From the NCBI GenBank assembly GCA_965223545.1, contig OZ245006.1:1440001-1504000 (forward strand): a stretch of DNA of 64,000 nucleotides, read 5' to 3'. Numbering within the stretch: position 1 is the stretch's first letter; every line of letters begins with the position of its first letter. This document shows, in pieces, positions 1 to 64,000 of the stretch. The notes beneath the pieces were generated by a model. That model saw only the letters and a list, made by a program, of their open reading frames with translations. It was not told where the DNA came from and ran no database searches. Made by a program: the position numbers and the translations under genes. Source of the DNA: Planctomycetota bacterium (lineage in GTDB: Bacteria > Planctomycetota > UBA1135 > UBA2386).

Positions 1-1
1 C

Positions 2-316
2 TGGACGGCGACAGGTTATCCCAACGGCTTCGACTACGACCTGGTCGCAGTCATCGCGACCAGCATGGACACGTACGTCCCCGGCGGCCAGGAGCTCGAC
101 CCCGACGACGTCGCCACGTTCTTGCTGACCATGCTCTACCAGAGCGAGTTCAGCATGGACGACCACTTCCGGGTGAGCCTGTTCGTCGACGAACCGCCGA
201 ACGGCGGTCCCCTCCGCCCGCTGAGCACGGTCATCCCGGGATCGAACTCCCACCACAAACGGATCCTCCTGACCACCGGCTACACCCAGGCCAAACCCCA
301 AGGATTCAAGAAGTAG
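2..316 (+). CDS. 5'-truncated CDS, probably the C-terminus of a DUF1800-family protein
   Basis: Frame is open from the window start to TAG at 316; lies 9 nt upstream of a DUF1501 gene, the usual DUF1800-DUF1501 pairing. Confidence 0.45.
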   Translation, partial: WTATGYPNGFDYDLVAVIATSMDTYVPGGQELDPDDVATFLLTMLYQSEFSMDDHFRVSLFVDEPPNGGPLRPLSTVIPGSNSHHKRILLTTGYTQAKPQGFKK

Positions 317-325
317 GAGAAGCCA

Positions 326-1891
326 ATGGTTCGAATCAATCGCAGAGACTTCGTCCGCTACGGCGCTCTCGGAGCCGCCGCGGGACACATGGCGCACATC
401 CTGAACTCGCCCGCCGCGGCCGCGGCGGCGAGCGCGGGAATGCACCAGAACCCCTGGTTCGGCACGCCGAAGTTGCTCTGCATCTTCTTGCGGGGCGGCA
501 ACGACGCGGTGAACACCGTCATCCCCGTCGGGCCCGGATCCGGCTACGACGACGCGAGGAACGAGAACAACGGACTCGTCAACGGCAGCGCCTGGGTCGA
601 CCCGGCGACGGCCTTGCCACTCAGCGGCACTACCTACGGCGCGCTGCATCCCAGCCTGCACCGGCTGGTCGGCCCCACCGACAAGGGGCGGATTGCGTAC
701 TTGCACGCCGTCGGCAGCGTGTTCCCATCGCGCTCGCACTTCCTGGAGATGCAGAAGCTCGAGACCGCGCGAGATCAGGATCCCAACGATCCCGCCGACT
801 TCCTCGAGACCGAGGGATTCGCGGCGCGCGCGGCGGAGATCAAAGGCGGCACGAACGCCCTGCGCGGCGTGAGCATCGCGCGCGGTGGCATCCAGCAGAT
901 GTTCTCCTCGACGCAGGCCGACCGCGTCATGGTGCACATGAGGCTGATGAACAACTACGACATCGGCCCATGGACCTACCACGACCGCATCCGTGGCACG
1001 GCGGGAACTCCGGGCAGCGGCTTGGCCGGGGCCTTCGACCAAGACGAGACCGCGGGCCATACGATCGAGTACGCCGAATCCGACCAGCTCCTCCGCACGA
1101 CCGGCCGGGTGATGCTGAACAGCGAAACCGGCATCAAGAACCAAGCGAGCTGGCTCTACGGCCAAGACAACCACAACGAGAGGAGGTACCCAACCAGCTT
1201 TCAGGACCTGATCGACCAGGGCTACGTGGTGTTGCAGAACAACATCTACGTGCCGAACGGCGACGTGTCGGCCGTGGATCCGAGCAAGTCGGTGTTCGAC
1301 CACCCGCAGAGCTACGCGTTCATGCGCGACTGCGAGGAGGCCAAGACGCTGTTGCAACGGACGACCACGAGGTTTGTCGGCATCGACCTCGGTGGCTTCG
1401 ACACGCATCTGAACCAGGTCGACAGGCACGCCGATCTGCTCGCAATCCTCAGCCGCGGCGTCAAGTCGGTCTACGTCGACACCCGCAACGACTCGTTCCT
1501 GAACCTGATCATCCTCGTGGTGACCGAGTTCGGCCGTACGAACTTCGCCAACGGCAGCGACGGCACCGACCACGGGGTCGGGACCCTGTTCTTCGCAGTC
1601 GGCAAGAGCACCGACGTGATCAACGGCGGGCTCTACAACTGCAAAGACCCCGCCGGCACCGGGCTCGGCGCTGACTGGGTGCCACTGACGGCGAGCAACC
1701 CGACGCCCTACGAGGACGCGGTGCCCACCGCGACCTCGTGGGAGACCGTGCTCGCGGAGATCTGCCGCAAGCACTTCGCCATGAGTCACGCGCAGACCAA
1801 CACCGTGGTCCCGCACTACACGGCGAGGATCAAGAACACGCCAGCAGGCCAACCGGCCGACCCCTACAGCATGCTCAACTTCTTGCCTTAG
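326..1891 (+). CDS. DUF1501-family Tat-exported protein
   Basis: Twin-Arg signal NRRDFVRYG; motifs FLRGGND, SRSHF, GGFDTH, TEFGRT, NGSDGTDHG; AGGAG SD upstream. Confidence 0.9.
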   Translation: MVRINRRDFVRYGALGAAAGHMAHILNSPAAAAAASAGMHQNPWFGTPKLLCIFLRGGNDAVNTVIPVGPGSGYDDARNENNGLVNGSAWVDPATALPLSGTTYGALHPSLHRLVGPTDKGRIAYLHAVGSVFPSRSHFLEMQKLETARDQDPNDPADFLETEGFAARAAEIKGGTNALRGVSIARGGIQQMFSSTQADRVMVHMRLMNNYDIGPWTYHDRIRGTAGTPGSGLAGAFDQDETAGHTIEYAESDQLLRTTGRVMLNSETGIKNQASWLYGQDNHNERRYPTSFQDLIDQGYVVLQNNIYVPNGDVSAVDPSKSVFDHPQSYAFMRDCEEAKTLLQRTTTRFVGIDLGGFDTHLNQVDRHADLLAILSRGVKSVYVDTRNDSFLNLIILVVTEFGRTNFANGSDGTDHGVGTLFFAVGKSTDVINGGLYNCKDPAGTGLGADWVPLTASNPTPYEDAVPTATSWETVLAEICRKHFAMSHAQTNTVVPHYTARIKNTPAGQPADPYSMLNFLP

Positions 1892-1908
1892 CAGTCCGGC
1901 CGGCGGCG

Positions 1909-4512
1909 TCACCGCACCGTGAGCTGTTCGGTTGTCACCGTCGGCGTCAGGGTCTGAGGCGTGCGCTGCTCGGCGATGACGAACTCCGCCGGCTCAGGTG
2001 TGATCCTTCGCCGCTCGTCGCCGGCCTGCACCTGCCAAGACCACGAGTAGCGGCCGGGCTCCGCGACCTGCCACCGCGCCCGCCCATCCGCGTCGATCTT
2101 CGCGCTCAGGCCCGACAACCACGGCACTGCGCCAGACTGCGAGCGCGAGCTTCCCCGACTGCGCACGACGTAGCTCGCGTCGGTGGCGAACGACGAATCG
2201 AGGCGGTGCAGGATGACCTCGACCTGGTGCCCGGCCGGCACGGCCACGCCGGCCGGGAGCTGCAGGGTCACGTCGAGGGCGGGCGGCAAGACGATGCGCT
2301 CACCGTCGCGCACGCCGGCAACGCGGCGGGCACGGTATCCTTTCGCGGTCACCAGCAAATCGATCACGGGGTGCGAAGTCACGACGATGCCGCGCCCCAC
2401 CGTCACGGGCACCCCGCCGATCGTCGCGCCATCGCCGGTCTGCTTGCCGGCCGGCAACAGATACGCGTCCGCGGACGCCACCGGCTGGCCGCTCTCGTCG
2501 ACGACGTCGAACGCGATGGCTCGCACCTCCGCCGAGGGCTCGAGCGCGCCGACGTCAGTGGTTTCGCCCGCGACGACCGACACCCGCTCCAACCGGGCGA
2601 TCGGCGCGTCGTGGCCGAGCAGCCGCAGCTCGACGTCGTAGTCCCCGGCGGTGAGCGGATCGAGCCGGAATTTGCCGTCGTGCGACGTCGTCCGCTCGCT
2701 CTCCTCGCCATCGCGCCGCAGCGCCCGCGCCTCGACGATCGGATCGGCCAGCGCGGCGGGCAGCGTCAGCGAACCGGTGAGCACGCCGCCGCGCGCCAGC
2801 TCGATGCGCACTCCCTGCGCTCCCGCGGTGACGGGCTGTCGCTCCCCGTCGAGAAAACCACTCGCCGTCGCCTGCACGAACAGCGCACCGCTCGGCGCCG
2901 CGCCGCGAACCTCGAACGCACCGTCATCGCCGGTGCGCGCACTGCCGCCGTGGACATCGTCGAAGTAGAACTGATCGGCGCGCGCACCGTACGCCTTCTT
3001 CTGTTCCACCGAGACGCGCGCGCCCGACACCGCCTCGCCCGCCGCATCCACGACCGAGCCCGCGACCAACAGAGGAACGGCGATCAGCCGGTGCTCGCCG
3101 AGATTGTTCTCCCCCGGCCGCAGTGGGGGCACTGCGAGTTCGAGCGAGAGGCCGTCACTGGCGTCACTCAGCTGCAGCGTGCGCTCGGCCTGCAAGTCGA
3201 ACCCTTCGTGGGTCGAGAAGTAGATCCAACCGTCGGCGTTGGTGCTGGCAGAGAACGAGCTCGTCGACGTGCTGTTTCCCGACGACGTCCGGTTCAACAC
3301 GTCAAAACGGCGTTCGGCCGCGGGCTCACCACTCGGCAGCAGCAGCCGAAGCGCGAGCTGAGGCTCGGTGTGGACGGTGGGGATGCGCACCACGACCTCG
3401 CCACCCTCGACGCGCGGTCCCTCCGCGGTCGCCTCGAACGCATCGGAATCGCCAGCCAAGTGGACCCGCAGCCGCAAGGCCTGCCCGAGCCCGACCCAAT
3501 CGAACACGGCCCGCCCGGACTCGAGCGGGGCACGCAGTGACGCGCGCTGTCGCGGCACGACCTGGTGCGTGGGGACCGATAAACGGACGGTTCCCCCCTC
3601 GAGGCGCTCGGGCTGCGGGTGCTCGGCGATCACCACGACGCGACCACACGGCGGCAGCGTGATCACCACCGGCTCGGCGGGCAGGGCGGTGCCCTCCACG
3701 GCGACGGACTCCAACCGCAGGGCTGCGGGGATCGACAGTCCGCCGGGCAAGCGACCGTCCGCAGTCCGCGCGCCCGCCGCCGCCAGCCGTTGGGCGACGT
3801 CGGTCACCACCCAACGCCCATCGGCCGGATCGGTCTCGCCGCGCGCGGCCACCCTGCCGTCCCCCTTGCCATCCGCCCACAACCACACCGGGGCTCCCAA
3901 CGCGGGACGACCGAGCGAATCGCGCACTTCGACCGTGAGCGTCGTCCGCGAGGACAGCCACAGGTCCAGCGTTCCGGTCTGTCGGGGCTCGAACTCGACC
4001 CACCCGACGGCGGCGGCGGCGCCGCTTCCGGTGCGCGCCCCCACGAAGACCGGCGAGGGCTCTTCGACCCGCGGCTCGGGGACCGAAGCCGTCGCGTCCG
4101 CGTTCAGCCGCAGCGGCGTGCCGTGCCGTTCCAACCATGCCAGCAGGTCGGCCTCTTGCTCGCTGGGGTAGTCCAAACCGCCCTCCGAGCTCGGGACGAA
4201 GAACCAGGCCCGCGCATCGACCGCGGGAGCGCCGCTTTCTGCCAACCGAACCCGGACCCGTCGCGCACCCTTCGGGGAAGCCGCCACGTTCGCGCCCGTG
4301 CCCGGTTCGGGCGCCGCTTCACGACGAGCCGCGGGCGCAGGATCGACGGCGGAGCCGCCCGCGAGGCGGGTCGGAGCCTCCTCTTCGACCGACGCCACCG
4401 GCTTTGGCACGACCGCGGGTGCCGGTCCCCCGCCCGCCTCGAACCAGCCGAGAGCCACCGCCGCCCCGAGAGCGGCCAGCAGCAGGAGAACGACAAGCAC
4501 GGCAAACCTCAT
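1909..4512 (-). CDS. Membrane-anchored protein with carboxypeptidase-regulatory-like beta-sandwich repeats
   Basis: N-terminal TM (MRFAVLVVLLLLAAL); repeated GxVVDxxGxPVxGA and TxxDGxF motifs; start re-placed at ATG 4512. Confidence 0.75.
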   Translation of the reverse strand: MRFAVLVVLLLLAALGAAVALGWFEAGGGPAPAVVPKPVASVEEEAPTRLAGGSAVDPAPAARREAAPEPGTGANVAASPKGARRVRVRLAESGAPAVDARAWFFVPSSEGGLDYPSEQEADLLAWLERHGTPLRLNADATASVPEPRVEEPSPVFVGARTGSGAAAAVGWVEFEPRQTGTLDLWLSSRTTLTVEVRDSLGRPALGAPVWLWADGKGDGRVAARGETDPADGRWVVTDVAQRLAAAGARTADGRLPGGLSIPAALRLESVAVEGTALPAEPVVITLPPCGRVVVIAEHPQPERLEGGTVRLSVPTHQVVPRQRASLRAPLESGRAVFDWVGLGQALRLRVHLAGDSDAFEATAEGPRVEGGEVVVRIPTVHTEPQLALRLLLPSGEPAAERRFDVLNRTSSGNSTSTSSFSASTNADGWIYFSTHEGFDLQAERTLQLSDASDGLSLELAVPPLRPGENNLGEHRLIAVPLLVAGSVVDAAGEAVSGARVSVEQKKAYGARADQFYFDDVHGGSARTGDDGAFEVRGAAPSGALFVQATASGFLDGERQPVTAGAQGVRIELARGGVLTGSLTLPAALADPIVEARALRRDGEESERTTSHDGKFRLDPLTAGDYDVELRLLGHDAPIARLERVSVVAGETTDVGALEPSAEVRAIAFDVVDESGQPVASADAYLLPAGKQTGDGATIGGVPVTVGRGIVVTSHPVIDLLVTAKGYRARRVAGVRDGERIVLPPALDVTLQLPAGVAVPAGHQVEVILHRLDSSFATDASYVVRSRGSSRSQSGAVPWLSGLSAKIDADGRARWQVAEPGRYSWSWQVQAGDERRRITPEPAEFVIAEQRTPQTLTPTVTTEQLTVR

Positions 4513-4682
4513 GACGCGTTCGCGAGAATACCCCGCACCGATCACCGCACCGTCAGTGCCCCGATCGAAAAGGGCGTTTCTCCCTACGGTGCTTCCGGAC
4601 CGCAGACAGCTCGCGGCCAGGACTGGCCACTGCTGCACTGCGCCCGATCGCCTCCCCGCCACCCACCCCTCTCTTCAACGCC

Positions 4683-5990
4683 ATGCTCCACCGTCCCCTC
4701 GGTCTCCTGCTCGCCCTCACCCTGCCCGTGGCCGGATGCACGGTCATGCAGCCGGTCATGGCTCCCGTCCCGATCGCGCTCGCTACCGGCACACCGCAGG
4801 ACCCGGAGCCGCGAACCCAGGAGCCGACCAAGAGCAAGCCGGCCGAGCGCGAGTGGGACACCGACGAGTGGCGCTGCGAGTGGGACCGCGAGGACTGGGA
4901 GGACCGCGACTGGTACGAGCGCGACGACGAGTGGGACCGGCGCCGCTCCATCGACGACGAATGGGACGACGACGACGAGGACGGCCGTCCGTACTACTGG
5001 AACATCGGCCTCGGCATCGATGGCCACGGCATCGGCTTCGGCAACTCGCGCGATTGGGCCGGCCTGCGGATCAACTTCCGCGACCACGGCGCCGACGCCG
5101 TACACGGCATCAACCTGACCCTCGGCCGGCCGGCGGACCGCGCCGTGCGCGAGCTCGACGGTTTGGCGATCGGCATCGCGACCCGCGCGCACCGCATGCG
5201 CGGCATCACTCTCGGCGCGCTCGCCGCCACCGCCGGGCAGTCCTTCGACGGCATCCAACTCGGCGGTTTGGCAACCGTGTCGGACGGAGCGATGCGGGGC
5301 ATCAACATCGGTGGCCTGGCGACCGTCAGCGAATCCGAGATGGCCGGCATCAACATCGGTGGCCTGGCCACGGTCAGCGACGGCGAGATGGCGGGAATCA
5401 ACCTCGGCGGCCTCGCCACCGTCGCCGACGGGGAGCTGTCCGGCATCAACATCGGCGGCTTGGCAGTGGTCTCCGACGCCGGCACCTCGGGCATCAGCGC
5501 CGCCGGCCTGGCGACGGTTTCGGATCGCGACTTGGTCGGGCTCAACCTCGCCGGTCTCGCCGTGGTCGGCGAGGAAGAGCTCACCGGCATCAGCGTCGCG
5601 GGCCTGGCCGCCGTCAGCGATCACGAGGTCACCGGGATCGCCGTCGCCGGCTTGGCAGTGGCTGCCGGTTCGCCGCGGTGGCGCGACTTCGATCCGACCC
5701 GCAGCCTGCGCGGCTCGAGCGAGGCGACCGGCATCCTGTTGGCCGGCTACCGCGTGCAGGCCCACACGATGACCGGCGTGGCGGTTGCCGGCATGATGAA
5801 CCGGGCGCACGATTTGGACGGCATCGGCGTCGCCGCCTACAACGCGGTCAGCGGCCGGCAGAACGGGCTCACCGTCGGCGTGTTCAACCACGCCCGCGAC
5901 CTGCGCGGCGTGCAGATCGGGCTGCTCAACTACGTCGGCTCGAACCCCTGGCCGCTGCGGTTGCTGCCGCTGATCAACGCGCGGTTCTGA
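4683..5990 (+). CDS. Lipoprotein with Gly-rich tandem surface repeats (LA_2272-like)
   Basis: Lipobox VAGC; about 10 units of G(I/L)N(I/L)GGLATV-x6; C-terminus GVQIGLLN...LPLINARF. Confidence 0.75.
   Translation: MLHRPLGLLLALTLPVAGCTVMQPVMAPVPIALATGTPQDPEPRTQEPTKSKPAEREWDTDEWRCEWDREDWEDRDWYERDDEWDRRRSIDDEWDDDDEDGRPYYWNIGLGIDGHGIGFGNSRDWAGLRINFRDHGADAVHGINLTLGRPADRAVRELDGLAIGIATRAHRMRGITLGALAATAGQSFDGIQLGGLATVSDGAMRGINIGGLATVSESEMAGINIGGLATVSDGEMAGINLGGLATVADGELSGINIGGLAVVSDAGTSGISAAGLATVSDRDLVGLNLAGLAVVGEEELTGISVAGLAAVSDHEVTGIAVAGLAVAAGSPRWRDFDPTRSLRGSSEATGILLAGYRVQAHTMTGVAVAGMMNRAHDLDGIGVAAYNAVSGRQNGLTVGVFNHARDLRGVQIGLLNYVGSNPWPLRLLPLINARF
5202..5669 (+). repeat. Intragenic 48-nt (16-aa) tandem repeat
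   Basis: GGCATCAACATCGGTGGCCTGGC at 5298 and 5346, with degenerate copies at the same 48-nt period. Confidence 0.85.
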
Positions 5991-6353
5991 CCGAGCCCTT
6001 CTCGTCGCACAAGACAAGCCAGCCTAGAAGGCCAGAAACAAAGGCACGTAAGCCACGCCTCGGGAGTTGGAAGTCGCACGGCGAGGGTCCGTTGCTCGAC
6101 GGACGCGCGACGGGGACTGAGGCGAGGACGTGAGCCGGCTTGGGTCCCCGCGCTCGGGCGCAAAGGAGCCCCAAAGGCGAAGTCATGGAAACTGAACACC
6201 ATTGGATTGAGACCCCAAGGAGACAGGACTTGCCTAGTTGCCTGAAGATTGTCAACATACAAGACGACGTCTCAGTTGACTGCGTCGACAGTGGCGACGG
6301 CCAGTTGACTGAGCTCACCGGGACCGCGCGCAGCTTTTCCAAAGGCCAGGATT

Positions 6354-7088
6354 ATGGACAATACCGTCACACCCGACACTCGCGCCCTACAACCGTTCGA
6401 GCCGGCTTATGTTTGTCCCCACTGTCACGCTTTCGCTCAACAGGAATGGACCCAGTGCGGAATCGACCTCCTTAATGGCGGGACCGAAGGAGAGGCCGAC
6501 CTCTCCCTTGTCTCGTACGCTGCGGGAAAGTGCCTGTCCTGCAGCAAGCACACACTCTGGAGTTGGGGCGGCATAGCAGGGACCATCCCACTTCCTAGAG
6601 GAACTAGAAGAACTACCGCACACCAACTTCTCATTCCGCCAACTTCTACGGCACCGACATGCCACCCCGAGACTCCGGAACAAGTAGCGAAGTGCTACCG
6701 GGAGGCGGCGCTAGTATATCCTCACTCTCCTCGTTCGGCTGCAGCACTACTACGACTTGGGCTGCAACATCTGTGCGTAGAGCTTGGGGGAAAGGGAGAC
6801 AACATTAACACCGACATCGCAGCGCTTGTGGGCCAAGGACTTCCGCAGAAGATCCAAAAGGCTTTGGATACCTTAAGAGTGATTGGGAATGAAGCAGTAC
6901 ATCCGGGGGTAATTGACACAGACGACGCAGCAATCGTCAAAGGCTTGTTCGGCATAATGAACAGCGTCGTCGAGTTTATGATTTCACAACCAAGAAGAGT
7001 CGAAGAATTATACAATAGCCTTCCAGCCAAGAAGCGCGAAGCTATCGAAAACCGGGACTCAAAGCCACCCCACTCGGAAGAAGTCTGA
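6354..7088 (+). CDS. DUF4145 (HEPN-like) protein with N-terminal Zn ribbon, in a lower-GC islet
   Basis: CPHC...CLSC; YREA...SPRSAAALLRLGLQ; LRVIGNEAVHP; many A/T-ending codons unlike the flanks. Confidence 0.85.
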   Translation: MDNTVTPDTRALQPFEPAYVCPHCHAFAQQEWTQCGIDLLNGGTEGEADLSLVSYAAGKCLSCSKHTLWSWGGIAGTIPLPRGTRRTTAHQLLIPPTSTAPTCHPETPEQVAKCYREAALVYPHSPRSAAALLRLGLQHLCVELGGKGDNINTDIAALVGQGLPQKIQKALDTLRVIGNEAVHPGVIDTDDAAIVKGLFGIMNSVVEFMISQPRRVEELYNSLPAKKREAIENRDSKPPHSEEV

Positions 7089-7329
7089 AGTTTTCCAATA
7101 AGCCGACTGCAAGCCTGCCTAATCCAGATACTCCAGATTACCGATAGGTGAGCATATATCCCAAAGACGTTCCGTCACTCTCGATTCAGACAGTTTCGCA
7201 AGGCCCTAAGGAGCCTGCCGCGACTAACTCGGAGTCAAGCCACGTAGGGGTTAGAAGTGGGCAGCAGCGCCAAACTCCGGGCGTTTTGCCGCGCTCCGAC
7301 CGCCGACCGCCCGTCGTATCGTTCGCATC

Positions 7330-7872
7330 ATGCGCATCCCAACGATCTGCCTCGGCCTGACCGCGGTCGCGGTCACGGCCCTCGCCGCAACCCGCGCACC
7401 CCGCGCCCCGCTGCCGCACCCGCACTTTTCCAAGAAGGTCGTCGTCGAGCTCAGCGACGACCTCACCATCACCGTCAGCCACATCACCGTGCCGTTCAGC
7501 GCCAAGCGCGCCGCGGACCTGCCGGCCGGCGGTTCGTGGCATCTCGGCAACGCCCACATCGAGACCACCGCCCCGATCTCCGTCGGCGGCGTCGAGGTGG
7601 CGGCGGGCAAGCACGCGATCAAGGCGTCCAAGCTGCTCGAGGGCGGCTGGGAGCTGGTGCTCGACGCCCCCGGCAGATTCCAACGCCAGATCTCCGACGC
7701 CGGCGTTCCGCTGACGACCGAGTTCGAGAAGGGCACGACCGTGTACGAGCACCTGTCGATCGACGTGCAGCCCGCCGGCGACAAGGAGAACACCCGGCTG
7801 TGGCTCGACGTCCGCTTCGACGCGATGCTGGCGCGGGTGCCGATCGAGATTCCGGCCGGCAAGGACAAGTAG
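7330..7872 (+). CDS. DUF2911-like secreted protein
   Basis: Signal peptide; WHLGN...ISVGGVEVAAGKH; YEHLSI pattern. Confidence 0.65.
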   Translation: MRIPTICLGLTAVAVTALAATRAPRAPLPHPHFSKKVVVELSDDLTITVSHITVPFSAKRAADLPAGGSWHLGNAHIETTAPISVGGVEVAAGKHAIKASKLLEGGWELVLDAPGRFQRQISDAGVPLTTEFEKGTTVYEHLSIDVQPAGDKENTRLWLDVRFDAMLARVPIEIPAGKDK

Positions 7873-7891
7873 CGCGCCGCCGCAGCAGTGC

Positions 7892-8770
7892 TCAGCGCCG
7901 GCCGGCCAGCGCCACGCCGACCACCACCAGCGCGGCGCCGGCCACGGTGGACGCCAGCACGGGCTCGCCGCGCACCAACCAGCCCAGCCCCAGCGCCACG
8001 ATCGGCGTGACGTAGGAAATCAGCGCGAGCTTGGAGGCCGCCGCGAACCGCAGCAGCCAGAAGTAGATCGTGAACGCCACCACCGTGCCGACCACCGAGA
8101 GGTAGCCGACGCTGAACAGCGCGCGACCGGTCCATTGCCCCGGCCGGTCTCGGTCCACCCACCAACCGAGCGGCAGCAGGAACAGCGCGGCCACGGCGAA
8201 GCCGTTGCGGCACAGCAGCACCGCGCTGACGTCGGCCCCGCGCCGCTTGATCACCGCCGTGCAGACCGCGGTCACCACCGGCGACAGCATGACGATCGCC
8301 CCCGCGCGCAAGGCCGCGGGCGACAGCCCGGCCAGGTCTTTGGTGAACAGCAGCGCGATGCCCGCCGAACCGAGCAGCAAACCGACCACCGCACGGACGT
8401 GCAGGCGCTCGCCCGGCAGCGCCCAGTGGGCGATCAGCGCCATCGGCAGCGGATACCAGGCCCAGAGCACTGCGGTGAGACCCGAGGGCACGGTCTGCTC
8501 GGCCCAATAGATGATCGAGTAGGAGGTCGCGTCGATGCCGAGCCCCATGACCAGCGTCAAACCCAAGCCCGGCGCCACCCCACGCTCGCGCCGGTGGAGA
8601 TATGGAGCGATCGCGGCGAACACGACGGCGGCCACGGTGAACCGCGCCGCCAGCGCGCGGAACGGCGGCAGGTCGTCGAGCCCTTCGCGAATCACCAGCC
8701 ACGTGCTGCCCCAGATCGCGCACAGCACGAGCATCAGCAGGTGCACGGTGGTGGGACTCGGCGCGCGCAT
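7892..8770 (-). CDS. EamA/DMT family transporter
   Basis: IWGSTW, PPF, ARF, SGLTAVL, YVTPIVALGLGWLVRGE; about 10 TM segments. Confidence 0.93.
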   Translation of the reverse strand: MRAPSPTTVHLLMLVLCAIWGSTWLVIREGLDDLPPFRALAARFTVAAVVFAAIAPYLHRRERGVAPGLGLTLVMGLGIDATSYSIIYWAEQTVPSGLTAVLWAWYPLPMALIAHWALPGERLHVRAVVGLLLGSAGIALLFTKDLAGLSPAALRAGAIVMLSPVVTAVCTAVIKRRGADVSAVLLCRNGFAVAALFLLPLGWWVDRDRPGQWTGRALFSVGYLSVVGTVVAFTIYFWLLRFAAASKLALISYVTPIVALGLGWLVRGEPVLASTVAGAALVVVGVALAGRR

Positions 8771-8874
8771 GCGCGGCGAATGGTAGCAGAGCAGACCTCA
8801 CGTTCGCGGTGGACACTCGCGCGACCGCGTAGTTCAGTTTGGGCGGCTCCCGTCCCGCCACGCCCTGGCTCACG

Positions 8875-10260
8875 ATGTCCAATCGAGTGTTCTCTCTCGC
8901 CGGCCTCGGCTGCGCGCTCGCGTGCGCCGCGCCACCACCGCCGCTGGTGGCGCCGGTGTTCACCACCGCGGTGCGCCACCGCACCGGAAGCGCACTGACG
9001 GGTGTCCTGCCGGGACGCGCCGCGCACCAACCACTGACGCTGCACGCGCGCTGCAGCCTGCGCTTCACCGAGCAGGTGCCGGCGGTCGGCACGCCGCTGA
9101 GCCAGACCGTACGCGCGACGGTGCGCTCCGGCGCCACCGACCCGCTGCGCGGCGTCAGCACGCTGGCGATCGGAGCGCGCGCCGCCGACGGACCGGCCGC
9201 GCGCGTTCTGTTCGCCGGCCTGCAGGATGGCCAGCCGGTGCGCTCGGCCGAAGTCGCCGCCCTCGACGGGCACGTCGCCCCGGGCCACAGCGCCGCGTTC
9301 CTCGTGCGGTCCGCCGAGGCGCAGCAGATCACGCTGTTGGTCACGGCGACCACGGCGGACCGCGCGCGCGTCGACCTCCAGCTCGCCGGCGACGGCAGCG
9401 ACGCCGACCTGGACGCGGACCTCGAGGCCGAGCTCGGCGCCGGTGCCCCCGCTGCGCCCACCACCGACACCGCGCTGCGCCGCGAGACCGTGACGCTGGA
9501 CGCCGAGCTGGTCGCCGGTGGCGACGCGCTGCTGCTGCTGCTTCCGCTCCCCACCGGCGACGCCTCCGGGGCGCTTGCCGTGCTGCTCGAGCTGGCGCGG
9601 ACCTCCGGCGACGAACACCGGGCCCACCGTGAGCTGGCGCGCGGCCAGATCGCCGCCGAGACCGCCATCGCCAAAGCGCAGACCGCACCGCTGAGCCCGG
9701 CCGAGGTGCAGCTGCAGTCGCTGCGCGAAGCATGCCGCCTGCTGCAGCGCACGCGCGCCCGCAGCGCGCTGCTGCAGCTGGCCGAGAGCGCCGAGGCCGC
9801 GCTGACCGCGGACCTCGCGCTGATGAGTGACCACGCGACCATCCAGGAGTACACCGAGCGGTTGCTCGGCGGTGATCGGGTGACGGGACTGGCGCTGGCC
9901 GGGCCGCAGTTCGGCTACGCGCTCGAGGCCGCCGCCTACGGCCTGTTGGCCGAGCGCCTCGACCGCGAGGCACTGGCCCCCGAGCTGCGCGCCGCGCTGT
10001 TGCGGCACGCCGGGGCGGCCGGCCGCGATCCCGGCGCGCTGGCGGCGGTGTTGCGCGGCGAACCGAGCGTCGCGGGCCTACAGCAGCGCCTGCTGGAGGA
10101 GAACCGCTTCGCTCTCGAGGACAGCGACCTGGGGGCGCGGGTCACCGCCGTGCAGTGGCTGCAGGCGCGGCACGCGGCGCCGACGGCGTTCGACCCGTTC
10201 GGCGATCGCGAAGCGCGGCGCGAAGCCCTCGACGCGGCGCGACAACGAGGGGAGCTGTGA
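8875..10260 (+). CDS. Lipoprotein of unknown function (possible degenerate secretin-like beta region plus helical C-terminus)
   Basis: ATG 8875 followed by lipobox ALAC; its stop overlaps the next start (TGATG). Confidence 0.65.
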   Translation: MSNRVFSLAGLGCALACAAPPPPLVAPVFTTAVRHRTGSALTGVLPGRAAHQPLTLHARCSLRFTEQVPAVGTPLSQTVRATVRSGATDPLRGVSTLAIGARAADGPAARVLFAGLQDGQPVRSAEVAALDGHVAPGHSAAFLVRSAEAQQITLLVTATTADRARVDLQLAGDGSDADLDADLEAELGAGAPAAPTTDTALRRETVTLDAELVAGGDALLLLLPLPTGDASGALAVLLELARTSGDEHRAHRELARGQIAAETAIAKAQTAPLSPAEVQLQSLREACRLLQRTRARSALLQLAESAEAALTADLALMSDHATIQEYTERLLGGDRVTGLALAGPQFGYALEAAAYGLLAERLDREALAPELRAALLRHAGAAGRDPGALAAVLRGEPSVAGLQQRLLEENRFALEDSDLGARVTAVQWLQARHAAPTAFDPFGDREARREALDAARQRGEL

Positions 10261-13200
10261 TGAGCCCGACTCCTCCGCCCGCCACCGAGAACGAGAAGCA
10301 ACCACCGAAGAAGCGGCGCCGGCTGTTGCGATGGACGCTGTACTTGCTCGCCGCGGCCGTCGTGCTCCGCGTTCTGCTCGGCTTGGCGATGCCGTGGCTC
10401 GTCCGCTGGGGCGCCGGCTTCGCCGATCTGGCCGCCGACTACGAGCGCATGCAACTGAGCTTGCTCGGCGGACACGTGCAGATCACGCAGCTGAAGCTGC
10501 ACCAGCGCGACGCCGAGGGCGAAGCCGATCCAGAACGGCCGCTGCTGTTCCTCGAGCACGCCGACGTCGACGTCGACGTGTCGGCCCTGCTCACGGGTAC
10601 GCTGCGCGTGCACACGGTCGAGGTCGACGGCCTGCAGACCTGGGTCGAGCGCACTGCCGAGGAGGACGCGGAAGAGACGCCTGCCGAGCCACCGGCCGAG
10701 AGCGATCCAGCAACCGACGAAGGCGCGACCGGGGATGGCGACGCCACCGCCGAACCAGCGCCCCTCGAGCTCGGGCTGCCGGTGCAGATCGACCGCCTGC
10801 GCATCCAGCACGTACAGGTGCACGTGCGGGACACGACGGTCGAGCCCGGCTTCGACGGCTCGCTGCACGCCGACCTGCACGCCTCGCACCTCGGCCATCC
10901 ACAACGCCCCGGATCGGCGGTGTTGCTGGTCCGCATGCCCGGCGTCCTCGACGCGCTCGACGTGCGCGTCGAGGGCCAGAGCGGAGGCGCCGGCGCCCGC
11001 GCACGGCTCGACGTGGCCCTCGACGGGCTGCGCCTGCCAGCACTGCGCGGCTACCTGCGCGCCGCCGGCATCGCGCCGCACGCCGCGCGGCTCGACTTCG
11101 GTCTGCACTCCGAGCTGACCCTCGAGCCCACCGACGAGACCGGCACGGCCGCCAGCGGCGGGCTGCAGCTTGCCGATCTGGCGCTGCGCGCGGACGGCGC
11201 CGAGGCCGTGGCGCTGGACGCGGTCGAGGTCGACGTCGCGTCGCTCACCAATGCCGCTCTGCACATCCCGCGGATCGCATTGCGCGGCCTGCGCGCGGCG
11301 GCGGGCCGCACTCCCCGAGGAGTGACGCGCGTCGCCGGCCTCGACCTCGGCGGGGCGGCGCCGACCGCCGCACCGGCCGCGGCGGAGCCCGAGGCCGAGG
11401 CAGCACCCCCCGCCGTCGACCCGGCGCCGCGCACGTTCGACTGGCGCATCGACGAGATCGCGGTTTCCGAGGCCGCGGCGCGCTTCACCGACGGCGCGGT
11501 CCAGCCCGAGGTCGACCTCACCGTGCGCCTCGACGCGCTCACCGCCACCGACATCACCGCGGCGTTGGACCAGCCGATCGCGGTCGACGCAGCGCTGTTG
11601 TGCGACGGGTTGGCCGCGCTGACGGCCCAGGCCCGCCTGCAGCTGCAGCCGAACCTGACGGCGAGCGCCACTCTGCGCGGTGAGCGCGTCGCGTTCGACG
11701 CGATCGCCCCGTACTTGGCGGCGGCGGGACTGCAGCCGACCCTGCGCGGCGGCACCCTGGAGCTCGCCCTGGAAGCCGCGGTCGAAACCGATCCGGCGAC
11801 CGCGACCACACGCGCGCGCGTCGCGCTGCGCGACCTGGCCTTGCGCGGCGAACAGCCACTGTTGCAGCTCGGCCACGTCGTGCTCGACGACGTAGTCGCC
11901 GCGCCGGGGCGCGTGCGCTTGGGCGAGATCGACATCGCCGGCCTGCAGCTGCCGGTGCGCGTCGTCGGCGGCGGCAGTGTCGCCCTGCTGGGGTTGCGCA
12001 CGGTACCAGCGAACGACACCGTTGCAGCGCCCGCTCCGGAGACCACCGCGGACGCGGAGCCGCGCAACGACGCAGCGCCGCCGCCTACGGCGTCGCCACC
12101 GTTGCGGTTGGAGATCGGGCACCTGCACTGGCGGGACAGCGCAATCGCCTTCGTCGACGAGAGCCGCGTCCCCGCGCCGGAGATCGACACCCGCGACGTC
12201 GGCGTCGAGATCCGCGACCTGGTCATCGGCGGCGACACCCCGACGCCGCCCGCCACCGTCCGCGCCTGGCTCGTCGCACGCGACGTGACGGAGTCGTTGC
12301 AGCTCACCGGTCAGGTGCAGTCCCGCCCGGGGCCGCTCGACCTGACCACGCGCCTGGCGCTGCGCGGCACCGGTCTGCGGGCGGGGCCGCTGACGCCCTA
12401 CCTCGACGCCGCGGGAATCGAGTCGACCCTGCGCGCCGCCAGCCTGGCCGCCGACATCGAGGCCACCGTGCGCGCCACCGACGACGGCATCGCCGCCAGC
12501 GCGGCAGTGACCGAAGTGGCGCTGCGCGACGGCGACGACGAGCTGGCCGCGATCGACAGCCTGCGCGTCGACGGCGTGGCGGTGGGGCCGCGTTCGACCG
12601 ACATCGATTCGGTCGCGCTCGCCGGCGTGCGACTGCGCGCGGCGCGGGAGGCCGATGGCGCGCTGGCCATCGCCGGCATCCGCCTGCCACCGCCGGCGAC
12701 CGGCGGCGTGCCCGATGTGGTGCCGGAGGCGGCCGCGGGCACGGGCGAGGACGCCGGCCCCACCCCTTCCGCACCGGCTGCCACCCCGCCGGCCGCGCAG
12801 ACACAGCTGCGCCTCGCCGAGTTGCGGATCGACGGGGTCGATCTGCAGTGGCAGGACGCGGCGGTGACGCCAGCTGTCGACACCGCCCTGCAGCTGGCGG
12901 TCGCCCTCGACGGGCTTGCGCTCGGCGGGCCCGCCACCCCTGCGGCGCTGCGCTGTGAGGTCGCGGTGCGCGACGCCATCGAGCAGCTCCGGATCGAAGG
13001 CGAGGTGACGCCCGATCCCGAAGACCTCGGCGTCGCCCTCGACCTCGCCCTGCGCGGAGCGCGCGCCGACGCCCTGCGCGGCTACCTTCCCCCACAGACC
13101 CCGGTGACCCTGCGCGACGGCCGACTCCGGCTGCGGCTGGAAGCCACCGCGGCGATGCGCGACGACGGGGCGCGCGCGGTCGAGGTCGCGTTGACCGACA

Positions 13201-15647
13201 TCGACTACCGCGACGGAGACACCGAACGCCCGCTGCTCGGGCTCGACGCGGTGCGGCTGGCGGCACCGCGCCTGGACGCCGATGCGGGAGTCTACGAGAT
13301 CGCCGAAGTGTCGCTGCGCGGCCTGCAGCTCGACGCCACGCGCAGCGCGGACGGCGCGCTGCACGTGCTCGGTCTGGAGCTGCCCGCAACGCCGCCGGCC
13401 CCGGGCGAGGGCGGCGCAGGCCCAACGCCGACTGGCGAGGAGGCGGCACCGAGTCCCGGCTTCCGCGCCGTCGAGACCGCGCGCCGCCCGACGCGGGCAG
13501 CGCCGCTGCCGCGCGTCGAGCTGGGCGCGTTCGAGGTCGACATCGCGGCGCTCACGTTCGTCGATGAGACCCAGCCCGGGTCCACGCCGCTGGTTGCACG
13601 CGCGCGGCTGGCGACCCCCGCTGCCTGCGTCTTGCTGGCAGAGGATCCCGTCTCTCTGCCCCCCTTGCAGCTCGGTCTGGACCTGGAAGTCGAGCCGGTG
13701 CTCGGCGCGCTCGACGTCGACGTCGTCGTGTCGCCGTTCGCCGACCCACCCGGACTCGAAGTGACCGCCGCCGCGCGCGGCCTGCGCGGGGCCGGCCTGA
13801 CCGAGGTGCTGCCGGCCCTCACCGAGCAGCTCGACGCCAGCGGCATCGACAACGGCAGCGTCGACCTGCACCTGCAGGCCCACTTGCTCGCGCGCCGGCG
13901 CGGCCCGGCAGAACTCGATCTGGAGCGCGGTTTCGGCATCGACCTGGTGCTCGACCAGCTGGCGCTGCGCGCCGTCGAGGACGGTCCGGTCGTCGCCGGC
14001 ATCGGCGGCGTGCAGGTCGAGGTGCGGCGCATCAACCCGTCGACCGGCGCCGTGCACGTGCAGTCGGTAGAGATCGACACACCGACGGCGCGGATCACAC
14101 AGCGCACGGACGGCCTGCTGGTCGCCGGTGTGTTGCTCAAGCCCCCCGTTCCGCCCGAGGGCGAGGGCGAGAGCGACGCGTCGCCCGCGGCAGCGCGCCC
14201 TGCACCGCGCGCTGTGGCCGCGGCCGCCCAGAGCGAGCCTGCGCCGGAGTTTCGCCTCGACCAGCTGCTGGTCAGCGGACTCGACGTCGAGTTCCGCGAC
14301 GAGCGCGCCGAGCCCGCGTTCGTGCTGCCCCTGAACCGATTCGATTGCGAGGTGCGCGGCTTCACCACGCGCGCCTTCGAAGAGCCCGTGCCCCTGCGCT
14401 TCAGCGCCGACCTCGGCGCCGGCGGCGTCGAGCTGCCGGAGCGCGTGCAGAGCGTGGCATTCCCCCTCGGCTTTGCCCAAGCGGCGGTCTCGGCGTTGAC
14501 CGGCGGTGAGGACGCCGTCGGCACCGAATCGCGCCGCGTCCTCGAAGAGCTCGCGATCAACGGCCGGCTGTCGTTCGCGCCACAGCTCGAGGGCGTGGTC
14601 AAGGTCAACCTGGCCGGGCTCGAGCTCCCTGCGCTGCGCGGTCCCGCGGCCGAAGCCGGCGTCGAGATCGGCGACGGTGTGCTCGACTTCGGCACCGCCC
14701 TGCGCTTCCGCGGCGCCCAGGGACTCGACATCGACACCGGCATCACCTTCACCCACCTGTCGATCGACGAGCCTCCGGGCGGACCGATCTCGACCTACCT
14801 GCAGCTGCCGGCGCCGCTCGACTCGGTACTGTTCTTGCTGCGCAACGAGGACGGGGAGCACAAGCTGTCGCCGAGCATTCACATCGGCGCCGCCGGCATC
14901 AGCGCGGGCGAGATCGCGCGCGTCGCCGGCGAAACGCTGGCGCTGACCATCGCCAACGCGGTCGCGGCGGCGCCGCTGCGCGCCACGGGAATGCTCACCG
15001 ACGTGGTCGGCATGACCGGGGCGGCCGAGGACCTCGACGCGCTCACCACGCAGCTGGCGTTCGAGCCGGGTGCCCCGGCGCTGCCAGCCGATGCCGCCGA
15101 CACGCTGCATCGCCTGCTCGCCGAGGTGACCCACGACGAGCAGCTGGTGATCGTCGCGCAGCATCAGTTCGGAGCCGCCGATCTCGAGCTGGCGGCGCGT
15201 CGCGGCAGCCCACCGCCGGACACCTGCCACGAGCTGCTGCTGGGTTTCGCCGAGCGCGAGGCGGTGTTGCAGCGACGCCGGGCAGAGGCCGCCGCGCGGG
15301 CGCGCGCGGTGGTGATCACCGGCCAGCGGGCGACCCCCGACCCGAGCGCCGCACTCCGCGCCATCGAGAGCGAGCTCGGCGAGCTGGCCCTGGCGCGCGA
15401 GGCGGTCCTCGAGCTGTTGGCCCCGGGCGCCGAGCGGCAACGGGCGCGCCGCGCCAAGCACAGCGCGCGCGCCGTCGCCGAACGAAGGCTGGCCGAGGTG
15501 CGCGATCTGGTCGTGGCCAAGCTGCGCGGCTTCGGCGCCGAACTGCCGCAGACGCGCATCGAGGTGCGCAAGCCGCGGCTCGGCCAGGTCGCTGGTGAGG
15601 GCGGCGGCCAAATCGTGCTGCAGGCCCGGCGACGGCAGGTTCAGTGA
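10260..15647 (+). CDS. Giant DUF748/AsmA-like periplasmic protein (about 1795 aa) with degenerate OmpA-like C-terminus
   Basis: KKRRR plus N-terminal TM; repeated FxDxxVxP, LxPYL and GxL beta modules; C-terminal LAFEPG...AERRLAEVRDL. Confidence 0.85.
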   Translation: MSPTPPPATENEKQPPKKRRRLLRWTLYLLAAAVVLRVLLGLAMPWLVRWGAGFADLAADYERMQLSLLGGHVQITQLKLHQRDAEGEADPERPLLFLEHADVDVDVSALLTGTLRVHTVEVDGLQTWVERTAEEDAEETPAEPPAESDPATDEGATGDGDATAEPAPLELGLPVQIDRLRIQHVQVHVRDTTVEPGFDGSLHADLHASHLGHPQRPGSAVLLVRMPGVLDALDVRVEGQSGGAGARARLDVALDGLRLPALRGYLRAAGIAPHAARLDFGLHSELTLEPTDETGTAASGGLQLADLALRADGAEAVALDAVEVDVASLTNAALHIPRIALRGLRAAAGRTPRGVTRVAGLDLGGAAPTAAPAAAEPEAEAAPPAVDPAPRTFDWRIDEIAVSEAAARFTDGAVQPEVDLTVRLDALTATDITAALDQPIAVDAALLCDGLAALTAQARLQLQPNLTASATLRGERVAFDAIAPYLAAAGLQPTLRGGTLELALEAAVETDPATATTRARVALRDLALRGEQPLLQLGHVVLDDVVAAPGRVRLGEIDIAGLQLPVRVVGGGSVALLGLRTVPANDTVAAPAPETTADAEPRNDAAPPPTASPPLRLEIGHLHWRDSAIAFVDESRVPAPEIDTRDVGVEIRDLVIGGDTPTPPATVRAWLVARDVTESLQLTGQVQSRPGPLDLTTRLALRGTGLRAGPLTPYLDAAGIESTLRAASLAADIEATVRATDDGIAASAAVTEVALRDGDDELAAIDSLRVDGVAVGPRSTDIDSVALAGVRLRAAREADGALAIAGIRLPPPATGGVPDVVPEAAAGTGEDAGPTPSAPAATPPAAQTQLRLAELRIDGVDLQWQDAAVTPAVDTALQLAVALDGLALGGPATPAALRCEVAVRDAIEQLRIEGEVTPDPEDLGVALDLALRGARADALRGYLPPQTPVTLRDGRLRLRLEATAAMRDDGARAVEVALTDIDYRDGDTERPLLGLDAVRLAAPRLDADAGVYEIAEVSLRGLQLDATRSADGALHVLGLELPATPPAPGEGGAGPTPTGEEAAPSPGFRAVETARRPTRAAPLPRVELGAFEVDIAALTFVDETQPGSTPLVARARLATPAACVLLAEDPVSLPPLQLGLDLEVEPVLGALDVDVVVSPFADPPGLEVTAAARGLRGAGLTEVLPALTEQLDASGIDNGSVDLHLQAHLLARRRGPAELDLERGFGIDLVLDQLALRAVEDGPVVAGIGGVQVEVRRINPSTGAVHVQSVEIDTPTARITQRTDGLLVAGVLLKPPVPPEGEGESDASPAAARPAPRAVAAAAQSEPAPEFRLDQLLVSGLDVEFRDERAEPAFVLPLNRFDCEVRGFTTRAFEEPVPLRFSADLGAGGVELPERVQSVAFPLGFAQAAVSALTGGEDAVGTESRRVLEELAINGRLSFAPQLEGVVKVNLAGLELPALRGPAAEAGVEIGDGVLDFGTALRFRGAQGLDIDTGITFTHLSIDEPPGGPISTYLQLPAPLDSVLFLLRNEDGEHKLSPSIHIGAAGISAGEIARVAGETLALTIANAVAAAPLRATGMLTDVVGMTGAAEDLDALTTQLAFEPGAPALPADAADTLHRLLAEVTHDEQLVIVAQHQFGAADLELAARRGSPPPDTCHELLLGFAEREAVLQRRRAEAAARARAVVITGQRATPDPSAALRAIESELGELALAREAVLELLAPGAERQRARRAKHSARAVAERRLAEVRDLVVAKLRGFGAELPQTRIEVRKPRLGQVAGEGGGQIVLQARRRQVQ

Positions 15648-15726
15648 CGCAAACCGACGGGTTGCCGCGCAAGATCGAGAGGCGGTCGGCGTCCGAGTCG
15701 ACATCCCCTCGCTCGGAGAACACGCG

Positions 15727-16137
15727 ATGACGAAATCGTCCCTCGTTCACCTTCCGTTGTTCATGGCACTCGGCCTGGTCTGGCTCGCCTGCCAGGGTTC
15801 TCCGCCGGAACGAACGGCGACCCCGGCGGCGGACGCCGCGAAGGGCGGGGTGGCCGTGCAGCTGGACGGCGACATGGTGACGCTGACGCTCACCGACCCG
15901 GGCGGAGTACCGATCGAAGAACTGCTCCGGGCGACTCAGCCGATCGCCGGCTGCGCGTTCACCTACAACCGGGCCGAGCTGAGCGCGGCCGCGGCGCGCG
16001 TCCGTTTCACCGGTCAGAAGCGCGTTGCCAAGCAGGCGATGATCCCCCTGCTGCGCGATCTACTGCAGCGGCACGGCTTCGCGCTGATCGAGCGCGGCCA
16101 GGGCGACACTCGACTGTTCGAAGTCGTCCCCGCGTGA
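15727..16137 (+). CDS. Small lipoprotein resembling an isolated secretin (GspD) N0 domain
   Basis: GGAG SD; lipobox WLAC; pattern PIEELLR...FTY...VRFTGQKRV...LLRDLLQRHGFALI...FEVVP. Confidence 0.6.
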   Translation: MTKSSLVHLPLFMALGLVWLACQGSPPERTATPAADAAKGGVAVQLDGDMVTLTLTDPGGVPIEELLRATQPIAGCAFTYNRAELSAAAARVRFTGQKRVAKQAMIPLLRDLLQRHGFALIERGQGDTRLFEVVPA

Positions 16138-16180
16138 GGGGCCGGCGCGAAGCCGCCCGCGCGGTGTGACCGGGGAGTAG

Positions 16181-16201
16181 CCGCAGAGCACTCCTCTGCG
16201 G
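16181..16201 (+). promoter_or_regulatory. Hairpin between the SD-like GGGGAG and the dprA start codon
   Basis: CCGCAGAG-cactc-CTCTGCGG, a perfect 8-bp stem ending 1 nt before the ATG. Confidence 0.5.
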
Positions 16202-16202
16202 T

Positions 16203-17282
16203 ATGGATGCGTTCGTCAAGCTCGCCGTGGCCGAGGGCTGCGGCCCCGGGCTCGTCGCCGCCCTCCTCGACCCGGACAGCGATCCCGAGGTGCTGCTGCG
16301 CGACCCACCGCGGCTGCCGCCGGCGGTCCGCCGCCGGCTCTTGGACCCCGACCTGGCCGCCCATGCCGCGCGGTGGCGCGCGGCCGCGCACGCCGCCGGA
16401 CAGACGGTGTTGACGCCGGACGATGTGCGCTACCCGGGGCGCTTGCGCTGCGCGCCGCAGCGGCCCAACGCCCTGTTCGCGCGCGGCGCCCTCGACCTGC
16501 TCGACGGCGCGCGCCCGGCGGTCGCGGTCGTCGGCAGCCGCACGCCGACGCCCTACGGCGTCGCGGCGGCCGAGGACTTCGCCGCGCACCTCGGCCGCGC
16601 CGGCTTCGTCTTGTGGAGCGGGCTGGCCATCGGCATCGACGCGGTGGCACACCGCACCGCGTTGACCACCGGCAGCCCGACGGTGGCGGTGCTGGCGGGC
16701 GGTCTCGACCGCGTCTATCCGCCGGCGCACGAGCCGTTGGCGCAACGCATTGCGGTGCAAGGCGGGCTGTTGTTGGGCGAGACCCCACCCGGGACGCGCG
16801 CGCAGCGCGGTCACTTCCCGCGGCGCAACCGACTGTTGGCCGCGTGCGACGCGGTGCTGGTGGTCGAGGCCGGCCTGTCCTCGGGCACGCTGCACACCGC
16901 GCGCCACGCCGCCGATGCCGGCGTCGACGTGTTCGCGGTGCCCGGCCCGTACGGCAGCCCGCGCAGCCAGGGCTGCCACGCGCTGATCGCGGACGGTGCG
17001 CAGATCGCCGCCGACCCGGCCGACCTGCTGCGCCGGCTGGGCGCCAACGCCGCGTTGCGTGGGGACGCCGCCCCGGAGGCCGCGCTCGGAGCCGACGCCG
17101 CCGCGATCCTCGACGCCCTGCGCAGCGGCCCGCGGCCGGTGGACCTGGTCCAACGGGAGACCAAGCTGGCGCGCGGACCGTTCTTGGCGGCCCTCGACGC
17201 GGCGGTCGGTGCCGGGCTCGTCCGCGACGTGCCCGGCGATCTGCTACAACGCGTCTCGCCCGCGCTGCGCGCGGACGGCTGA
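16203..17282 (+). CDS. dprA: DNA-processing protein DprA
   Basis: AVVGSRTPTPYG, SGLAIGIDAVAH, HFPRRNRL, VVEAGLSSGTLHTA, VFAVPG. Confidence 0.96.
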   Translation: MDAFVKLAVAEGCGPGLVAALLDPDSDPEVLLRDPPRLPPAVRRRLLDPDLAAHAARWRAAAHAAGQTVLTPDDVRYPGRLRCAPQRPNALFARGALDLLDGARPAVAVVGSRTPTPYGVAAAEDFAAHLGRAGFVLWSGLAIGIDAVAHRTALTTGSPTVAVLAGGLDRVYPPAHEPLAQRIAVQGGLLLGETPPGTRAQRGHFPRRNRLLAACDAVLVVEAGLSSGTLHTARHAADAGVDVFAVPGPYGSPRSQGCHALIADGAQIAADPADLLRRLGANAALRGDAAPEAALGADAAAILDALRSGPRPVDLVQRETKLARGPFLAALDAAVGAGLVRDVPGDLLQRVSPALRADG

Positions 17283-17283
17283 G

Positions 17284-18849
17284 TCAGCGCCCACCGGCGG
17301 CCGCGGCGTCAGCGTCGCCGTCGGTCTCGCCCTCGCTCTCTTCCTTCTGCAACAACGGGTGCGCTGCCAAGAACGCGCGCCGCTCGGCGAAGAACCTCTT
17401 CAGCCCCGGGCGACGCTCGTCGCCCTGGTCGAGGGCGGCGACGAACGCGTCGTAGCCATACAGCGACTTGTCGTCCTGCTGCACGAACGGCTCGATCTGC
17501 TCACGCCAGGAGTCGATCAAGGCGCCGACCTTCTCCCAGTCCAGCCACTCGTCGACCAAGGCCCGGCAGTGTTCCAAGTACCGGGCGCGCCAGGCAGGCA
17601 CCGACAGCAGAGCACGACAGAGGGCCGCGCGTGGCTCGTCGGCGCGCGCCAGCGGATCGAGCTCCAGGGAGGGTTCCCTGCGCCCATCGCGTTCGCGGCC
17701 GAAGCCGCCGGGCCCGCCGCCGTAGCTGAACGCCTCGTTGTTGTCGCGGAACAGCGGATGGAAGCGGCCGCGACCATCCATGAACAACGCGTAGTCGCTG
17801 CCGCGGTAGTGGTAGCCGTCGCCGTCCATCAACACGTTGTCGAGCGCCAGGAACCAAAGGGTGTGGTCGACGTCGAGCACTTTGGGCAGCTCCTGCTCCA
17901 ACAAGTCGGGGAAGTCGATGCTGAGCGCCGCGCACAGCTCGATCAGCCCCCGCCACGCCGCCTTCTTCGAGGGCGCCGAACGCAGCTCGTAGACCGAGCG
18001 GTAGGCATCCGGGTCCGACCCGCGGTAGGCCAGCGCCGCCTCGCCGGAGAAGTTGGGCCGCACCTTCCAACGACCGGCGCCGGTCTCGCCGAACGCCTCG
18101 CGCAAGAAGTCCCGGTTGATCTGCTGCTCGTTGATGTAGAGCCCCCAGCTCTCGCCGTTGATCACCAGGTGGACGAAGCACGACTTCGGCGCCTTCACGA
18201 AGCGGCCGGCGATGTGCGCGAACAAGACCGAGCGGAGAAACGACGGATCCGCGTGCGCACTGAGCAGGTTGAGCGAGCGATACCCCTTGACGCGCTGGTC
18301 GTCGTGCGCCCAATCGACGGCGATGCCGAGCGACTTCTTGGGCCGGTCCATCACCGTGAAGAACGACGAGCTGCCCCGATAGTGCACGCCGACATCGCGG
18401 TGGTAGACGCCGTCGATCACCAGCGTCGCCGGCAGCTGGATGCCGGTGCGCCAGAAGAGCTTCATCTGCTCGTCCCAATCCGGTGCCTCGAACTCGAGGA
18501 AGATCGTCTGGATCACCTCGCTGTCGTAGAGCCCGCGATCGGGGTACTGCTCGACAGTGTGCTCGTCGACTTGGCGCGGCTCGAGATCGTGCTCCGGCGG
18601 CGGCGAGGAGCGCCGGGTACGCGGCGGGTCCTTGGCGCGTTCGGCGCGGATCCACGCCAACGCGACGTGGCGCTCGGTGTCGTCGAGGCGGCCGTTGTTG
18701 TCGCCATCGAAGCGCTCGACCAGCCGCGTCGCGTACACCGGCGTCCTGCGCTGGGCGACGAGGTCGACGGCGAGAAGCAGAACCGCGCCCGAGAGCGCCC
18801 AGCGGTGACAGGATCGGAGCACGAGGAAGTCCAGGGCCAGGGCCATCAT
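17284..18849 (-). CDS. CotH kinase-family secreted protein with EF-hand
   Basis: VGVHYRGSSS, KKSL, DPSFLR, VINGESWGLYINEQQ, DGDGY, DNNEAF; EF-hand DGDNNGRLDDTE. Confidence 0.88.
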   Translation of the reverse strand: MMALALDFLVLRSCHRWALSGAVLLLAVDLVAQRRTPVYATRLVERFDGDNNGRLDDTERHVALAWIRAERAKDPPRTRRSSPPPEHDLEPRQVDEHTVEQYPDRGLYDSEVIQTIFLEFEAPDWDEQMKLFWRTGIQLPATLVIDGVYHRDVGVHYRGSSSFFTVMDRPKKSLGIAVDWAHDDQRVKGYRSLNLLSAHADPSFLRSVLFAHIAGRFVKAPKSCFVHLVINGESWGLYINEQQINRDFLREAFGETGAGRWKVRPNFSGEAALAYRGSDPDAYRSVYELRSAPSKKAAWRGLIELCAALSIDFPDLLEQELPKVLDVDHTLWFLALDNVLMDGDGYHYRGSDYALFMDGRGRFHPLFRDNNEAFSYGGGPGGFGRERDGRREPSLELDPLARADEPRAALCRALLSVPAWRARYLEHCRALVDEWLDWEKVGALIDSWREQIEPFVQQDDKSLYGYDAFVAALDQGDERRPGLKRFFAERRAFLAAHPLLQKEESEGETDGDADAAAAGGR

Positions 18850-18946
18850 CCGGCCCGATCGTAGCGCGACTCCGGGTTCAGACCCGTCCTTCTCGCCCTC
18901 GGAGCGCAAAGCGCCGTGGCGACCGCGCCGGGCGGCGCGATGGGGA

Positions 18947-19879
18947 TCAGCCCCGCGGGCGCAGGACGGGGAAATCCTGCACTGCCGAGTAGATCGCCGG
19001 CACGTAGCCGACGAGCTCGACCGATTCTGCCCATGCATCGCGCACGTGCGTGTCATCGAAGAAGGTCTGGCCGTACCGCTCCGCGACTGCGCCGAGCTTG
19101 GCGACTCGCGCAGGCTCGCTGGCGAAGTGAGCGCAGTGATCCATCGGGAACCGCCGCAGCGCACGCCGCGCGTCTTCCTGGCCGACTCCGGTCGCGCGAC
19201 TCCGCCCAGCGTCGCTGGCGATCGAGAACAGCGCGAACGGACCGAACGCGGTGATCATCAGCAAGCCGTCCGGCCGGCACACGCGCGCCAGCTCTCCGAT
19301 CCACCGCACGCCATCGTCGGGGTGCAGGTGCGAGAACACGGAAAGCGCGACGACCAGATCGACCGAGTCACTGTCGAGCTGCACCGGTGGAGAAGCACCG
19401 TTGACGAAGAACTGCGCATCGATGTGCGCGTCCGCCCACTCGATGCTGTCCGATCGGACATCGCACGCGCGCAGGCTCGCCCGGGGCAGAGCTGCGCGCA
19501 ACCACCGCGTCACTCGGCCCGGCCCACAGCCGAAATCGAGCACGTCGCGCACTCGTGACCACGACCCGCCGGCATGCAAATCCCACAGCGCTGGCACGGT
19601 CTCGAGGTGCTGGATGCCCAGCCAGAGGTGCTGCTGCGGCGTGTCGCCGCCACCGATGTTGCGCAGCAGTGCATCGGGGGGCGCCGGTGGGAAGAAGCCA
19701 CCGAGCCGATCGGGGTACTCGATGCCGCCGTTGGCCGCAGCCCAGCGCAGCAGCCCGGGGTCATCGGTGCCCGTGTAGTGGTCGCGAAGGTCTGCTCGCT
19801 CCCGGAAGATGGCAGCCAGGACCGCGCGGTACTCAGGGGCGGCCGGAAGAAGCCAGCCGGGTGCGTATGGCGCGTCCAT
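18947..19879 (-). CDS. Class I SAM-dependent methyltransferase
   Basis: VLDFGCGPGR; DLVVALSVFSHL; ELARVCRPDG. Confidence 0.9.
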   Translation of the reverse strand: MDAPYAPGWLLPAAPEYRAVLAAIFRERADLRDHYTGTDDPGLLRWAAANGGIEYPDRLGGFFPPAPPDALLRNIGGGDTPQQHLWLGIQHLETVPALWDLHAGGSWSRVRDVLDFGCGPGRVTRWLRAALPRASLRACDVRSDSIEWADAHIDAQFFVNGASPPVQLDSDSVDLVVALSVFSHLHPDDGVRWIGELARVCRPDGLLMITAFGPFALFSIASDAGRSRATGVGQEDARRALRRFPMDHCAHFASEPARVAKLGAVAERYGQTFFDDTHVRDAWAESVELVGYVPAIYSAVQDFPVLRPRG

Positions 19880-19961
19880 GCACGCCCAGGATGTCGCGGA
19901 CTCTCGCGCGGGCCCACCCCCTGTGCACTACGGATGCGACAAGCGGCACCGGCGCGGCGGC

Positions 19962-19993
19962 GCGAAGCGAGAGAATCGAGCCTGACACCGTAC
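19962..19993 (-). repeat. REP-like extragenic repeat, copy 1
   Basis: GCGAAGCGAGAGAATCGAGCCTGACACCGTAC; 27/32 identical to 55419-55450. Confidence 0.7.
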
Positions 19994-20050
19994 GTAGCGC
20001 TGCCCGGCCGGGGCCGGGCAGCGCTGCGCGTCGAAGGGAGATGGCGCGGC

Positions 20051-21127
20051 TCAGTCGTCGATGGCGGCAGCCACCAGGCAGCCGCGGGCGACCGAGGTCA
20101 GGGCCTCCTCAGCGCGGAACACCCGACCGATCGGGATCGGGAAGTCGATCTTGGCGAACTCGTCGCGGAACACCTCGATGAAGCCGCCGATCATGCTGGT
20201 GCCACCGGCGCAGGCGATGTCGACCGGCTCGTTGAACGACGGCATGTTCTCGCCGCTCTCGAAACGGTGCTTGATGTTCTGCAGCAGGTAGCTGATCAGG
20301 TTGCGGTAGTAGATCGAGATGGCCTCTTCTTCGCGGTTCTTCGGATCGCGAATGTCGCCGGCCCGTTCCTTCAGCAGAGTCGCCTTCGACTGGCGAATGC
20401 CGAGCACGTTGGCGACGTTCTTGTCGATCCAGTCGCCGCCGCGCGCCACCGAGAACGACAGGCACGGGATCGACTTGTAGCAGACGCAGGCGTTGGCCAT
20501 GCCACCGCCGAACGACAGGCCGATGCCGGTGAAGTCGCTGTCGGCGAGCTCGGAGAACACCACCGCGTGGGCCTCGTTGATGGCCTTGCCGGTGTAGCCC
20601 ATCTTGCCGAGCATGCTCTCGAACAGGCCCTGGTGGTAGACCACGTTGTTGTCGACGTCGAGCGACTCGGCAGGCACCGAGAAGTAGCAGTTCTCACCCG
20701 GCTTCACGGGCTCACCGAGCACCTTCTGGATGATCAGCTTGATCATCGGCATCGCGTCGACCTCGTTGGGGCTGATCAGCCCGTCGGACATCGGTCGCCG
20801 GGTCTCCTTGCCGAAGACGTTGGCCAGCTCGAACGCCGCCTCGCCGATCACGACGAGCTTGCCGTTGTGCACGACGTAGGGCACCTTGAGCTTGGTCAGC
20901 ATGTTCTTGGAGTAGACATCGCTCTGGATGTCCAAGAACGCGTTGCGCTCGACGGCGACGGTCACGCCACCGCTCTGGTCCTGCATCGCCGCCGCCAGGT
21001 TGGCGGTGCCGATGTCCAGGCCCTTACCGAGCGCGACATCCGCCGAGCTCTCGACTGCGGCGCCACCGACGGCGCCCGGATCGTCCCAGTTCTGGTTTTG
21101 GTCGTCGTTGTGCATGTTGTCGCTCAT
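20051..21127 (-). CDS. Actin-fold ATPase, volactin-like
   Basis: GLDIGTAN (phosphate 1), ETRRPMSDG, FSVPA, INEAHAVVFSEL, GLSFGGGMAN (phosphate 2), VARGGDWID, CAGGTS (adenosine), SVARG. Confidence 0.85.
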   Translation of the reverse strand: MSDNMHNDDQNQNWDDPGAVGGAAVESSADVALGKGLDIGTANLAAAMQDQSGGVTVAVERNAFLDIQSDVYSKNMLTKLKVPYVVHNGKLVVIGEAAFELANVFGKETRRPMSDGLISPNEVDAMPMIKLIIQKVLGEPVKPGENCYFSVPAESLDVDNNVVYHQGLFESMLGKMGYTGKAINEAHAVVFSELADSDFTGIGLSFGGGMANACVCYKSIPCLSFSVARGGDWIDKNVANVLGIRQSKATLLKERAGDIRDPKNREEEAISIYYRNLISYLLQNIKHRFESGENMPSFNEPVDIACAGGTSMIGGFIEVFRDEFAKIDFPIPIGRVFRAEEALTSVARGCLVAAAIDD

Positions 21128-21153
21128 GACTGCTTGCAGCTGATCTCGCTCGA

Positions 21154-22797
21154 TCAGCCTCCTCCCTTCAGTTTCTTCAAGCGCGCCAGGTTGGCAGCGA
21201 TGCCCCCACCGGTCTTCTTCTTGACCTGGACGTCGTCCATGTTGGACTCCAAGTTCTCATCTTGTCCGTGGGCAAACAGGCCGTCGAAGCTGACGTCGCC
21301 GGCCTCCACGGCGCTGCTGATGCCCATCTTGCGGCCGAACTTCTCCAGCCGGTCGTTGATCGAACCGGCCAGCTTGTTCAGCGCTTCGCTGATCTCGGGG
21401 TCGGCGCCACCACCGCCTCCACCACCGCTCGCCGCGGCGGGGGCTGAAGCCGGCCCCGTGCCGGTCATCATCTTCGCCTTGAGCTCCGCCACCTCGGTCA
21501 TCAGCTTCATGACGAGTTCCGGGTTGACGTCGGGGCTGCTCAGCGCGGCGGCGAGCATCTGCTGCTCGGGCGAAGCCGCAACCGGGTCGACGGCGGGCGC
21601 GGCCGGGGCCTGCGGTGACACCGGCGCAGCGGGCGCAGGCGGCGCAGCAGGCGCTGCCGGCACAGCGGACGGCTCCTGCGCCGAGGGTTGCGCCAACGGC
21701 GTGGGTTGCGGAGCGGCGGTCGGCGCCACTGGGGCAGACGCCGCAGCGGTGGGCGGTGCCGACGCAGCCGGCGCAGGATCGGCCATCCGCATCGGCTCGT
21801 GGATCGGGCCCGACGACTCCGGCATCGGCTGCACGTTGTGCACCTTGTGGGTCGCCTGCAGCGCGGTGAACTTGGACAGATGGCTCTCCAGATCCGCGAG
21901 CTGATCGCGGAACACGTCGTTGCGAGATTGGGCGCGGGCCAGCTCGGCACGCGCGGTCTCGAGGTCTCGCGCGGCGCGGTCGCGGTCTTCGCAGGCCTGG
22001 CGGAACTCCTCCGCCATGCCCTCGCTGCCCGCCGTGGCCGGCGAGGCCTGCGCCTTGGCCAACGCGGCCTGCGCCCGCTCCAGCTCGGCGCGGGCGGCCT
22101 GCAGCTCGCCGCGCAGCTGCTCGACCTCGCGCTGCAGAGCGTCCCGCTCGGCCGCGACCTTGTCGAGCCCAACCCGCAACGACGCGGCATCACCGCCCGC
22201 CGCATCCAGCTTCTCAGCCATCGCGTCTCGCTCCTGCTGGGCCTGCTGCTGCGCCGACCGCGCGGCCTGCAGAGCCTTCTCGAGCTCCCCGGTCGCGTCG
22301 CTCCGGTCGGCTTCGCGCAGCTTTGAGGCAAAACCGTCGCGCTCGGTGCGCAACTGATCGAGCTCGCCGCGGAGTTGCTCGAGCTCGACTTGCAACTCGA
22401 CGACCTGGGTCTCGAACACATCGCCAGGCCGGCCGAGCTCATCGCCAAGAGAACCGCTGTCGCGCAGGCTCTGTAGCTCGCCGGTGAGTTGCTCGCACTG
22501 TTGGCGCAGCGCGACGATCTCCTCCTCCGCACGCTGCGCGTCGGCGGCCTCGTCCTGGCGCTCCTTGACCAGGTGCTTGAACTCCTGCTGGCTGCGCGCG
22601 ACCAGGAGATCGACCTCCTCGCGCGACATCAGGCCGGAGCCCTCGATGGCCTTCTGCACGGCTTCTTGCAGCATCGCCGCGATGTGCTCCGCACGGATCA
22701 CCTTGACCAACCGACGCCCCTGGCTCTTGAGGTCGTCCAGGGTCGTGGTGCGCGACCTGGCAGCAAGTGCCTGCTTGACGTCGACGATCGAATCCAT
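21154..22797 (-). CDS. Long coiled-coil protein with Pro/Ala linker and helical C-terminal domain
   Basis: Start re-placed at ATG 22797 (MDSIVDVKQAL) after AGGAGG; heptad-rich E/Q/L/A/R core; PAAPAAPP tract; ends 26 nt upstream of the actin gene. Confidence 0.8.
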   Translation of the reverse strand: MDSIVDVKQALAARSRTTTLDDLKSQGRRLVKVIRAEHIAAMLQEAVQKAIEGSGLMSREEVDLLVARSQQEFKHLVKERQDEAADAQRAEEEIVALRQQCEQLTGELQSLRDSGSLGDELGRPGDVFETQVVELQVELEQLRGELDQLRTERDGFASKLREADRSDATGELEKALQAARSAQQQAQQERDAMAEKLDAAGGDAASLRVGLDKVAAERDALQREVEQLRGELQAARAELERAQAALAKAQASPATAGSEGMAEEFRQACEDRDRAARDLETARAELARAQSRNDVFRDQLADLESHLSKFTALQATHKVHNVQPMPESSGPIHEPMRMADPAPAASAPPTAAASAPVAPTAAPQPTPLAQPSAQEPSAVPAAPAAPPAPAAPVSPQAPAAPAVDPVAASPEQQMLAAALSSPDVNPELVMKLMTEVAELKAKMMTGTGPASAPAAASGGGGGGGADPEISEALNKLAGSINDRLEKFGRKMGISSAVEAGDVSFDGLFAHGQDENLESNMDDVQVKKKTGGGIAANLARLKKLKGGG

Positions 22798-23132
22798 GCG
22801 CCTCCTGCCCTTTGCGGGCCCGGAAAAGACGCAAGCTTTGTCGACCCAGCGCCCCCGCCGACTTGAGCCACAGCGGGACGGGAGTTCCCGGGTCGAGGTC
22901 GACGGATGAGACGGCTCATCCCCGCGGCATTCCCGCGGCCGCGGGAAGCCACGCGAAACGGACCACAACGCCGCGGAATCCGACACACCGGCAGCCGGAC
23001 GGTCGCCGGCCAGTCGCGGTCGTCCTTTCAGATCGACCGGGTCTGCCGGTCAAGGATGTTCGCCCCCAGATGAGGCACTGTCTCTCCGGGACTCGGCTCC
23101 GGACGCCCGTGTAACCTCTCGGCCCCGGACGC

Positions 23133-23573
23133 TCAGAAGGGGATGTCGCCGAAATCGACCTGGTCGCCGCCGCCTGCTTGAGCACCCCCGCCGGAGGCCG
23201 CACGACCGCCGCCGCCGCCGCTACCGCCTTCGCGCGACTCACCGCTGCGGCCACCGACGAACTGGAAGTTCTCGATGATCACTTCGAGCTTGCTGCGCTT
23301 GCCTCCGTCTTGGCTCTCCCAGGTCGAGTACTCGAGCCGCCCTTCGACGAACAGAGGGCTGCCCTTGCCGATGTACTGGTTGAGCACTTCGGCCTGCCGC
23401 CCGAACGCGGTCAGATCGACGAAACAGGTGTTTTCCTTGGTCTCGCCGTTGGTGGTGTACTTGCGGTTGACGGCCATTCCGAGCTTGGCAACGGCGGTGC
23501 CTCCCTGCGTGTACCGCACCTCGACGTCGCGGGTGAGGTTGCCCATCAGGATGACCTTGTTGAAATTCGCCAT
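23133..23573 (-). CDS. ssb: Single-stranded DNA-binding protein
   Basis: MANFNKVILMGNLTRD...VEGRL; Gly-rich linker; C-terminal DIPF. Confidence 0.97.
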   Translation of the reverse strand: MANFNKVILMGNLTRDVEVRYTQGGTAVAKLGMAVNRKYTTNGETKENTCFVDLTAFGRQAEVLNQYIGKGSPLFVEGRLEYSTWESQDGGKRSKLEVIIENFQFVGGRSGESREGGSGGGGGRAASGGGAQAGGGDQVDFGDIPF

Positions 23574-23715
23574 GCTTCGCTCCGCTCTCGTTGCCGTCCT
23601 GAGTTGAAGTTCGTTCGCCTTGAATGGGCGATCGTAGCCCCGCCCCCACAGTCTTTGTATCCTGGCCGGCGCTTTCTCAGATGACCGGGCGGTCCACCAC
23701 GAGCAGGGAGGCTCG

Positions 23716-24063
23716 ATGACGACGAACAACGAACGGCGCGGCGCCCCGCGCGCCGCCGCGCAGCTGCCGCTGCGGCTGTCCCCCGATGCAGAGGCGCAGC
23801 CGGCAACTCTCAAGGATCTTTCCACATCCGGTCTGTGTTGCCGCTACGGCGAGCCCGTCACCGAGATGACCCTGATGGGGATCCAGCTCGAGCTGCCGGG
23901 ACAAGAACAAGCGCACGCCCTGCGCGGCGTCGTCGTGCGCTGCGAGAAGCTGCGCGGCGTCAACCCGCCGACCTACGAGATCGCGATCTACTTCACCGAG
24001 GTGCCGGCGGCGACGCGACAGGCGATCGGCGCGTTCGTCGAGGCCCAGCTGGAAGCCGTCTGA
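23716..24063 (+). CDS. Stand-alone PilZ-domain protein
   Basis: RxxxR (ERRGAPR) and DxSxxG (DLSTSG) motifs; GGAGG SD. Confidence 0.85.
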   Translation: MTTNNERRGAPRAAAQLPLRLSPDAEAQPATLKDLSTSGLCCRYGEPVTEMTLMGIQLELPGQEQAHALRGVVVRCEKLRGVNPPTYEIAIYFTEVPAATRQAIGAFVEAQLEAV

Positions 24064-24095
24064 GGCCAACCTCGGGCCGTCTCAGAACAGCGGCC

Positions 24096-24974
24096 TCAGG
24101 ACCGCCGTCGCGCGGACAGGTACCGCGGCAGGCCAGCGGCGTCGTATTCGAGAGTGGCATCGGTCAGAAACGGCGCCGCGCGCAGGAGCGCGAGGGCCGG
24201 CTCCGCGGCGCCGACGCCGGTCTCCAACCACAGCCAGCCGCCCGGCCGCAGCGCGTGCTCGGCCCCGGCGATCAGGGCGGCGTAGGCGGACGCCGGTTCG
24301 CCGGGCCGCGTATAGAGGGCGACCGCCGGCTCGTGCGCCGCGACCTCGGGCGCCAGCAAATCGGTGCGCTCGGGGTCGACGTACGGCGGATTGCTGATCA
24401 GGGCGTCGAAGGGTCCATGCGGGGTGAGGGGTTGCCAGTCGGCGCCCTCGTAGAGACGCACGCGGTCGGCGAGCCGGTGGCGCTCCACATTGCGGCGCGC
24501 CACTGCCAGCGCCGCGGCGCTGACGTCACTGGCGGCGACGGTCACGTCGTCCCGCTCGCTCGCCAACGCCACCGCGATCGCCCCGCTGCCGGTGCCGATC
24601 TCGGCGCAGTGCGCCGAGCCCGGTAGCCCCGCCACCGCGCGTTCGACCAAACCCTCGGTCTCGGGCCGCGGCACCAGCACCGCCTCGTCGACGTACAGGG
24701 TCAGGTCGCGAAAGTCCCACTCGCCGAGCAGGTAGGCGAGCGGCACGCCCGTCGCGCGCCGCGCGACCAGGGGCCGCAACGCTGCGCGCTCGGCCTCCGC
24801 CAGCGGGCGATCGTGGGCCAGGTAGAGCTGCAGCCGCGGCAGCCCCAGCACCGCGCCGAGCAGCAGCTCGGCGCTGTAGCGCGGGGCGTCGACGCGGCGC
24901 CCGGCGAGGTAGCCCTCGGCGGCGCGCAGCACGCCCAGCACGGTGTCGGGGCGGGCGCTCTCGGTCTCGCTCAG
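24096..24974 (-). CDS. prmC: Release factor glutamine methyltransferase
   Basis: PLAYLLG, LVPRPETE, EIGTGSGAI, SNPPY; start is GTG 24941 or CTG 24974. Confidence 0.95.
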   Translation of the reverse strand: MSETESARPDTVLGVLRAAEGYLAGRRVDAPRYSAELLLGAVLGLPRLQLYLAHDRPLAEAERAALRPLVARRATGVPLAYLLGEWDFRDLTLYVDEAVLVPRPETEGLVERAVAGLPGSAHCAEIGTGSGAIAVALASERDDVTVAASDVSAAALAVARRNVERHRLADRVRLYEGADWQPLTPHGPFDALISNPPYVDPERTDLLAPEVAAHEPAVALYTRPGEPASAYAALIAGAEHALRPGGWLWLETGVGAAEPALALLRAAPFLTDATLEYDAAGLPRYLSARRRS

Positions 24975-25657
24975 CGGCGGCGACCGCTGCTGCGCGCGGC
25001 CTTGTCTTGCTTGATCTTCTTGGCGCCACCGACGATGCCGAGCACGAAGTAGAGCTCGACCAGGAACGCGCCGAAGAACACGAACAGCTTGCCCGGGCCG
25101 AAGTAGCGCAGGAAGTTGCCGATCTTGACGAACCGGTCCGGGTCCTCGCGATCCACGAGGGTGCTGAACAGATCACCCCAATCGGTCACCAACTTGCCGC
25201 CCTCGGCGGCGAACGCGGCAACCGCCGGCTCGTCCCAAGCACTCACCAGCTTGAAGATGCCCCAGACGAACGGCAGGAACGCGAGGCCGATGAACTTCAT
25301 CGTCGGCGGCCGGCCGTGGCTGATGGCGCCCCAGGCCGTCCAGATCAAGCCACCGCCGATGATGAAGAACAACCCACCGCTGAACGTCTTGTAGCCGGCC
25401 ATCTCCCACTGCGGCCCGAACGGCATCAGGCAGCCCATGGCGATGAGCACGCCGGCGAACAGGAAGCGGTACCACTCCTTGGACGCAGTGCGGCTGTAGA
25501 ACGGCGCCGGCAGGCCCGAGGACATCACCACGTGCTGCGGGCCGCTGGCGCGGGGGGCGGCTTCGGCCAGCGCCTGGCCGGCGTCGGCCGGCGCGGGCGC
25601 GAGTTCCTCCAGCGGCTCCAGCTCTTCCAGCTCGGGCACGTTGCTCGATTCGGTCAT
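24971..25657 (-). CDS. Integral membrane protein of unknown function (about 4 TM)
   Basis: GGAG SD; acidic N-terminus, hydrophobic helices, basic tail. Confidence 0.75.
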   Translation of the reverse strand: MTESSNVPELEELEPLEELAPAPADAGQALAEAAPRASGPQHVVMSSGLPAPFYSRTASKEWYRFLFAGVLIAMGCLMPFGPQWEMAGYKTFSGGLFFIIGGGLIWTAWGAISHGRPPTMKFIGLAFLPFVWGIFKLVSAWDEPAVAAFAAEGGKLVTDWGDLFSTLVDREDPDRFVKIGNFLRYFGPGKLFVFFGAFLVELYFVLGIVGGAKKIKQDKAARSSGRRR

Positions 25658-25784
25658 CGTTCTTCTTTTCTCCAATGGGACGAGGGGGGACAAGAGAATG
25701 GGCGGGTCGGCGGCGACGGCACGGGCAACGCCAACGACGCAGAGTGTGCCGCGGTTGGGCCCGATCCGGGCGTTCTTTGCCGCC

Positions 25785-25824
25785 AAAAATGCGCCGGCCC
25801 CCGCCGGGCTGAGGCCCGGGCGCA
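25785..25824 (-). terminator. Possible intrinsic terminator after prfA
   Basis: Imperfect GC stem TGCGCCCGGGCC...GGCCGGCGCA followed by TTTTT on the minus strand. Confidence 0.4.
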
Positions 25825-25833
25825 GCGCCGCGG

Positions 25834-26916
25834 TCAGAGCTCCTCGATGCGCGCCTCCCGGTCGGCGCGCAGCAGCGCCTGCATGACCGGCTCCAGGCCG
25901 CCGGCCATCACCTGGGCCAGCGCGAAGTTCTTCCCGATGCGGTGGTCGGTGACCCGGTTTTGCGGGAAATTGTAGGTGCGGATCCGCATGTTGCGATCGC
26001 CGCTGCCGACCTGCGACTTTCGCTCCTGCGCACGCGCGCTCTGCAGCCGTTGCTGCTCGGCTTCGTAGAGCCGCGAGCGCAGCAACTTGAGTGCCTTGGC
26101 GCGGTTCTTGTGCTGCGACCGCTCTTCCTGGCAGAACACGACCAACCCCGACGGCCTGTGCGTCAACCGCACCGCCGAGGCCACCTTGTTGACGTTCTGA
26201 CCACCGGGGCCCGAGGAGTGCGTCGCCTGGAACTCCAAGTCGCCGTCCTTGATCTCCACCTCGACATCCTCTGCCTCCGGCAGCACCGCGACCGTCGCGG
26301 CCGAGGTGTGGATCCGCCCCTGCGACTCGGTGGCCGGCACGCGCTGCACGCGATGCCCCCCGCTCTCGAACCGCAGGAACTTGAACACCTGCTCGCCACT
26401 GACCGTGACGATCACCTCCTTCAAGCCGTCGCGCTCGGAACGGGAATCCGAGATCGGCTCGACCTTCCAGCCCATCTGCTCGGCGTAGTGCGAGTACATC
26501 TCGAGCAGGTCACGAGCCCAAAGCGCCGCCTCCTCGCCGCCGGTGCCGGCGCGGATCTCGAGGATCGCGTTGCGCCCGCCGTCGCTGGCCTCGGCCAACA
26601 GGTCGTCGACCAGCGCGTCGGCGAGCTCGGTCGCCCGCGCCCGCAGCGCCGGCTGCTCGGCGGCGGCCAACTCGCGCAGCTCCGGATCGCCACCCGGCGC
26701 CAGCAGCTCTTCGGCCTCGGCCAGCTGGGTCACGACCTCGCGGTAGTCCTGGTAGCGCGCCACGGTGGCCCGCAACCCGCCGATCTCGCGCTGCATCGCG
26801 GCGAGCTGCCGCGACTGCGCCATCTCGGGTTGCGCGGCGCGATCCATCAGCTCGTCGAGGCGCGCGACCATCCGGTCCAGACGCGCCGCGATCCTGGGAC
26901 GCAGCAGCTCGGTCAC
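25834..26916 (-). CDS. prfA: Peptide chain release factor 1
   Basis: [22 protein letters not shown] (PxT), [22 protein letters not shown]. Confidence 0.97.
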
Positions 26917-26962
26917 CGCGAACCTCTACGCAGATCGCGAACGCGGCGCATCGGCCACGCCT

Positions 26963-27169
26963 CTAAGACGTCTTCTTCGCGTAGCGGCGGCGGAACTTGT
27001 CGACGCGGCCCGCGGTGTCCACGAACTTCTGGTTGCCGGTGTAGAACGGATGGCACGCCGAGCAGATGTCGACCTTGATCGCTTCGCGGACGCTGCGCGT
27101 TTCGAACGTGTTGCCGCACGCGCAGCTGACCGTGCAGGTGACGTATTCGGGGTGGATGCCGGACTTCAT
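26963..27169 (-). CDS. rpmE: 50S ribosomal protein L31 (Zn-binding type)
   Basis: [29 protein letters not shown]. Confidence 0.97.
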
Positions 27170-27269
27170 CGGTGAGAGCGGGCCGGCCCGTGGGAGCCAG
27201 CCGTAAAAAACGGGCCGCGCACTGTAAGCCGGCGCGGGCGAAGTTCAAGCGCGGCCAGGCGTCCCGGCC

Positions 27270-27761
27270 TCAGCGGAGCCAGCGCAGCAGGATCCGCCGG
27301 GCCCACGCCGGCGCGTGGACGCCGACCGGCAGCAGCTGATCGGCGCGCAACCCCTGGCCGGCGGAGAGCCTTCCCAACAGCTCGAGCAGCGCCGCCCGGG
27401 CCGGGGGCCCGAGGGCGGCGAGCCCGGTGTCGGGCAGCACCAGCGCCGGCGCGAGCCAGCGTTCTCCCGGGCTCTCGGCCACCGGCGGCCCCCGCCGCAG
27501 GCGGGCGCGCCCCTCCGCGTCCAGCTCCACGACCGGGCCGGCGCCGGCCGGCAGCGCTGCGTCGGGCCCGGCGAGCAGGACGAACCAAACCCCGGGTGAG
27601 TCGAGCTCGGCCAACAGCGCACCGTTGTCCGGGCGCGCATCGACCTCGGGGGCGGCGGCCTCCACCGGCGCTTCTCGCATCAGCAGGGCGTGCAAGCCGA
27701 ACACCAACAGCGAGCCCAGCAGCAGGCCGGCGAACAGGCGAAGCGCGAGACCGTCGATCAC
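27270..27761 (-). CDS. Membrane-anchored hypothetical protein
   Basis: GTG start overlapping the maf stop (GTGA); N-terminal TM. Confidence 0.6.
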   Translation of the reverse strand: MIDGLALRLFAGLLLGSLLVFGLHALLMREAPVEAAAPEVDARPDNGALLAELDSPGVWFVLLAGPDAALPAGAGPVVELDAEGRARLRRGPPVAESPGERWLAPALVLPDTGLAALGPPARAALLELLGRLSAGQGLRADQLLPVGVHAPAWARRILLRWLR

Positions 27762-28318
27762 GGCCGCCCCTCGCTCGCCGCGCGCAGCAAGCGCCGCACG
27801 GCCACCACCGACAGGCCGACGACGGTGTCGAAGTCCCCCTCGACCAGGGTGACGAACGCCCCGGCCTCGGCCTGGATGCCATAGCCGCCGGCGAGCCCGG
27901 TCCAAGCGCCACTGTCGAGGTACGCCTCGCGCTGTTGCGGCGCGAGCGTCGCCACGCGCACGACGGAGGTCGCAAGCTGCTCCGCGCGGACCACCCCGCC
28001 AACCGCGAGACAGTGCCCGGTGTGCACGCGGTGCTGGCGCCCCTGCAACAACTCCAGCATGCGCGCCGCGTCGGCCCGGTCGCGCGGCTTACCGAGCTCG
28101 ACCCCATCGCAATCGACGACGGTGTCGACCCCCAGCACGGGGCTGCCATCCCGCGGCGGCGGAGCCCCCACCGCTTTGGCGCGCGCGCGCTGCCCGGCCC
28201 GCTGCACAGGGCCACCACTGCCCTCCGGTTCGGGCCCGGGCGGCAGCGGGGCAAACGCGATCCCCGCTTCGGTCAGCAACCGAGCGCGGCGCGGCGACGT
28301 CGACGCGAGGTAGAGCAT
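27758..28318 (-). CDS. maf: Maf-family nucleotide pyrophosphatase
   Basis: LYLASTSPRR, GVDTVV, LGKP, HRVHTG, AGGYGIQ, VVGL. Confidence 0.93.
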   Translation of the reverse strand: MLYLASTSPRRARLLTEAGIAFAPLPPGPEPEGSGGPVQRAGQRARAKAVGAPPPRDGSPVLGVDTVVDCDGVELGKPRDRADAARMLELLQGRQHRVHTGHCLAVGGVVRAEQLATSVVRVATLAPQQREAYLDSGAWTGLAGGYGIQAEAGAFVTLVEGDFDTVVGLSVVAVRRLLRAASEGRP

Positions 28319-28392
28319 GCGGCGTGTCCCCGCGTGATGATGCCCGACGATGCGACGCGGCGCTACATCACGCCGCCGCGGCGTTCCGCGGC

Positions 28393-29133
28393 CTACCGTC
28401 CGCGCTTGCGCTGCGCCAACCGCACCACCGAGAGGGCCGGCGACAGCACGGGTTTGGTACGGACCTTGTCGCTGTCGGGGCCGACGGCAAACGGCAGATG
28501 GCCGAACGGCGCCAGCGCCTCGGCCAGGGTGCCGACCATGGTGACCACGTGCGAAGCGGTCGGGTCGAGCCCGAGGCGCTGCTGCACGCGCACGGTCGAA
28601 CGCGGCGAGAACAGGCACTCTTCGAACAGCATCAGCTGCACGAGAAACTCCTGCATCGGCGGCGTGATCGCCGGCACGCGGACGAAGAAGTGACCGCGAT
28701 CGGTCACCGTCGTCTCGCGCAGGAACTCGAGGGTGACGCCGTTCTGGTCGTTGTAGATCTGACCGATGGTGTCGCGCACCGCCGTGCAGCGGGCGAAGAG
28801 ATCGGGGATCTGCAGATCAGAGAGCAGGTCTTCGACTTCGAACGCCTCGGTGACCCGCAGCTCGTTGCGGTCGACGAAGCCCTGCTCCATGCGCTGCAGG
28901 GCGAGCTGGCCGTAGCCGCAAGGCAAGCCCTCGGCGAGGATGAAGTGCATCAACGCCGCCACCAGATCGCCGCCGCGCGGCTCCTCGGGAGGCGTCAGCG
29001 AGCGGACGACCTCGAGGACCTCCTCGGTGACCCGCTTGCAGTTGGCCGCCGTTGGCGGCAGCGCCTCGCGCGGGTCCGGAGGGGCGGAGACCGCCGCTTT
29101 GCCGCGGCTCTTCTTCTTGGCAGCCAACGACAA
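28393..29133 (-). CDS. Degenerate endonuclease III / HhH-GPD-like protein
   Basis: FVDRNELRV...IGQIYNDQN...LEFL...VRVQQRLGL pattern; no Fe-S cysteines. Confidence 0.5.
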   Translation of the reverse strand: MSLAAKKKSRGKAAVSAPPDPREALPPTAANCKRVTEEVLEVVRSLTPPEEPRGGDLVAALMHFILAEGLPCGYGQLALQRMEQGFVDRNELRVTEAFEVEDLLSDLQIPDLFARCTAVRDTIGQIYNDQNGVTLEFLRETTVTDRGHFFVRVPAITPPMQEFLVQLMLFEECLFSPRSTVRVQQRLGLDPTASHVVTMVGTLAEALAPFGHLPFAVGPDSDKVRTKPVLSPALSVVRLAQRKRGR

Positions 29134-29140
29134 CCGATCC

Positions 29141-29512
29141 TCAGCTGTCCTCGGCCGGGGCAGCGGCCGCGGTGGCGCCCTTCTTCGCCCCCTTCTTGCG
29201 CGGCGGGACGAACGGCTTCGGCTTCGCCTTGCTCTTGCCGCGGACTCGCTTCTTCTTCACCGGCAACTCGATGCCGACCCTGGCGATCAGGCTGCGGGCG
29301 GTCTCGGACGGCTGGGCGCCCACCGACAACCAATGCGACACGCGTTCGCCGTTCAGCTTGACCTGGTCGTCAGCGCGCTTGGCCTTCGGCAGGTAGTAGC
29401 CGAGGGTCTCGATCACGCGGCCGTCCCGCGGCGAGCGGGAATCGGCGGCGCACAGCCGGTAGGTGGGGTGATTGAGGCGACCGAAGCGCTTCAGGCGCAG
29501 CTTGACGACCAA
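29141..29512 (-). CDS. rpsP: 30S ribosomal protein S16
   Basis: TTG start; KLRLKRFGR...YRL...DSRSPRDGRVIETLGYY...GAQPSET. Confidence 0.97.
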   Translation of the reverse strand: MVVKLRLKRFGRLNHPTYRLCAADSRSPRDGRVIETLGYYLPKAKRADDQVKLNGERVSHWLSVGAQPSETARSLIARVGIELPVKKKRVRGKSKAKPKPFVPPRKKGAKKGATAAAAPAEDS

Positions 29513-29721
29513 GGGAACCGACTCCAGGAAGAAGGCTTTGGGGTGCCGAGGATCAACGGCGAGGAGGCCCCCCCGCCGACAAAGGGGGAAGACTTATACC
29601 CAGACGCCCGCCGAAAAACCTCCCCCGATCGGCGGAGATTCGCGACCGACGTGGGCCTCGCATCGGCGCCGATCAGGCCGTAAGCACGCGACATCCCTGG
29701 CCTTCCCACCGCGAGCTGCTC

Positions 29722-32700
29722 ATGTTCCTCCCCGCGTCTCTCGCCGCCCACGTCCTGCCGGGCCTCGTCGTCTTGGCGTCGGCGGTGGCCCAGCAGCCCG
29801 CCCGGCTGCTGCGCTTCCCCCACATGCAGGGCGACAAGATCGTCTTCGTCTACGCCGGCGACCTGTGGACCGCCTCCGCTGCCGGCGGCACGGCCCGGCG
29901 CCTCACCAGCTACGACGAGGGGCTCGAGCTGTCGCCGCGCATCTCACCCGACGGGCGTTGGGTCGCCTTCTCGGGTGAATACGCCGGCAGCCGCCAGATC
30001 TACGTCGTGCCGTACGAGGGCGGAACCCCGCGGCAGCTGACCTTCTATCCGGACGTCGGACCGCTGCCCCCGCGCGGCGGCTACGACCACTGGGTCGTCG
30101 ACTGGACCCCCGACGGCAGCAAGATCCTGATCCGCGCCAACCGCACCCCGTACGGCGAGCGCATCGGCCGCTACTTCACGGTCGATCCGGAGCGCGGCGG
30201 CATCCCCGAGCCGCTGGAGATTCCCGAGGGCGGCCCGGCGAGCTTCTCTCCGGACGGCAAGAAGCTCGCCTACAACATCATCAGCCGCGAGTGGCGCACC
30301 TGGAAGCGCTACCGCGCGGGGCGCGCCCAGGACGTGTGGATCTACGACCTCGAGGGGCGCTCGGTACGTCAAGTGACCGACTTCGAGGGCACCGACAACT
30401 TCCCGATGTGGCTGGGGGACACGATCTACTACACCTCGGACCGCGGCGGCACCCTCAACCTGCACGCCTACGATCTGGCGACCGGCGCGCACCGACAGGT
30501 CACGCACGAGACCGAGTGGGACGTGCTGTTTCCCGCGCGCGGCGACACCGGGGTCATCTACGAGTGCGGCGGTGCCCTCCACGTGATGCGCGCCGAGGAC
30601 GAGTCGGTCCGCAAGCTGGAGATCCGCATCGCCGACGACGGTCCCTGGCTGCGACCCCAGTGGAAGTCGGGGACGGTCGCCGACTGGAGTCCAGCGCCGT
30701 CGGCCAAGCGCATCGCGGTCGAGTACCGCGGCGAGCTGTTCTCGGTGCCAGCGGAGCACGGCGAGACCCGGCCGCTGACGCGCACCCCCGACCGGCGCGA
30801 ACGCCAGCCGCGCTGGTCGCCGGACGGCAAGACGCTGGCCTACCTCGCCGAAGTCGGTGACCACTACGAGCTGTGCGTGCGCGATCTCGGCACCGGCGAC
30901 GAACGCGTGCTGACGCGCGGCAGCGACGCCTGGATCCTCGGCCTGACCTGGTCGCCCGACAGCCGCACCCTCGCCTTCACCGACAAGCGCAACCGCTTGC
31001 TCTGCATCGACGCCGCCGGCGGTGACGCGCAGCTGATCGATCGCGGCACGCGGGCCCCGCTGCGCGACGTCGAGTGGTCGCCGGACAGCCGCTGGCTGTG
31101 CTACACCAAGGACGCCGACAACACCTACGACGCGGTGTGGCTCGCCGCCGCCGACGGCGGCACTCCGCCGCGGCGGGTCACCGATCCGTGGCACGACTCG
31201 AGCAGCCCCACGTTCGATCCGGACGGCCGCTATCTCTACTTCGTCTCGGCGCGCGACTTCGCGTTCGACGGTTTCGACGCGGAGCAGAGGCTGTACGCGC
31301 TGCTCTTGCAGGCCGACGCGCCGCATCCCCTGGCGCCGCGCAGCGACGAGGAGCCGGCGCTGGCCAGCGACGACGCCGACGACGACGCCTCGCAGGACGA
31401 GAGTGACGACGAAGCGGCCACCAACAACGAAGCCACCTCCACCGCCGCACCCCTGGCGATCGACTTCGACGGCATCGAGCAGCGCCTCGTGGTGCTGCCC
31501 GGTTCGCCCGGCCGCTACCGCGGCACCGCCGGCGTCGACGGCGGTGTGCTGTTCGTCCACGACGGTGCCCTGCGGCGCTACGACTTGGACAAACGGAAGA
31601 GCGAGGTCGTCCTCGACGCGGCGGTCGGCTTTGCGCTGACCGCCGACCGCAAGACGCTGGTCTATCGCCACGGTGCGGCGCTGTGCGTCGCCCCCGCGAA
31701 GCCCAAGCAGAAGCTGGGCGAGAACGCCGCGCCGCTCGACGGCGTCACCGTCCGGGTCGTGCCGCGGCGCGAGTGGCGGCAGATGTTCCACGACGCGTGG
31801 CGGCTGATGCGCGACTGGTTCTACGACCCCGACATGCACGGCGTCGACTGGCTCGCCATGCGGGCCAAGTACGAGCCGTTGCTGGAGCACGTCGCGCACC
31901 GGGCCGATCTCGACTTCGTCTTGGGCGAGCTGATCGGCGAGCTCAACTGCGGGCACACCTACGTGCAGAGCGGCGAGACGCCGCGGGTCGAGCGGGTGCG
32001 CACCGGCCTGCTGGGCTGTGAGTTCGAGCGGCGCGGCGAGCACTACGTCATCGCTTCGATCTACGCCGGCGAGAACTGGCACGAGCGCACGCGCAGCCCG
32101 TTGACCGAGCCCGGCGTCGACGCCCGGGTCGGCGACTTCGTGCTCGCGATCGACGGCGTGCCGCTGCACGGCGACGACTCGCCCTACCGCCTGCTCGAGA
32201 ACACCGTCGGCAAGACGGTGACGTTGACGCTCAACGACACGCCCACCGAGACCGGTGCCCGCCGCGTCAAGGTGCGCCCGATCGCTTCCGAACAAGGCCT
32301 GCGCTATCTCGCCTGGGTGCGGCACAACCGCGCGCTGGTGCACGAGCTGTCGGACGGCCGCATCGGCTACGTGCACGTGCCCAACACCGCGGTCGAGGGG
32401 CACCGCGAGCTGTTCACCGGCTTCCGCGCCCAGGCGCGCACCGCCGCGGCGATGATCATCGACGACCGCTACAACGGCGGCGGCTGGATCCCCGACCGCA
32501 TGGCGTTCGCCCTGGGACAGCCGGTGCTCAACTACTGGGCGCGCCGGCATCAGGGACTGGCGCCGACGCCGCAGTTCGCGTTCGAGGGGCCGATGGCGAT
32601 GCTGATCAACGGCTACTCGTCGTCGGGCGGCGACGCGTTTCCGTTCTACTTCCGCGCCACCGGCCGCGGGCCGCTGATCGGCAAGCGAACCTGGGGCGGC

Positions 32701-34368
32701 CTGGTCGGCTACTCCGGCACGCCACCGCTGGTCGACGGCGGCGGCTTGGCAGTGCCGTCGTTCGCCTTCGTCAACCGGCAAGGCGAGTGGGACGTCGAGG
32801 CGGTCGGCGTCGCGCCCGACATCGAGGTTTTCGACGACCCCGCGCTGATCGCCGCCGGCCGCGAGCCGGTGCTCGAGGCCGCCGTCCGGCACCTGCTCGA
32901 GCAGCTCGAAGAAGAGCCACCACCCCCACAGCCTCCCGCGCCGCGCGGGCCACGCCGCGACAAGGCCGCCGCCGCCGCCGCCGACCGCACCGCGGCCGTG
33001 TCACCCGAGCTGCCGTGGCCGCGCTTTCGCGGCCCCAACGGCACCGGCATCGCCCACCCCGGGACGTTGCCGGCGGCGTTGGACGCCAGCACGCGCCGCT
33101 TTCGCACCGCGCTGCCGAGCGGCCACTCGTCGCCGGTCGTCGGCGGCGGAGCGGTGTTCTTGACCGCCGAAGACGACGACGCGCTGTGTACGTACGCGCT
33201 CGATGCCGACGACGGCACCGTGCGCTGGCGGGCGGTGGCGCCGCGGCCGCGGCGATCCAAGCTCGACCAACGCAACCATTCGGCGTCGCCCAGCCCGGCC
33301 ATCGACGCCGACACCGTCGCCGTGTTCTTTCAGGACTTCGGCCTCCTGGCCTACGACCACGCCGGCACCGAGCGCTGGCGGATGCCGTTGGGGCCGTTCG
33401 AGAACATCTACGGCATGGGCGCCTCGCCGATCCTGGAGGACGGCGTCGTCTACCTGGCCTGCGACCAAAACCGCGGTTCCTACCTGTTGGCGGTGGACGC
33501 GCAGTCAGGGGAGGTCGTGTTCAAGACCGAGCGTCCGATGGCGCGCAGCGGGCACTGCACTCCGGTGCTCTGGAATACCGGCGGCGCGGACGAGGTGGTC
33601 GTGCCGGGCTCGTTCTTGCTCGACGCGTACGACGCCCGCTCCGGCGAGCGCACATGGTGGGTCGAAGGTCTGGCGGCGGAGATGAAATCGGTGCCGGCGC
33701 TGCACGACGGCGTGCTCTACATCAACGGCTACACCTCGCCCCTCAACCAGCCAGGCAACCAGATCGAGATCCCCGACTTCGAGCCGGTGCTCGCCGAGCA
33801 CGACGGGGATGGCGACGGCAACATCAGCAAGACCGAGATGCCGCGCTCCCGCGCGTCGGGCTACTACGAGTTCTTCGACCTCGACGGGGACGGCCTGCTC
33901 GACGGCACGGACTGGGAGTATCTGCAGAAGTCGATGGCGTCGCTCAACGGACTGCTGGCGATCCGCGCCGGAGGCGCGGGCGACGTCACCGCCGACAACG
34001 TGATCTGGACCAGCCGGCGCGCGGTGCCGCAGCTGCCGTCTCCACTGGTGTACGACGGCGTCCTCTACGTGCTGCAGGACCAGGGCGGCCTACTGCGCAC
34101 CATGCGCCCGGACTCGGGCGAGCTGCTCGCCCGCGGCCGCCTGGAGCACGGCATCGACAACTACTACGCCGCGCCGGTGGCCGGCGACGGCAAGGTCTAC
34201 TTCGTCGGCGAGAGCGGCCTGACCAACATTCTGCCCGCCGGCGGCGGTCTGGAGCCGCTGTGGAGCGGCGACCTCGACGAGCGCTGCTACGCCACGCCAG
34301 CGCTGGCGGCAGGTCGCGTCTACGTGCGCACCGAGCAGGCGCTGCACTGCTTCGGCACGGGTGAGTGA
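29722..34368 (+). CDS. Tricorn-like S41 protease fused to a PQQ/BamB-like beta-propeller with EF-hands
   Basis: Signal peptide; PD40 repeats (WSPDG), PDZ, LNCGH, GYVHVPN, DDRYNGGG, SSSGGD, GKRTWGG; then WPRFRGPNGTG, SSP and DxDGDG motifs. Confidence 0.9.
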   Translation: MFLPASLAAHVLPGLVVLASAVAQQPARLLRFPHMQGDKIVFVYAGDLWTASAAGGTARRLTSYDEGLELSPRISPDGRWVAFSGEYAGSRQIYVVPYEGGTPRQLTFYPDVGPLPPRGGYDHWVVDWTPDGSKILIRANRTPYGERIGRYFTVDPERGGIPEPLEIPEGGPASFSPDGKKLAYNIISREWRTWKRYRAGRAQDVWIYDLEGRSVRQVTDFEGTDNFPMWLGDTIYYTSDRGGTLNLHAYDLATGAHRQVTHETEWDVLFPARGDTGVIYECGGALHVMRAEDESVRKLEIRIADDGPWLRPQWKSGTVADWSPAPSAKRIAVEYRGELFSVPAEHGETRPLTRTPDRRERQPRWSPDGKTLAYLAEVGDHYELCVRDLGTGDERVLTRGSDAWILGLTWSPDSRTLAFTDKRNRLLCIDAAGGDAQLIDRGTRAPLRDVEWSPDSRWLCYTKDADNTYDAVWLAAADGGTPPRRVTDPWHDSSSPTFDPDGRYLYFVSARDFAFDGFDAEQRLYALLLQADAPHPLAPRSDEEPALASDDADDDASQDESDDEAATNNEATSTAAPLAIDFDGIEQRLVVLPGSPGRYRGTAGVDGGVLFVHDGALRRYDLDKRKSEVVLDAAVGFALTADRKTLVYRHGAALCVAPAKPKQKLGENAAPLDGVTVRVVPRREWRQMFHDAWRLMRDWFYDPDMHGVDWLAMRAKYEPLLEHVAHRADLDFVLGELIGELNCGHTYVQSGETPRVERVRTGLLGCEFERRGEHYVIASIYAGENWHERTRSPLTEPGVDARVGDFVLAIDGVPLHGDDSPYRLLENTVGKTVTLTLNDTPTETGARRVKVRPIASEQGLRYLAWVRHNRALVHELSDGRIGYVHVPNTAVEGHRELFTGFRAQARTAAAMIIDDRYNGGGWIPDRMAFALGQPVLNYWARRHQGLAPTPQFAFEGPMAMLINGYSSSGGDAFPFYFRATGRGPLIGKRTWGGLVGYSGTPPLVDGGGLAVPSFAFVNRQGEWDVEAVGVAPDIEVFDDPALIAAGREPVLEAAVRHLLEQLEEEPPPPQPPAPRGPRRDKAAAAAADRTAAVSPELPWPRFRGPNGTGIAHPGTLPAALDASTRRFRTALPSGHSSPVVGGGAVFLTAEDDDALCTYALDADDGTVRWRAVAPRPRRSKLDQRNHSASPSPAIDADTVAVFFQDFGLLAYDHAGTERWRMPLGPFENIYGMGASPILEDGVVYLACDQNRGSYLLAVDAQSGEVVFKTERPMARSGHCTPVLWNTGGADEVVVPGSFLLDAYDARSGERTWWVEGLAAEMKSVPALHDGVLYINGYTSPLNQPGNQIEIPDFEPVLAEHDGDGDGNISKTEMPRSRASGYYEFFDLDGDGLLDGTDWEYLQKSMASLNGLLAIRAGGAGDVTADNVIWTSRRAVPQLPSPLVYDGVLYVLQDQGGLLRTMRPDSGELLARGRLEHGIDNYYAAPVAGDGKVYFVGESGLTNILPAGGGLEPLWSGDLDERCYATPALAAGRVYVRTEQALHCFGTGE

Positions 34369-34380
34369 GAGCGCGCGGAT

Positions 34381-34690
34381 TCAGAACGTGTGCGCCAACA
34401 CGTTGCCGCTCCGGCAGCCGCCCAGGTCGACGGCCTGCAGCAACACCGAGACGCCGGCGAGCGCCGCTGGCACCGGATGGCGCTGGACCAAGCCACCGCC
34501 CTCGTCGGCGAAGCCAAACCCGAGCACGACCGGCGCGGCGATGCCGAGGGTCTGCCCCGGGCACGGTAGGGCGAGGTTGCCGCGCTGCACGCCGACCGCG
34601 ACCGCGGTCAGGGCGCCGGCCTGCAGACCCCGATGCGCGAACACGTTCGAGGTCCCCTGCTGCTCCGGGCTGGGGAAGCCACGACAAGAA
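34381..34690 (-). pseudogene. 3' remnant of a secreted-protein gene (C-terminal domain only)
   Basis: Encodes ...PVPAALAGVSVLLQAVDLGGCRSGNVLAHTF; no signal peptide or credible start. Confidence 0.5.
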
Positions 34691-35711
34691 AATGTTGTCG
34701 CAGCTCGACGATTTGAGGCGCCGGACGCTCCTTGCGCGCGCGCGGCACACTCGACGATGGCCGCGACTACTTGATCATGGACTGCGTCGACGGCGCGCGC
34801 CTCGACCGCCACTGCGCCACCCTCGCCCGCACCCTGGACGCGCGCCTGCGCCTACTGATCGCGCTGTGCGCCGCGGTCCACCACGCCCACACCCACGCCC
34901 TGGTGCACGGCGACCTCAAGCCGGCAAACATCACGGTCACTGGCGCCGGCCAACCGGTCGTGCTCGACTTCGGCAACGCGGATCATGCGGCATCGGCGAC
35001 CAGGGGACCCCGCGCGTTGACGCCGCGCTACGCGAGCCCCGAACAGCTGGCCGGTGGCGCCCTCACCACCGCCAGCGACATCTATTCTCTCGGCGTGAAC
35101 ACCGGCGAGCTCGGTGACACAGCCCACCCACGCCCGGCCGCGCGCCTGCGCCGGCAGCTCGCAACGGTTCTCGCGCGGGCCACCGCGGAGGCGCCGGCCG
35201 ATCGCTACGCCTCGGCAGCGCAGTTGGCGATCGATCTGGCGCGCGTGCGCGACGGCGAACGCGTGCGGCCTCCGGCGCCCGCGGTGCCGTCGCGCGCCGG
35301 TGGCACCGGCTGGGCGCCGCCGCGTTGGTGAGCGCGACCGTCGGCCTGGCAATCGCGTCCGGCACACACCGCGCGCAGCGCGCCGAGCGCGACGGGCTGG
35401 CCGTATCCGAGTTCTTGGTGCGCCTGCTCGACCGGGCGCAACCAGACGCTCTGGGCACCGACGCCACGTTGGTCGCCGCCCTCGACGCCGCCGAGCAGGA
35501 CTTCGAGCGGACGTTTGCCGGCCACGCCAACGCCGAGGCGCGGGTGCGCATGGCGTATGCGCGCGCCAACGCTCAGCTGGGGCGCTGGTCCGACGTCGAG
35601 CGTCACGCGGAACGCGCGCTGCGGCTCATCGCCGCGCTGCCGGAGTTCCACCCCGGCAGTGCAGAGTACTGCCGGGAGCTGCTGGCGCGCGCTCGCGGCC
35701 GATCGCCGTAA
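34680..35711 (+). pseudogene. Decayed Ser/Thr kinase gene
   Basis: HGDLKPAN, DFG, TPRYASPEQ, SDIYSLG present; Gly loop and VAIK absent; kinase and TM/TPR parts lie in different frames. Confidence 0.8.
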
Positions 35712-35723
35712 CCGAAGGGGCAA

Positions 35724-36839
35724 TCAGCGAAAGACACCGTCGAAACGCACGATCGCTGGCGGGACCTCGTAGGTCGTACTGCCGAACGCCCTCAGCGCGT
35801 GCACGTGGTAGCGCGGGGCACGCCCGATCTGCACGTCGATGCCGTTGGTCGAGGTCACGCCGAGCGGGTTGCTGCCGTCGAGCATCATGCCCTGCGCAAA
35901 GACCGGGCTTCCCAGCAGGCCGGGGTTGTTCGGAATCGGCAGACTCACCAGCGCGAAGCGGCGGCAGATCGCCTGCACCCCGACCGGACCGCTGACGTAG
36001 ACCCGAACGGAGGAGGCCAGCTCGGCGAAATCGGGTGAGACCAACAGACTCTCTCCGGGTGCACCGAACGGCGTCAGGTCGAGCGGTAGGGCGACGCCGG
36101 TCGGCAGCAGTCGGCTGGCGGAAGCCCCGAGCAGGAGGACCATTGGCCCGGTCGCATGGCAGGCCACGAAGTCCAGCCGGCCACCGAGGACAGGGTCCCC
36201 TCCCAGGGTGGGGAAGGCCCCCTGCTCGAGCAGGTTCGCGCGCCGCGGCCCGAACGGCCGCGCGGCGGCCGGCACCGGTTCGGCGTCGAGCGGGTAACCA
36301 TCGATCGTCTGCGTCCCCGATGCGGTGATCTCGATCACGAGCGTCGCATGCTGGCGAGGATCGACCAGCACCGGCTGGGGGAACGGCAGGTGCACGCTCC
36401 ACGCCGCCGGGCTGCCGTCGCGCGGCCCGGCCGGCAAGGGCGGCAGGCTGGCCCACCCGCGGTGCACGGCGACGGTGGCGCCGCGATTCGCACTCATCGA
36501 CGGGTTCAGCGGCAAGGAGGCGCTCAGCAAGTGCACGTCGACGTCCAGCGCAGTGAAGCTCTTCTGCGGGAACGACTGCAGGACCGCCGCCGGATGCCGG
36601 CTGCCGCGCAGCCAGATCCCCGTGATCGTCGCCCCGCGCGGCGCCAGCTGCGCCGTGTCGAAGCCCAGCTGGACCTGACCGTCGATCGAGAGCGCGTCGC
36701 TGATCGAGTGGCCGGCGCGCGGACCGGCGCCAGGCGGCATCACCACCTGGGCGGTGGCGGCGGACACCGCGAGAACGCCGGCGAGCCAGCCGAGACCGAG
36801 ACCTGGGGAACAACGGAGGCGGCTGGAGGTCGGGAACAT
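35724..36839 (-). CDS. Secreted hypothetical protein with the shared C-terminal beta domain
   Basis: Signal peptide ending ATAQ; IPNNPGLLG...AQG...TSTNG. Confidence 0.75.
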   Translation of the reverse strand: MFPTSSRLRCSPGLGLGWLAGVLAVSAATAQVVMPPGAGPRAGHSISDALSIDGQVQLGFDTAQLAPRGATITGIWLRGSRHPAAVLQSFPQKSFTALDVDVHLLSASLPLNPSMSANRGATVAVHRGWASLPPLPAGPRDGSPAAWSVHLPFPQPVLVDPRQHATLVIEITASGTQTIDGYPLDAEPVPAAARPFGPRRANLLEQGAFPTLGGDPVLGGRLDFVACHATGPMVLLLGASASRLLPTGVALPLDLTPFGAPGESLLVSPDFAELASSVRVYVSGPVGVQAICRRFALVSLPIPNNPGLLGSPVFAQGMMLDGSNPLGVTSTNGIDVQIGRAPRYHVHALRAFGSTTYEVPPAIVRFDGVFR

Positions 36840-37083
36840 GCGCAGCTCGGGAGCAAGCGCCGTTCCAGGCGGCCACGGCCTCTCCGCGCGCGCAACGACC
36901 AGGGATCGTTACGCCAGGGCCCCCACAAGCCCAAGACCGGCCCTCGATCGGCTTTCCGGAAACGAGACAGCGCCGACTCCTCCGCCGCACCGGCACTGCC
37001 GACGGGGCACTCTTCTGCACCGGCCAGCCCGCGCGGACAAATCACGAAAGACCACTTGAGCTGCCGGCGTTGGTACCCGACAC

Positions 37084-37098
37084 TGAGACTCAGTCGCA
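37084..37098 (+). promoter_or_regulatory. Putative Fur-type 7-1-7 operator upstream of bfd
   Basis: TGAGACT-C-AGTCGCA (6/7 inverted); overlaps a TTGAGC-17 nt-GACACT promoter-like pair. Confidence 0.55.
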
Positions 37099-37105
37099 AC
37101 AACTC

Positions 37106-37306
37106 ATGATCGTCTGCTCCTGCTTCGGAACCACTGACCGCGAGATCCGCGCCGCTTTCGGCCCCGGTGGCGACCGCCGCTGTCCGGCCGGTCGCGGCTG
37201 CGGCGGCTGCCGGAGGTTGGTCCAGTCCATCGCCAACCAGGCCGCCGACCCCGCCCGCACCGACGGTGCGGAGCGCCGCTCCGCCCCGCGCCGCGACTCC
37301 ATCTGA
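37106..37306 (+). CDS. bfd: Bacterioferritin-associated [2Fe-2S] ferredoxin
   Basis: MIVCSCFGTTDREIR...CGGC; directly upstream of bfr. Confidence 0.85.
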   Translation: MIVCSCFGTTDREIRAAFGPGGDRRCPAGRGCGGCRRLVQSIANQAADPARTDGAERRSAPRRDSI

Positions 37307-37394
37307 GGCTGCCGCGCGGGTCGACTCTCGGATCGGCTCGGGTCGGCTTGTTCTCCGCTTGCAGCGGGTTGGCCGCCGCCCTAAGCCTTTGGCC

Positions 37395-37865
37395 ATGCGC
37401 GGCGATCCGGCCATCATCGAGGTTCTCAACGAGATCCTCACGTCCGAGCTCACGGCGATCAACCAGTACTACGTGCACTACAAGATGTGCGAGAACTGGG
37501 GCTACCCGCGGATCGCGGCCAAGAAGCGGGAAGAGTCGATCGAGGAGATGCGCCACGCCGACCGGGTGATCGGCCGCATCCTCTATCTCGACGGTGTGCC
37601 GAACATGCAGCGGCTCGATCCGGTGCGCGTCGGCGAGAGCGTCCCGGAGCAGCACCGGGTCGACCTCGAGCTCGAGGTCGATGCGGTGCAGCGCCTCAAC
37701 CGCGCCATCGGCCTCTGCCGTGACAAGGGCGACAACGGCACGCGGGAGATGCTCGAGGAGATGCTGCGCGAGGAGGAGGAGTCGGTCGACTGGCTCGAGG
37801 CGCAGCTGACGATCCTCGCCGACATCGGCACCGAACGCTATCTCGCCGAGCAGCTGCGCGACTGA
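37395..37865 (+). CDS. bfr: Bacterioferritin
   Basis: ELTAINQY, ESIEEMRHAD (heme Met), RILYLDGVPN. Confidence 0.96.
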   Translation: MRGDPAIIEVLNEILTSELTAINQYYVHYKMCENWGYPRIAAKKREESIEEMRHADRVIGRILYLDGVPNMQRLDPVRVGESVPEQHRVDLELEVDAVQRLNRAIGLCRDKGDNGTREMLEEMLREEEESVDWLEAQLTILADIGTERYLAEQLRD

Positions 37866-37890
37866 GCCCGCGATCGCGGCCCCCGGAGCG

Positions 37891-37899
37891 TGCTACCAT
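37891..37899 (+). promoter_or_regulatory. Extended -10 element, likely leaderless transcript
   Basis: TGCTACCAT 7 nt before ATG 37907; no SD. Confidence 0.55.
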
Positions 37900-37906
37900 C
37901 CCGGGC

Positions 37907-40408
37907 ATGCGCTCCATGCTCATCCTCTCGCTGCTGGTTTCGAGCGGCGGTCTGATCGCCCAGGAACCCGATCTCCCCGCCGAGGGCCATTCGCACATCG
38001 GCGAGGCCTTCAACGAGGGACCGCGGCAGGCGGCGTACTTGATGGACGGGATGAACCCGGCCATCGAGTTCCCGGTGACGACCACCGACCCGCGCGCCCA
38101 GGCGTTCGTCCAGCAGGGGCTCGTCCAGCTGCACGGCTTCTGGTACTTCGAGGCCGAGCGCTCGTTCCGCCAGGCCGCCGCGCACGACCCCGACTGTGCC
38201 ATGGCCTACTGGGGCATGGCGCTGTCGAACGTCGAGAACGAGGCGCGGGCGCACGACTTCGCCGCCAAGGCGCATCGACTGCGGGACAGCGTCACCGAGC
38301 GGGAGCAGCACTACATCGACGCGGTGGCGCGGCTGTTCGGCGCCGACGAGGAAGAGGAAGCCGACCCGGGGGACGACGGCGACGAGGCCGAGAGCGACGG
38401 TGGCGGCGATGCCGAGTCCGCGGACGATGCCGAGGCCGACGTCGAAGCCGATGACGATGACCAAGCCGACGAGGAAGCCCCCCCGCGCTGGACGCCACCG
38501 GCGGCGCGCAGCGACGAGGACAAGTCCCGGCGCCGGCGCTTCGTTCGCGATCTCGAGGATCTGATCCACGCCTTCCCCGACGACGTCGAGGCCAAGGCCC
38601 TGCTCGTCAACCAGCTCTGGCTCAACACCCGCGCCGGCATCCGCATCGAGAGCCGCGGCGCCAACCAAGCGCTGCTCGACCAGGTGTTCGCCCGCTACCC
38701 GCTGCACCCAGCCCACCACTACCGCGTGCATCTGTGGGACCAGCGCGACAACGCCGACAAGGTCACCGACTCGGCGGCGCTGATCGGCCACTCGGCACCC
38801 GGGATCGCGCACATGTGGCACATGGGCGGCCACATCTGGGCGCGCCTCGACCGGCACGCCGACGCGGCGTGGCAGCAGGAGGCCTCGGCCCGCGTCGACC
38901 ACGCGCAGATGCGCCGCGACTGGCTCTTGCCCGACCAGATCCACAACTACGCGCACAACAACGAGTGGCTGTGCCGCAGCCTGCGCCACGTCGGCCGCGT
39001 CGAGGACGCCATCGCGCTGGCCAAGAACATGGTCGAGCTGCCGCGGCACCCGAAGTGGAACACTGCCGACAAGTTCTCCGCCAGTGCCAGGTACGGACCG
39101 CGGCGGCTGCTCGAGGTGCTCGAGACCTACGAGGCCTGGGACCAGGTGCTGGCGCTCGCCGACACGATGTACCTCGACCCTGGTGACGACCCGGTGTGGC
39201 GCGCGCGCAAGCTCTACCTCTTGGGCCGCGTGCGGTTCGCACAGGCCGACCGGACCGCTCTGGCGGCGATCGTCGAGCAGGCCGAAGACGTGCTGGCGGA
39301 TGCGCGCGCGGCGCGGGCCGAAGCGATCGACAGCGCCGAAGAGGAAGCGCTGTGCGCGGGCGAATCGAGCCGCGACGTCGAGTCCGCGATCGATGACGCG
39401 GCGCGTCCCAAGACGCGCACCGTGCGCCAGGTGCGCGACGTGCGCCGCTCGCTGTCCGCGCTGCTCGCCTGGCTGGACGACGACCGCGAGGAGGCCCTGA
39501 AGACACTCGACGCGGTCGGCCACGACCGCCCCCACCTGGCCCGCCTGTGGCTGGAGCACGGCGACGCGGAGAAGGCGATCGAAGTCGCCGAGCGCGCGTG
39601 CAAGGACGAGGGCCGCGCCGCGCCGTTGGCCAACTTGGTGTGGATCCTGCACCAAGCGGGCGAAGCCGAGCGCGCCGCCGAGCGCTTCACCGAGCTGCGC
39701 GCGCTGTCCGCGCACTTCGACCTCGACTACGCGCCGTTCCGCCGGGTCGCCCCGGTCGCGGCCGCGGCGGGCCTGCACGGGGACTGGCGGATCGCAGCCG
39801 AGGCCGCCGCCGACACCGGCGAACGCCCGCAGCTCGATGAGCTCGGACCGTTCCGCTGGACGCCGGTGGACGCTCCGGACTTCGCGCTGCCCGGGCCCGA
39901 CGGAACGCTCACCACGCTCGCTGCCCGCCGCGGCAAGCCGACGCTGCTGGTGTTCTTCTTGGGATTCGGCTGCGTGCACTGCGTCGAGCAGCTGCAGGCG
40001 CTGGCGCCGGCACAGGATCGCTTTGCCGCGGAGGGCATCGATCTGTTGACGATCGGCACCGACACGGTCGAGCAGCTGACGACGTCCTTCGGCGGCCGCG
40101 AGCCCGAGCACCGCTACGAGTTTCCGGTGCTCGCCGACCCCGAGCTCGACGTGTTCCGCCGCTACCGCTGCTACGACGACTTCGAGAAGATGGCGCTGCA
40201 CGGCACCTTCTTGCTCGACGCCGACGGCAGGGTGCGCTGGCACGACATCGGCTACGAGCCGTTCATGGACGTCGACTTCCTGCTCGGGGAGTCGCGCCGG
40301 CTGCTGGCGTTGCCCGTCGACGACGCGCCCGCGGTGTCGGCGCACGAGCTGATCGAGGCGAGCGCCAGCCGCGACGCCGCCGGCGACACATCGGGCGCCG
40401 GCCGCTGA
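37907..40408 (+). CDS. Secreted TPR-repeat protein fused to an AhpC/TSA redoxin domain
   Basis: QGLVQLHGFWYFEAERSF, CAMAYWG, HPAHHY, HMWHMGGH; APDFALP...GCVHC...HGTFLLD. Confidence 0.85.
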   Translation: MRSMLILSLLVSSGGLIAQEPDLPAEGHSHIGEAFNEGPRQAAYLMDGMNPAIEFPVTTTDPRAQAFVQQGLVQLHGFWYFEAERSFRQAAAHDPDCAMAYWGMALSNVENEARAHDFAAKAHRLRDSVTEREQHYIDAVARLFGADEEEEADPGDDGDEAESDGGGDAESADDAEADVEADDDDQADEEAPPRWTPPAARSDEDKSRRRRFVRDLEDLIHAFPDDVEAKALLVNQLWLNTRAGIRIESRGANQALLDQVFARYPLHPAHHYRVHLWDQRDNADKVTDSAALIGHSAPGIAHMWHMGGHIWARLDRHADAAWQQEASARVDHAQMRRDWLLPDQIHNYAHNNEWLCRSLRHVGRVEDAIALAKNMVELPRHPKWNTADKFSASARYGPRRLLEVLETYEAWDQVLALADTMYLDPGDDPVWRARKLYLLGRVRFAQADRTALAAIVEQAEDVLADARAARAEAIDSAEEEALCAGESSRDVESAIDDAARPKTRTVRQVRDVRRSLSALLAWLDDDREEALKTLDAVGHDRPHLARLWLEHGDAEKAIEVAERACKDEGRAAPLANLVWILHQAGEAERAAERFTELRALSAHFDLDYAPFRRVAPVAAAAGLHGDWRIAAEAAADTGERPQLDELGPFRWTPVDAPDFALPGPDGTLTTLAARRGKPTLLVFFLGFGCVHCVEQLQALAPAQDRFAAEGIDLLTIGTDTVEQLTTSFGGREPEHRYEFPVLADPELDVFRRYRCYDDFEKMALHGTFLLDADGRVRWHDIGYEPFMDVDFLLGESRRLLALPVDDAPAVSAHELIEASASRDAAGDTSGAGR

Positions 40409-40424
40409 CGCTCAGCGTCGCTCG

Positions 40425-41882
40425 TCAGCGCTTACGGCCGCCGAGGAAGTCCTGCAAGCCGCCGCGGCCCTTGCCCTTGCCGCCCCCACGCCCACCGGGC
40501 ATCGGCAGATTGCCGAGATCGGGCATGCCGGGTCCGCCCATGCCCCCCATCCCGTCCATGCCGCCGCCGAGCGCGCCGAAGTCCGGCATGCCGCCCTTGC
40601 CGAGCTTCTTCATCATGCCCTGCATCATCTTGAACTGCTTGATCATGTCGTGCACGGCCTGCAGCTCGTTGCCACTCCCGCGGGCGATGCGCCGGCGGCG
40701 CTCCATGTCGATCACGTCCGGGTTGCGGCGCTCGACCGGCGTCATCGACAGCACGATCGCCTCGATCCGCTTGAAGTGACCATCGTCCAGGTCGACGTCC
40801 TTCATCGCCTGGCCGATGCCCGGCAGCTTGCCGAGCAGCCCCTTCAGCGAACCCATCTTGCGGATCATGTTCATCGACCGCAGAAAGTCTTCGAAGTTGA
40901 AGCGACCGCGCTGCATCTTGCGCGCCGTCCGCTCGGCCTCCTTCTCGTCGATGACCTCCTGCGCCTGCTCCACCAGGCCGACGACGTCGCCCATGCCGAG
41001 GATGCGACCGGCCATGCGCGAGGGGTCGAACTGCTCGAACTCGTCGGGCTTCTCGCCGACACCGGCGAACAGGATCGGTACTCCCGTGACTTTGACGACG
41101 CTGAGCGCGGCGCCGCCGCGCGCATCACCGTCGACCTTGGTCAGCACGACGCCGTGCAGCGGGAGGCGCTGGTGGAACTCGAGGGCCGAGTTGACCGCGT
41201 CCTGACCGAGCATCGCGTCGCACACCAACAGCGTGCCGTGCGGCTTGCAGCGGGACTGGATCTGTTCCAGCTCGCGCATCAGGTCGTCGTCGATGTGCAG
41301 GCGGCCGGCGGTGTCGAGGATCACGACGTCGTGCATGGCGCGCTTGGCCGCCTCGATGCCCCGCGCACACACCTCCGGCGGCCGGCCGTCGGTGCCCTCG
41401 GCGTGCACCGCGATGTCGAGCTGCTTGCCCAGAGTCTGCAGCTGGTCCACCGCCGCCGGCCGCTGCAGGTCGGCCGCCACCAGCAGCGGGTTCTTCTTGT
41501 GGCGGCGGCGCAGCCACAGCGCCAGCTTGGCGCAGGTCGTCGTCTTGCCGGCGCCCTGCAGGCCGGCCATCATCAGCACCAGGGGCGGCTTGTCGGCGAC
41601 CGGCAGCGGCTTGGTATCGCCGCCGAGCAGATCGGTGAGCGCGTCGTGGAAGACCTTGACGAACTGGTCGCCGGGGTTGACCGCCTTGATGACCTCCTGG
41701 CCGAGCGCCCGCTCCTTGACGTCCTTGATGAACTCCTTGGCGACCTTGAAGTTGACGTCGGCCTCGAGCAGCGCCTGCCGCACGGCGCGGATCCCGTCCT
41801 CGACGTTCTTCTCGGTCAGGACCTTCTGCCCGGCGAGCGAGGACCAGGCCTTGTTGAGTGCGCCGGCGAGAGAATCGAACAT
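40425..41882 (-). CDS. ffh: Signal recognition particle protein Ffh
   Basis: ALLEADV, GLQGAGKTT, DTAGR, TKVDGDARGG, RILGMGD; Met-rich M domain. Confidence 0.98.
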   Translation of the reverse strand: MFDSLAGALNKAWSSLAGQKVLTEKNVEDGIRAVRQALLEADVNFKVAKEFIKDVKERALGQEVIKAVNPGDQFVKVFHDALTDLLGGDTKPLPVADKPPLVLMMAGLQGAGKTTTCAKLALWLRRRHKKNPLLVAADLQRPAAVDQLQTLGKQLDIAVHAEGTDGRPPEVCARGIEAAKRAMHDVVILDTAGRLHIDDDLMRELEQIQSRCKPHGTLLVCDAMLGQDAVNSALEFHQRLPLHGVVLTKVDGDARGGAALSVVKVTGVPILFAGVGEKPDEFEQFDPSRMAGRILGMGDVVGLVEQAQEVIDEKEAERTARKMQRGRFNFEDFLRSMNMIRKMGSLKGLLGKLPGIGQAMKDVDLDDGHFKRIEAIVLSMTPVERRNPDVIDMERRRRIARGSGNELQAVHDMIKQFKMMQGMMKKLGKGGMPDFGALGGGMDGMGGMGGPGMPDLGNLPMPGGRGGGKGKGRGGLQDFLGGRKR

Positions 41883-41942
41883 GGCCTGGCTCAGGGTAGC
41901 GCCGCCACGGGAGACCACCAACCCAAAGCACGCGCCGCCGGA

Positions 41943-42680
41943 TCAGCGGAAGGGGTTGCCGATCCAGCGCGCCTCGAACACGCGGCGGTCGGCGTCGACC
42001 GGCTCGGTGTCCACCTCCAGCGCCGAGAACACGGAGTAGCCCACGCCACTGGCCTCGAACTGGCTGCCGAAGTCGATCAGCGTCGCCCCGTGCTCGCCGG
42101 CGCGGAACCAGTGCACGTTGTCGCGGGTGCGGGTCAGGTGGCTGACGCGACCTGGCGTGAGGCGGGCGGCCCGCGACTCGATCACGCGAAAGTTGGCCGA
42201 GGGCCCCGGATCGACCGGCGCGACCTCGTCGAGCGGTTCGTAGTGGCGCGTGACGCAGTCGCCCTCGAGCACGAGGGAGACGAAGTCGTAGCCGACGTGA
42301 TTGTGCGCCGGGATCACCGCACCGCCCGCCAGCTGCAACTCCACCACCAGCAGGCCGTTCTCGCCCCAGGCACCGCCGCTCTTGACGCCGTCGCGCTCGA
42401 AGCCCGCACGCCGCATCCGCGGCACGGCGTCGACCGGCAGTGACCGCAACGCCGCGCACAGCCGGTGGACGTAGCGGTCCTCGTCCGGGGTTTCCTCCGC
42501 CAACAGCTCGCGCCAGAGCTCGCCCCACTCGCGGGAGAAGCGGGCGAACGGATCGCGGGTGCGCGCGTCCGCACCAGCGCGCAACAGCCCCGCCAACCCG
42601 AGCCCGGCAAGCCCGGCGAGGGTTCCCTTGATCGCGGTGCGCCGGCTGGCGCGAACAGTGGTGTCGTGGTCCTGGCTCAT
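41943..42680 (-). CDS. Tat-exported cupin (cysteine dioxygenase-like)
   Basis: SRRTAIKG plus hydrophobic stretch; IPAHNH...NVHWF 3-His cupin. Confidence 0.7.
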   Translation of the reverse strand: MSQDHDTTVRASRRTAIKGTLAGLAGLGLAGLLRAGADARTRDPFARFSREWGELWRELLAEETPDEDRYVHRLCAALRSLPVDAVPRMRRAGFERDGVKSGGAWGENGLLVVELQLAGGAVIPAHNHVGYDFVSLVLEGDCVTRHYEPLDEVAPVDPGPSANFRVIESRAARLTPGRVSHLTRTRDNVHWFRAGEHGATLIDFGSQFEASGVGYSVFSALEVDTEPVDADRRVFEARWIGNPFR

Positions 42681-42730
42681 GTCGCGCACCAGCCTCGCAG
42701 CGAAGGACGATGCGCGCTTGTCCGATCGTG

Positions 42731-43666
42731 CTAAGTCGGCCGCGAACGACGCCACGCCGAAGGCGCACAACCGAAGTGCCGGCGAAACACCCGGCTGAAC
42801 GTCGCCGGGCTCGCGTAGCCCACCGCGGCGGCGACGTCGGCCACCGGAGCGCCTCCCCGCCGCAGCAAGTCCGCGGCGGCGCGCATGCGCGCCTGCTGCA
42901 GGTAGCGACCGGCGGAGATCCCGAACACCGCCGCGAACGTGCGCTGAAAGTGATACGGCGACATGCACGCCACGCCGGCGAGGTCGACCACCGTCCACGG
43001 ATCGCGAAGGCTGGCCTCGATGCAGTCGCGGACGCGGTGCACGCGGCGATAGAGCTCGGTCCGGGTCGATGCCCGCGCGGCGGCGACGCGCCCCGCCGCT
43101 GACGCGTCCTGATCCCGCCAGCGCAGGAGCTCGGCGGCCAGGGCGTAGAACGGCTCTTCCAGCGCCATCGGCTCGCCGCGATCGGCGCGAAGCGCCGCGT
43201 GTAGAGTGCGCAGCGTGCGCGCGGCACGACCGTGCTTGTCGTGACTGCGCTCGACGAACGGCCGCGGAGCAGCGCGTGCCTCCGGATCGTCCAGCAACGC
43301 CGCCGGACCGCGCTCGGCGAGGGCGGCGACGTGCTCGACGAAGCCGTCGGCGAAGAACACGGCCAACGTCTCGGTGCGCGGCTGCGGATAGATGTCGAGG
43401 GAGTACTCGGTGCCGCGGTCGAGCACGACGACGCGCTCCGCATCCACGCGGTACCGCGCACGTCGCGTCTGGTACCACGCCTCGCCGCGAACGACGGATT
43501 TCACCGTCAAGCCGGTCTCGAACCCGGGATCGTGGTAGCCCGCCGGTCGGCCGTTGAGGACGGTGTTGGCCACCCGCACGACCGAGCGGCCCGGATTGAC
43601 GTGCACCGAGAACGCACCCGCCGTCATCTCAGCGCGGCCGGGGCCGGAGCCAAAGACCGAGCGCAC
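42731..43666 (-). CDS. AraC-family transcriptional regulator
   Basis: LAGVACMSPYHFQRTF; VAAAVGYASPATFSRVFRRHFG; the start may be ATG 43627. Confidence 0.92.
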   Translation of the reverse strand: MRSVFGSGPGRAEMTAGAFSVHVNPGRSVVRVANTVLNGRPAGYHDPGFETGLTVKSVVRGEAWYQTRRARYRVDAERVVVLDRGTEYSLDIYPQPRTETLAVFFADGFVEHVAALAERGPAALLDDPEARAAPRPFVERSHDKHGRAARTLRTLHAALRADRGEPMALEEPFYALAAELLRWRDQDASAAGRVAAARASTRTELYRRVHRVRDCIEASLRDPWTVVDLAGVACMSPYHFQRTFAAVFGISAGRYLQQARMRAAADLLRRGGAPVADVAAAVGYASPATFSRVFRRHFGCAPSAWRRSRPT

Positions 43667-43829
43667 CGCGACAGTAGCGGAGCCCGCGAATCCACCGGTG
43701 CCGGACGGCCGCGCTGAGCGCAGACGCCAGTGTTGCTTTCGAGCGTCCGGGAGTTGCGGTATAGAAGTCCTGACGACAACCGGCCTTCGGAAAGGTTGTC
43801 GCCACGCGGAGGTTCTCGGCCCCGGACGC

Positions 43830-44990
43830 TCAACGCGCCGCCGCCGGAGCCCAATCGACCCGCATCAGCTGACCGGCGACGTAGCCGTCGACCGGAGTCA
43901 GCCGCACCGGAAGGCCCCACTCGGGCACGCCGGGCCGCCGCCACAGACGCGCGGGCAGCTCGACGACGCTCGGCCCGACGCTGCGCACCGTGGTCCGCGC
44001 GACCGCGCCTGGGCGCGCGGGGTCCTCGACCCCGACCTCTTGGTCCGGCACCACCACGCCCGCCGCCGCAGGCGGCAGATAGGCGACGATCGCGTCGGGG
44101 TGCCGCGCCACCACGGTGACCAACACCTCACCGGCGGCGACGAACTGCCCCTCGAGCCGCGCCACGCTCTCGACCGTGCCGGCCACCGGCGCGCGCAGCG
44201 CCAATCGCTGGCGCTCCAGTGCGATCTGCTCCAGCTCGACCTCTTGTGCCTGCACCTGCCAGCGCCGCGGCGCCAACAACACTTCTTGCCCCGCCATCCG
44301 CTCCCCGCCGGCAACCGCTTCCGCCGCGGCCACCCGGCTCTCCGTGGCCTCGGCGCGGCCTCGCTGCGCATCCACCTCGCGGCGCAAGTCGACGACCCGC
44401 TGCGCCCAGGCATCGTGGTCGGTCTGCAGCTTGTTGAGCGCCGAGGGCGAGGCCACTCCGCTCTCGCCCAACACGTCCACCCGCTCGAGCTCGATCGCGA
44501 CACCGCGCTGGCGGATGATCGCCTCCTCGAGATCGGCACGCGCCTGCAGCAGCTCGATGGCGGCTTCCTCTCGATCGACGTACAAGCGCCGGTCGACTCC
44601 CGATCGCTGCACGACGTCCGCGGCGGTGACCGCCAAGCGCTCCGCCTCCGCTTCGACCTCGGCCTGCAGTCGCGAGAGCTCGTGCCGAGCGCGCGTCAGC
44701 CGCAGCACGAGTTGGTCGTCCGACAACCGGCCGATGAGCTGACCGGCGTCTACAGCCTCGTGCACGCCGACCGCCAAGACCTGGACGATTCCGGCGGCGG
44801 GCGCGACGACCGAGTGGCGCGCGGCTTCGACGACGGCGGGCGCGGTGCCCGCCAACGGCTGCTGCCGCAGCAGGAGCAGCACCACTGCGAGCGCGCCCAG
44901 CCACACCATCAACGGCACCGCGCGGAACGCGCTACGCCGCAAGCGGCGCGCCAGCGAAGTGCGCGCCAACCGAGGAGCGCCGTCGGTCAT
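43830..44990 (-). CDS. HlyD-family membrane fusion protein
   Basis: TM, VAPAAG lipoyl half, coiled coil, LRAPVAGTV; ATGA-coupled to DUF4956. Confidence 0.82.
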   Translation of the reverse strand: MTDGAPRLARTSLARRLRRSAFRAVPLMVWLGALAVVLLLLRQQPLAGTAPAVVEAARHSVVAPAAGIVQVLAVGVHEAVDAGQLIGRLSDDQLVLRLTRARHELSRLQAEVEAEAERLAVTAADVVQRSGVDRRLYVDREEAAIELLQARADLEEAIIRQRGVAIELERVDVLGESGVASPSALNKLQTDHDAWAQRVVDLRREVDAQRGRAEATESRVAAAEAVAGGERMAGQEVLLAPRRWQVQAQEVELEQIALERQRLALRAPVAGTVESVARLEGQFVAAGEVLVTVVARHPDAIVAYLPPAAAGVVVPDQEVGVEDPARPGAVARTTVRSVGPSVVELPARLWRRPGVPEWGLPVRLTPVDGYVAGQLMRVDWAPAAAR

Positions 44991-45676
44991 GGCTCCTCGG
45001 TCCGCCCGTGCATCAACAGACTCACGCTCCCGACGCCCGGCAGGCTGCGCACGTCCTCGAGCAGGACCGATGACTGGTCGACATCGCGCAACCGCAGCTG
45101 ATAGGCGAACTCGACGCCCGCGCCGGTGCCGGTCTCGCGCAGCTGCAACAACGCGAAGCTGCGGCAGTAGTGCGCCAGGACGCGACGCAGCGGCGCCTCG
45201 TCTCCGCCGCCGTCGTCGAGCCGGAAGCGCAGCACACCATCCGAGTCGATGCGCTCGCCGAACCGCGACGCGGCCAGGTAGAGCGCGATCAGCAGTGCGA
45301 ACACCGTGCCGACCGCCGCCAGCGCCAGGTTGCGCGTTCCAACCGCGATGCCGACCGCCACGGCGAGGAACAAGAACGCGGTGTCGCGGGCGTCCTTGAT
45401 GGGCGTGCGGAAGCGGATCAACGCCAGCGCGCCGAACAGACCGAACGCGCCGGCGAGGTTGTTGCCGATCGCCAGCATGACGAGCGTGACGATCAAGCTG
45501 AGCAGAACCAGCGACTGCACTTGGGCACGCGAGTAGGACATGCCGTGGTGCGTCCAGACGTAGACCCACGCCACCAGCTGGCCGAGGACGAACGAGCACG
45601 CCAGGTGCAGGAGCGCGTCCGCCGCGTTGATGTCGCCCACCGGCGCGGCCAGCCACGTGTCCAACCACTCGTTCAC
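44987..45676 (-). CDS. DUF4956 membrane protein
   Basis: IGNNLAGAFGLFGALALIRFRTPIKDARD. Confidence 0.9.
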   Translation of the reverse strand: MNEWLDTWLAAPVGDINAADALLHLACSFVLGQLVAWVYVWTHHGMSYSRAQVQSLVLLSLIVTLVMLAIGNNLAGAFGLFGALALIRFRTPIKDARDTAFLFLAVAVGIAVGTRNLALAAVGTVFALLIALYLAASRFGERIDSDGVLRFRLDDGGGDEAPLRRVLAHYCRSFALLQLRETGTGAGVEFAYQLRLRDVDQSSVLLEDVRSLPGVGSVSLLMHGRTEEP

Positions 45677-46413
45677 TGCACTCCCTCGTCTGGCAAGTAT
45701 CCGTGGCTCGCGGCGACCTCGATCGAGTGACCGTACTTGGAGAACGACTGGCGCGCCAACCCGAAGCGGTGGACGACGGTCTGCATCCAGCCGGGGCAGC
45801 GATCGTTGAACTTGAGCTCCAGCACCACGCGACGACCGAGCACGGTGGCGAAGCCGGAGGCTTCCAACGGCACCGTCAACTGATCGGTGGCCAGCGTGCG
45901 CAGCCGCCGATCGAAGGTGACGCGCACCTCGGGGTCGAACAGGCCGACATAGGCCTCGCGGTCGTAGCGCACGACCACGGTCGGGCGGGCATCCAGCGCG
46001 TGCACCAAGCCGCGAAACTCGTCGCGGATCCCGCTCTGCCGCTCGCTAAGCGGCGGGGCGTCGGTCGCCGTGCCGTCGAGCACGGAGGCCAGCAAACGGC
46101 GTGGCACCGGGCAGCGGCTCTTCGCCACCAGGCCACCGGCGCGGCGCTTGATCTCCAGGAACAGCGGGTGCTCGGGATCCTCGTCGTAGCCGCGGATGCG
46201 CAGCTTGAACCGGCGGTCCTGACCCTCGACGGTTTCGCGGTAGAGGGGGAGTCCGGCGGAGTCGAGGTAGAGGCTGGCGATGGCATACTCGCCGGTGGGG
46301 CTGCGTGCGGCGTAGGCGTCGGGCTCGATGAACGGGCGCAGCGCCGCGCGCACCTCCGCCGCGAGTGCCTCGTCGATCTCGTACTTGCACTCGTGGCGGC
46401 GCACGCGAACCAT
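45673..46413 (-). CDS. VTC-domain (polyphosphate polymerase-like) protein
   Basis: RHECKY, SLYLD, KLRIRGY, FLEIK, YDREAY, RVTFD, LELKF, SFSKY. Confidence 0.9.
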   Translation of the reverse strand: MVRVRRHECKYEIDEALAAEVRAALRPFIEPDAYAARSPTGEYAIASLYLDSAGLPLYRETVEGQDRRFKLRIRGYDEDPEHPLFLEIKRRAGGLVAKSRCPVPRRLLASVLDGTATDAPPLSERQSGIRDEFRGLVHALDARPTVVVRYDREAYVGLFDPEVRVTFDRRLRTLATDQLTVPLEASGFATVLGRRVVLELKFNDRCPGWMQTVVHRFGLARQSFSKYGHSIEVAASHGYLPDEGVQ

Positions 46414-46605
46414 GCCGCGCTCGCGGCCGACGTTGGGCTGGACCCTCGACACGCGGCGTAAGATACGCTGGGCACCCGGCCGTTGCCGAGCCCCGAGGCG
46501 GGAACCGGGCCACCCCGGGGCGGGACGGTGCAGGAGCGTTACAGCGTTGACAAGGGAGCCGCCGCACCACCGCTTCGCGGCGGCGAATCCAAAACAGGTT
46601 GCCCG

Positions 46606-48207
46606 ATGGTGCGAAACTCCGTCCTGCTCGCATTCTCCCTGGCTGCCGCGCCCGCAGCCCAACCGCCCGGCCAACCCAATGTCGTGCTGCTGATGGCCGA
46701 CGATTTGGGCTGGGGCGACGTGCGGTTCAACCGCGCTGCGGCTCGGGCGCGAACTCCCCATCTCGAAGCAATTGCGCGCGACAGCATCGTGTTCGACCGC
46801 TTCTACGCGCAAAGCCCGGTGTGCAGCCCGACGCGGGCGAGCGTTCTCACCGGGCGGCATCCGGCGCGGATGGCGATCCACGGCGCCAACGTCGGGCATC
46901 TGCCACGGTCGGAGACGACGCTGGCCGAGCTGCTGCGCGCGCAGGGGTACCGCACCGGACACTTCGGCAAGTGGCACCTCGGCACGCTCACCCGCGATGT
47001 GGCCGACAGCAACCGCGGCGGGCCGCGCGGTGCGGAGCACTACTCGCCGCCGGCGCAGCACGGCTTCGATGTGTGCTTCTCGACCGAAGCCAAGGTGCCG
47101 ACCTTCGACCCACTGCGGCGCCCCGCGTCGTGGCGAAATCGGCCGGAAGGCAGGTACGCCCATCGCCAGTTCGGATGGGACAGTTTGACCGAAGACGAGC
47201 CGTGGACAGCGTACGGCACCCGCTACTGGAATGCGGCGGGTGAAGAGGAACAGGCGCAGCTCCGCGGCGATGACAGCGCACTGCTCGCCGCGCGCGCCGT
47301 CACCTTCATCGAAGACTGCGTCGCCCGCCGGCAGCCGTTCCTCGCGGTCGTGTGGTTCCATGCCCCGCACTTGCCGGTCGTCGCCAGCGATGCGGACCGA
47401 GGCCTCTACGCCGACGCGGGCTCGTACCGGGCGAGCTACTTCGGCTGCATCACGGCCATGGACCGCGCCGTCGGCCACATCGATCGCGCCCTGCACCGGC
47501 TCGGAATCACCGACGACACGATCTTGGCGTTCACTTCCGACAACGGTCCCGAAGGAGACGACAACGCACCGGGCTCCGCCGGTCCGTTTCGTGGGCGCAA
47601 GCGCAGTCTGCTGGAAGGCGGAGTGCGCGTGCCGGGCTTGCTGCGTTGGCCGGCGCGATGGCCGCAGGGGCGGCGGTTGCGCAGGCTCGCGGCGTGCACA
47701 GTCGACACAATGCCGACGATCGCGGCCGCGGTGGGAGTGCCGATCCCGGCTTCACTGCGCGGCACGCTCGACGGCATCGACCTCCTACCGTTGATCGACG
47801 CGGACCGCCGCAGACCACGCGGCCTCGGGTTCGTGACGCACCGCCAGACGGCGTGGCACGCGGGCGCGTTCAAGCTGCTGAGCGAGCGGACGGACACCGA
47901 TTGGCTCTGGCAACTGTTCGACCTCGACGCGGATCCGGGCGAGACGCGCGATTTGAGAACGGCGATGCCCGAGCGCACCGCGGTGATGCGAGCCGCGCTG
48001 GCGCGGTGGCAGGCGGGATTGGTGACGGGGGAAGGGGGCGGGAGTGATGAAACGGAGCCTGGCTCCGTACGTTCACACCTCGGTGAGCGGCGCGGTGCGG
48101 ATCCGGGAGGGGTCGATCACGGCGGCGACGGCGGTCGAGACCGAGCCGATCGAGAACAGGAGGCCGCGGCGCGGGCGCGAGGGGTGGGCTGCCAGGGCGG
48201 CGTGTAG
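46606..48207 (+). CDS. Secreted formylglycine-dependent sulfatase
   Basis: PNVVLLMADDLG, CSPTR, GKWHLG, SDNG, EGGVRVP, DPGE; the last ~55 aa look like read-through. Confidence 0.9.
   Translation: MVRNSVLLAFSLAAAPAAQPPGQPNVVLLMADDLGWGDVRFNRAAARARTPHLEAIARDSIVFDRFYAQSPVCSPTRASVLTGRHPARMAIHGANVGHLPRSETTLAELLRAQGYRTGHFGKWHLGTLTRDVADSNRGGPRGAEHYSPPAQHGFDVCFSTEAKVPTFDPLRRPASWRNRPEGRYAHRQFGWDSLTEDEPWTAYGTRYWNAAGEEEQAQLRGDDSALLAARAVTFIEDCVARRQPFLAVVWFHAPHLPVVASDADRGLYADAGSYRASYFGCITAMDRAVGHIDRALHRLGITDDTILAFTSDNGPEGDDNAPGSAGPFRGRKRSLLEGGVRVPGLLRWPARWPQGRRLRRLAACTVDTMPTIAAAVGVPIPASLRGTLDGIDLLPLIDADRRRPRGLGFVTHRQTAWHAGAFKLLSERTDTDWLWQLFDLDADPGETRDLRTAMPERTAVMRAALARWQAGLVTGEGGGSDETEPGSVRSHLGERRGADPGGVDHGGDGGRDRADREQEAAARARGVGCQGGV
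48044..48074 (-). repeat. 31-bp repeat, left inverted copy (REP-like)
   Basis: GTGATGAAACGGAGCCTGGCTCCGTACGTTC; 30/31 identical to the reverse complement of 53366-53396; internal 8-1-8 palindrome. Confidence 0.9.
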
Positions 48208-49149
48208 GTTGAGCGGCCCCATCGCCGGGCCGCAGTTGGCGAACTCGGAATAGGTCGAGGCGACGGATTCGCGGGGTACGTCGAGGACCTGGGCGAACAT
48301 GTCGGCGAACCAGGCCATCGGTGTGTTGGGGACGTAGATGCCGACCTGGTCGCGGTTGAGGCCGGCGGCGCGCAGGGCGGCGCCGCAGGCGGTCTCGATC
48401 GCTTCGGGGGTGAACTCGCGCAGAATGCGGCTGGCCTCCTTGCCGGCGCGGATGTGCCGGCGCGGGACCCCGTCGGCGGACTGGTCCACGTCGACGCGGA
48501 AGGCGCCGCACGAGTGCGCGGTCGACACCGCGTGGAAGCCCATCAGCCCCGGAGAGTCCGCGGGTCCGACGACGTAGGCGCCGGCGCCGTCGCCGAGAAA
48601 CCAGCTGATCGAGTCGCTCCAGTCGGCAACGCGGCTGTAGACGCAGCACACCACGACCAGGATCCGTCGCGCTTGACCCGCGTGGATCATCGAGCCCGCG
48701 AGCTGTAGGCCGGCCATCGCGCCGCTGCACGCGCTCTCGAGATTCCACGCCGGCACGCGCCAGCAGAGGGCCTTCATCAAGAACGCCGCGTCGCCGACGG
48801 CGGGCTCCATTGAAGGAAAGCCGGCCACCAACACCAAGTCGATGTCGTCGACGCCGATCTCGGCGGCGGCGAGCGCGTCGCGGGCCGCCGCCATCTCGAG
48901 GTCGATCGCGGTGTGCTCGTCGGCCAAGATGCGCCGCACTCGAGTACCGCGGAACGGGTCCTCCAGGTAGGGGCGCATCGTGCTGTCGAACGAAGCGGAT
49001 CCCTCTGCCGCAGCCGTGTCGTTCATGACGCGGGCCAGGGTCTGGCGTTCGACGCGCTGCAAGACGTCGGGGAACCGCTCGGCGAACCAGGAGTTGTCTC
49101 GCACGGTTCTGGGCACGGCCACCGCCACCGACTCGATTCTCGCGTTCAT
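48073..49149 (-). CDS. KAS III-like condensing enzyme (CybF/furanolide synthase-like)
   Basis: YLEDPFRGT, WNLESACS (catalytic Cys), FLGDGAGA, PNTPMAW in place of HQAN, ANCGP, SIGSVS. Confidence 0.8.
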   Translation of the reverse strand: MNARIESVAVAVPRTVRDNSWFAERFPDVLQRVERQTLARVMNDTAAAEGSASFDSTMRPYLEDPFRGTRVRRILADEHTAIDLEMAAARDALAAAEIGVDDIDLVLVAGFPSMEPAVGDAAFLMKALCWRVPAWNLESACSGAMAGLQLAGSMIHAGQARRILVVVCCVYSRVADWSDSISWFLGDGAGAYVVGPADSPGLMGFHAVSTAHSCGAFRVDVDQSADGVPRRHIRAGKEASRILREFTPEAIETACGAALRAAGLNRDQVGIYVPNTPMAWFADMFAQVLDVPRESVASTYSEFANCGPAMGPLNLHAALAAHPSRPRRGLLFSIGSVSTAVAAVIDPSRIRTAPLTEV

Positions 49150-50897
49150 GACTGGCTCCGCAGGGCAGGGTCAGCGCGGTCTTGCGACCGGCTGTCGCTA
49201 CTGAATTGGCGCAGCGCGGCGATGCGCTGCGAGCCGTCGAGACGCACGTCGGGATCGGTGCGCACATCGAGCACGACCGGACCACCGCCGAGTCGCAAGC
49301 CCTGGCGCAGCGCGTCCTCGTCGCGGACGACCCGCGCTCGCACGCCGAACCCAGCGGCCACAGCGGTGAAGTCGACCGGTGCGAGACTGCAGTCGACGGC
49401 GATGCCGTACTGGTCGCGCAACCCGTGCTTGCACATGTTGAAGGCGGCGTCGTTGATGATGACGAAGGTCACCGGCACTTGCAGGCGGGCGGCGGACTGC
49501 AGCTCCAGGCCGGCCATCAGGAAGCCACCGTCGCCGCAGATCGCGAACACGCGGCGCTGCGGCGCGCCGAGCGCGTGGCCGATCGCGGACACGACTCCCG
49601 ACCCCATGGCGGCGAAGCCGAGGCTGGTGAAGAAGGAACCCGGCGTCGCCGGTCGGAGGTAGTGCAGCGCCATCGCCAGGTGCTCGCCGATGTCGGCGGT
49701 GAACACCGCGTCGGGCGGGCATTCGGCGTTCATCGCCTCGATCACCTGGGGCGTGGTGAGCAGGCCCGCGCGCGAGCCGCCGAGCTGTTGGCGGCGAGGC
49801 GCGACGGGTGCGCGACGGGGCAGTGGCCGGGCCAAGCGCGCGCCGATGCAACGGAGGGCGGCGCTCGCCTCGCCGACAATGCCGAGATCCACCTCGTAGT
49901 TGCGGCCGAATGCCTGCGGATCGAGGTCGATCTGGACGAACGCGGTGGAAGGCCGCAGCGCATCGCTCCACGCGTTGGTCGCCAGGTCATCCAGGCTCGA
50001 GCCGACCACCAGCACCACGTCGACGCCGCTTCGCAGGTAGTCGATGACGCTGTCGTGGCCACCGAAACCGAGCACGCCGAGGAACAGCGGGCTGTCCTCG
50101 GCAAACCCGCCCTTGCCCTTGGGCGTGACCGCGACGGGGCACTGCGCGCGCTCGGCCAGTGCCGCCGCGGCATCGCGCACCGCAGCGTCGCGGCCAGCGG
50201 CGCCGAGCAACAGGAATGGGCGCTGCGCGGTGGCGAGCAAGTCGGCGACGCGGCCACACGCCGCGGCGTCGGGCGCCGGCGCGGCCGGGACGGGGTCGGC
50301 ACGCAGGACGGGAGCGGCCAGCTCGACGTTGCCGACGTCGATCGGCAGGGACAAGAACGCCGGTCCACGGCGCCCGTTGTGCATCGAAGACCACTCCGAC
50401 AGCAGCGTGCCCACCGCCGCCGCCGGCCGAACGAGCCGCGCGGCGAAGCGCGTCACGGGCCGCGCCAGCGCCACCGCGTCACAGCCGTGTGGCGACCCCT
50501 CCTGCAGCGCGCCGCGGCCGAACGCCGTCGTCGCCACTTCACCGGCGATGACCAGCACCGGGATCCCGTCGGCGTGTGCGCTCGCGATGCCGGTGAGCGC
50601 GTTGGTCAAGCCCGGTCCCGACGTCACCAGCACCAAGGCCGGCCGACCCGTGGCGAGCGCGTGGCCCATCGCCAGATAGACCGCGTGGCTCTCCTGCACG
50701 ACGTGGTGCACCCGAATGGCCGACTGCTGCGCGAGCTCGGCGTAGAGCCGCGAGATGGTGCCCCCCGGAATGCCGAACACCGTGTCCACTCCGAGCCGCG
50801 TCAAGGTGTCGACCAACTGGCGCGACACCGACGGGATCGGCGCGACCTCGAGGTCTGGTGGCGAGAGGCGGGGGCGCTCTTTGCGGGTCAGCAACAT
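49146..50897 (-). CDS. TPP-dependent acyloin-forming enzyme (ScyA/CybE-like, acetolactate synthase family)
   Basis: FGIPGG, TSGPGLTN, ALQEGS, DIGEH, GDGGF...ND; ATGA overlap with the KAS III gene. Confidence 0.85.
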   Translation of the reverse strand: MLLTRKERPRLSPPDLEVAPIPSVSRQLVDTLTRLGVDTVFGIPGGTISRLYAELAQQSAIRVHHVVQESHAVYLAMGHALATGRPALVLVTSGPGLTNALTGIASAHADGIPVLVIAGEVATTAFGRGALQEGSPHGCDAVALARPVTRFAARLVRPAAAVGTLLSEWSSMHNGRRGPAFLSLPIDVGNVELAAPVLRADPVPAAPAPDAAACGRVADLLATAQRPFLLLGAAGRDAAVRDAAAALAERAQCPVAVTPKGKGGFAEDSPLFLGVLGFGGHDSVIDYLRSGVDVVLVVGSSLDDLATNAWSDALRPSTAFVQIDLDPQAFGRNYEVDLGIVGEASAALRCIGARLARPLPRRAPVAPRRQQLGGSRAGLLTTPQVIEAMNAECPPDAVFTADIGEHLAMALHYLRPATPGSFFTSLGFAAMGSGVVSAIGHALGAPQRRVFAICGDGGFLMAGLELQSAARLQVPVTFVIINDAAFNMCKHGLRDQYGIAVDCSLAPVDFTAVAAGFGVRARVVRDEDALRQGLRLGGGPVVLDVRTDPDVRLDGSQRIAALRQFSSDSRSQDRADPALRSQS

Positions 50898-51034
50898 CGG
50901 ACAACTCCGTTTCGTTGCTGGTCCACCCGGCGCCGGGCCGGAGCGTCACGGGGTTTCTTCGATTCTGCGCGACAGGGCGGGGCGGCGAGGGCGGTGCGGC
51001 GGGCGCAGCGGGGAAACCGAGGGCGAATCCATAC

Positions 51035-52096
51035 CTACACGAGGTCGGAGTCGCCGAGGTGGTAGCGCCAGTGGTCGTGGAGCTGAGTCCGTGAGGTGTG
51101 GTGGTGCCCCTGGCGGGTGATCCGGTGGGTCAGGTAGCGCGGGCGCCCTTCGAAGTCGGGAGACGGCGCGTAGCCCGCGCGGGCGAAGCACGCCATCAAG
51201 CGCCCGTCGTTGGGGGCACAGATCGCCAGCGCACCGCGGCGGCCGGCGGCGGCGGCGCGCTGCTCGACGTGCGCGAGCAGGGCCGCACCCGCGTCGACGT
51301 CGCAGTGCTCGGCGAGCCAGAGCTCGGCGATCGCCGCGGCACCGGGCGCGATGAGGTCGTGGCGACAGCGCCAAACGCAGTAGCCGGTGAGCCGATCGTC
51401 CAGGAGCACGCTGGCAAACGCGTAGACGCCCTCGGGGTGCTGGGCATAGCGCCATCGCAGCCACTCCGCGTCGCGGACCACGCCGACGGTTCTCGGCGCG
51501 CGGCTCGCGGCGTCCAGCTGATCGGGGCCGGGCAGACGATCGACGACCACGGCTCGTGGATGCCGGACGGCTGGGCGCAGCGGAGTGGCGAAGTCTCGCA
51601 CCAGGAACTCCACCGGCCGGAGCGCGTCGTAGCCCAGGTAGCGCGCGCCGGCGCGTTGCGCGTGCGACGGCGGGAAACCGTACAGCAGGAGGTCGCCGTT
51701 GCGTTCGCCCCAGAGCCGCGTCGCCGTCTCGCCCAGCACCGCAAACACGCCCGGGCGGCGCTCACGACCCGTGCGCCAACCCGGCACGACGAACGTCTGG
51801 ATGACGTGCACGGCGGTGCGCACCGCACCATTGCCGGTGCGAAAACGGACCGGAAAGCCGCCGAAGTGGCCGACGACCCGTCCTCCATCGACCGCGACCA
51901 GTGCCCGGCGGCCGCACGGGTTCTGGCAATACAGCCATTGCCACATCGGCCGCGAGGCGCTCGCTCTGCAGGCGCAAACCTCCGCGGCCGCGACGGCGGC
52001 CGCATCCCGATCGCCGACAGCTCGAATCTCGAGCCGCTCCACGCGCGAGTCCAAACCCCACGGCATCTCTCGGGCGACGCTTGCCGTTTCGATCAT
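51035..52096 (-). CDS. GNAT-family acyltransferase (tandem GNAT fold)
   Basis: WQWLYCQNP, VVGHF, LLYGFP, RDAEWLRWRY, GDSD. Confidence 0.75.
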   Translation of the reverse strand: MIETASVAREMPWGLDSRVERLEIRAVGDRDAAAVAAAEVCACRASASRPMWQWLYCQNPCGRRALVAVDGGRVVGHFGGFPVRFRTGNGAVRTAVHVIQTFVVPGWRTGRERRPGVFAVLGETATRLWGERNGDLLLYGFPPSHAQRAGARYLGYDALRPVEFLVRDFATPLRPAVRHPRAVVVDRLPGPDQLDAASRAPRTVGVVRDAEWLRWRYAQHPEGVYAFASVLLDDRLTGYCVWRCRHDLIAPGAAAIAELWLAEHCDVDAGAALLAHVEQRAAAAGRRGALAICAPNDGRLMACFARAGYAPSPDFEGRPRYLTHRITRQGHHHTSRTQLHDHWRYHLGDSDLV

Positions 52097-52150
52097 GGCA
52101 CGAGCTCCATCGCCGATCGGCGCATTTGCGATTCTCCAACCAGGCTCGCC

Positions 52151-52240
52151 ATTGTAGCGCGTTGCGGGCGCACAAGAAGCCCCGCCGGGGCGCGATTGCG
52201 CAATCGCGCAAACCACGGCACGGGGCCGCGCTGCTACAAT
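52151..52240. promoter_or_regulatory. Divergent promoter pair with a central 20-bp perfect palindrome
   Basis: GCTACAAT on minus (52151-52158) and plus (52233-52240); GCGCGATTGCGCAATCGCGC at 52190-52209. Confidence 0.7.
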
Positions 52241-52298
52241 TCGGGGACGCGCCGCACCGACCGCGACGGCGCGCACATCAACCGTCGAAGGAGTCGTT

Positions 52299-53363
52299 GT
52301 GCATCGATACATCTTGGTGGCCTCCTGCCTGACGTCGACGCTGGCGACGCAGACCACCTCGCCGGCGGCGGTCCCAACTGTCGAGGGCAACCACGCAGTG
52401 GAGCTGTTTCCGTTCGGCATCGACCGTCGCTTCCAGCAGCTGGACGCGACGCATGCCGGCAATCCGATGCTGATCAAGTCGATCGCGCTCCGGCGCGACG
52501 GCATTGGTCCACACGCCGCGCCCGCCCGGCTCGTCGACGTCGAGATCAGTCTCGGCGAGTGCAACCTGACCCTGCCATCCTCGCGCTACGACTACAACTA
52601 CCTCAGCAGCGGGCGCGTCGTCGCGTTCTCGCGCAAGACTGTGCAGCTGCCCGACTGGTCGCAGGCGGCCGGCTCCCCCGCCGCCTTTGATGCCCGCTTC
52701 GTCCTCGACCAACCCTTCAGCTACAGCGGCGGCGGCGGCTTGGTGATCGACGTGACGGCCACCAACTGCCGGACCGCACCCGGTGGCGTGTCTGGTGTCG
52801 GCGGCATGCTGACCGACGCGTTCTCGACGTTGCCATCGGTGGCACCGGCCACCTACACGGGCGTCGGCTGCACGATCGCTGGCCGCAGTGCGCCCTTCCT
52901 ACTGGCGATGCGCATGGAGAACCACGGCAGCAACTTCCCCAGCCACTCGATGCGCATGCGCAACGAGGTGTGGAACGGCCCGGCGAACGCACCGATCCTG
53001 ATCCACTTCGACGTGCAGGACCCAGCGCTGCCGGTGCCATGGCTGTGCTCGACCGTACGTGCCCTCCCCCTCCACCGAGCGCTCCTCGCCAACACCGACA
53101 GCACCGGCCACATGCCGCAGATCGTCATCAACTGCCCGTACCTGCCCACCCTCATCGGCGTCCGCCTCTTCGTCCAAGCGGCGACGGTGGACCCGGGCCA
53201 AGCACCCCTCGCCCCCGTCGTCCTCTCCAACGGTGCGGCCGCGACCATGCCAGCGTCGAGCAACCCGACCGGCCACGACATCGTGTTCCACACGGGACCC
53301 GCCGCGCAACCCGACGCCGAACTCCAGTTCGCCACCGGCCTCGCCATCGAACTCGGCCGCTAA
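52299..53363 (+). CDS. Secreted hypothetical protein with the shared C-terminal beta domain
   Basis: GAAGGAG SD, GTG start, signal peptide; resembles 35724-36839 in layout; PTLIG...VQA...VLSNG. Confidence 0.78.
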   Translation: MHRYILVASCLTSTLATQTTSPAAVPTVEGNHAVELFPFGIDRRFQQLDATHAGNPMLIKSIALRRDGIGPHAAPARLVDVEISLGECNLTLPSSRYDYNYLSSGRVVAFSRKTVQLPDWSQAAGSPAAFDARFVLDQPFSYSGGGGLVIDVTATNCRTAPGGVSGVGGMLTDAFSTLPSVAPATYTGVGCTIAGRSAPFLLAMRMENHGSNFPSHSMRMRNEVWNGPANAPILIHFDVQDPALPVPWLCSTVRALPLHRALLANTDSTGHMPQIVINCPYLPTLIGVRLFVQAATVDPGQAPLAPVVLSNGAAATMPASSNPTGHDIVFHTGPAAQPDAELQFATGLAIELGR

Positions 53364-53365
53364 CC

Positions 53366-53396
53366 GAACGTACGGAGCCAGGCTCCGATTCATCAC
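53366..53396 (+). repeat. 31-bp repeat, right inverted copy (REP-like)
   Basis: GAACGTACGGAGCCAGGCTCCGATTCATCAC, 2 nt after a TAA stop. Confidence 0.9.
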
Positions 53397-53415
53397 CAAC
53401 CGCGCGCGGCGAGCG

Positions 53416-54780
53416 TCAACGATAGTGCATCTGCACCGTCAGACCCCGCGTCCCGACCAAGCCGAGGGGACCGAGCGGGTCCTGCACGAAGAACTGCGCG
53501 TACAGATTGCGGCCGTGATGGCGCGCCTCATTGGGGACGAAGAACGCGCGCGACGCGAACCCGGTCGCATCAGTGAAGATCGGGATGATGGCGACCGGCT
53601 TGGTGACCGGTTCGACGAGGAGATGCACGCCGGAGAGGTTGAGGTTGACCTGGCCGTGGCCGAGCAAGAACAGGCCTCCCGCGAGCGGCGGCGCGTCGTG
53701 GACCCGGAATCGCACATTCGGCGCGGTGATGTATGCCGAACCGAACACGTCGATGCGCGGCGCGCGTCCACCACTGCCGAATGTCGCCGGTCCGTAATCA
53801 TGATCGACGGCATCCGGATGCAGGACGGTCATGCTGCCCGCACTGTCCAAAGCCAGCAGCATCCCCGAGGGCAGGTCGGGATCGATCGTCTCGAACGCCG
53901 TGCCAGAGGGGTTGAACCACCCATCCTGAATCGGCGCCCCGGGCACCGCCCAGTCGTGGCACTGATAGTCGCCCGCAGCCGTGATCACGTGGAGGAGGCC
54001 GTCCTCGATCCTGCCGGCGCGCGGCCGCGCCGACAGCGAGAAGCCCGCGACCACGGCGGGAGCCGTCGGGCTGTTCAGATCGAAGCCAGTCACCCCACTC
54101 CGCGTGGACACCGCCAGGTAGCGCGGCCGGTACGTCATGCCCAGAACTTCCGCCCCCGGCAACGCCGCGGTCGCCAACACCGCCGGAAGGCTGCGCGGGG
54201 TCAAGTCGACGACCGAGATGCCGGAGCTGCGGCCACTGAGGCACGCCAGCTGCTCTTGGGCAACGACCCGTTCGAACGCGCCGGCGACAAACCCCCGAAC
54301 GCTCGGATAGCGTGGGTCGGCGGACAGGTCCAACACGACCATCCCGGGCGCGTCCGCAACGACCAGCAACAACTCCGCCTCGCGCGCCACGACAACATCG
54401 GAGCAACCGCTCGCCATCGGCAGTGGCACCGAGCCCACTTCGACCGGCGCCGTCGCGACCGAGCAGTCGAAGACGCGCAACGCCCCGGAGTCCTGCTGGA
54501 CGGCATACAGCCACGATCGAAACATCGAGAGCCGCACGGGCGCGGTGCTCCAACCCGTCGCCGGCACACTGCGCACCGGCACGGCCCCGCCGACGTCGAA
54601 CACCCGCAGCTCACCGGCGACCGCGGCGTATGCGTACTCTGCGTTGGCCCCGGCGTAGCCGACCACGTCGTGCGCCTGCGCAGCCGGCACCGCGGCCAGC
54701 TGCGCCACGGAGGTCACGTTGTGCTGTGGCTGCGCCGCAGCCGTGGCAGCCATCAACAGAGCAACCAGATGTCGAACCAT
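53416..54780 (-). CDS. Secreted LVIVD-repeat beta-propeller protein with the shared C-terminal domain
   Basis: Signal peptide; repeats LRVFD, MVVLDLS, ISVVDLT; VPN...YAQFFVQDP...TRGL. Confidence 0.78.
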   Translation of the reverse strand: MVRHLVALLMAATAAAQPQHNVTSVAQLAAVPAAQAHDVVGYAGANAEYAYAAVAGELRVFDVGGAVPVRSVPATGWSTAPVRLSMFRSWLYAVQQDSGALRVFDCSVATAPVEVGSVPLPMASGCSDVVVAREAELLLVVADAPGMVVLDLSADPRYPSVRGFVAGAFERVVAQEQLACLSGRSSGISVVDLTPRSLPAVLATAALPGAEVLGMTYRPRYLAVSTRSGVTGFDLNSPTAPAVVAGFSLSARPRAGRIEDGLLHVITAAGDYQCHDWAVPGAPIQDGWFNPSGTAFETIDPDLPSGMLLALDSAGSMTVLHPDAVDHDYGPATFGSGGRAPRIDVFGSAYITAPNVRFRVHDAPPLAGGLFLLGHGQVNLNLSGVHLLVEPVTKPVAIIPIFTDATGFASRAFFVPNEARHHGRNLYAQFFVQDPLGPLGLVGTRGLTVQMHYR

Positions 54781-54789
54781 CGCACTCTC

Positions 54790-55305
54790 CTACGGCGGTG
54801 AGAAATCACAAATCAGCACGACGCGTGGCAACCCACTCGTGTTGCCCGCCTCGTGCGGGATGCGGCCATCGAAAGTGAAGGCCTTGCCCACCTCCCACGT
54901 CCGCGTTTGGCCGTGCATGCGAAACAAGCACCCCGGCGGCACGATCAGCCCCAGGTGGCAGCGGAAGCGGCCAACTTCGTCTTCGTCCGCGTGTGGGTAG
55001 ACGTGCGTGCCCGGCCCGAGCCACGAAAACCCGGCATCGGCCAGGTACGGCAAGCCGCGGATCGCGGCCCAGGTGCGCGGACACCGGCGTCGGTTGGCGG
55101 CGACATCGATGCCTTCCATCCCCGCCTGCGAGTGCTTGCCCAACAACAAGCCGAATACGCGCCAATCACCGGCGAACGCCTCGGCGACCGGCCACGGCAC
55201 GAAGTCCGAGCGCAACAGCGCGCTCGCCTCCTCGATGATTGCCGGCGCGTGCCGCTCGAGACGAGCGAGCACTTCGTCGACGGCAAAAGCGTGGGACACG
55301 GACAT
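54790..55305 (-). CDS. Aspartyl/asparaginyl beta-hydroxylase-like 2OG-Fe(II) enzyme
   Basis: CPRT, FSWLGPGTHVYPHAD, CHLGL, WEVGK, HEAGN, RVVLICD. Confidence 0.88.
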   Translation of the reverse strand: MSVSHAFAVDEVLARLERHAPAIIEEASALLRSDFVPWPVAEAFAGDWRVFGLLLGKHSQAGMEGIDVAANRRRCPRTWAAIRGLPYLADAGFSWLGPGTHVYPHADEDEVGRFRCHLGLIVPPGCLFRMHGQTRTWEVGKAFTFDGRIPHEAGNTSGLPRVVLICDFSPP

Positions 55306-55418
55306 TTGGTAGGCGGGACTCCCCAAACCATTGCGGGCGGTCGCCCGGATCGAGCGCCATCTTACCCCGCACTCGTGGCTGAGACGCCCCCCCAGTGTGC
55401 CGTCCTGGCCCGTGGCGG

Positions 55419-55450
55419 GCGAAGCGAGAAAATCGAGTGCGACTCCGTAC
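55419..55450 (-). repeat. REP-like extragenic repeat, copy 4
   Basis: GCGAAGCGAGAAAATCGAGTGCGACTCCGTAC, abutting the stop of the VOC gene. Confidence 0.7.
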
Positions 55451-55920
55451 TACCCGGGGAGGGCTTGGGCGGCGCGGGCTTGCATCTCTTCGGGGGTGAG
55501 GTCTTCGATGCGGGTGGAGATCGACCAGCGGTGGCCGAAGGGGTCCTTGACCATGCCGTAGCGGTCGCCCCAGAACATGTCCTGCACCGGCATCTGCGGG
55601 GTGGCGCCGGCTTCGACGGCCTTGTTGTAGACGGCGTCGACGTCCTCGACGCAGAGGTGCACGATGACGGCGCCGTCGCGGTCGGGGTCGGGCCCGAGGC
55701 TGCCCCAGTCGGGGAACTCGTCGGCCAGCATGACGACCGAGTCGCCGATGCGGATCTGCGCGTGCAGCAACAGATCGGTGCCGGGCATCGGGTTCTGGAA
55801 CTGCACGGCCGCGCCGAAGGCGCGCTCGTAGAACGAGAGCGCCCGCGCCGCGCCGCGGACGACGAGGTGTGGGGTGACGGTGTGAAAGCCCTCGGGGATC
55901 GGATTGACTGCCTTGGCCAT
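55450..55920 (-). CDS. VOC/glyoxalase-family protein (PhnB-like)
   Basis: PIPEGFHTVTPHL, HAQIRIGDS, DMFWGDRYG, DPFGHRW. Confidence 0.93.
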   Translation of the reverse strand: MAKAVNPIPEGFHTVTPHLVVRGAARALSFYERAFGAAVQFQNPMPGTDLLLHAQIRIGDSVVMLADEFPDWGSLGPDPDRDGAVIVHLCVEDVDAVYNKAVEAGATPQMPVQDMFWGDRYGMVKDPFGHRWSISTRIEDLTPEEMQARAAQALPG

Positions 55921-55937
55921 CGGTCGAGCTCCTCTGC

Positions 55938-58934
55938 TCAGCGGTTGGAATCGGGTTCGGTCGGCGCGAACGCGCGCGCCCGCTCGGGCCTGCCCCAAGC
56001 GACATACAAGTCGTGCAGCGCGGCGCGCGTGCTGTGCACGTGCTCCTGGTCACTGCCCATCTGGCTGGTCATCGCCTGCAGGGTGTCGAGCAGCAGCGGC
56101 TCGGCTTCCGCGAACAGGCCGAGGCCGGCGACGATCCGCGCGATGACCGTGACGCGGATGCCGGCGATCCATCCGGTGTTGCGCGCGCGGACGTCGTCGA
56201 GCTCCGCCAGGGCCTGACGGGCCAACGCACGGGCGGCGTCGGGGTCCTCCGCGGCGCGCAGCTCGGCCTGCTTGATCGCCGCTTCGATCCGCTCCAATTG
56301 GAGCGACGGCCAATGGGCCAGAATCCCCGCTGCCTCGGCGACCATCTCGCCACGCACGCCATCGTCACCCAACACGACCGCATCACTCCACAACAACAAG
56401 ACGCGCGCAATCGTCGCCGCGGCCTCGGAGTCCGGCGGTACGTCGCGCTGGCGCTGCGCGCGCACGCGGGCCACCGGGCCGGCGACCGCGGCGCCGGCGA
56501 CCGGCGGCGGCGACGCCGTGTAGCGCAAACCGCCACAAGCCTGGTTGAGTCGGTCGAGTGCGCTGCACAGCTCGGCGTGCGGCGCCGAGAACACCAGCCG
56601 GGTGTAGGCCCACGGCATCAGCCACTTGTAGGTCGCGGTGGTGCGCGCCAGCACTTCGCGATACGGCTGCGCCATCTCCGGGCGCTGCCAACCGTCGTAC
56701 AACGAGATCAGCCGGCCGAGCACTTCCATCGTGTTGTAGTTGGACTCGTCCCAGATCTCGCGCACCACGGCATACGCCGGCACCAACAGAGCCTCGGCCT
56801 GCTCGAATTCACCGCGCCGGAACAAGCTTTCGGCCAGCGCCGACTCGGCCAACGCGATCTGCCAATGGCGGGCCGGATACACCTCGCGCAGCAACCGCAG
56901 CGAGGCGCGGATGCGCTCCTCCGCCTCGGCGGCGCGGCCGCTGCGCTGCAGGACCCCCACCAGCAGGGTCAAGGTCTCACCGATGTCGGGGTGATTGGCG
57001 GGCAGCACGCGCTCTTTGATGCGCAACGCCTCGGCCCAGAACTCGGCGGCCAGGTGCTCGTGCTCACCGAACCACACCGAGAATCCCGCCGCCTTGTAGC
57101 AATCCGCCAACACTGGCCAGAGTGGATCGTCCTCGGTGAGCACGGCGGCCGCACGCCGCTGGGTCTCGCCGAACAGCTCGGCGGCGCGGTCGAGATCCTG
57201 CGCCAAGAAGGCCGCGTTGAACTGCGCCAGCAGCCGTCCCAGTCCGGCGTCGGTCACGCCGACGTGCTCGTGCGCGGCGCGCAGCGCGACCTGCGAAAGC
57301 GCGTAGGAGTCGTCGCGCTCGAGACGGAAGGCGACGTTGGTGAGCGCCCACAGCGTGTTCCACGCCTCGGCCCCGTCGAGCACCGGCTGCTCCTCGAGAA
57401 GGCCCGCGACCCGCCGCAGGTGGCGCTCGGCGGCCTCGTTCGCGCCGATCGACTTGTAGGCGCGGCCGATCACCGAGCGCACGCGCGCCTCGGCCTCCGG
57501 TCGGCCAGCGAAGGCGGCGCCGACCTTGGCCGAGGCGCGGTCGAGCAGCGTCCGCACCGAGAGATCGGGCTCGCGGGCGACGTCGGGATCGGCGAGGGCG
57601 AGGGTCTGCGCGAGAAAGCCGAGCGACACCTCGGCGTCGTCGCGCCGTCGATCGGCCTCGGCCTTGGCCCACAGCACGCCCAACACACCACCGAGCAAGG
57701 CGAGGACGACCACCACTGCGGCGGCCACCGCACCGCGGTTGCGGGCGACGAACTTCGTCAACAGATAGAGCCGGCTCGGCGGGCCCGCCGACACCGGGCG
57801 CCGCTCCAGATGGCGGCGCAGATCGGCGGCGAGCTCGCTGGCGCTGTCGTAGCGCCGCACGCGCTCCTTCTCGAGCGCCTTCATCACGATCCAATCGAGG
57901 TCGCCGCGCAGCTTGCGGCTCAGCTCGACCGGCGCCGCGCCGCGGCTGCGGCAAATCGCCGCGTCGCCGTGCGTACTGACGCGCGCCGACGGCCGCTGCG
58001 GCGGCTGCTCGCGGATCACGCGCTGGATCTCGCCCAGACCGGCGCGCATCAGCTCCTCGACGTCGAACGGCGGCGTGCCGGTCAGCATCTCGTAGAGCAC
58101 CGCGCCCAGCGCGTAGATGTCGGTGCGCGTGTCGACGTCGAGCGCCGACAGCTCGGCCTGCTCCGGGCTCATGTAGGCCGGCGTGCCGATGAAGCGCTCG
58201 TAGCGGGTGAACAGCGTGCGCTCGGTCAGCTTGGTGTGGATCGCCTTGACGATGCCGAAGTCGATCACCTTGGGCACCGGCCTGCCGTCGAGCAGGGTGA
58301 CCATGATGTTGGACGGCTTGAGGTCGCGGTGGATCACGCCCTTCTGGTGCGCGTGCTGCACCGCGTCGCACACCGCCGCCAACAGCTCGAGCCGCTGCCG
58401 GGTCGGCAAACCGTTGCGGTCGCAGTAGTCGGTGATCGATACGCCGCGCACCAGCTCCATGACGAAGTACGGGCGCCCCGAAGACGTCGTGCCGCCGTCG
58501 AGGATCTTGGCGATGCCGTCGTGGTCCATCATCGCCAGCGCCTGCCGCTCGGCCTCGAACCGGGCGACGACTTCGGCGGTGTCCATCCCCAGCTTGAGCA
58601 CTTTGAGCGCGACCTGGCGGCGCACCGGCTCCTGCTGCTCGGCCATGTAGACCACGCCGAAACCGCCCTCACCGATCACCTGCAGCAGCTTGTAGCGATC
58701 AATGACCGCACCCGGCGCTTCGGCGAGCACGCCCAGCGGCCCCTGCGCGATCGCCGGCGCGGCCGCGCCGAGCGAGCGCGTGTCGGCTTTCGCCAGCATC
58801 CCCTCGAGCCGCGCGCGCAGCTCTGGGTCGTCCGCGCACTGGGCGGCGACGAACGCGCGGCGGTCGGCCGGCGGCAGGTCCATGGCCTGCTGGAACAGGG
58901 TCTCGAGACGGGCGAAGCGGGCGTCCTGCGGCAT
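55938..58934 (-). CDS. Hanks-type Ser/Thr kinase with TM and TPR repeats
   Basis: GEGGFG, VALK, HRDLKPSN, DFG, GTPAYMSPEQ; TM; TPR region. Confidence 0.95.
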   Translation of the reverse strand: MPQDARFARLETLFQQAMDLPPADRRAFVAAQCADDPELRARLEGMLAKADTRSLGAAAPAIAQGPLGVLAEAPGAVIDRYKLLQVIGEGGFGVVYMAEQQEPVRRQVALKVLKLGMDTAEVVARFEAERQALAMMDHDGIAKILDGGTTSSGRPYFVMELVRGVSITDYCDRNGLPTRQRLELLAAVCDAVQHAHQKGVIHRDLKPSNIMVTLLDGRPVPKVIDFGIVKAIHTKLTERTLFTRYERFIGTPAYMSPEQAELSALDVDTRTDIYALGAVLYEMLTGTPPFDVEELMRAGLGEIQRVIREQPPQRPSARVSTHGDAAICRSRGAAPVELSRKLRGDLDWIVMKALEKERVRRYDSASELAADLRRHLERRPVSAGPPSRLYLLTKFVARNRGAVAAAVVVVLALLGGVLGVLWAKAEADRRRDDAEVSLGFLAQTLALADPDVAREPDLSVRTLLDRASAKVGAAFAGRPEAEARVRSVIGRAYKSIGANEAAERHLRRVAGLLEEQPVLDGAEAWNTLWALTNVAFRLERDDSYALSQVALRAAHEHVGVTDAGLGRLLAQFNAAFLAQDLDRAAELFGETQRRAAAVLTEDDPLWPVLADCYKAAGFSVWFGEHEHLAAEFWAEALRIKERVLPANHPDIGETLTLLVGVLQRSGRAAEAEERIRASLRLLREVYPARHWQIALAESALAESLFRRGEFEQAEALLVPAYAVVREIWDESNYNTMEVLGRLISLYDGWQRPEMAQPYREVLARTTATYKWLMPWAYTRLVFSAPHAELCSALDRLNQACGGLRYTASPPPVAGAAVAGPVARVRAQRQRDVPPDSEAAATIARVLLLWSDAVVLGDDGVRGEMVAEAAGILAHWPSLQLERIEAAIKQAELRAAEDPDAARALARQALAELDDVRARNTGWIAGIRVTVIARIVAGLGLFAEAEPLLLDTLQAMTSQMGSDQEHVHSTRAALHDLYVAWGRPERARAFAPTEPDSNR

Positions 58935-59006
58935 GGGGAGGCACCGTCAGTGCGACGGAATCGGGCCCCGACCTTAATTCCAGCGACGCGAAAACCCCGG
59001 CGGCTC

Positions 59007-59570
59007 TCAGTCGCCGAGCTCGGTGTGCAACCAGGGCTTGATGAAGCGCCACTCGCGCTCGATGGTGCCGACCGAGAGGTCGAGGGCGGCCGCGGTCTCC
59101 GCGTTGGTCAGGCCGGTAAAATAGCGCAAGGAGACGATTCGCGCCTTGCGCGGATCGAGCTCCTCGAGCCGGGACAAGGCCTCGTCGACCGCCAGCAGTC
59201 GCTCGGGCGTCCACGATTCCGCCGGCTCGATCGCCGACAACGCGACCCGCTCGGCGTCACCACCGCGCTTCAGCCGTCGGCGCGCGCGGGCCTGCTCGAC
59301 CAGGATGCGGCGCATCGCCACGGCGGCGGCGGCGAAGAAGTGGCCGCGCCCGTTCCACTGCGCGCCCGCATCCTGCGCCAACCGCAAGTACGCCTCGTGC
59401 ACCAGCACGGTGGCCTGCACGCTGCGCCCGGGTGGCCCGTGTGCCAACCGCGCGCGGGCGAGCGCGTGCAGCTCGCCGTACAGAGTCTCGACCAGGGAGT
59501 CCGCGCTCCGCGGCGGAGGGTCGTCACCGGAGTCGGTTGCCAAGGCGAGCAAGGATGCGCCTCGCGGCAC
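59007..59570 (-). CDS. ECF sigma factor, kinase-associated type common in Planctomycetota
   Basis: QATVLVHEAYLRL, HFFAAAAVAMRRILV, KRGG, LRYFTGL, TIEREW. Confidence 0.93.
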   Translation of the reverse strand: MPRGASLLALATDSGDDPPPRSADSLVETLYGELHALARARLAHGPPGRSVQATVLVHEAYLRLAQDAGAQWNGRGHFFAAAAVAMRRILVEQARARRRLKRGGDAERVALSAIEPAESWTPERLLAVDEALSRLEELDPRKARIVSLRYFTGLTNAETAAALDLSVGTIEREWRFIKPWLHTELGD

Positions 59571-59692
59571 GCGCCGGCAAGGCGATCACACTTTGCGGCG
59601 GCAAGTACGAGAGTTTTTCTCGCGTTTGACGGGCGGCGACATATTCCGCGGCGGCCGATGCCGGATTGCTACGTTTTGGCTGGTTGGCCCCC

Positions 59693-62600
59693 ATGACAAG
59701 CGCTCCTCGACCGGTCCGCGTCCTGCTCGTCCACGGCACTCAGTTTCGCGGTGAGGAGGACGACCTCGACGTCGTCGGCCAGCCCGAGGACACCTCCGGC
59801 TGGTGGACCGCCGGCAGCGAGTTCCGCCGCGAGCTGAAGGAAGCGGTGCGCAGGGCGGAGGGAGCGTCGGCGCGGGTCGTGGCGTGGAAGTGGAGCGGCG
59901 CCAACAGCGAGCGCGCGCGGCGCCGCGCCGGCAAGCGGCTGCTGCGCCAGCTGCTGCGCTACGAACGCCGCGGCGACCCGTACCACGTGATCGCGCACAG
60001 CCACGGCGGCAGCGTGCTCTGGCACGCGCTGACCGACGCGCCGCATGCAATGCCGAAGATGCGTTCGTGGACGACGGTCGGCACACCGTTCCTGCGGTTC
60101 GGCATCCGCGCGATGGCTTGGATCTACCTGGCGCTGATCATCGGCGGGATCGCCGCCGTCAGCAGCAACCTGTACGGCTGCCGCACCGCGCTGCGCGAGG
60201 CTTCCGCGACCTACAGCGAAGGACTGCTCGACACCTGGCACAACCTGGTCGCCGGCGAGGAAGGCGCGCTGCCCGCTTTCATGCTCGCCACCGGGGTGTT
60301 GGTCGTGGTCCTCGTGCTGGGCTGGCGGATCGCGCAGATGGGCACCGCGCCGATCGTGCGCGGTGCGCTCGAGATGCGCCGCAAGATGCACGCGAAGACG
60401 GCGCGGCGCCGCTTCCGCAGCCGCTGGCTCGGCTTGCACTCCACCGGCGACGAGGCGATCGCCGGCCTGCGCAGCACGCTGGTCACGCCGCGCATGCGCA
60501 TCTTCCGCATCCCGTTCATCCGCTCGTCGAACCGCGCCCTGCAACTGATGGGCGAAGTCGTCAACGCGCCCGCGGCGCCGTTCGACTACGCCGTGATGCG
60601 ACGCCTGGTCGACCGCGGGCACGGCGCCGATATCGCCGGCTTGCGGCTGGTCGACGTGTCGGCCAGCCCGCCGCCGCAACCACCGCCGCGCCCCCTCGGC
60701 CGGCGTACCGAAGAGGCGATCCGGCTCGAGGCTCGCACTTCGGCCGAGCGCTTGCTCGACCGGCTGCGCGAGACCCTCTACCGCGGTAGCGTTCGGCCGC
60801 GGCCGACCACCCTGCACCGCGTGCTCGGCACGATCAAAGAGCTGCGGTTGGTGCACACGAGCTACTTCGACACCAGCACCGTCCGCCGCGTGCTGACCCG
60901 CCGCGTCGCCGCTGCGGAACCGCGGCCGCCGCGCCCGATGGCACCGCGGCGCGTCCGGCCGCACTTGTTTCGCACCTCGGCGGCCGTGCAGGAGTTCGCG
61001 CTGCACGGCATCGCGCTCAACGCGCTGGGCTTCATGTTGGTCGGCGCTTTCATCGCCAGCCAGGTCACGAGCAACCCGTTCTCGGCGGCCGGCATGGCAT
61101 CGCATGCCACCGAGAATCGGCCGGCCCTCGACCAGCTGCTGACCTCGCAGGCGGCGTTCGCCTCCGACGACGATCAAGCGCTCCCGCTTCGCCGCACGTG
61201 CGCCGGCTGGCTGCAGACACTGGCCAAACTCGACCGCGTCGCAGTCGCCCTCGCCGACGCCCGGCGCCTCGAATCCCCCAGCCACCGCGCCTGGGTCGCA
61301 TCGCTGCTGCACCGGTACTCCAGCGATCCCGGTGACCGCGAGCTGTGCCTGGAGGTGTTGGAGGAGTCGTTTGCCCTGGTCCAGCCGAGCGACGACCAGC
61401 CGGACCAGGTCGGCACGATGGACTTCGGCGCGGCCGGCCGAGTCCTGAGCCGCGCGTTCTTGGCGCAGATCGAGGCCGACGAAGAGGAGCTCGCCGACGC
61501 GGCTGCCGCCTCTGAGGCCAACGACGGGGGGGACGCACACGGTGAGCCGAGCGATGCGGTCGCCGGCGGTCCGGATACCGGCGCCGATGCCACCCCCACC
61601 GACGCCTCGCTGCGCCGCGCCCTCGTCGACCAGCTGCTGCAGCCCGATCTGGTGTGGACCGAAGACGTCGCGCTGACCGCGCTCGAGCACGTCAACGACG
61701 ACGACATGTGGCGGTTCTTGCAGGGTTACGCGGCCTTGCTGTCCAATCGCGACGCCGGCAGCGCTGCTCGTCCACCGACCGCCGACGAGTGGATCGACCG
61801 GCTCGCCGAGCTCGGCGAGCACGGCTCGCTGCACGGCCCGCTCGAACGCGTCATCGCCTACTACTACGGCCACACCGGGCAGGTGCCCGAGCTCGCGACG
61901 CTGCTGGAAACCTCCTTCGTCGACACCGAGGGCGAGGTCGGCCTGGACCCCAACCTGATCGCCGGCCTGCGCGGCATGCTGCACGGCAACCAGGACCGCC
62001 AGCGGATGTTCGACTCCCTGCTGGCGGTCCGGATCGCGCCGGGTTCGTCAACGGCAGTGATTCGTGCGCTGGAGATCGCTTCGGCGGCGCTCTACCTGGA
62101 CCAGGCCGAGGGCGCCGGCGTGGACGCCGCCCTGCCCCGGCGCATGGCGGACTACGCCCACGATCTGCTGCACCCGAACGCACCGAGCGGTATGCCTCAA
62201 TGGCCCGCGGAGGTCTCGACCGCGCTCCTGGCCCGCGCCCACCTGACGACCGGCTGGGCCTACCTCGAGCTCCTGCGCCGCAGCTTTGACGAGGTCGGCC
62301 GCGGGGGATCGCGCGCGCTGCTGCGCGACCGGATGCGGCACAATCTCCAAGCGGCGGCCGATCAAGCGATCCACCGCGAGGGCAGCCGCGATCCCGTGCT
62401 CGCCAAGGCCGCGACCCTGCTGGCATCCGGCGGTGCCCTCCACCGCGAACAAGCGATCCGCATCGCCAGCGGCATCGCCGACGACGACCGGCGCGAGCGC
62501 AAGCTGGAGGACATCGACACGATCGCCCAGCTGTGTCAGAGCTCCGGCCAGCCGCCCGCCGACGATGCTCTGCTCGAACACCGCGCGGGCAGCTTCCTCG

Positions 62601-62818
62601 ACGAGACCAACGTCTCGCTGCCCCGCGTCGAGTTCGCCACCAAGCTGGCGCGCCGCATCCTGACCGCGCAGACGCGTTCGGCACTACTGCTCCGCGCCGC
62701 CCGATGGTTCGAGAGCGAGCGCTTGCGGCCGCGCGCCTACCGCCTGCTTGTAGAATGCGAGCCCGAGCACCAGGCGGAGTTTTGGTGCAGCAAGCTGCGC
62801 CCGGTGCTGGACGGCTGA
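59693..62818 (+). CDS. Large membrane protein: alpha/beta-hydrolase domain, TM helices and helical repeats
   Basis: LVHGT, WSGANS, IAHSHGG nucleophile elbow, TVGTPF, DEA, HTSYF. Confidence 0.72.
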   Translation: MTSAPRPVRVLLVHGTQFRGEEDDLDVVGQPEDTSGWWTAGSEFRRELKEAVRRAEGASARVVAWKWSGANSERARRRAGKRLLRQLLRYERRGDPYHVIAHSHGGSVLWHALTDAPHAMPKMRSWTTVGTPFLRFGIRAMAWIYLALIIGGIAAVSSNLYGCRTALREASATYSEGLLDTWHNLVAGEEGALPAFMLATGVLVVVLVLGWRIAQMGTAPIVRGALEMRRKMHAKTARRRFRSRWLGLHSTGDEAIAGLRSTLVTPRMRIFRIPFIRSSNRALQLMGEVVNAPAAPFDYAVMRRLVDRGHGADIAGLRLVDVSASPPPQPPPRPLGRRTEEAIRLEARTSAERLLDRLRETLYRGSVRPRPTTLHRVLGTIKELRLVHTSYFDTSTVRRVLTRRVAAAEPRPPRPMAPRRVRPHLFRTSAAVQEFALHGIALNALGFMLVGAFIASQVTSNPFSAAGMASHATENRPALDQLLTSQAAFASDDDQALPLRRTCAGWLQTLAKLDRVAVALADARRLESPSHRAWVASLLHRYSSDPGDRELCLEVLEESFALVQPSDDQPDQVGTMDFGAAGRVLSRAFLAQIEADEEELADAAAASEANDGGDAHGEPSDAVAGGPDTGADATPTDASLRRALVDQLLQPDLVWTEDVALTALEHVNDDDMWRFLQGYAALLSNRDAGSAARPPTADEWIDRLAELGEHGSLHGPLERVIAYYYGHTGQVPELATLLETSFVDTEGEVGLDPNLIAGLRGMLHGNQDRQRMFDSLLAVRIAPGSSTAVIRALEIASAALYLDQAEGAGVDAALPRRMADYAHDLLHPNAPSGMPQWPAEVSTALLARAHLTTGWAYLELLRRSFDEVGRGGSRALLRDRMRHNLQAAADQAIHREGSRDPVLAKAATLLASGGALHREQAIRIASGIADDDRRERKLEDIDTIAQLCQSSGQPPADDALLEHRAGSFLDETNVSLPRVEFATKLARRILTAQTRSALLLRAARWFESERLRPRAYRLLVECEPEHQAEFWCSKLRPVLDG

Positions 62819-62828
62819 CGCACCCCGG

Positions 62829-63236
62829 ATGCAAACCCGGTACATCAACACCGACCTCGACCTCGCCGCGCACATCGACCTGCGCCCGCTCTTGACCGCG
62901 CTGGCCGCTGCCGGCGTGGAGGCGCTGCACGGCGCCGTGCGCGGTGACGACGATGCCTGGCACGCCGTGCTCGAGACCGCGATCCACTACCCCGAGCCGG
63001 AGACCACCATCGCGGCGATGCTGACTGCAATCGAAGCGCTGGCTCCCGCCGAGCGTTCCACCTGGAACGCGTGCCACCAGCGCGACTTCAATCTCGGCTA
63101 CGACTGCGGCACCGCGCCCTGGGCGTTCGCCGCCGGTCTGTCCAACGGCCTCCTCGCGCGCATCGCGGCAGTCGGCGCCACCGTGCAGTGGACGCTGTAC
63201 CCCTACCGCGAAGAGGACGACGCCCCACAGCCGTGA
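62829..63236 (+). CDS. Hypothetical protein
   Basis: Host-like codon usage; 10 nt downstream of the previous gene. Confidence 0.7.
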
Positions 63237-63248
63237 GCCAGCCGGCGG

Positions 63249-64000
63249 TCAGCCGTCCTTGATGCGCTCGATGTCGGCGCCGATGCAGGCGAGCTTGGCT
63301 TCGATGCGCTCGTAGCCGCGATCGATGTGGTAGACGCGGCGCACGTCGGTGTGGCCCTGGGCGACGAGGCCGGCCAGTACCAGGCTGGCCGAAGCCCGCA
63401 GGTCGGAGGCCATCACCGGTGCGCCGCGCAGATCCTCGGTGCCCTCGATGATCGCCGTCGCGCCCTCGCGCCGGATCCGCGCTCCCAACCGAGCCAGCTC
63501 GGCGGCGTGGATGAAGCGCTCGGGGTAGACCTTCTCGGTGATCACCGAGACCCCCTCGGCGCGCGTCATCAACGCCATGAACTGCGCCTGCAGATCGGTG
63601 GGGAAGCCCGGGTAGGGCATCGTCGTCACGTCGACCGCGCGCAGCCTGCCGTCGGTCGTCGGTGCGTTCGAGATCCAATCGTCACCGGCCTCGAGATCGG
63701 CACCGGCCGCCTGCAAGCGGTCGAGCACGGCGAACATGTGGTCGGGCCGCGCGCCGCGCACGGTCACCGACGAGTTGGTCATCAGCGCACCGGTGAGGAA
63801 CGTCGCCGCCTCGATGCGGTCGGGGATGATCGACCACTCGCAGCCGGTCAGGCTCTCGACGCCCTCGATCTCGAGCAGGTGGCTGCCGATGCCTCGGATC
63901 TTGGCGCCACAGGCGTTGAGGAACTCGCAGAGGTCGACGATCTCGGGCTCCATCGCCGCCGCTTCGATCCGGGTGATGCCCTGGCCGAGGGTCGCCGCCA
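63249..64000 (-). CDS. murA: UDP-N-acetylglucosamine 1-carboxyvinyltransferase (5'-truncated by the window)
   Basis: [36 protein letters not shown]. Confidence 0.97.

Follow-up and report, generated by a model that had tools for sequence, protein, structure and literature searches.

Two neighbouring genes on the minus strand of this planctomycete DNA (a stretch of 64,000 nucleotides, hereafter the window, to which all coordinates refer) probably constitute a dedicated actin-plus-adaptor module of Planctomycetota, in which the upstream protein would be the adaptor or anchor of a volactin-family actin. To our knowledge, Planctomycetota divide without FtsZ, and no tubulin-family match was found in the host genome, which is 91% complete. 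The gene pair points to an undescribed two-part cytoskeleton in such FtsZ-less bacteria. Its actin is unusually conserved (81% mean column identity over the 70 sequences of alignment A4), and members of the actin's family (PF25216 above cut-off) occur in 149 of the 401 genomes sampled.

Judged by sequence and fold, the downstream gene encodes a volactin-family member. Its product matches PF25216 with 283.8 bits (cut-off 35) over profile positions 3-321 of 321, a result with which the genome search agrees, and is 42-43% identical to the volactins of haloarchaeal megaplasmids. The nearest solved structures are MamK, the top match, and MreB, at 18-19% identity; a sequence search of the PDB with the actin returned nothing significant. 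Modelled alone by AF2, the actin is weak at the hinge, where pLDDT falls below 50 (residues 186-229). In Haloferax volcanii, the volactin VolA forms dynamic filaments and influences cell shape. A search for the wider family yielded 1128 cluster representatives. Among ten distant actin representatives, an organism name was available for one only, a Euryarchaeota MAG, and a single-protein query for the metagenome contexts of distant volactins returned nothing. Two other actins were considered and set aside. Saltatorellin, a planctomycete MamK-like actin, is a different protein, the published primers in the accessible part of its preprint (10.1101/817700) encoding other termini, and the actin-like protein of ‘Ca. 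Uab amorphum’ is, in the text available, lokiactin-like and not volactin-like.

The sequence-only reading had placed, 26 nucleotides ahead of the actin gene, a 547-residue protein made of a short N-terminal domain, a long coiled coil, a Pro/Ala linker, a glycine hinge and a C-terminal tail. Translation and the coordinates of the stop and start codons bear this out (Table 1). The adaptor ATG, at 22797, has an AGGAGG 5 nucleotides upstream, and the start and N-terminus are kept in an alignment of 70 homologues. The Pro/Ala linker contains 38 Ala and 29 Pro within residues 326-457, and one short helix is the only part of it conserved in the A1 consensus; the coiled-coil character of the preceding spacer is based on sub-threshold matches to SMC, Rad50 and similar proteins in the Pfam/NCBIfam scans. 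Those scans returned coiled-coil noise and no significant family for the adaptor, while the ESM Atlas gave no usable match for the tail and, for a short homologue, no clusters beyond unnamed or coiled-coil ones, scoring at most 0.85. All named homologues come from Planctomycetota, and all are labelled ‘hypothetical’ or generic coiled-coil.

Table 1 Features of the gene pair and its upstream region (window coordinates)
Feature	Position	Strand	Basis or remark
Volactin-family actin, 358 aa	20051..21127	-	Pfam Volactin PF25216, E 2.8e-84
Gap between adaptor stop and actin start, 26 nt	21128..21153	.	stop 21154-21156, actin ATG 21127
Adaptor (partner) gene	21154..22797	-	translation of 547 aa; no Pfam/NCBIfam family
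Conserved C-domain, residues 465-547, ending in GGGIAANLARLKKLKGGG	21157..21405	-	alignment A2
Two-part tail LESNM…GGGIAANLARLKKLK, residues 516-544, predicted to contact actin	21166..21252	-	complex prediction
Seven-Gly run, residues 458-464	21406..21426	-	sequence
Pro/Ala-rich linker, residues 322-457	21427..21834	-	composition
Short conserved helix inside the Pro/Ala linker, residues 427-444	21466-21519	-	alignment A1 consensus
Variable helical, coiled-coil-like spacer, residues ~86-321	21835..22542	-	sub-threshold coiled-coil matches; length variation
Conserved N-domain, residues 1-85, helical	22543..22797	-	alignment A3, AF2 model
Adaptor ribosome-binding site AGGAGG	22801..22806	-	sequence reading
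CTCAAGT (22861-22867), 16 nt, then TCGACAAA (22837-22844)	22837..22867	-	conserved; candidate dedicated promoter/operator

Comparison of related loci supports the two genes being a conserved pair. Of 79 related Planctomycetota loci searched by tblastn with ORF extraction, 75 have this gene immediately ahead of the actin, which rules out a chance ORF; the remaining four (L034, L074, L077 and L078) start within the actin gene and lack the DNA before it, and the pairing is kept in every one of the 75 loci that include this DNA. A narrow profile of the tail, A2, matches 81 of the 401 genomes; of its 84 matches, 73 by hand count immediately precede an actin match on the same strand. The co-occurrence of the C-terminal motif with volactin-family genes, proposed from the sequence as a check, is thus observed in Planctomycetota. 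A broader profile, A5, matches 116 genomes, 113 of them at E<1e-7; a volactin-family gene is also carried by 112 of these 113, and G202 is the sole A5-positive genome with no PF25216 match. In genomes lacking an A2 match, the ORF upstream of the actin ends in a diverged tail in 17 of 22 extra loci. The pair has also been duplicated together, since four genomes with two subfamily-A actins (G108, G113, G129 and G204) have two copies of the partner, each beside its own actin. No third conserved gene accompanies the pair, the flanking genes of which fall into different synteny groups. Operon linkage is not obligatory, because in one family (f56) the partner is found 40-93 kb away from the actin or on a different contig. 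No terminator-like site falls in the 26-nucleotide gap; the terminator scan found two such sites where chance predicts 1.6, and both lie within coding sequence. In another planctomycete volactin subfamily the actin is likewise preceded by a partner, unrelated to the present adaptor and ending in a short tail of its own (…DLLSNI), which suggests that an actin preceded by a tail-bearing adaptor may be a general rule of the family.

Most adaptor homologues are 220-290 residues long, compared with 547 here and 694 in one further locus (L002). Conservation is confined to the two ends, the N-domain of about 85 residues and the C-domain, with widely varying lengths of coiled coil and Pro/Ala spacer in between. 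The N-domain (71 sequences, alignment A3, 64% mean column identity) is modelled by AF2 as four helices with a pLDDT of 74.8. Foldseek found no PDB match for it at E<=0.001, profile A3 gave no significant match among PDB sequences, and a wide structural comparison returned only helical hairpins, the best at Z 6.0, below the noise level for helical models. Weak, sub-threshold matches link it to KfrA_N (12 of 71 members, best E 0.015) and to UPF0175 (4 of 71 members, best E 0.0009). No ribbon-helix-helix (RHH) family was found in Pfam/NCBIfam and no fold match either, although the dimeric ribbon is beyond what a model of the monomer can show. The N-domain sequence has no hydrophobic segment, and the Pfam scan gave no DUF7139 match for the adaptor.

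The C-domain (alignment A2, 71 sequences, 65% mean column identity) ends in a tail that is nearly invariant in all 71 sequences while the middle of the adaptor varies freely. Invariant residues are K31, G33, A37, E58, N60, G73, I74, L78 and L84, numbered on an 88-residue piece corresponding to adaptor residues 460-547, and diverged partners retain the core [ST]N…G[IVL]xxxLx[RK]L[RK]. A PDB sequence search with tail profile A2 found nothing significant. The suggestion that the tail may bind the actin, made from the sequence together with a proposal to model the complex, has gained support from a controlled complex prediction: tail plus actin gave an ipSAE of 0.67 (runs 0.67, 0.58 and 0.72), compared with 0.00 for the best control. 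The runs have at least 58% of contacts in common, with a partner-chain pLDDT of 50-55, and were made with shallow alignments, the actin rows having 71-87% identity to the query. In the calibration of this score, 116 of 157 solved complexes and 2 of 215 mismatched pairs attained this value, counts that are only approximate for the present prediction because it used its own alignments. Solved structures include helices bound in the cleft of an actin (ParM with a ParR peptide, 4a62), so that the score may partly reflect memory of them. On the partner side, the predicted interface comprises residues 57-61, 63-78 and 80-85 of the 88-residue piece (within adaptor residues 516-544), and on the actin side residues 49-60, 77-87, 131-136, 191-199, 218-219 and 341-356. 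The model thereby puts the tail in the cleft between the hinge helix and the C-terminal helix of the actin, a placement for which motif positions and secondary structure are the basis, given the weakness of the AF2 actin at the hinge. Sequence comparison shows the cleft residues to be conserved between the planctomycete actin and a volactin of Haloarcula.

We propose that the N-domain attaches the adaptor to some cellular site, while the helical spacer and Pro/Ala linker would dimerise and serve as a flexible tether. The tail, an extended ESN-containing segment followed by an amphipathic helix, GIAANLARLKKLK, would dock in the hydrophobic cleft formed by F191, A195 and F199 of the actin hinge helix and V352 and I356 of its C-terminal helix. 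In other actins, this cleft serves subunit-subunit contact and end-binding factors, and it is on this ground that we infer action at filament ends. The adaptor may then hold, nucleate or cap those ends, tying them to the target of the N-domain. The adaptor offers a residue-level hypothesis for how volactin-family filaments are held.

A parallel arrangement is seen in haloarchaea. Just upstream of megaplasmid volactin genes of three genera, and on the same strand, lies a gene for a four-transmembrane DUF7139 protein (124-163 bits; about four transmembrane helices), which likewise combines anchor, linker and tail and has an L[KR]xL[KR]GG helix similar to the planctomycete tail. When the planctomycete tail profile was run on 949 ORFs, these neighbours ranked 1, 4 and 5, each coming first within its own 50-kb stretch; the A5 matches amount to only 4-13 bits, and, the proteins being homologous to each other, count as roughly one observation. 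A hydrophobic N-terminus, in the form of one hydrophobic helix, is found on the equivalent protein of the small planctomycete genome G354. In the parts of the literature consulted, a CdpA-like four-transmembrane protein, HVO_2016, is adjacent to volactin (VolA, HVO_2015) in H. volcanii, and volactin is weakly enriched in a CdpA pull-down (Log2FC 2.5, p 0.06) (PMC12126565), while volactin filaments are reported to touch the membrane by their tips and Schiller et al. suggest volactin-binding factors that control depolymerisation (PMC10869688). The statement that no such system had been described holds in so far as we found no description of a bacterial volactin-adaptor pairing, nor any discussion of volactin-family actins of Planctomycetota, in the literature searched, in which the supplements of PMC10869688 and PMC12126565 may list homologues relevant to this point; it has to be qualified by the adjacency of HVO_2016 and volactin noted in the accessible text of PMC12126565.

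These findings raise the possibility, which we regard as tentative, that the tail is a portable volactin-binding motif common to domains of life, a prokaryotic counterpart of the WH2 domain or the ParR tail that would fasten or nucleate filament tips. The motif would have been fused to a four-transmembrane CdpA-like domain in haloarchaea, to one hydrophobic helix in G354, and to a soluble N-domain with coiled coil in most Planctomycetota. Were this true, actin and adaptor could be a core shape or division machine of FtsZ-less Planctomycetota. The helix motif of volactin's DUF7139/CdpA-like neighbour is in turn a specific candidate for a volactin-binding factor.

Upstream of the adaptor gene, CTCAAGT is present in 65 of 70 regions, at a distance of 64-77 nucleotides from the ATG in 64 cases and of 97 nucleotides in the remaining one, followed by CGAAA at fixed spacing, and the strict CTCAAGT-N16-CGAAA pattern has only two occurrences in the 8.1-Mb genome. 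The promoter scan gave 0 promoter-like sites, Rfam had no match at E<=1 over 19800-23300, and between 22750 and 23200 there are one 18-bp palindrome and short repeats in two copies each, but no iterated repeats. The CTCAAGT element, conserved before the adaptor gene and rare elsewhere in the genome, counts towards DNA segregation of the ParMRC kind, an unlikely alternative in which a ParR- or KfrA-like adaptor sits with its N-domain on a centromere or operator and the actin moves DNA. An adaptor with a predicted C-terminal actin-binding helix matches the ParR-ParM logic (cf. 4a62), as do the sub-threshold KfrA_N and UPF0175 matches of the N-domain and, by eye, a basic stretch (RVRLIR) followed by two helices, reminiscent of an RHH layout; salactin, a different haloarchaeal actin, aids DNA partitioning according to the part of PMC10869688 consulted. 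However, no significant RHH or helix-turn-helix family was found in the adaptor, a search of its own genome with KfrA_N (PF11740) misses the adaptor gene (best E 0.014, elsewhere), no iterated repeats lie beside the operon, the conserved upstream element is single-copy, and the module is chromosomal with the adaptor gene first. The adaptor gene is not first in the parM-parR order. Finally, the equivalent proteins of haloarchaea and of G354 have hydrophobic or transmembrane N-termini, which favours envelope anchoring over DNA.

The sequence-only reading had also entertained attachment of the actin to the membrane by the tail. We consider it less likely that the tail attaches directly to the membrane than that it binds the actin, and we give little credence to its being a MinD- or FtsA-like membrane-targeting helix on a membrane-associated scaffold, with no tail-actin contact. 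The helix is basic and amphipathic, lies at the extreme C-terminus and ends in Gly-Gly, and in this it resembles the MinD tail. Its sequence is nevertheless nearly invariant across the 71 sequences, and conservation this strong is unusual among lipid-binding helices; the hydrophobic moment is a modest 0.41 (best 11-mer, Eisenberg scale), aromatic residues are lacking, the controlled complex model puts the tail on actin, and haloarchaeal carriers of the motif, with about four transmembrane helices, would need no membrane-targeting helix. Equally improbable is a thymosin- or profilin-like regulator that sequesters monomers or inhibits polymerisation, the rest of the protein being regulatory and the tail no end anchor: occupancy of the predicted site, the cleft of longitudinal contacts in other actins, could block assembly, and Schiller et al. 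suggest volactin-binding depolymerisation regulators, but simple sequestration needs neither a conserved N-domain nor a long tether, and the membrane-embedded haloarchaeal counterpart, with volactin tips touching the membrane in the text consulted (PMC10869688), fits anchoring better.

Among known systems, the DivIVA, PopZ and crescentin scaffolds with which the adaptor had been likened from its sequence are also coiled-coil-rich with disordered Pro/Ala-rich segments. The likeness was not upheld at the level of family: no such Pfam family matches at E up to 1, and PF00038 (Filament) reaches 12 bits against a cut-off of 40. In contrast to these scaffolds, the coiled coil of the adaptor varies in length and links two end domains that are conserved, the variability of the middle region marking it as a spacer and not a conserved scaffold domain. 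MamK with MamJ and MamY likewise combines a bacterial actin, the top structural match of the present one, with coiled-coil or acidic adaptors, and a magnetotactic network of coiled-coil and actin-like proteins is the subject of PMC12748827. MamJ and MamY, however, have no family in common with the adaptor in the Pfam scan, and no magnetosome genes lie near the pair.

The VolA/HVO_2016 pair of H. volcanii also has a PF25216 actin, and beside it a neighbour of the type that bears the L[KR]xL[KR]GG helix; HVO_2016 itself enters the comparison by its adjacency in the consulted text of PMC12126565, the helix having been seen in this neighbour type at other loci, in three genera. Proteins of the CdpA/DUF7139 type and the adaptor are alike in a disordered linker that leads to a small domain or motif at the C-terminus, and both are encoded beside a cytoskeletal gene, but the former begin with a four-transmembrane domain, in place of which the adaptor has a soluble N-domain and coiled coil.

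ParM and ParR of plasmid R1 are likewise an actin-like ATPase and a dedicated adaptor encoded alongside it. The C-terminal helix of ParR binds a hydrophobic pocket of ParM, and a comparable C-terminal peptide in an actin pocket is what the complex prediction suggests here; 4a62, ‘ParM in complex with peptide from C-terminus of ParR’, is among the structural matches of the actin model. Unlike the plasmid system, the planctomycete module is chromosomal and vertically conserved, with the adaptor gene first. ParM shows about 13% identity to the planctomycete actin in the structural alignment, the adaptor has no detected RHH domain, the locus has no iteron centromere, and the tail is in two parts, with an ESN segment besides the helix. 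WH2 and thymosin-beta place a short amphipathic helix and a basic L-K-K-type motif in the cleft between actin subdomains 1 and 3. The adaptor helix, which carries LKKLK, is predicted to occupy the equivalent cleft, but with the order of extended segment and helix reversed relative to WH2, and no WH2 family was found on the adaptor in Pfam at E up to 1, so the likeness is one of function and not of homology. In our reading, the adaptor belongs to neither the ParR nor the WH2 family, yet would work like either.

The gene for the 547-residue partner has an AGGAGG 5 nt ahead of its ATG, as read from the sequence, and precedes the actin gene across a gap of 26 nt. Its residue map agrees with the layout proposed by the sequence-only reading (N-domain, coiled coil, Pro/Ala linker, Gly hinge and C-terminal tail), the coiled-coil stretch corresponding to family matches below threshold. 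In alignments of homologues, conservation is confined to the two ends (mean column identity of 64% for the N-domain and 65% for the C-domain), the middle is variable, and the start codon and N-terminus are kept. Because most homologues are 220-290 residues long, the window protein is a version with an expanded spacer. The family has no Pfam domain, and among the best 120 of 336 and best 120 of 367 cluster matches the named relatives are ‘hypothetical’ or bear unspecific coiled-coil names, and all are from Planctomycetota.

Features of the partner-actin locus (nucleotide positions in the window; residues of the partner)
Feature	Position	Strand	Basis or remark
Partner ORF, 547 aa	21154-22797	minus	translation
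Partner N-domain, conserved	residues 1-85	minus (gene)	layout analysis and alignment
Partner long helical stretch	residues ~86-321		sub-threshold SMC, Rad50 and coiled-coil family matches alone
Partner Pro/Ala-rich stretch	residues 322-457		
Partner glycine run, seven Gly	residues 458-464		
Partner C-domain	residues 465-547		terminates in GGGIAANLARLKKLKGGG
Volactin-family actin, 358 aa	20051-21127	minus	PF25216 match
DNA element CTCAAGT-N16-(C/T)CGAAA	22837-22867	minus	same position in related loci L002-L080

The Pfam scan places the actin in the Volactin family as a full-length match (PF25216; 283.8 bits against a cut-off of 35); it is unusually conserved, with a mean column identity of 81% over 70 sequences. 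A PDB sequence search with it returned no relative at E ≤ 1; in its AF2 model (pLDDT 68, weak over residues 186-229), the closest solved folds are MamK and MreB, at 18-19% identity. The 8.1-Mb genome (G+C ~70%) also encodes a canonical MreB (C1:153750-154730) and a further actin-like protein (G000:C1:7077053-7078021; 61.7 bits on the MreB profile) separate from both MreB and the volactin-type gene; no tubulin/FtsZ-family match was found in this genome, at 91% completeness.

The pair is conserved. Scanning one genome per species gave 79 loci with an actin 70-86% identical, nearly all in MAGs labelled Planctomycetota and some labelled otherwise, for instance as ‘Luminiphilus sp.’, ‘bacterium’ or ‘Brocadiaceae’. 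A partner homologue lies directly upstream on the same strand in 75 of them; the other 4 start within the actin and have no upstream DNA. Among 401 sampled genomes, PF25216 scores above cut-off in 149, and a narrow C-domain profile built from 71 close relatives (A2) matches in 81, all of which also have a strong actin match. Coordinates compared by hand place 73 of the 84 A2 matches immediately 5’ of an actin match on the list and leave 6 unlinked, all of family f56; 5 on contigs without listed actin rows fall outside this judgement. The linkage of the C-terminal motif to volactin-like genes, which had been proposed as a check, is borne out in Planctomycetota. In 17 of 22 further loci, from genomes with the actin and no A2 match, the ORF upstream of the actin terminates in a diverged form of the tail (core …LF…[ES][ST]N[LIVM]…G[IVL]xx[SN]Lx[RK]L[RK]x[LMA][RK]G). 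With a wider tail profile, A5, matches arise in 116 of the 401 genomes (113 at E<1e-7), and all but G202 have a volactin-family match. Where this actin subfamily is present in two copies (G108, G113, G129, G204), so is the partner, each beside its own actin.

Family f56 keeps the partner 40-93 kb from the actin or on another contig (L086 of G168, L110, L111, L085), and its actin is preceded by an acidic open frame several hundred codons long; a 208-aa ORF 3’ of this actin begins with an amphipathic basic helix resembling the tail helix. Family f7 has a divergent actin type, at 20-31% identity to the others, and the two loci of it that were read, L081 and L082, lack such a partner. Tandem duplicated volactin-type genes stand behind one partner gene in G009, G125, G388, G245, G016, G320 and G375, and the partner of G016 (L095) carries the tail helix twice in tandem. 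Representatives of 700-750 aa, P0167 among others, show two matched stretches, suggesting from sequence that they are fused double actins. A second volactin subfamily (L112-L121) shares ~35% identity with the window's actin. Its actin is abutted upstream, in 9 of 10 loci, by a different same-strand ORF of ~200 aa with an N-domain MWIVKN…VAFEEGYL; the tail of the product ends in …DLLSNI or nearly so in 7 of the 9, and has diverged further in L112 and L121. This partner is unrelated to the window's, yet follows the same plan.

The complex of actin and tail was predicted from the actin alignment and an 88-residue C-domain alignment, in three runs with three controls. The ipSAE was 0.67 (runs 0.67, 0.58 and 0.72) against 0.00 for the best control, with a partner pLDDT of 50-55 and at least 58% of contacts common to the runs. 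Among solved complexes 116 of 157 attain this mark, as do 2 of 215 mismatched pairs, a calibration that is approximate with user alignments. The predicted interface comprises partner residues 516-520, 522-537 and 539-544 (LESNM…DVQVKKKTGGGIAANL…RLKKLK) and actin residues 49-60, 77-87, 94-96, 131-136, 191-199, 218-219 and 341-356; the lowest-error pairs join I533, N536, L537 and L540 of the tail helix to F191, A195, F199, S219, G349, V352, A355 and I356. From the actin motifs (phosphate-1 DIGTAN 38-43, phosphate-2 SFGGGMAN 205-212, adenosine GGTS) and the secondary structure of the model, residues 184-199 would form the helix before phosphate 2 and 345-357 the C-terminal helix. The corresponding helices of actin, ParM and MreB flank the cleft that separates subdomains IA and IIA, and we take this to apply to the window's actin. 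Since structures with a helix docked in this way have already been solved (4a62 is among the structural matches), the score may in part reproduce them. Modelling the tail with the actin, a check named beforehand, supports binding as a prediction.

Megaplasmid volactins of Natrinema, Haloarcula and Halogeometricum share 42-43% identity with the window's actin across 90% of its length, and one of them reaches 447 bits against PF25216. In each genus a gene of ~300 codons immediately precedes the volactin gene in the same orientation (with 97, 166 and 301 nt between them), encoding a DUF7139 domain (124-163 bits) with several hydrophobic helices, then an acidic linker, a helix G[VI]xxx[VL]xxL[KR]xL[KR]GG and a further C-terminal helix. 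Scored with filters off against 949 six-frame ORFs of at least 80 aa from three 50-kb haloarchaeal stretches, A5 ranks these proteins 1, 4 and 5, each first in its own stretch. The A5 scores are low (12.6, 7.6 and 4.1 bits), and the three are mutually homologous and so count as roughly one suggestive observation of the co-occurrence proposed as a check in haloarchaea, with a similar helix upstream of volactin. In the plasmid collection, the DUF7139 protein occurs only in the five records carrying a volactin gene. On Halogeometricum pHBOR01 (L128, locus 29886-32486), volactin is clustered with the cell-shape genes described by Schiller et al., as RdfA (rod-determining factor) and archaea-specific SMC-related genes are annotated ~4-6 kb away. 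PMC12126565 describes CdpA as a membrane anchor in which a disordered linker joins a transmembrane domain to a small C-terminal domain. Schiller et al. (PMC10869688) report that volactin filament tips touch the membrane, and propose binding factors of unknown identity. In the small planctomycete genome G354, the partner is ~130 aa long, a hydrophobic N-terminus plus the tail. This and the haloarchaeal DUF7139 carriers suggest a constant, predicted actin-binding tail on interchangeable localisation modules.

We consider the partner to be, on balance, a dedicated actin adaptor or anchor. Its tail would dock in the actin cleft, its spacer would act as a tether and probably dimerise, and its N-domain would attach it to some cellular site. 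Because the cleft is the longitudinal contact site in other actins, we favour, by analogy, end-binding (anchoring, nucleation or capping) over side-binding.

The flanking genes are ordinary (ssb, a PilZ-domain gene, prmC, a membrane protein gene and prfA on one side; a methyltransferase gene, a CotH-family gene and dprA on the other). Conservation of the pair extends to no third gene, the neighbours on both sides splitting into several synteny groups. The convergent gene 3’ of the actin belongs to one family in 38 related loci, including L006; by eye, its product resembles a cell-wall amidase at the N-terminus, followed by a fibronectin-like region. Upstream, CTCAAGT-N16-CGAAA is found in 65 of 70 sequences, 64-77 nt from the partner ATG in 64 and 97 nt in one, often with a GTCCCG…CGGGAC hairpin 5’ and with a GC-rich hairpin 3’, then a GAGG ribosome site; it may be an operon-specific promoter, operator or leader. 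At 22917-22947, ~120-150 nt 5’ of the partner start, an 18-bp perfect palindrome TTCCCGCGGCCGCGGGAA adjoins the direct repeat CATCCCCGCGG / CATTCCCGCGG. That the partner is instead a ParR/KfrA-like adaptor for DNA segregation is unlikely: the conserved element, whose strict form occurs only twice in the genome, would fit such a role, as would weak KfrA_N and UPF0175 matches of the N-domain and a basic strand-like stretch, but no DNA-binding family reaches significance, iterons are absent, and the counterparts are membrane-anchored. The sequence-only reading had also offered the tail as a membrane attachment; of its two proposals actin binding stands as a prediction, and a membrane-targeting helix is improbable, given a near-invariant sequence, a modest hydrophobic moment, a model that places the tail on actin, and haloarchaeal carriers that are already membrane proteins. 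A purely sequestering regulator we regard as equally doubtful.

Compared with known systems, the preferred adaptor or anchor is not a member of the DivIVA, PopZ or crescentin families it had been likened to, as judged by the Pfam scan. ParM-ParR works alike, but our partner has no detected RHH and its locus no centromere; WH2 binding to actin also works alike, but the partner matches no WH2 profile. In our literature search of main texts, nothing came up on volactin-type actins, or on this partner, in Planctomycetota, and the sole paper naming both volactin and planctomycetes mentions the organisms separately. As a system, the module comes closest to haloarchaeal volactin and the CdpA-like protein encoded next to it, a pairing noted in print, in PMC12126565, solely as an adjacency.

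What the first reader, a model, noticed from the sequence alone, without database searches (positions are those of the whole stretch)
48073..52096. Minimal furanolide-type biosynthetic core (CybE/CybF-like) with a GNAT in place of the usual ligase and lyase
Seen: coupled TPP enzyme and KAS III-like genes, the latter with DPFRG, WNLESxC and NTPxAW motifs, which I recall from the cyanobacterial/myxobacterial furanolide synthase family rather than FabH. Known: in cyanobacterin biosynthesis a TPP enzyme (CybE) makes an acyloin from two 2-oxo acids and CybF condenses it with an acyl-CoA supplied by an ammonia lyase and CoA ligase. Those supply genes are absent here and a GNAT lies upstream. Inference: a new butenolide/furanolide-like metabolite or signal from a planctomycete, using a different acyl donor.
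Basis: partly seen in the sequence, partly recalled or inferred. Interest (0 to 1): 0.78.

Follow-up and report, generated by a model that had tools for sequence, protein, structure and literature searches.

The report
Partner-swapped lactone synthase gene pair
A probable planctomycete carries two coupled enzyme genes that join a relative of the furanolide-ring synthase to a carbon-coupling enzyme from a different myxobacterial family, and the pair likely builds a small lactone from building blocks other than those of known furanolides, while the neighbouring acetyltransferase gene is probably a bystander.

Summary
The three genes and the quoted motifs are real. The KAS III-like protein belongs to the CybF (furanolide synthase) clade, not FabH.

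Lacking a lyase and ligase is the norm: 60 of 73 homologous loci have a TPP gene and neither, and the two-gene form is published for Plesiocystis. The GNAT belongs to a family found in 82 of 90 related genomes and is absent from all 119 CybF-type loci checked.

The real twist is the TPP enzyme. It is not a CybE orthologue: about 30% identity, NF035927 score 264 against a cut-off of 1000, and an AU test rejects the grouping (p=0.0035). It comes from a myxobacterial clade that usually sits in a DUF2378–TPP–other KAS–sensor kinase operon. The same swapped pair recurs in two myxobacterial genomes, with an NmrA-like third gene. Neither gene was found in the related genomes searched.

The genome's only aromatic ammonia-lyase is HutH, so a non-cinnamoyl acyl donor is likely. 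The product is untested. An earlier scan note (e1-5892549) described the sister kinase-linked module on other DNA. Verdict: new variant of a known kind.

The parts
48073..49149 (-). CybF-clade KAS III-like condensing enzyme (P0001, 358 aa); Cys141-Asn275-Asn305 where FabH has Cys-His-Asn
   Evidence: Pfam ACP_syn_III; below all FabH cut-offs; careful tree 100/100 inside the CybF clade; alignments; thiolase/KAS III fold model, pLDDT 72
49146..50897 (-). ThDP (TPP)-dependent carboligase of a myxobacterial non-CybE clade (P0002, 583 aa); Glu70, GDG motif at 455, Gly492 at the position of BbmA G484
   Evidence: Three Pfam TPP domains; 50-55% to myxobacterial proteins against about 30% to CybE-type; trees and AU test; closest solved structure BbmA 8x3x, 342 bits
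51035..52096 (-). Divergent paralogue of a native Acetyltransf_9-type GNAT family (P0003, 353 aa); probably not part of the module
   Evidence: Weak PF00583; Atlas look-alikes carry PF13527; six paralogues in the genome by tblastn; family in 82/90 related genomes; absent from homologous loci
50898..51034 (-). 137-bp gap between GNAT and TPP genes, with GGAG before the TPP start and no terminator-like site
   Evidence: Sequence; scan; one contig of run X4 bridges it without differences (same study as the best holders, so not independent)
48044..48074 (.). 31-bp REP-like palindromic repeat overlapping the KAS stop codon; marks the 3' end, not a cassette border
   Evidence: 97% inverted match to 53366-53396, but 88 matches genome-wide at up to 6 mismatches

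Best explanation
The functional unit is the coupled TPP and KAS gene pair, which joins a CybF-clade condensing enzyme to a TPP enzyme of a different myxobacterial clade, and it likely makes a small butenolide or furanolide-like lactone, with the GNAT probably uninvolved. Inferred steps: (1) the TPP enzyme couples two 2-oxo acids into an alpha-hydroxy-beta-keto acid; (2) the KAS, through Cys141, O-acylates this with a 2-enoyl-CoA and closes the ring as CybF does; (3) the enoyl-CoA comes in trans from the general acyl-CoA pool, probably a non-cinnamoyl one such as crotonyl or a fatty 2-enoyl-CoA, because the genome has no PAL/TAL. The pair was likely gained long ago from a myxobacterial-type donor, without the NmrA-like third gene seen in the two myxobacterial copies.
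For: KAS inside the CybF clade with the published P. pacifica homologue (L011) and with four-gene lyase-ligase-TPP-KAS loci (L197, L198, L016): 100/100. Joining it to the KAS that normally partners this TPP clade is rejected (p-AU 2e-61). TPP outside the CybE clade; grouping rejected (p-AU 0.0035); NF035927 264 bits versus 1019 for L197, cut-off 1000. Closest solved relatives are BbmA (342 bits) and CsmA (253), ahead of acetolactate synthases (197 or less); PMC12395478 (passage) calls these CybE homologues that make alpha-hydroxy-beta-keto acids. Gly492 aligns with BbmA G484, where the genome's own IlvB-type protein has Trp. The same pairing occurs in L158 (G619) and L199 (G950), with matching subclades in both trees. 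One aromatic lyase in the genome, HutH beside HutU; no HGD-D dehydratase found; 24 AMP-binding genes over the cut-off elsewhere. Ordinary codon use and intact frames.
Against: No product, expression or activity data. The characterised Tolypothrix CybE and CybF sequences were not on hand, so proxies were used. All characterised CybF substrates I read of are aryl-acryloyl thioesters (PMC12395478, parts 1-2 and passages); aliphatic enoyl donors are untested there. Both proteins sit on long end branches (0.94 and 0.84-0.9), so function may have drifted. G950 does have a second, non-HutH-type lyase, so loss of PAL does not track this pairing fully (2 of 3 genomes have only HutH-type). G000 is 91% complete, so a PAL could be missing from the assembly. 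The TPP trees are quick trees without bootstrap.
Confidence: 0.5

Rival explanations
1. The pair makes an open-chain acyloin derivative rather than a lactone: the KAS would C-acylate or O-acylate the alpha-hydroxy-beta-keto acid with a saturated or 3-hydroxy acyl-CoA, as CqsB1/NzsJ do in carbazole pathways, and stop there.
For: TPP plus KAS III-like pairs with this chemistry are described (PMC7466098, passages). No PAL/TAL in the genome. The TPP partner differs from CybE. Residues after the catalytic Cys differ in this subclade (C-S-G versus C-[ST]-S in most others).
Against: The KAS is nested in the CybF clade with the clade's motifs. No carbazole cyclase or ACP gene was recognised beside it. 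CqsB1/NzsJ sequences were not compared directly.
Confidence: 0.2
2. One reading: the GNAT is a recruited third enzyme. It could acylate the product or an intermediate, or shuttle the acyl group, although it cannot activate an acid as a ligase does.
For: Same strand, 137-bp gap, no terminator-like site between. It is a fast-diverged paralogue (branch 1.54) with no close relative found, as expected of a recruited copy. Two other GNAT loci of this genome lie beside ketosynthase and AMP-binding genes (L167, L169). It occupies a locus that lacks the NmrA-like third gene of the myxobacterial copies.
Against: 0 of 119 CybF-type loci and 0 of 13 TPP-clade loci, including both with the same pairing, hold this GNAT family. 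The family is in 82 of 90 genomes of the host family that lack the pair, and 26 of 29 top hits lie next to a nucleoside phosphorylase. The TPP gene has its own ribosome-binding site.
Confidence: 0.13
3. It is a functionally ordinary aryl furanolide synthase that uses scavenged cinnamates, or urocanate from HutH, activated by one of the cell's CoA ligases.
For: P. pacifica makes cinnamoyl-derived deoxyenhygrolides with only a cybE/cybF pair co-located, though the gene link is proposed, not shown (PMC8777810, parts 2-3). One ligase of this genome is 41% identical to a CybC-like protein. Gly492 leaves room for a bulky acceptor.
Against: Different TPP clade. HutH sits beside urocanate hydratase, which would consume urocanate. 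P. pacifica has a second, non-HutH lyase-family gene that this genome lacks.
Confidence: 0.12
4. The genes are inactive remnants or serve primary metabolism (IlvB-like and FabH-like).
For: Long end branches; best NCBIfam score of the TPP protein is to acetolactate synthase, though at half the cut-off (274 versus 538).
Against: Frames and catalytic residues are intact; codon use is at the genome median; the genome has separate IlvB-type and FabH-type genes that group elsewhere; the pair was not found in the relatives searched.
Confidence: 0.05

Closest known systems
CybE/CybF furanolide core synthases (cyanobacterin; mac and ncl clusters) - PMC12395478, PMC13288894, PMC9324945
   Same: Adjacent TPP gene then KAS III-like gene; KAS in the same clade (35-37% to four-gene loci L197 and L016) with shared motifs and catalytic Cys.
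   Different: TPP enzyme from another clade (28-30% to CybE-type); no lyase or ligase in the cluster and no PAL/TAL found in the genome; host is a probable planctomycete.
Stand-alone cybE/cybF pair of Plesiocystis pacifica and Enhygromyxa salina (deoxyenhygrolides) - PMC8777810
   Same: Two-gene layout without a cybA-J operon; KAS 40-42% identical to the P. pacifica protein (L011 = ABCS01000004.1).
   Different: Their TPP enzyme is CybE-type (44% to CybE, supplement Table S7); this one is 30% to it. The gene-to-compound link there is itself only proposed.
BbmA and CsmA alpha-hydroxy-beta-keto acid synthases (PDB 8x3x, 8xod, 8x3z)
   Same: Closest solved structures to the TPP protein (342 and 253 bits); shared Gly at BbmA position 484.
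   Different: Distant homologues, not orthologues by any test run here. The Nat Chem 2025 paper was seen only as a citation and one passage in PMC12395478.
Myxobacterial DUF2378-TPP-KAS III-hybrid sensor kinase operon (uncharacterised)
   Same: Source clade of the TPP enzyme (49-53% identity); 9 of 12 loci examined have DUF2378, TPP and kinase, 8 of them with a KAS.
   Different: Its KAS is a separate clade (28-33% to P0001; union rejected). No DUF2378 or kinase gene flanks the pair here.
NzsH/NzsJ and CqsB3/CqsB1 of carbazole biosynthesis - PMC7466098
   Same: ThDP acyloin condensation followed by a KAS III-like step on the alpha-hydroxy-beta-keto acid.
   Different: Needs an ACP or 3-hydroxyacyl donor and a cyclase, none recognised here; sequences not compared directly.

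Membership tests
CybF furanolide synthase clade | Groups with CybF-type proteins rather than FabH or other KAS III-like clades | tested here: met
   100/100 in careful tree with L011 (published homologue) and four-gene loci; CybF itself not on hand
CybF furanolide synthase clade | Catalytic Cys retained; clade motifs NTPxAW and WFLGDG in place of FabH PHQAN | tested here: met
   Cys141, Asn275, Asn305; motif counts. Motifs were defined from my alignment, not from a paper
CybF furanolide synthase clade | O-acylation, Morita-Baylis-Hillman ring closure and hydride shift on an enoyl thioester | not testable with these tools
   Needs enzyme assay; reaction described in PMC12395478 and PMC13288894
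CybE / ScyA-related TPP enzymes | Orthology to CybE-type proteins; NF035927 at or above 1000 bits | tested here: not met
   264 bits versus 1019 for L197; about 30% identity; p-AU 0.0035
Secondary-metabolic alpha-hydroxy-beta-keto acid synthases (works-like) | ThDP motifs intact and Gly in place of the AHAS Trp at the BbmA G484 position | tested here: met
   GDG motif at 455 and Gly492. That this position governs acceptor size is recalled knowledge plus the 8xod mutant name
Canonical four-gene furanolide cluster (CybBCEF) | Ammonia lyase and CoA ligase in the cluster | tested here: not met
   None at the locus; only 7 of 73 homologous loci have both within up to 8 kb
Canonical furanolide pathway | PAL or TAL available somewhere in the genome | tested here: not met
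   One PF00221 hit, HutH-type SH motif beside HutU; genome 91% complete
Primary IlvB / FabH | Above NCBIfam cut-offs and grouping with housekeeping copies | tested here: not met
   TIGR00118 274 vs 538; TIGR00747 107 vs 292; separate housekeeping copies group elsewhere
Three-gene module including the GNAT | GNAT conserved beside the pair in other genomes | tested here: not met
   0/119 and 0/13 loci
Three-gene module including the GNAT | Co-transcription of GNAT, TPP and KAS | not testable with these tools
   No RNA holder listed

The most novel reading that the evidence does not exclude
A furanolide synthase has swapped partners, taking a TPP enzyme from a myxobacterial kinase-linked signalling operon, and now performs natural Morita-Baylis-Hillman ring closure on aliphatic or imidazole (urocanoyl) enoyl-CoAs. 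That would give the first non-aryl furanolide-type lactone, used as a diffusible signal by myxobacteria and a planctomycete.
Probability: 0.25. Interest if true: 0.72.

Novelty: new variant of a known kind. Interest (0 to 1): 0.45.

Why it matters
The CybF substrates described in the papers I read are all aryl-acryloyl thioesters paired with CybE-type acyloins. A CybF relative that has kept a different TPP partner across two myxobacterial orders and a probable planctomycete, in a genome with no PAL/TAL found, is a ready two-gene test of how far this ring-closing chemistry extends. It could give a new lactone scaffold or a broader biocatalyst. The survey also shows that most CybF homologues sit in two-gene modules, so genome mining that requires all four core genes misses most of the family. 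It is still an extension of a known pathway type, with no product shown.

Tried and rejected
Cassette hypothesis: the 31-bp inverted repeat around the locus is a genome-wide REP-like element with 88 matches; rejected.

Recent transfer: codon adaptation of KAS and TPP is at the 52nd and 44th percentile of 3098 genes, so there is no compositional sign.

Phage copies: none confirmed in viral contigs with P0002 or alignment A2; these scans find close relatives only.

Context of the closest metagenomic KAS relatives (P0004-P0011): the metagenome scan returned none above 44% identity, so their pairing rests only on shared contig lengths with top TPP hits (394389, 4636, 3623), a hint only.

Expression: no RNA holder listed. 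Runs X5-X7 gave only short pieces.

Promoter scan found no sigma-70-like site (uninformative for this GC-rich genome). Fold search returned only FabH/PqsD-type structures and no CybF structure. The careful TPP tree did not finish, so quick trees were used. The full-library profile search for the GNAT could not be run, so distant relatives on the closest contigs remain unchecked; one search excludes only close ones.

Literature: nine searches found no description of this pairing, of the kinase-linked operon, or of a planctomycete furanolide cluster. PMC12766979 has no furanolide, butenolide or thiamine mention (term search). The original cyanobacterin paper, the BbmA/CsmA paper and two ChemRxiv preprints were not readable and could hold homologue surveys. 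The alignment figures in the PMC8777810 supplement are pictures and gave no text.
Full report
OBSERVATION. The stretch holds three intact minus-strand ORFs: a GNAT-like gene at 52096-51035 (P0003, 353 aa), a TPP enzyme at 50897-49146 (P0002, 583 aa) and a KAS III-like gene at 49149-48073 (P0001, 358 aa). The TPP stop and KAS start overlap as ATGA. The GNAT lies 137 bp upstream, and the TPP gene has its own GGAG. The quoted motifs are present: DPFRG, WNLESAC with Cys141, and NTPMAW. Neighbours are a converging sulfatase and a diverging secreted protein whose Atlas look-alikes are mostly Planctomycetota. With a TIGR02999 sigma factor nearby, this fits a planctomycete, but I had no direct taxonomic label. 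A 31-bp inverted repeat around the locus has 88 genome-wide matches and is a REP-like element, not a cassette end.

THE KAS IS CybF-CLADE. Its named homologues come from myxobacteria, cyanobacteria and a few actinomycetes at 34-47% identity; FabH-type hits reach about 33% over part of the length. Locus L011 is contig ABCS01000004.1 of Plesiocystis pacifica, the cybE/cybF pair named in the supplement of PMC8777810 (part 2 of 3 read). I did not have CybE or CybF themselves, so L011 and loci with lyase, ligase, TPP and KAS together (L197, L198, L016) served as anchors. In a careful 47-row tree P0001 lies inside that clade at 100/100, in a 9-row subclade with P0004-P0011 members, L158 and L199 at 100/99. 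It has Cys141, Asn275 and Asn305 where FabH has Cys-His-Asn. NTPxAW occurs in 91 of 113 clade members, 0 of 13 other KAS-like rows and 0 of 15 FabH-type rows; WNLESxC is in only 19 of 113. The model has the KAS III fold (pLDDT 72), and no CybF structure appeared among the listed matches.

THE TPP ENZYME IS NOT CybE. P0002 is 28-30% identical to CybE-type proteins, which are 41-56% identical to each other, and 50-55% identical to another myxobacterial group. It scores 264 bits on NF035927 (cut-off 1000), while the four-gene locus L197 scores 1019. Trees of 138, 53 and 32 rows all place it outside the CybE clade and away from the genome's IlvB-type protein (quick trees, SH-aLRT only). Forcing its subclade into the CybE clade is rejected (p-AU 0.0035). 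Its closest solved structures are BbmA (342 bits) and CsmA (253), ahead of acetolactate synthases. PMC12395478 (passage) calls these CybE homologues making alpha-hydroxy-beta-keto acids. Gly492 aligns with BbmA G484, changed to Phe in 8xod; the genome's IlvB-type protein has Trp there. So it likely does CybE-like chemistry without being a CybE orthologue.

A PARTNER SWAP. Close relatives of P0002 were found in 13 of 351 genomes of one myxobacterial order and 1 of 73 of another. I examined flanks for 12 of the 13. Nine have DUF2378, TPP and a hybrid histidine kinase, eight of these with a KAS of a separate clade. One (L158, G619), and the single hit of the second order (L199, G950), instead pair the TPP with a CybF-clade KAS, 45-47% identical to P0001, followed by an NmrA-like gene. 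Both trees put these two next to the window's proteins. Joining the KAS subclade to the kinase-operon KAS is rejected (p-AU 2e-61). Across 140 CybF-clade loci, some duplicated between collections, 116 have a CybE-type TPP, 2 this type, 4 another type and 18 none in the fetched DNA. The pair is therefore a rare, conserved chimera. Shared contig lengths suggest more copies among the closest metagenomic proteins, but I could not fetch those contigs.

THE MINIMAL LAYOUT IS ORDINARY. Of 73 GTDB loci, 68 have a TPP gene, 7 have both lyase and ligase, and 60 have TPP with neither within up to 8 kb. Among the 47 with at least 5 kb on both sides the figures are 45, 3 and 41 (one lyase and one ligase query, tblastn 1e-6). 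Three Nostoc genomes carry two copies, one beside a lyase and one without. PMC8777810 (parts 2-3 read) already reports a stand-alone cybE/cybF pair in P. pacifica, without genetic proof of its role.

THE GNAT. It resembles Acetyltransf_9 proteins and has six paralogues in this genome. The family is in 82 of 90 genomes of the host family, and 26 of the 29 best-matching loci lie next to a nucleoside phosphorylase. None of eight family members used as queries hit 119 CybF-type loci or 13 TPP-clade loci, including L158 and L199. GNATs transfer acyl groups from acyl-CoA and do not activate acids (established knowledge), so it cannot replace a ligase or lyase. Against my reading: it is on the same strand with no terminator-like site in the gap, it is unusually diverged (branch 1.54) with no close relative found, and two other GNAT loci here lie beside ketosynthase and AMP-binding genes. 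A late recruitment is possible but unsupported.

ACYL DONOR AND ORIGIN. The genome (91% complete) has one aromatic lyase, with the HutH-type SH motif, beside urocanate hydratase. No HGD-D dehydratase was found, and 24 AMP-binding genes pass the cut-off elsewhere. G619 also has only a HutH-type lyase; G950 has a second type. The KAS was not found in 40 relatives or 300 genomes of the class (overlapping sets), nor the TPP in 300 of the phylum (four candidates scored per genome). Both nest among myxobacterial sequences, and codon use is typical of the host. An old lateral gain is the simplest reading; direction was not tested with a rooted analysis.

MECHANISM. Shown: gene layout, clade membership, intact catalytic residues, recurrence of the pairing. 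Inferred from CybE/CybF chemistry (PMC12395478 parts 1-2, PMC13288894 part 1): the TPP enzyme couples two 2-oxo acids, and the KAS O-acylates the product with a 2-enoyl-CoA and closes a butenolide ring. Inferred more weakly: the donor is a non-cinnamoyl enoyl-CoA from general metabolism, and the product is a signal. The signal idea rests on the kinase-linked sister operon and on nostoclides acting as cell-density mediators (PMC9324945, part 1 and passages). Rivals are an open-chain acyloin product as with CqsB1/NzsJ (PMC7466098, passages), a three-enzyme pathway with the GNAT, an ordinary aryl furanolide from scavenged acids, and inactivity.

NOVELTY. Nine library searches found no account of this pairing or of a planctomycete case, but the primary cyanobacterin and BbmA/CsmA papers were not readable. 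An earlier scan note (e1-5892549) describes a phage-borne pair whose cellular counterparts sit beside a sensor kinase in Polyangia. That agrees with the sister operon I had already found; I could not find the phage copy.

VERDICT. The stated novelty (GNAT in place of ligase and lyase) is not supported. A different, moderate one is: a partner-swapped CybF module in a host with no PAL/TAL found. New variant of a known kind; interest 0.45.

Noticed in passing
window 48044-48074 and 53366-53396: 31-bp REP-like palindrome (core CGGAGCCAGGCTCCG) with 88 matches genome-wide, many just after stop codons and some as inverted doublets.
   Followed up: partly
L156, L157, L159, L160, L162-L166: Conserved myxobacterial operon DUF2378 - TPP enzyme - (KAS III-like) - hybrid histidine kinase, often with a PilZ gene nearby; looks like a signal synthase plus sensor; not found in search.
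   Followed up: partly
L064:3576-6244, L069:1960-8000: Actinomycete CybF-clade proteins pair with a third TPP clade in reversed gene order; the catalytic Cys is Ala-Gln-Asn in L064 (NFESAQN), and L069 has lyase-like and ligase genes downstream.
   Followed up: no
L073, L037 versus L197, L198: Lichen Nostoc genomes carry a second, minimal CybE/CybF-type pair followed by a GDSL lipase, apart from the lyase-linked cluster.
   Followed up: partly
L140, L141, L142 (G042): Three further TPP plus KAS III-like pairs of other clades in one myxobacterial genome, besides its CybE/CybF-type pair.
   Followed up: no
L001, L007, L012, L014, L091: A Nannocystaceae subclade of CybF-like genes with no TPP gene detected in the fetched flanks.
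   Followed up: no
L203-L231: The conserved GNAT of this host family follows a NupC transporter and a nucleoside phosphorylase in 25 and 26 of 29 loci; function unknown.
   Followed up: partly
L167 (G000:C1:8027736-8031461) and L169 (G000:C1:569582-574315): GNAT paralogues beside FabH-like plus CoA ligase, and beside FabB-like plus AMP-binding genes; the L167 ligase is the genome's best match to a CybC-like protein (41%).
   Followed up: no
window 52299-53363: Secreted 354-aa protein of no Pfam family with Planctomycetota look-alikes, divergent from the GNAT.
   Followed up: partly
window 53416-55326: Asp/Arg beta-hydroxylase-family gene followed by a secreted 454-aa protein with no Pfam match.
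   Followed up: no
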